Under the pieces are notes generated by a model. It had not been told where the DNA came from and ran no database searches. It was given only the letters and a program-made list of their open reading frames with translations. A DNA stretch of 11,961 nt, taken from NCBI GenBank assembly GCA_031459875.1, contig JAVKHQ010000055.1, positions 1-11,961 of the forward strand, written 5' to 3'. Below, one piece after another: positions 1 through 11,961 of the stretch. This stretch comes from Candidatus Fervidifonticultor sextus. Its GTDB lineage: Bacteria > Sysuimicrobiota > Sysuimicrobiia > Sysuimicrobiales > Humicultoraceae. Position 1 is the stretch's first letter; each line of letters begins with the position of its first letter. The translations under genes and the position numbers were made by a program.

Positions 1-276
1 GTCCCCAACCGCTACATCAAAGCGCCTCCCAACCTGGAGGGGCGCTACATCCAGGAAGACATCGGCTTTGGATTGGTCCCGCTGCAGGCGTTTGCGCGCG
101 CGGCCCGGGTCGCCGTCCCCACGGTGGACGCATTCGTCCACCTGGCCTCGACGGTGACCGGCGTGGACTACGCGCAGGTAGGGCTGAACGCCGAACGGCT
201 GGGCATCGCCGGGGCCGCCCGCGAGGCGGTCGAGCGCCTCGTGGAGACCGGCCCCTGGCCGGAAGGGGGGCACTGA
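1..276 (+). CDS. NAD/NADP octopine/nopaline (opine) dehydrogenase family, C-terminal part (5' end outside the window)
   Basis: Frame 1 is open from base 1: VPNRYIKAPPNLEGRYIQEDIGFGLVPLQAFARAARVAVPTVDAFVHLASTVTGVDY...GLNAERLGI. This matches the RYxxEDxxxGLVP...PxxDxxxxLAS...G C-terminal signature of opine dehydrogenases. Stop TGA 274-276 overlaps the next ATG (TGATG). Confidence 0.85.
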   Translation, partial: VPNRYIKAPPNLEGRYIQEDIGFGLVPLQAFARAARVAVPTVDAFVHLASTVTGVDYAQVGLNAERLGIAGAAREAVERLVETGPWPEGGH

Positions 277-1412
277 TGGCGACTCCGCAGACGAATCCCG
301 ATCCCGCCGTCCTGCAACGGCTGCGCGCAGGGCTGCGGGCAGCCGGCCTCGATGCCGCTGTGGCCATGTCGCAGGACAACGCCGCCTACACCCTGGGCGT
401 CGGCGTCCCATCACACCGGCTGATCCGAGAGCGGCGGGTGGCTGTCCTGGTGCCCTGTGAGCAGGCTCCGGCCGTCGTGGCGGTGACGGTCGAGGAGTCG
501 TTCCTCCAGGCTAACACCTCCGGCGTCGAGATCCGTCCCTACGACGAGCACACCGAGACCGCCATCCAGGTCCTCGCCCGACTCCTCACAGAGCGGGGGC
601 TGGCGACCGGCCGCATCGGCCTGGAGATGGACTTCATCGCCGCCGCAGACTACGCGGAACTGATCCGGCTGCTGCCGGGCGCGGCATTCGCCGACGCCGC
701 GACGCTCTTCAAACGCAGCCGGTGGGTCAAGACCCCCCGCGAGCTGGAGCGGATCCGGCGCGGAGGCCGCATCGCCGACGAGGCGGTGCGCGAGGCCTTC
801 ACCGCCGCCTCCGCCGGGATGACCGAGCGCGACCTGGCCGTCGCCATGACGGAGGGGTTCTTGCGGCGCGGGGGCGATGACGTCAGGATGGTCGTGGTCG
901 GGGCCGGCGAACGCAGCAGCCACCCCAACGCGCCGCCCACCGACCGGCCGCTGGCCCGCGGCGACATCGTCCGCGTGGACTTCCTGGGCACCGTGGGCGG
1001 GTACTGCACCGACTGCGCCCGCACGGCCGTGGTGGGCGAACCCACCTCCGAGCAGCAGCGGATCTACGGGGCCATCGCCTCGGTGCACCGGGAGGTGCTC
1101 GGTCGGATCGGACCGGGCTGCCGGACGCGGGACCTCTACGATCTCTACGACGCCCGCGCACGGGAACACCGACTCCAGCCGCTGCGCTTCCTCGGCCACG
1201 GGCTCGGCCTGGGCCTGCACGAAGGACCGTTCATTGACCACCAGACGGATGTGATCATGGAGCCCGGCATGGTCTTCGCCATCGAGCCCGTCCACTTCGT
1301 CCCGCACGAGGTCGGCTTCCACCTGGAGGACGTCGTGGTCGTGACGCCTGCGGGCTGCGAGGTGGTGACCGACGCGACGCAGACGGCCACCCTGTGGCCC
1401 ATCCGCGCGTGA
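276..1412 (+). CDS. Xaa-Pro peptidase family protein (peptidase M24, creatinase N-domain plus pita-bread fold)
   Basis: 378 aa. Domain linker RWVKTPRELERIR; metal ligands retained in VRVDF, YCTDCART, GHGLGLGLHEGP, AIEP and HLEDVVVVT. Translationally coupled to the upstream gene. Confidence 0.92.
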   Translation: MATPQTNPDPAVLQRLRAGLRAAGLDAAVAMSQDNAAYTLGVGVPSHRLIRERRVAVLVPCEQAPAVVAVTVEESFLQANTSGVEIRPYDEHTETAIQVLARLLTERGLATGRIGLEMDFIAAADYAELIRLLPGAAFADAATLFKRSRWVKTPRELERIRRGGRIADEAVREAFTAASAGMTERDLAVAMTEGFLRRGGDDVRMVVVGAGERSSHPNAPPTDRPLARGDIVRVDFLGTVGGYCTDCARTAVVGEPTSEQQRIYGAIASVHREVLGRIGPGCRTRDLYDLYDARAREHRLQPLRFLGHGLGLGLHEGPFIDHQTDVIMEPGMVFAIEPVHFVPHEVGFHLEDVVVVTPAGCEVVTDATQTATLWPIRA

Positions 1413-1428
1413 GGCCTCGCGGCGTTCC

Positions 1429-2530
<1,102 letters not shown>

Positions 2531-2677
2531 TTATGCCCGGCCTTTGTTTTTTGTAGACTTCTCCGCCCAGCCATAGAGTCCGTCGATTGATAGTGGACCC
2601 GAAGACCGGCGGCAGGACCGCCAGGCTCCTCCAACATCTTTGCAGGTGGATGATCAGCAATTACAGGCAAATTTGCA

Positions 2678-2705
2678 AGAGGAATAGCAATTATAACCGA
2701 AGAAT
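2678..2705 (+). promoter_or_regulatory. sigmaH-like promoter upstream of the small peptide gene
   Basis: AGAGGAATA-12 nt-GAAGAAT fits the Bacillus sigmaH consensus RNAGGAWWW-(11-12)-RNNGAAT. It lies in an AT-rich island about 47 nt upstream of the ATG. Confidence 0.5.
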
Positions 2706-2752
2706 CCCCGAGCCTGGAGCTCCCCAAAAACCCCCGTGGTAAGGAGGACGCC

Positions 2753-2887
2753 ATGAAGAGAGCGCTTCGCATCGTGGCGGCGGTCGTCGCCGCCGTCCTG
2801 TTGATCGCCGCCTCACCGATGTTCGTCCCGGCCGACGGGCCCACGCAGGTGCGCGTCGCAGGGGGCGACGACGCGGACGGAGGCTAA
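2753..2887 (+). CDS. Small secreted propeptide (44 aa), candidate RRNPP-type signalling peptide precursor
   Basis: Absent from the ORF track. SD TAAGGAGG 2740-2747, ATG 2753, TAA 2885-2887. MKRALRIVAAVVAAVLLIAASPMFVPADGPTQVRVAGGDDADGG has a basic N-region, a hydrophobic H-region and a short polar tail. It is adjacent to an HTH-TPR gene. Confidence 0.8.
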   Translation: MKRALRIVAAVVAAVLLIAASPMFVPADGPTQVRVAGGDDADGG

Positions 2888-2983
2888 ACACCGAGCAATC
2901 GAGTCGGTGATCGCGTGATTCGGTGCTGAGGAGGGAAGCCGGGCGGCCCGCGCAGGCGCCGGACGGGGGGCTCCTAGGCTCTA

Positions 2984-3012
2984 TTGCCTGTCCGGGGAGG
3001 CTGTGGTAAATT
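2984..3012 (+). promoter_or_regulatory. sigma70/sigmaA promoter of the HTH-TPR regulator (near-leaderless transcript)
   Basis: TTGCCT (2984-2989), 17-nt spacer, TAAATT (3007-3012) with extended -10 TG at 3004-3005. The ATG is only 9 nt downstream and has no properly spaced SD. Confidence 0.6.
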
Positions 3013-3021
3013 ACCTCCACA

Positions 3022-4404
3022 ATGGCTAAACCCTCCTCCGCACCTTCTCGCCTGCGGCAACCCGAGTGGCTGCGCCAGTTCGGACGGCGGCTCAGAGCCG
3101 CGAGGGCCCGGGTCGGGCTCACCCAGCAGCAACTGGCCGCGCCGGACCTCAGCAAGAGTTTCATCAGCCTCCTGGAGAGCGCCCGGTCGTACCCTTCGGT
3201 CGAGACCGTCATCGCACTCGCCAAGCGGACGCACACGTCGCTGGCGTCCCTGCTCATGGATCCCAGCGACCTGCGGCTCGAAACGGCCCTCAACCTCCTC
3301 CACCTGGCCTGGACCACGGATCCCGCCCGCCACAGCGCCGATGCCCTGCACCTGGTGGAGACGGCAGAGATCCTCCTGCCCGATATGCCGGCGGAGTTGC
3401 GGGTGCGCTCGATGCTGGTGCGCAGCCGCGTGGCAATGGCCACGGGCCACGTGCACGATGCCGCGCAGATGGCCGATGAGGCGGCCGCGCTCGCCCGCCG
3501 CCTGCGCCTCGGCGGCGCACTGTGTCGCGCGCTCACCCTCAAGGGCGTCGTCCTGGGGCGTCGGGGGGAGTTCCAGGCCGCCATCGAGACACTGGACGAA
3601 GCCCTCAGGCTCATGCGGCGGACGCGGTGCGGCGACTCGGAAGAAGCGGTATGGGCCCTGCTCTCCACGGGCGCGGCTCAGAGGCAGACCGGTCAGGTGG
3701 AAGGCGCCCAGACCTCCTATCAGCGGGCGCTGGAACTGGCCACATCCCTGGGACTCGCGAAGATGCGCGGCCGCGCCCTCACCGGACTCGGCATGGTGGC
3801 ATGGTCGCGGCAGCAACTCGACCTGGCGGTGGACTTCTTCAGCCAGGCCTACAGGGTGTTCGAGGAACTGGAAGACCTCGCCGAAATGGGACGGGTGCTC
3901 AACAACCTTGGGCTCGTCCGCCGGGCCCAGGGGCTCTATGACGAAGCCCTCTCCGTGCTCAACGCGGCCCTCCGGCTCAGGGAGCGCGAAGGCGACGTCC
4001 GCGGCCGCAGTTCGACCCTCGACGAACTCGCGCAGGTGCTCCTCGCCCTGGGCCGGGCGGAGGAAGCGGCCGGCGCGGCCCGCCAGGCGGTCGCCGACGC
4101 CGAGGCCGTGGGCGACCAGGCCCGGCGGGCCGTGGCGCAGGTGACGCTGGCCCGCGTGCTGCGGGCGCAGCGGCATCAGGCGCAGGCCGCAGACCTGCTC
4201 CGGGAGGCCGTGGCCACCCTCACCCGGCTGAACATGACCCCGGAAGTCGCGTCCGCTTCCGCGGAGTTGGGGCTGCTGCTCAGAGAGACCGGCCAGCGGG
4301 AAGAGGCCGTGGACTACTTGGCCAGGGCCCTGACCTTCGCCAGCCACGCTCCCGCGCCCCCTGGGGACGTCGCCAAAGACCTGGACCCGCCGGACGGGAC
4401 GTAG
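3022..4404 (+). CDS. XRE-family HTH plus tetratricopeptide-repeat transcriptional regulator (NprR/PlcR-like RRNPP architecture)
   Basis: The N-terminus FGRRLRAARARVGLTQQQLAAPDLSKSFISLLESARSYPSVETVIALAKR is an HTH_3. The remainder is about 40-aa TPR-like repeats (ALTLKGVVL...A, ALLSTGAAQ...A, ALTGLGMVA...A, VLNNLGLVR...A, TLDELAQVL...A). Confidence 0.9.
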   Translation: MAKPSSAPSRLRQPEWLRQFGRRLRAARARVGLTQQQLAAPDLSKSFISLLESARSYPSVETVIALAKRTHTSLASLLMDPSDLRLETALNLLHLAWTTDPARHSADALHLVETAEILLPDMPAELRVRSMLVRSRVAMATGHVHDAAQMADEAAALARRLRLGGALCRALTLKGVVLGRRGEFQAAIETLDEALRLMRRTRCGDSEEAVWALLSTGAAQRQTGQVEGAQTSYQRALELATSLGLAKMRGRALTGLGMVAWSRQQLDLAVDFFSQAYRVFEELEDLAEMGRVLNNLGLVRRAQGLYDEALSVLNAALRLREREGDVRGRSSTLDELAQVLLALGRAEEAAGAARQAVADAEAVGDQARRAVAQVTLARVLRAQRHQAQAADLLREAVATLTRLNMTPEVASASAELGLLLRETGQREEAVDYLARALTFASHAPAPPGDVAKDLDPPDGT

Positions 4405-4490
4405 GGACGATCCGCTCCACCCTTGCAGGTTTCCCGCCCGCGCGCCTCCGGGCGATCCTCGCCGACCTGCCGCGCGCCACGGGTTACCGC

Positions 4491-4838
4491 GTGGTCGTGA
4501 AGCCGCTGCGGTACCGGACGGCCCCCCACCTCCAGGCCCTCTGCGACTACGACCACAAGACCATCACCATCCAGGTACCCGAGCCGTTCCGGCCGTTCCG
4601 GCAGCGCATCCCGTACCGGGCCCGGCGGATCAAGACGCGCGCCGCCCGGGGAGACCCGTTTGCCTTCCGCTGGTTCTACCGTGACGTTCTCTTCCGCACC
4701 AAGACGGACGTGATCCGGTTCCTCTACTGCCACGAGTACTACCACTACTACCTGCACGACGTGCTGGGCAGGAAGGGTGCCGCGGAGACGGCCTGCGACC
4801 GGTTTGCCCTGGAACACTTCAGGCGCCGAACTCCCTGA
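4491..4838 (+). CDS. Small HExxH zinc-metallopeptidase-like protein (ImmA/IrrE-like motifs); true start may be upstream, about 4407
   Basis: FLYCHEYYHYYLHDVLGRKGAAETACDRFAL contains HExxH plus a downstream E-x-x-C/A-D/N-x-FA helix. Codon usage is strongly GC3. The frame stays open upstream to the stop of the regulator. Confidence 0.7.
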   Translation: MVVKPLRYRTAPHLQALCDYDHKTITIQVPEPFRPFRQRIPYRARRIKTRAARGDPFAFRWFYRDVLFRTKTDVIRFLYCHEYYHYYLHDVLGRKGAAETACDRFALEHFRRRTP

Positions 4839-4996
4839 TGGGCCGTCCTGCCGGCGCGACTGGAACACGCGGCCTCGGGGAAAGAAGGGACCGAGGGTGA
4901 GCCCACGCCGTGGGGAGGCCCAGGTCCCGATTGGTAGGTCTCCGGCAGCCGCAACCGCACCCACCAGTGCAGCCGCAGCAGCCCTTCCAGGACCTC

Positions 4997-5024
4997 TTCA
5001 AGATTTTCCGCCAGGCAGTACCAT
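4997..5024 (+). promoter_or_regulatory. Putative sigma70 promoter for amrB
   Basis: TTCAAG-16 nt-TACCAT, followed by SD-like GAGGGAG (5033-5039) and GTG at 5050. Confidence 0.35.
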
Positions 5025-5049
5025 AGAACCGCGAGGGAGCACCCGGCCC

Positions 5050-6255
5050 GTGAGCCTGCCGAGACTGCGTCCCAACCTGGATGCCTACCCCGTGCGCCTG
5101 AACGGCCGCGACCTCGTCGCCGTCCGCGATCCCGAAGGTGTGGCCGAGAAACCGGTCCTTCTGTCGCCCCAGACCTTCTTCGTGGCGATCCTCCTGGACG
5201 GGGAACGTGACGTCCTGGACGTCCAGGCGGAGTACGCACGCCGGTCGGGCGGGGCGCTGCTGTTCTCCTGGGACCTCCAGCGCATCATCGAGGAACTCGA
5301 CCGCTACGGACTGCTGGAGAGCGACGCCCTGCGCGCGCGCCGCGAGGCCATCGAGACGGCGTTTCGCGCGGCGCCGGTCCGGGCGCCGTTCCACGCCGGG
5401 ACCGCCTATCCGGCCGATCCTCAGGCGCTCCGCCGGATGCTCGCGGGGCACCTGGAGGCCGTGGCGCACGACGAACTGGCCGACCTGCAGCCCCGCGGCA
5501 TCATCGCCCCGCACATCGACCTGGCCCGCGGCGGCTGGTGCTACGGATGGGCGTACGCCGCCCTGGCCCGCCGGCCGCCCCGGACCTGCCTGCTCCTGGG
5601 CGTCGCCCACGGCGCGCCTCCGGTCCCGGTCGTCCTGACCGCCAAGCCGTTTGCGACGCCCCTGGGCACGGTCCCCGTGGACAGGGAGGCGGTCCAGATG
5701 CTCCAGGACCGGCTCGGCGACCTCTCGGCCCACGAGATCGTCCACCGGACCGAACACTCGCTGGAGTTCCAGGTCCTCTTCCTGCAGGCCATCGGAGGGG
5801 ACCGTCCCGCCTCGATCGTCCCCATCCTGGTCTCCGCTCTGGAACGGTGGGTGCCGCCCGGGGAGTCGCCCCGAGGGGTCGACACCGTCGAGCGCGTCAT
5901 CGCCGCCCTCCGGGATGCGATATCCGCCCGCGCCGGCGAGATCGCGGTGGTCGCCGGCGTGGACTTCAGCCACGTCGGAGCCCGCTTCGGCGACTCCGAG
6001 CCGGCTTCGCCGGCGCTGGCCGCGCGGACCTCGGTCCGCGACCGCGAAGTGCTGGAGGCCATCGTCCTGGGGGACGCCGAGGCCTTCTGGAGGCGGGTCA
6101 CGCTGGGCGGCAACCCCCAGCGGATCGACGCGCTGTCGGCGGTCTACATCGCCCTGCGCGTCCTCGAGCCGGTGCGCGGGCGGCTCCTGCGCTACGGCAC
6201 CGCCGAGGATCCCGCGGGCGGGATCGTGTCGTTTGCCAGCCTCGCTCTGCTGTGA
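5050..6255 (+). CDS. amrB: AmmeMemoRadiSam system protein B (MEMO1 family, with N-terminal extension)
   Basis: Motifs HAGTAYP, GIIAPHID, FATPLG, HRTEHSLEFQ and GVDFSHVG are typical of MEMO1-family proteins. Start reassigned to GTG 5050 (SD upstream, VSLPRLRP) instead of 4777. Confidence 0.88.
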   Translation: MSLPRLRPNLDAYPVRLNGRDLVAVRDPEGVAEKPVLLSPQTFFVAILLDGERDVLDVQAEYARRSGGALLFSWDLQRIIEELDRYGLLESDALRARREAIETAFRAAPVRAPFHAGTAYPADPQALRRMLAGHLEAVAHDELADLQPRGIIAPHIDLARGGWCYGWAYAALARRPPRTCLLLGVAHGAPPVPVVLTAKPFATPLGTVPVDREAVQMLQDRLGDLSAHEIVHRTEHSLEFQVLFLQAIGGDRPASIVPILVSALERWVPPGESPRGVDTVERVIAALRDAISARAGEIAVVAGVDFSHVGARFGDSEPASPALAARTSVRDREVLEAIVLGDAEAFWRRVTLGGNPQRIDALSAVYIALRVLEPVRGRLLRYGTAEDPAGGIVSFASLALL

Positions 6256-6265
6256 GAATGCTGCA

Positions 6266-6279
6266 GGAAACTAGTTTCC
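6266..6279. promoter_or_regulatory. Perfect 14-bp palindrome (candidate operator) upstream of the diguanylate cyclase
   Basis: GGAAACTAGTTTCC is its own reverse complement. It is AT-rich in GC-rich DNA and lies 43 nt before the ATG. Confidence 0.45.
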
Positions 6280-6322
6280 CGCCGACTAATCACCCTCCGA
6301 CCGCAGCGCCGCCGGGAGCCGG

Positions 6323-7582
6323 ATGAAAACAGTCGAACAGGTGATGACCCGCGACGTGGTCACCATCGGCGCGGGCAGGACGGTGGCCGAGGCCATTGCG
6401 TTGATGCTCGACCGGGAGGTCGGCGTGCTCCCGGTCATCGAGGATCACCGGCTCGTCGGCCTGATCACCATCCGCGATCTCCTGCGGGCCCTCCCCTACC
6501 GGCCCGTCAGCGAGGTCATGCCGAGGGACCTTGTCACCGCCGCGCCCGAGATGCTCATCACCACCGCGTATGCGCTGATGGAGGAACGGCGGCTGGCCCA
6601 GCTCCCGGTGGTCGAGCAGGACCGGCTCGTCGGGCTCATCACCCGCGAGGACATCCTCCGCGCCCTGGGCCGCCCGGTCGATCCGCTCACGGATCTCCCC
6701 TGGGTCGTCACCCTGCGCGAGCGCGCGGTGGAGCTGCTCAAACAGGGCCATGAGATCGCCATCATCTTCCTGGACCTGGACAACTTCGGCCTGGTGAACA
6801 AGCGGCTCGGACACGTGGTTGGCGATCAGTACATCCGGGCGGCCGCCCAGGCGCTGGGGCGGACGATCGACCGGTCGAAGGACCTGCTCTGCCGCTACGG
6901 CGGCGACGAGTTCGTCATCCTGACGACGCGACCGCGGACGGACGCCGAGGACCTGGGCCGACAGGCGGCCAGGGCCGTCGCCCAGGCCCGTCCCGAAGGC
7001 GCCACGGACGAGTTCGTCCTGAGCGCCTCGACGGGCATTGCCGGGGGCAAGCGCACCACCGAGCGCCACGACATCCACTTCGCCGCCACGGTGGACGACC
7101 TGATCACCATGGCCAGCCTGCAGTCCACCGAGGCCAAGATCGAAAAGGCCAGGAGCCTCCCCTACCTGGGCGAGCTCCGCCCGGCGGCACAGCCCAGGCT
7201 GCAGCTGCGCCGCGTCAGCCTCACCGCACAGGGCCCGGAGGCCGCCGCGGTGGTGGAACTCGGGCTGGGCGACGCACGCTACCTGGGAGAGGCCCGCGGG
7301 CCCAATCTGGGCACGGTGCCGCTCCGGTCGGTGGCCGAAGCGACGCTGCGCGCGGTGACTCAGGCGCTGCGCGGCGGGTGGATGGCGGCTGTGGATGACG
7401 TCTACCTCGTCCGCACGTCGGCCGAGACGCTGGTGGCCGTCACCGTGCTGCTGGGGAAGGCGGGGCTTCCGCCGGAGCGCCACACAGGAACTGCGGTCGC
7501 CGACGCCGACCCTGGTTCGGCCACCGCGCGGGCCACACTGCACGCCATCAACCGCCGGCTCGGCAAGATCCTCTCGGGGTAG
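6323..7582 (+). CDS. CBS-CBS-GGDEF diguanylate cyclase with a C-terminal LeuA-regulatory-like domain
   Basis: Two CBS repeats (VMTRDVVTI...LPVIEDHRLVGLITIRDLL; VMPRDLVTA...LPVVEQDRLVGLITREDIL). GGDEF motifs DPLTDLP, FLDLDNF, N...GHVVGD and RSKD-LLCRY-GGDEF. The C-terminus has two beta-beta-beta-alpha-like repeats ending AEATLRAV and ARATLHAI. Confidence 0.9.
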   Translation: MKTVEQVMTRDVVTIGAGRTVAEAIALMLDREVGVLPVIEDHRLVGLITIRDLLRALPYRPVSEVMPRDLVTAAPEMLITTAYALMEERRLAQLPVVEQDRLVGLITREDILRALGRPVDPLTDLPWVVTLRERAVELLKQGHEIAIIFLDLDNFGLVNKRLGHVVGDQYIRAAAQALGRTIDRSKDLLCRYGGDEFVILTTRPRTDAEDLGRQAARAVAQARPEGATDEFVLSASTGIAGGKRTTERHDIHFAATVDDLITMASLQSTEAKIEKARSLPYLGELRPAAQPRLQLRRVSLTAQGPEAAAVVELGLGDARYLGEARGPNLGTVPLRSVAEATLRAVTQALRGGWMAAVDDVYLVRTSAETLVAVTVLLGKAGLPPERHTGTAVADADPGSATARATLHAINRRLGKILSG

Positions 7583-7622
7583 GCACCCCGCGCCCGCGAC
7601 GTCTGGGAGGGCACGCAGCGCC

Positions 7623-8495
7623 ATGGCCACGTCGGTCAGCGTCTTCGGACTGGGCATCATGGGCCGTCCTGTGGCCCGCACCCTGGTCGCCCGCGGCTTC
7701 GACGTGCGGGGGTGGAACCGCTCGGCGCTGCCGGCCGATCTGGTCGAGGGGATTCCGCTCGCCCCGTCCCTGGAGGAAGCCGCCCGCGCCGAGGTCCTGC
7801 TGCTGATGCTCGCCGACTCGGACGCGGTGGACGCGGTGCTCGGCCGCCTAGACCCGACGCTGCGGCCCGGCCACCTGGTACTGGACATGGGATCGTCGGA
7901 CCCCTTGCGCTCGGAAGCCCACGCGCGCCGGCTCGCCGCCCGGGGCATTGGCTGGGTGGATGCGCCGGTCTCCGGCGGTCCGGAAGGCGCCGCGGCCGGA
8001 TCGCTGGCCATCATGGCCGGCGGTGACCCGGAGGATTTCGCCCGCGCCAGGCCCGTCCTCGAGGCGCTGGGCGGCAACGTCGTCCGCGTGGGCGGCCCGG
8101 GCGCCGGGCACACCGTCAAGATCATCAACCAGTTGATCGTCGGGCTCACCATCGAGGCCGTGGCCGAGGCCCTGACGCTGGCCGAGCGGTCCGGGATCGA
8201 CCCGCGCCTCGTCCAGCAGGCCCTGCGCGGCGGGTTCGCCGACTCCAAGATCCTGCAGATCCACGGCACCCGCATGATCCACCGGGCCTACGTCCCGGGC
8301 GGGAAGGTGACGACGCAGCTCAAGGACCTGCGGCTGGCGCTGGCTCTGGCCGCGCGCCTGGGGCTACGGCTGCCCCACCTGGAGAGCGCCGCGGCGCGCT
8401 ACGACGCCCTGGTCAGGCAGGGCGACGGGGAGCTGGACCACTCCGCGCTGCACAAGCTGCTCTGGCAGGAGCACGGCGGCGCCACCGACCCATAG
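7623..8495 (+). CDS. NAD(P)-dependent beta-hydroxyacid dehydrogenase (2-hydroxy-3-oxopropionate reductase / 3-hydroxyisobutyrate dehydrogenase family)
   Basis: GLGIMG Rossmann motif, WNRS, DAPVSGG, catalytic KIINQ, KDL. Start set at ATG 7623 with SD GGGAGGG upstream. Confidence 0.92.
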   Translation: MATSVSVFGLGIMGRPVARTLVARGFDVRGWNRSALPADLVEGIPLAPSLEEAARAEVLLLMLADSDAVDAVLGRLDPTLRPGHLVLDMGSSDPLRSEAHARRLAARGIGWVDAPVSGGPEGAAAGSLAIMAGGDPEDFARARPVLEALGGNVVRVGGPGAGHTVKIINQLIVGLTIEAVAEALTLAERSGIDPRLVQQALRGGFADSKILQIHGTRMIHRAYVPGGKVTTQLKDLRLALALAARLGLRLPHLESAAARYDALVRQGDGELDHSALHKLLWQEHGGATDP

Positions 8496-8554
8496 CGCCG
8501 TGACGGGGCGGGCGGGGGCGCCGGCGACCCGTAGGCCGTGACGGGTCGGGCGGG
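8478..8554 (+). repeat. Degenerate tandem duplication (39/38 bp) spanning the dehydrogenase stop codon
   Basis: GGCGCCacCGACCCaTAGcGCCGTGACGGGgCGGGCGGG (8478-8516) versus GGCGCCggCGACCCgTAG-GCCGTGACGGGtCGGGCGGG (8517-8554): 4 mismatches and 1 indel. Confidence 0.8.
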
Positions 8555-8598
8555 AGCGTGGGATACTGGGGCCAAAGAGTGATCGGGAGGCCTCCTCG

Positions 8599-8814
8599 AT
8601 GCGCCTCAGCGTCGCCCTCGTCGTCATCGCAGCCGCCCTCCTGGTGGCGGTGAGCACGGTGGTCCACGGCGGGCTCTACCAAGTGGTCAGCGCCGGCCCC
8701 GAAAGCGCCTACCTGGTGCACCGGCTGACCGGACGGATCTGGTTCATCACGGGGACGACCTCGCACCCGGTGCGGGCCGCCCCGCCGGAGACGGAGAAGG
8801 ACTTCCGGAAGTAG
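8599..8814 (+). CDS. Small hypothetical exported or membrane-anchored protein (71 aa)
   Basis: SD GGGAGG 8585-8590. Hydrophobic N-terminus MRLSVALVVIAAALLVAVS followed by a small beta-rich domain (YQVV...AYLVHRLTGRIW). Confidence 0.7.
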   Translation: MRLSVALVVIAAALLVAVSTVVHGGLYQVVSAGPESAYLVHRLTGRIWFITGTTSHPVRAAPPETEKDFRK

Positions 8815-8998
8815 GGCGGACGGATCTGACTCCCCGCTGGCCTTGCACGGAAAGGGGTCGCAGACAGCGGGACGAGCCGGCGGTGGAACCGGAGGACGGC
8901 CCGGGCGTCGACGGACTCGGCCTCCTCCCTTACTGCCCAGCGCGTCGAAGGACCGGCCTCGCGCGGGCCACGTCTCCCGGCGCCCCGCCAACCATGAA

Positions 8999-9064
8999 CT
9001 GGTGACCCAGGGCGACGGCGATCTCCATCACTCGGCACCGCACAAGCTGCTCTGGCAGGGATGA
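8999..9064 (+). pseudogene. Orphan diverged copy of the dehydrogenase 3' end
   Basis: 8999-9059 matches 8409-8469 at 50 of 61 nt, with the last 20 nt identical. LVTQGDGDLHHSAPHKLLWQG* versus LVRQGDGELDHSALHKLLWQE. Confidence 0.8.
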
Positions 9065-9075
9065 CCGGCCGCCTC

Positions 9076-9115
9076 TTGTAGCGCAGAGCCAACGGGTTAG
9101 ACTAGACTAGACTAA
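9076..9115 (+). promoter_or_regulatory. Toxin-antitoxin promoter/operator: (TAGAC)x3 quasi-palindrome over the -10 box
   Basis: TTGTAG (9076-9081), 16-nt spacer, TAGACT (9098-9103). TTAGACTAGACTAGACTAA (9097-9115) is both a 5-bp tandem repeat and a near-palindrome. Confidence 0.55.
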
Positions 9116-9135
9116 ATTCAGGTTGGGGGCGTGGT

Positions 9136-9372
9136 ATGAGGACGGTCAACGTTCACCAGGCCAAGACACATCTCTCGCGCCTGCTGGACGACGTGAGCAC
9201 TGGGGAAGAAATCGTCCTGGCCAAAGCCGGCAGGCCCGTCGCCCGCCTGTCGCCAATCCAGGGTGCGTCGCGACGGCGCCTCGGTGCCCTCCGCGGCCGC
9301 TTCACCGTGCCCGTAGACTTTGACGCCCCGCTGCCAGAGCGGGTGCTCGCCGCCTTCGAGGGCCGCCGCTAG
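9136..9372 (+). CDS. Type II antitoxin, Phd/YefM family
   Basis: MRTVNVHQAKTHLSRLLDDVSTGEEIVLAKAGRPVARL...RRLGALRG...DFDAPLPE is a classic Phd-type antitoxin of the kind paired with PIN toxins. Confidence 0.93.
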   Translation: MRTVNVHQAKTHLSRLLDDVSTGEEIVLAKAGRPVARLSPIQGASRRRLGALRGRFTVPVDFDAPLPERVLAAFEGRR

Positions 9373-9803
9373 TGCGCTTCTTGCTGGACACCCGCGTGCT
9401 CCTGTGGGCCCTCGCCGAACCCGGGCGCCTGGCACGATCGGTCCGTGCCCGGCTGGAATCGCCCGAGAACGAAGTGCTCTTCAGCGCCGCGAGCATCTGG
9501 GAGATCGCTGTCAAGGCGCGCATCGGACGGCTGAAGCTCGCGGTCACGCCCGACGAGATTGCCGTCGCCGCGGTGCGCACGGGTTTCCGCGAGCTCCCGG
9601 TGCGTGCCGCCCACGCCGCCGGGGTTGTCGCGTTGCCCGCACACCACCGGGATTCCTTCGATCATCTGCTCATCGTGCAGGCGATGCACGAGCCTGCCCG
9701 CCTGTTCACCGTGGACCGTCAGCTGCTGCCCTATTCCGATCTGGTGGAGTTGATCCAGAAGGGATCTCCGGGTGAAACGAGTGACCTTTTTGAGGTAGAA
9801 TGA
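9372..9803 (+). CDS. vapC: Type II toxin, VapC/PIN-domain ribonuclease
   Basis: LLDT, SAASIWEIAVK, HHRDSFDHLLIVQA and LFTVD retain the acidic tetrad. The GTG start overlaps the antitoxin TAG. Confidence 0.92.
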   Translation: MRFLLDTRVLLWALAEPGRLARSVRARLESPENEVLFSAASIWEIAVKARIGRLKLAVTPDEIAVAAVRTGFRELPVRAAHAAGVVALPAHHRDSFDHLLIVQAMHEPARLFTVDRQLLPYSDLVELIQKGSPGETSDLFEVE

Positions 9804-9806
9804 GGC

Positions 9807-9882
9807 GGGCCCGTAGCTCAGTGGATAGAGCAGGGGACTCCTAAGCCTCTGGTCGGGGGTTCGATTCCCTCCGGGCCCGCCA
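9807..9882 (+). tRNA. tRNA-Arg(CCT)
   Basis: Acceptor GGGCCCG/CGGGCCC, D-arm GCTC-AGTGGATA-GAGC, anticodon loop CTCCTAA, T-arm GGGGG-TTCGATT-CCCTC, discriminator G and encoded CCA; 76 nt. Confidence 0.95.
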
Positions 9883-10154
9883 AGGCAGTTAGAACTCGGG
9901 GTCGGGTCTCCCCACCCATCGCAGAACCGAGCGAGAAAGCCCCTGCTCACCCCCGACGAACTCGACGCCGTTACCACCATCGCGGTGGCCATCGCCCGCC
10001 TGTCGCGCCGGACGGCCACGTCCGGCGTGGCCATCTGGTGTTCGCTCGCGCGTTCTTCTGTGAACTGCGCGCGCTCGCCAGCAACCGCGACGCCCGGAGT
10101 GTCGCAGACCTCGACACCGCGCAGGACCTGGCGTCACTGGGCACGTGAACGGCC

Positions 10155-11771
10155 TTAGGCCGCCGCGTGCGGCTGGCCCCGTCGCAGGATACGGCCAGCG
10201 GCGAGGCCGGTGTCCTGCCCCTCGTCGATCACCGCCCGGCCGTTGACGATCACGTGCGATACCCCGGCGCAGAACTGATGCGGATCTTCGAACGTAGCGC
10301 GGTCGGCCACCTGCGCAGGATCGAAGATCACCAGGTCGGCGACGCATCCCGGCCGGATGAGCCCGCGGCCCACGCAGCCCAGGCGCTGCGCCGGCAGCGA
10401 GGTCATCTTGCGCACGGCGTCCTCGAGGCGAAGCACGCCGTCCTGGCGTACATACTTGCCCAGGACGCGCGCGTAGGTGCCATAACTGCGGGGATGGGGC
10501 TTTCCGCCGGATGCCGGGTGCAGCGTCCAGCCGTCGCTGGCGATGGCGACGGCCGGATGCCGCATCACCCGCCTCACGTCGTCCTCCGACATGGAGAACA
10601 CGATCATCTGGATGCCGCCGCGTTCGGCCTCGAGCAGGCGCAGCGCCGCATCCACGGGCTCTAGGTTCCAGGCGGCCGCGATCTCGCCGAGCCAGCGGCC
10701 CTCGAACGGCTTGTGGGGCCCGTCGGGTATCTGGCTGATCATGATCGAGGCCGGATCGAACTCGCGGGCGGGAGCGCGTGCGTCGTCGCCGCCAGCACCC
10801 AAGATCTCCGTCCGGATGCGAGCCCGCAGGGCCGGGTCGCGAAGACGGTGCTGCAGGCCGTCCAGACCTCCTTCCAGGGCCCAGGCGGGCACGATGGCAG
10901 CCAGGGTGGTGCTGCCCGCGGTGTAGGGGTACTGGTCCGCCAGCACGTCCATCCCTTCGGCCCGGGCGGCGTCGATCATGGCCAGCGTGGCCTCAACCCG
11001 GCCCCAGTTGCGACGGCCCGAGGCCTTGTGGTGGCTCAACTGTACGGGCACGCCGGCGCGCCGGCCGACCGTCAGCGCCTCGTTGACGGCCGGGACGAGG
11101 GTGTCGCCTTCCCCGCGAATGTGGCTCGAGTAGAACCCGCCGTACCTCGCCACAACGTCGGCGAGGGCCACCAGCTCGTCGGTGCCAGCATAGCATCCGG
11201 GGACGTAGATCAACCCCGAGGAGAGAGCGAAGGCGCCCTGCTCCATGGCGTCGGCGACCATCCGCTGCATCGTGCCCAGCTCTTGCGCCGTGGGATCGCG
11301 GGCGTCGAATCCCATGGCCGCGATCCGCACGGCCCCGTGCCCGACCTGCAGGGCGACGTTGCACCCTAGGGGCAGCGTCTCCAGGTGCGAGGCGTACCCG
11401 GCCGCGTCGGTCCACGTCCAGCTCAGGCCCGCGTCCAGGAACGCCGCGTACGGCCGCAGGAGGTCGAGCCGCGACGGCTCGACGGGAAACGGCGAGAAGC
11501 CGCAGTTGCCCACCAGCTGCGTGGTCACGCCCTGTCTGACCATGGCGTCCGCCCGCGGGAAACGGGGCAGCGTGAAGTCCGAATGGGTGTGAAGGTCGAT
11601 GAAGCCCGGCGCCACCACCGCGCCGTCGGCGTCGATCACCCGTCGGGCCGAGGCACCTCTGAGGTCACCAAGACTCGCGATCCACTCCCCTGCCACTCCC
11701 ACGTCGCCGCAAAACCACGGGTTTCCCGTCCCGTCGACGATGTGGCCCCCCCGGATGAGCAGATCGAACAC
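10155..11771 (-). CDS. N-acyl-D-amino-acid deacylase (D-aminoacylase, amidohydrolase family)
   Basis: Motifs GGHIVDGTG, APGFIDLHTHSD, QGVTTQLVGNCG, SHIRGEG, SHHKA, DQYPYTAGST, IASDG, HPRSYGT and KMTSLPA. SD GGGAGGGG upstream of the GTG. Confidence 0.93.
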   Translation of the reverse strand: MFDLLIRGGHIVDGTGNPWFCGDVGVAGEWIASLGDLRGASARRVIDADGAVVAPGFIDLHTHSDFTLPRFPRADAMVRQGVTTQLVGNCGFSPFPVEPSRLDLLRPYAAFLDAGLSWTWTDAAGYASHLETLPLGCNVALQVGHGAVRIAAMGFDARDPTAQELGTMQRMVADAMEQGAFALSSGLIYVPGCYAGTDELVALADVVARYGGFYSSHIRGEGDTLVPAVNEALTVGRRAGVPVQLSHHKASGRRNWGRVEATLAMIDAARAEGMDVLADQYPYTAGSTTLAAIVPAWALEGGLDGLQHRLRDPALRARIRTEILGAGGDDARAPAREFDPASIMISQIPDGPHKPFEGRWLGEIAAAWNLEPVDAALRLLEAERGGIQMIVFSMSEDDVRRVMRHPAVAIASDGWTLHPASGGKPHPRSYGTYARVLGKYVRQDGVLRLEDAVRKMTSLPAQRLGCVGRGLIRPGCVADLVIFDPAQVADRATFEDPHQFCAGVSHVIVNGRAVIDEGQDTGLAAGRILRRGQPHAAA

Positions 11772-11866
11772 GGCAGTCCCCTCCCTAGTGCACCGTGGCC
11801 CAAGTTCGGCGAGAGTACCATTCGTGCATGGTGTGCCTTGTGAATGACCACTGAAATGGATGTGCG

Positions 11867-11880
11867 TGCAACCGATTGTA
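11867..11880. promoter_or_regulatory. LacI-family / cre-like operator candidate upstream of the D-aminoacylase
   Basis: TGCAACCGATTGTA fits TGnAAnCGnTTnCA with one mismatch, in a lower-GC intergenic stretch. Confidence 0.4.
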
Positions 11881-11961
11881 CTCGCGTAGCGAGCGGTAGA
11901 GATGTTGTGATCAATGCCTGACGGCTTTCGCTCACACGATCACGCAGGTAGCGTCGGCTGA

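Follow-up and report, generated by a model that had tools for sequence, protein, structure and literature searches.

The window analyzed here is an 11,961-nucleotide stretch of DNA from Candidatus Fervidifonticultor sextus, a member of the candidate phylum CSP1-3/Sysuimicrobiota according to PMC11604079 (NCBI label Armatimonadota), with a GC content of about 70%. A small ORF at positions 2753–2887 of the forward strand starts with ATG and encodes a 44-residue putative propeptide (MKRALRIVAAVVAAVLLIAASPMFVPADGPTQVRVAGGDDADGG). It is followed on the same strand by the gene for a 460-residue putative receptor (3022–4404) with an XRE-type helix–turn–helix (HTH) and TPRs; 134 nt separate the propeptide stop codon, whose last base is 2887, from the receptor ATG at 3022. 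A strong Shine–Dalgarno (SD) sequence, TAAGGAGG, was read at 2740–2747, 5 nt ahead of the propeptide ATG, and GGAGG-type SDs also stand ahead of the homologous small ORFs. The original prediction had described a small ORF with an SD, 134 nt ahead of a 460-residue HTH-XRE/TPR protein, and the ORF, its start, its length and the spacing were all recovered on re-reading. Its description of the peptide gene as unannotated does not apply to the family as a whole, as 29 representatives of 43–46 aa are already among the predicted proteins in a library of 1.84 billion.

Judged from sequence comparison, the propeptide ORF is coding and under purifying selection. The GC content at codon positions 1/2/3 was 0.76/0.51/0.87, compared to 0.77/0.51/0.87 for the receptor gene, and the product matched the family HMM at E 5.7e-17. 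Its relatives in the receptor loci are 40–50 aa long. In close propeptide pairs, the differences at codon positions 1/2/3 numbered 1/2/8, 1/0/5, 3/4/14 and 8/4/21, and pN/pS for four such pairs was 0.16, 0.08, 0.21 and 0.28; one close pair, L017 and L018, had four non-synonymous and no synonymous changes. When the whole 3.05-Mb genome was filtered for small ORFs with an SD and a hydrophobic N-terminus, 24 ORFs passed, corresponding to 0.0011 expected per 290-nt interval, i.e., per locus.

The receptor assignment is based on Pfam, an AF2 model, fold matches and homologues. Pfam placed HTH_31/HTH_3 at residues 19–75 and TPR_12/TPR_MalT over approximately residues 133–441 (TPR_12 1.7e-34, TPR_2 1.1e-22 and TPR_MalT 7.3e-18 for residues 133–441). 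In the AF2 model (pLDDT 94.3), a predicted five-helix XRE HTH (residues 15–78) is followed by 18 helices forming nine TPR-like repeats (81–442), in agreement with Pfam and with the predicted HTH-XRE/TPR protein. The NN pointed out in a TPR helix of this protein is present, in VLNNLG at residues 292–297, but carries no weight as an argument, since it occurs in a generic TPR_12-type repeat and in only one of the nine repeats.

Conservation of the cassette and its C-terminal tail

A search for receptor homologues gave 164 at E ≤ 0.001 (the best 120 of the 164 listed), and the complete homologues in the loci were mostly 430–483 aa long. In 26 of 52 receptor-homologue loci, from 23 genomes of the candidate phylum CSP1-3, a homologous small ORF was found 69–172 nt upstream on the same strand, where chance would give about 0.001 per locus. 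These cassettes span receptor identities of 29–95%. The original prediction had named a lack of such neighboring small secreted ORFs beside receptor homologues as grounds for refutation, and the count came out in its favor. The order of the genes, with the peptide gene upstream of the receptor in the same orientation, which it had called unusual, was likewise seen both here and in the 26 loci.

No peptide gene was found within about 1.5 kb in the other 26 of the 52 receptor loci, 15 of which make up an entire clade, and such a small ORF was also missing beside the genome's six weaker TPR paralogues (L004–L009). The genome has a second cassette and an orphan receptor paralogue, and two cassettes per genome were likewise found for L079 and L087. 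Orphan receptor clades exist, and L012 represents one deletion of the peptide gene. Multiple cassettes, orphan receptors and peptide-gene loss are behavior typical of RRNPP systems. The receptor tree used here was a quick substitute for an IQ-TREE search. Among 91 flank ORFs scanned, no gene was conserved across clades; because the flanks are not conserved past close relatives, the pair itself is the unit. As a candidate processing protease, an HExxH-containing ORF at 4491–4838 was dropped: it lacks conservation beside the cassette, and its first 23 residues alone match in L010. The stretch was also matched in four hot-spring metagenome DNA runs from a single study, one of them possibly the source, with no RNA run among the matches.

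By heuristic reading, residues 1–27 of the propeptide (2753–2833, forward strand) form a putative Sec signal peptide with a probable cleavage site at its end. It would consist of an n-region, MKRALR, a 14-residue h-region, IVAAVVAAVLLIAA, and a c-region, SPMFVPA. The first six residues contain Lys/Arg, the 12-residue segment from residue 7 has a mean hydropathy of 3.38, and the core is followed by a VPA site. An N-terminus with basic residues and a long hydrophobic center is the filtering profile described for RRNPP propeptides (PMC10075063). The relatives share this plan, in which a basic n-region precedes about 14 hydrophobic core residues, and a variable linker connects the core to a hydrophobic-x-hydrophobic-A/S site and then an octapeptide with the consensus D-x-[DEN]-x-P-x-G-G, in which positions 2, 4 and 6 vary. 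From these relatives, the mature signal is predicted to be the C-terminal octapeptide GGDDADGG (2861–2884, forward strand), behind V-R-V-A.

The tail is lineage-specific and the most lineage-variable part of the propeptide, yet identical among closely related loci; L039 and L063 have identical tails though their signal peptides have diverged. In four propeptides (L035, L056, L057 and L058), the tail is tandemly duplicated, and the duplicated unit, 8–9 residues after Ala, aligns with GGDDADGG. Its presence twice in these four propeptides delimits the mature unit and agrees with the proposal of GGDDADGG as the predicted signal. Duplicated pheromones inside propeptides are a described RRNPPA trait, known from phage Rap-Phr systems (PMC11343458).

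The same features could be read differently. The h-region and its flanks could alternatively be a membrane anchor, and the acidic, Gly/Asp/Pro-rich D-x-D-x-P-x-G-G tail, with its almost invariant P-x-G-G end, shows more conservation than a pure specificity code would lead one to expect and might serve as a functional motif in another role. The small protein might then have a secreted or membrane-anchored job of its own, as a surface, metal-binding or envelope peptide, while the HTH-TPR protein senses some other ligand and is no more than its regulator or a co-inherited neighbor, with no peptide re-import and no quorum sensing. A candidate operator confined to the peptide gene's own promoter (see below) would fit such an arrangement, as would the situation of the importer. 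Oligopeptide permease components, which the original prediction had proposed looking for, are present in the genome (42 matches to SBP_bac_5, the OppA/DppA family, 40 of them over the cut-off), but no Opp gene is consistently linked to the cassette: SBP_bac_5 adjoins it in L013 alone, and an Opp-type ATPase does so in L039 alone. The genome also encodes a BamA/Omp85 homologue; the host thus probably has an outer membrane, and a signal would need to cross it twice. On the other hand, the non-signal part of the 44-residue protein is only about 17 residues long, leaving scant room for another function, and a tail that varies most between lineages while staying identical in closely related loci argues against an independent job. 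Duplication of the tail only, orphan receptors and multiple cassettes form the pattern of a pheromone system (PMC9765709, PMC11343458). We consider a separate function of the small protein unlikely, while according it a real chance.

Promoter elements and a long-range RNA helix

Upstream of the propeptide gene, the sequence AGCAATTA occurs twice on the forward strand, 30 nt apart, at 2656–2663 and 2686–2693 (region 2655–2693), and its rarity and conservation make it a candidate operator for the receptor. On both strands of the 3.05-Mb genome it occurs four times, two of them at this locus, and it was not found at any other promoter in the genome. Both L010 and L014 retain the doubled box, with the second copy of L014 forming a perfect palindrome, ATAGCAAT-T-ATTGCTAT. 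A promoter-region box, AGGAATAGCAATTATAACCGAAG (2680–2702, forward strand), was recognized 5' of the propeptide gene by its conservation in clade A, in which AGGA(A/T)TAGC..T(A/G)TA..GAA is found at the same place; the full 12-mer of this box, AGGAATAGCAAT, is unique in the genome. A perfect palindrome, GCAAATTTGC (2667–2676), was discarded as an operator, as it is missing from L010, a relative with 95% identity.

The receptor appears to have a promoter of its own on the forward strand, with TTGCCT at 2984–2989, a 17-nt spacer and TGg-TAAATT at 3004–3012. Its evidence is conservation in the clade-A loci, where TTGC(C/T)T...TGGTA..T is found at a fixed distance from the receptor ATG. A scan of 2500–3100 for consensus sigma-70-like promoters gave no sites at a threshold of 9/12; the receptor promoter matches 8 of the 12 consensus positions and was therefore missed by the scanner. 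The –10 element ends 9 nt ahead of the ATG and there is no SD, which makes the receptor mRNA effectively leaderless.

Minimum free energy (MFE) folding paired a segment in the propeptide 5' UTR (2710–2725, core GGAGCTCCCC at 2716–2725) with one downstream of the ORF (2965–2981, core GGGGGGCTCC at 2965–2974), both on the forward strand, giving a predicted long-range RNA helix that brackets the peptide ORF. The position and complementarity of the arms are conserved, with covariation between clades, and in 13 of 16 clade-A loci the 3' arm ends 46–47 nt ahead of the receptor ATG. Helix conservation was judged by an ungapped-helix score with re-pairing controls. The MAFFT alignment of the whole peptide transcript, in which the arms are out of register between rows, was not used for pair counting, and a duplex scan permitting large loops was uninformative on the helix. 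The covarying helix around the peptide ORF, the leaderless receptor promoter and the repeated AGCAATTA box are new features.

An ORF placed on the same strand ahead of the receptor, between the arms of a conserved, covarying helix and with a Pro/Asp/Gly-rich C-terminus immediately ahead of its stop codon, might also be a Sec-dependent regulatory leader of the SecM or CutF kind, whose translation or stalling at the Pro/Gly-rich end controls the receptor through the helix. The details of the locus fit this poorly. The receptor has its own promoter, ending just before the ATG, with no SD to mask, and the 3' arm lies 55–90 nt beyond the propeptide stop codon in clade A, out of reach of a terminating ribosome. 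Furthermore, a stalling motif has to fit a ribosome tunnel that does not vary, yet the tail differs from one lineage to another, and the internal tail copies in L057 and L035 do not adjoin a stop codon. Control by a leader peptide is thus improbable in our estimate.

Relation of the receptor to RRNPP systems

The best matches to the receptor in a PDB sequence search were eukaryotic, with LGN/Pins at E 1.9e-13, and kinesin light chain was also nearer than any RRNPP member; the sole RRNPP proteins found were Rap proteins (RapF at E 1.6e-3 and another Rap at 5.8e-3). No specific Pfam or NCBIfam model for the named RRNPP subfamilies (Rap, Rgg, NprR, PlcR, PrgX, AimR and ComR) matched the receptor. 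In a fold search with the model, Z scores were obtained for LGN (31.0), Pins (30.1), RapI (29.0, with 352 residues aligned), peptide-bound Rap of phage phi105 (28.4), RapH (24.8), Rap of pLS20 (24.6), NprR-NprX 4gpk (24.6, with 338/343 residues aligned), PlcR 2qfc (21.8, including the HTH; model residues 17–299) and AimR (18–19.2). As the predicted fold matches Rap and NprR no better than LGN, homology to the RRNPPA receptors is not established. LGN/Pins and kinesin light chain, the closest solved proteins by both sequence and fold, share the TPR_12-type repeats, but they are scaffolds that lack both an HTH and a paired gene for a secreted peptide; the likeness reflects the repeat type, not the system. 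Complex prediction for receptor residues 80–447 and propeptide residues 15–44, with alignments, scored 0.11 against a mark of 0.32 for the full 30-residue segment, a value that counts neither for nor against binding.

The best NCBIfam match of the receptor was to a RiPP-associated TPR protein, HaaA_phane_TPR, which, together with a short precursor with a variable core, would suit a ribosomally made modified peptide or bacteriocin, with the TPR protein as the pathway's regulator or scaffold. However, the match, at 70.5 bits, is far below the family cut-off of 1125 and reflects generic TPRs. The 91 flank ORFs include no conserved modifying enzyme, dedicated transporter or immunity gene beside the pair, the N-terminus is Sec-like rather than a RiPP leader, and Cys, Ser and Thr form no pattern in the core, making this origin very improbable. 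Least of all can the small ORF be a chance open frame: although spurious ORFs abound in GC-rich genomes, and 87 ORFs in the 12 kb here are 40 aa or longer, this is effectively refuted by the coding-type GC3, the low chance rate, conservation over 23 genomes, substitutions biased to third positions and the 29 full-length relatives among 1.84 billion proteins.

The locus agrees or is consistent with the five-point RRNPP signature of Bernard et al. 2023 (PMC10075063). The propeptide, at 44 aa, is within the range of 10–100 aa, and the receptor, at 460 aa, within 250–500 aa; the TPRs (133–441) are C-terminal to the effector domain (HTH, 19–75), and the two genes are direct neighbors, 134 nt apart here and 69–172 nt apart in the 26 loci. 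The criterion of Sec export was judged by heuristics. The predicted architecture, an N-terminal XRE-type HTH followed by nine TPR-like repeats, resembles that of the NprR-NprX, AloR and AimR-type receptors, for which the term "HTH-9TPRs" and the distinction between five- and nine-TPR folds, with five in PlcR, are used in PMC12700828. With NprR-NprX and the other HTH-9TPR systems, the locus also shares a small adjacent propeptide gene, a basic and hydrophobic N-terminus and a predicted signal at the C-terminal end. It differs from them in a receptor that falls outside the named families by sequence, a GC-rich CSP1-3 host with BamA, a Gly/Asp/Pro-rich octapeptide, a helix-bracketed peptide mRNA and a leaderless receptor mRNA. 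The peptide gene of the named RRNPPA systems is located downstream or divergent, unlike the upstream, same-strand gene found here.

The Rap-Phr systems of Bacillus, phages and plasmids provide the best bacterial fold matches. Their propeptide is of the Sec type with a C-terminal pheromone, as is predicted here, and they likewise have orphan receptors and tandem pheromone duplication, the latter present in four of the loci studied. The N-terminal domain of Rap proteins is a three-helix bundle, and their targets are proteins, not DNA, whereas the present receptor has an HTH, and its sequence similarity to Rap is marginal (E 1.6e-3). For PlcR, which has an XRE HTH and TPRs, the activator is a C-terminal piece of a secreted propeptide that the cell imports (PMC6568020). 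The PlcR-PapR pair is thus alike in having an XRE HTH followed by TPRs, with a fold match that covers the HTH, and unlike in having five TPRs rather than nine and a different tail chemistry.

A proposed signaling cassette outside Bacillota

For the conserved pair, the coding and selected ORF, the lineage-specific and sometimes duplicated tail and the HTH-9TPR architecture of the receptor, we favor, as the likely explanation, a two-gene cassette for peptide cell–cell signaling that belongs to a new RRNPP-like family outside Bacillota. The original prediction of an RRNPP-type pair gains support from the conserved adjacency, the purifying selection and the variability and duplication of the tail, as far as sequences can tell, and the GC-rich host, unlike the usual Bacillota, that it had pointed to is confirmed.

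In the signaling model, the 44-residue product of 2753–2887 would leave the cell by the Sec route, directed by its N-terminal signal sequence, and be cut behind the conserved hydrophobic-x-hydrophobic-Ala site, freeing GGDDADGG, as the duplicated units in the relatives suggest. The octapeptide would build up outside the cell and be re-imported via one of the many Opp/Dpp-type transporters, to bind the cytoplasmic XRE-HTH regulator on the concave face of its nine-repeat TPR domain. The regulator would then change its DNA binding, most likely at the AGCAATTA repeats of the propeptide promoter, leading to autoinduction. The receptor would be expressed from its own leaderless promoter, and the conserved 5'–3' helix may close the peptide mRNA, probably to stabilize or process it.

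A broader proposition, to which we give about an even chance, is that the thermophilic, uncultured and outer-membrane-bearing CSP1-3/Sysuimicrobiota run their own family of HTH-9TPR receptors and propeptides, in which the octapeptides follow a D-x-D-x-P-x-G-G code and have diversified in a pherotype-like manner, some pheromones are duplicated and orphan receptors act as "eavesdroppers"; the family would then be either an ancient sister to the RRNPPA receptors or the product of a circuit invented independently. In PMC10075063, PMC9765709 and PMC12700828, RRNPP(A) systems are presented as belonging to Bacillota and to the phages and plasmids of that phylum, and a comparison of RRNPPA profiles with 13,513 RefSeq genomes is described as yielding Firmicutes only (PMC9765709). 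We found no report of RRNPP(A) outside Bacillota in the openly accessible literature on Armatimonadetes and other phyla, and the word "quorum" is absent from the CSP1-3 phylum paper (PMC11604079).

If the proposal is true, the range of peptide communication widens to a distant, GC-rich, probably diderm and uncultured phylum, and peptide quorum sensing by cytoplasmic receptors extends past the monoderm Bacillota. The family would also provide about 40 natural peptide–receptor pairs with a simple octapeptide code for studies of specificity. The number of TPRs in the ancestral RRNPPA receptor, nine or five, is described as an open question that needs an outgroup from remote structural homologues (PMC12700828). 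The HTH-9TPR family from CSP1-3 is a concrete candidate for such an outgroup and, if it is a sister group, could root the RRNPPA tree.

A conserved small gene upstream of the receptor

The Candidatus Fervidifonticultor sextus genome (3.05 Mb, 67 contigs, 96% complete, ≈70% GC) contains the window as its 11,961-bp contig C51. The original prediction had paired an unannotated 44-aa propeptide with an XRE-TPR receptor, and all its coordinates proved correct when the window sequence was re-read. The propeptide ORF lies at 2753–2887 on the plus strand, preceded by the Shine–Dalgarno (SD) sequence TAAGGAGG at 2740–2747 (plus strand), and is followed after a 134-nt gap by the 460-aa receptor gene at 3022–4404, also on the plus strand. 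GC contents at codon positions 1/2/3 were 0.76/0.51/0.87 for the small ORF and 0.77/0.51/0.87 for the receptor gene. The receptor matched the Pfam models HTH_31/HTH_3 at residues 19–75 and TPR_12, TPR_2, TPR_1 and TPR_MalT over residues 133–441, while the propeptide had no match in Pfam or NCBIfam.

Across 94 genomes in the host's phylum-level group, the receptor query gave matches at E ≤ 1e-40 in 45, and 52 homologue loci were taken (L001–L003, L010–L038 and L039–L058). Small ORFs of 30–60 aa passed a filter if they had an SD and a hydrophobic stretch near the N-terminus, and an HMM was made from the filter hits. A homologous small ORF, on whose presence the original prediction had been made to depend, was found at 26 of the 52 loci, every time upstream on the same strand, 69–172 nt from the receptor start. 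At L031 there is only 137 nt of upstream sequence, so presence cannot be judged there. Two of the 26 loci, L024 (genome G024) and L028 (G016), come from unpublished genomes, and the conclusions are independent of both.

Across both strands of the whole genome, only 24 ORFs passed the filter, which gives an expectation of 0.0011 for a 290-nt interval. Among the genome's 36,232 small-ORF candidates, the HMM matched at two places only: the window ORF (5e-16) and a second on contig C23 (2e-7). In four pairs of closely related propeptide ORFs, changes fell mostly at third codon positions, with differences at positions 1/2/3 of 1/2/8 (L001/L010, pN/pS 0.16), 1/0/5 (L057/L058, 0.08), 3/4/14 (L039/L063, 0.21) and 8/4/21 (L026/L087, 0.28). 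Searching 1.84 billion representative proteins with a profile built from 21 propeptides retrieved 29 relatives at E ≤ 0.001, all 43–46 aa and full-length. Judged by these comparisons (upstream conservation, chance rate, third-position bias and full-length relatives), the small ORF is a member of a conserved, translated gene family that has no Pfam or NCBIfam model, and an ORF arising by chance is excluded.

Propeptide tails and receptor fold

All the propeptides have one to three basic residues within the first six, then a hydrophobic run of ≈14 residues, often with Ser/Thr-Pro at its end. A variable linker of 8–12 residues leads to a hydrophobic-x-hydrophobic-Ala/Ser site (for example VRVA, VQIA, WQKA or LKVS), after which come the C-terminal 8–9 residues. 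These tails follow the pattern D/G-x-D/E/N/G-x-P-x-G-G, in which P5 and G7-G8 are almost fixed and positions 2, 4 and 6 vary, position 4 being D, A, G, P, M, L, W, F, V or H. The window tail, GGDDADGG, departs from this pattern in having Ala at position 5. In four propeptides the tail is present in two copies: AGDTWPGGG in L057 and L058, AGDVGPGDS in L056 and APELPGEN in L035. Since the repeated unit begins at or just past the Ala and finishes at the protein end, the repeats independently mark an 8–9-mer as the probable functional unit, matching the proposal that the C-terminal GGDDADGG is the signal. Several pheromone copies per propeptide are known in RRNPPA systems (PMC11343458). Tails are identical between close relatives with a changed signal peptide (L001/L010, L039/L063 and L015/L017) and unlike one another between more distant receptors. 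The L017/L018 pair shows the opposite of the third-position pattern, with four non-synonymous and no synonymous differences; one lies in the tail (DGDMGGGL vs DGDMGDGL) and may represent a recent switch of signal specificity.

Among predicted proteins, 164 receptor homologues were found at E ≤ 0.001, the named ones being TPR proteins or transcriptional regulators from Armatimonadota MAGs. An AF2 model of the receptor (92 sequences; pLDDT 94.3, pTM 0.87) has a five-helix XRE domain at residues 15–78 and 18 more helices forming nine TPR-like pairs at 81–442. The Pins/LGN TPR domains (1.9e-13) and kinesin light chains come closest in sequence among solved proteins, and the best Rap protein reaches only 1.6e-3. 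The top fold matches were LGN (Z 31.0) and Pins (30.1), followed by RapI (29.0, 352 residues aligned), the peptide-bound Rap of phage phi105 (28.4), NprR–NprX (24.6), MalT domain III (23.4), PlcR–PapR (21.8, HTH included) and AimR (19.2 and 18.1). The modeled fold is thus compatible with an RRNPP-type receptor but, with LGN/Pins ranking ahead of RapI, NprR, PlcR and AimR, non-discriminating. Pfam, NCBIfam and the solved-protein search placed the receptor in no named RRNPP subfamily. The VLNNLG motif stressed in the original prediction carries no weight: it occurs in one of the nine repeats and is the ordinary TPR_12 pattern. The family consensus is RVLxNLGLV.

Regulatory elements, paralogues and neighbors

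In the clade-A loci, a box AGGA(A/T)TAGC..T(A/G)TA..GAA lies ≈50–75 nt 5′ of the peptide ATG. Two copies of AGCAATTA occur in the window, 30 nt apart, out of only four in the whole genome, and at L014 the second box copy is a perfect 8-1-8 palindrome; the repeated box is likely an operator, a candidate suggested by sequence. A long-range RNA helix of 9–14 bp pairs a 5′ UTR core (2716–2725) with a core at 2965–2974, the 3′ site lying 55–90 nt beyond the propeptide stop codon, and closes the MFE fold of 2700–2990. In 13 of 16 clade-A loci, the 3′ arm ends 46–47 nt 5′ of the receptor ATG. The arms differ by clade yet remain complementary, G-U pairs included (GGAGCCCCC/GGGGGCTCC, GCGGGTCCCC/GGGGACCCGC, GGGGCGCGGGCGGC/GCCGTCCGCGCCCC and CGTGAGAGCCCTC/GAGGGCTCTCACG). 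Cognate arms gave a mean helix score of 27.6, compared with 21.7 ± 0.8 for arms randomly re-paired among loci, and all 5000 re-pairings scored below the cognate mean. The helix was unsupported at the C23 cassette (score 18).

The receptor gene probably has its own leaderless transcript, since a promoter (TTGCCT, 17 nt, TGg-TAAATT) that ends 9 nt 5′ of the ATG, with no SD, is conserved in clade A. A consensus promoter scanner did not call it because 8 of 12 consensus positions match. A G-rich box, G(A/G)GGAGGG then (A/C/T)(A/G)GCC, is conserved at ≈2905–2960 in the window and at the same place in clade-A loci, 20–50 nt past the propeptide stop, with a GC-rich hairpin next, just before the 3′ helix arm. 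It resembles a strong SD but has no conserved start codon after it.

In a quick IQ-TREE phylogeny of 50 receptors, excluding L024, which a contig end truncates, and L050, of 305 aa, peptide-bearing loci fell on both sides of the deepest split, and peptide presence or absence required 5 changes vs 17 for shuffled labels. The peptide-less receptors were a 15-member family-f3 clade, a paralogue group of the window genus, a clade of three, and L012. The window genome's own orphan paralogue, L002 (contig C1, 224122–225495; 53% identical to the window receptor), has no propeptide gene within 1.5 kb and belongs to a peptide-less clade present in all genomes of the genus examined. Upstream of the receptor, L012 (G007, contig C39) is missing ≈130 nt, including the propeptide ORF, relative to its sister L013, and retains the promoter box, both helix arms and the receptor promoter; it is a natural receptor-only derivative. 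Orphan receptors have been described and discussed as possible "eavesdroppers" (PMC9765709). Two cassettes occur in the window genome (C51 and C23) and two in a CSP1-3 MAG (L079 and L087). The C23 cassette, L003 (propeptide 7775–7897, receptor 7960–9252), is divergent: it has a 40-aa propeptide (tail ADHGGGEAFG, SD TAAGGAGG), and its HTH-TPR receptor shares only 29% identity with that of the window.

Flanking genes (91 ORFs scanned of 129 found) vary by clade and include Memo, histidine kinases, MFS transporters, GNAT, aldehyde dehydrogenase and gamma-glutamyl transpeptidase. Peptide-related neighbors were few: L013 has SBP_bac_5 directly downstream, and an Opp-type ABC ATPase and a subtilase lie upstream in L039 and L019, respectively. 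Such SBP_bac_5/Opp adjacency is not strong evidence, because the window genome holds 42 SBP_bac_5 matches.

Elsewhere in the window, a c-di-GMP-I-GGC riboswitch (RF03167; 2439–2513, minus strand; 69.8 bits vs a gathering score of 59) is directed away from the cassette, to minus-strand ORFs 2036–2410 and 1429–2016 (DUF7305), and its promoter must share the 2520–2700 intergenic region with that of the propeptide. The same window encodes a CBS-GGDEF diguanylate cyclase (6323–7582, plus), overlapped by 188 nt by a HIBADH-like ORF (7395–8495, plus). This overlap is probably an ORF-calling artefact with the true dehydrogenase start downstream, as the dehydrogenase Pfam match begins only at residue 81. 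A 115-aa ORF (4491–4838, plus) has coding-type GC3 (0.91) and an HExxH-like HEYYH motif, and neither Pfam nor NCBIfam gave a match for it. The 95%-identical relative L010 matches it over the first 23 residues only and has a Memo-family gene directly next. A Phd/YefM-family antitoxin ORF (9136–9372, plus; 1.5e-9) and a tRNA-Arg(CCT) gene (9807–9882, plus) were also found.

A possible peptide signaling system in a probably diderm host

Receptor relatives occur in Candidatus Fervidifonticultor (one 95% identical), Armatimonadetes bacterium CSP1-3, Ca. Calidihabitans and Ca. Geohabitans. Fervidifonticultor has been placed in candidate phylum CSP1-3, named Sysuimicrobiota, in a paper whose available text does not contain the word "quorum" (PMC11604079). 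The DNA runs containing the window stretch are hot-spring metagenomes. The host likely has an outer membrane, as suggested by one Omp85/BamA match (115 bits), a family matched only in diderms among control genomes.

Four of the five features of the published RRNPP signature are present (small propeptide, receptor of 250–500 aa, TPRs and adjacency), and the propeptides, judged by eye, are consistent with the fifth, Sec export (PMC10075063). Combined with a tail that is lineage-specific and in some loci duplicated, with the occurrence of more than one cassette in a genome and with the orphan receptors, this makes an RRNPP-like peptide signaling system the best explanation of the pair, one that we favor with moderate confidence. 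The propeptide would be exported and cleaved after the Ala site, and the peptide would then be re-imported and bind the receptor.

The main alternative, which we consider unlikely, is that the peptide has its own extracellular or membrane role and the regulator senses something else. We give little credence to a SecM/CutF-like leader: the upstream position and RNA helix fit, but such a leader does not fit a receptor with its own promoter, a 3′ helix arm so far from the stop codon, or tails that vary and repeat internally. A RiPP precursor is highly improbable, there being no conserved modifying enzyme nearby among the 91 flanking ORFs scanned.

In the searchable literature, RRNPP(A) systems come from Bacillota and the mobile elements of that phylum. 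When 13,513 RefSeq genomes were searched with profiles, only Firmicutes gave hits (PMC9765709). Our own literature searches found no paper linking RRNPP to Armatimonadetes, and those widened to further phyla found no report of such systems outside Bacillota. The ancestral RRNPPA repeat number is described in PMC12700828 as an open question needing an outgroup. If the pair is indeed an RRNPP-like system, it would share its circuit logic with the known ones, whereas the receptor and peptide family, phylum, envelope type, gene order, peptide chemistry and RNA bracket would all be new.
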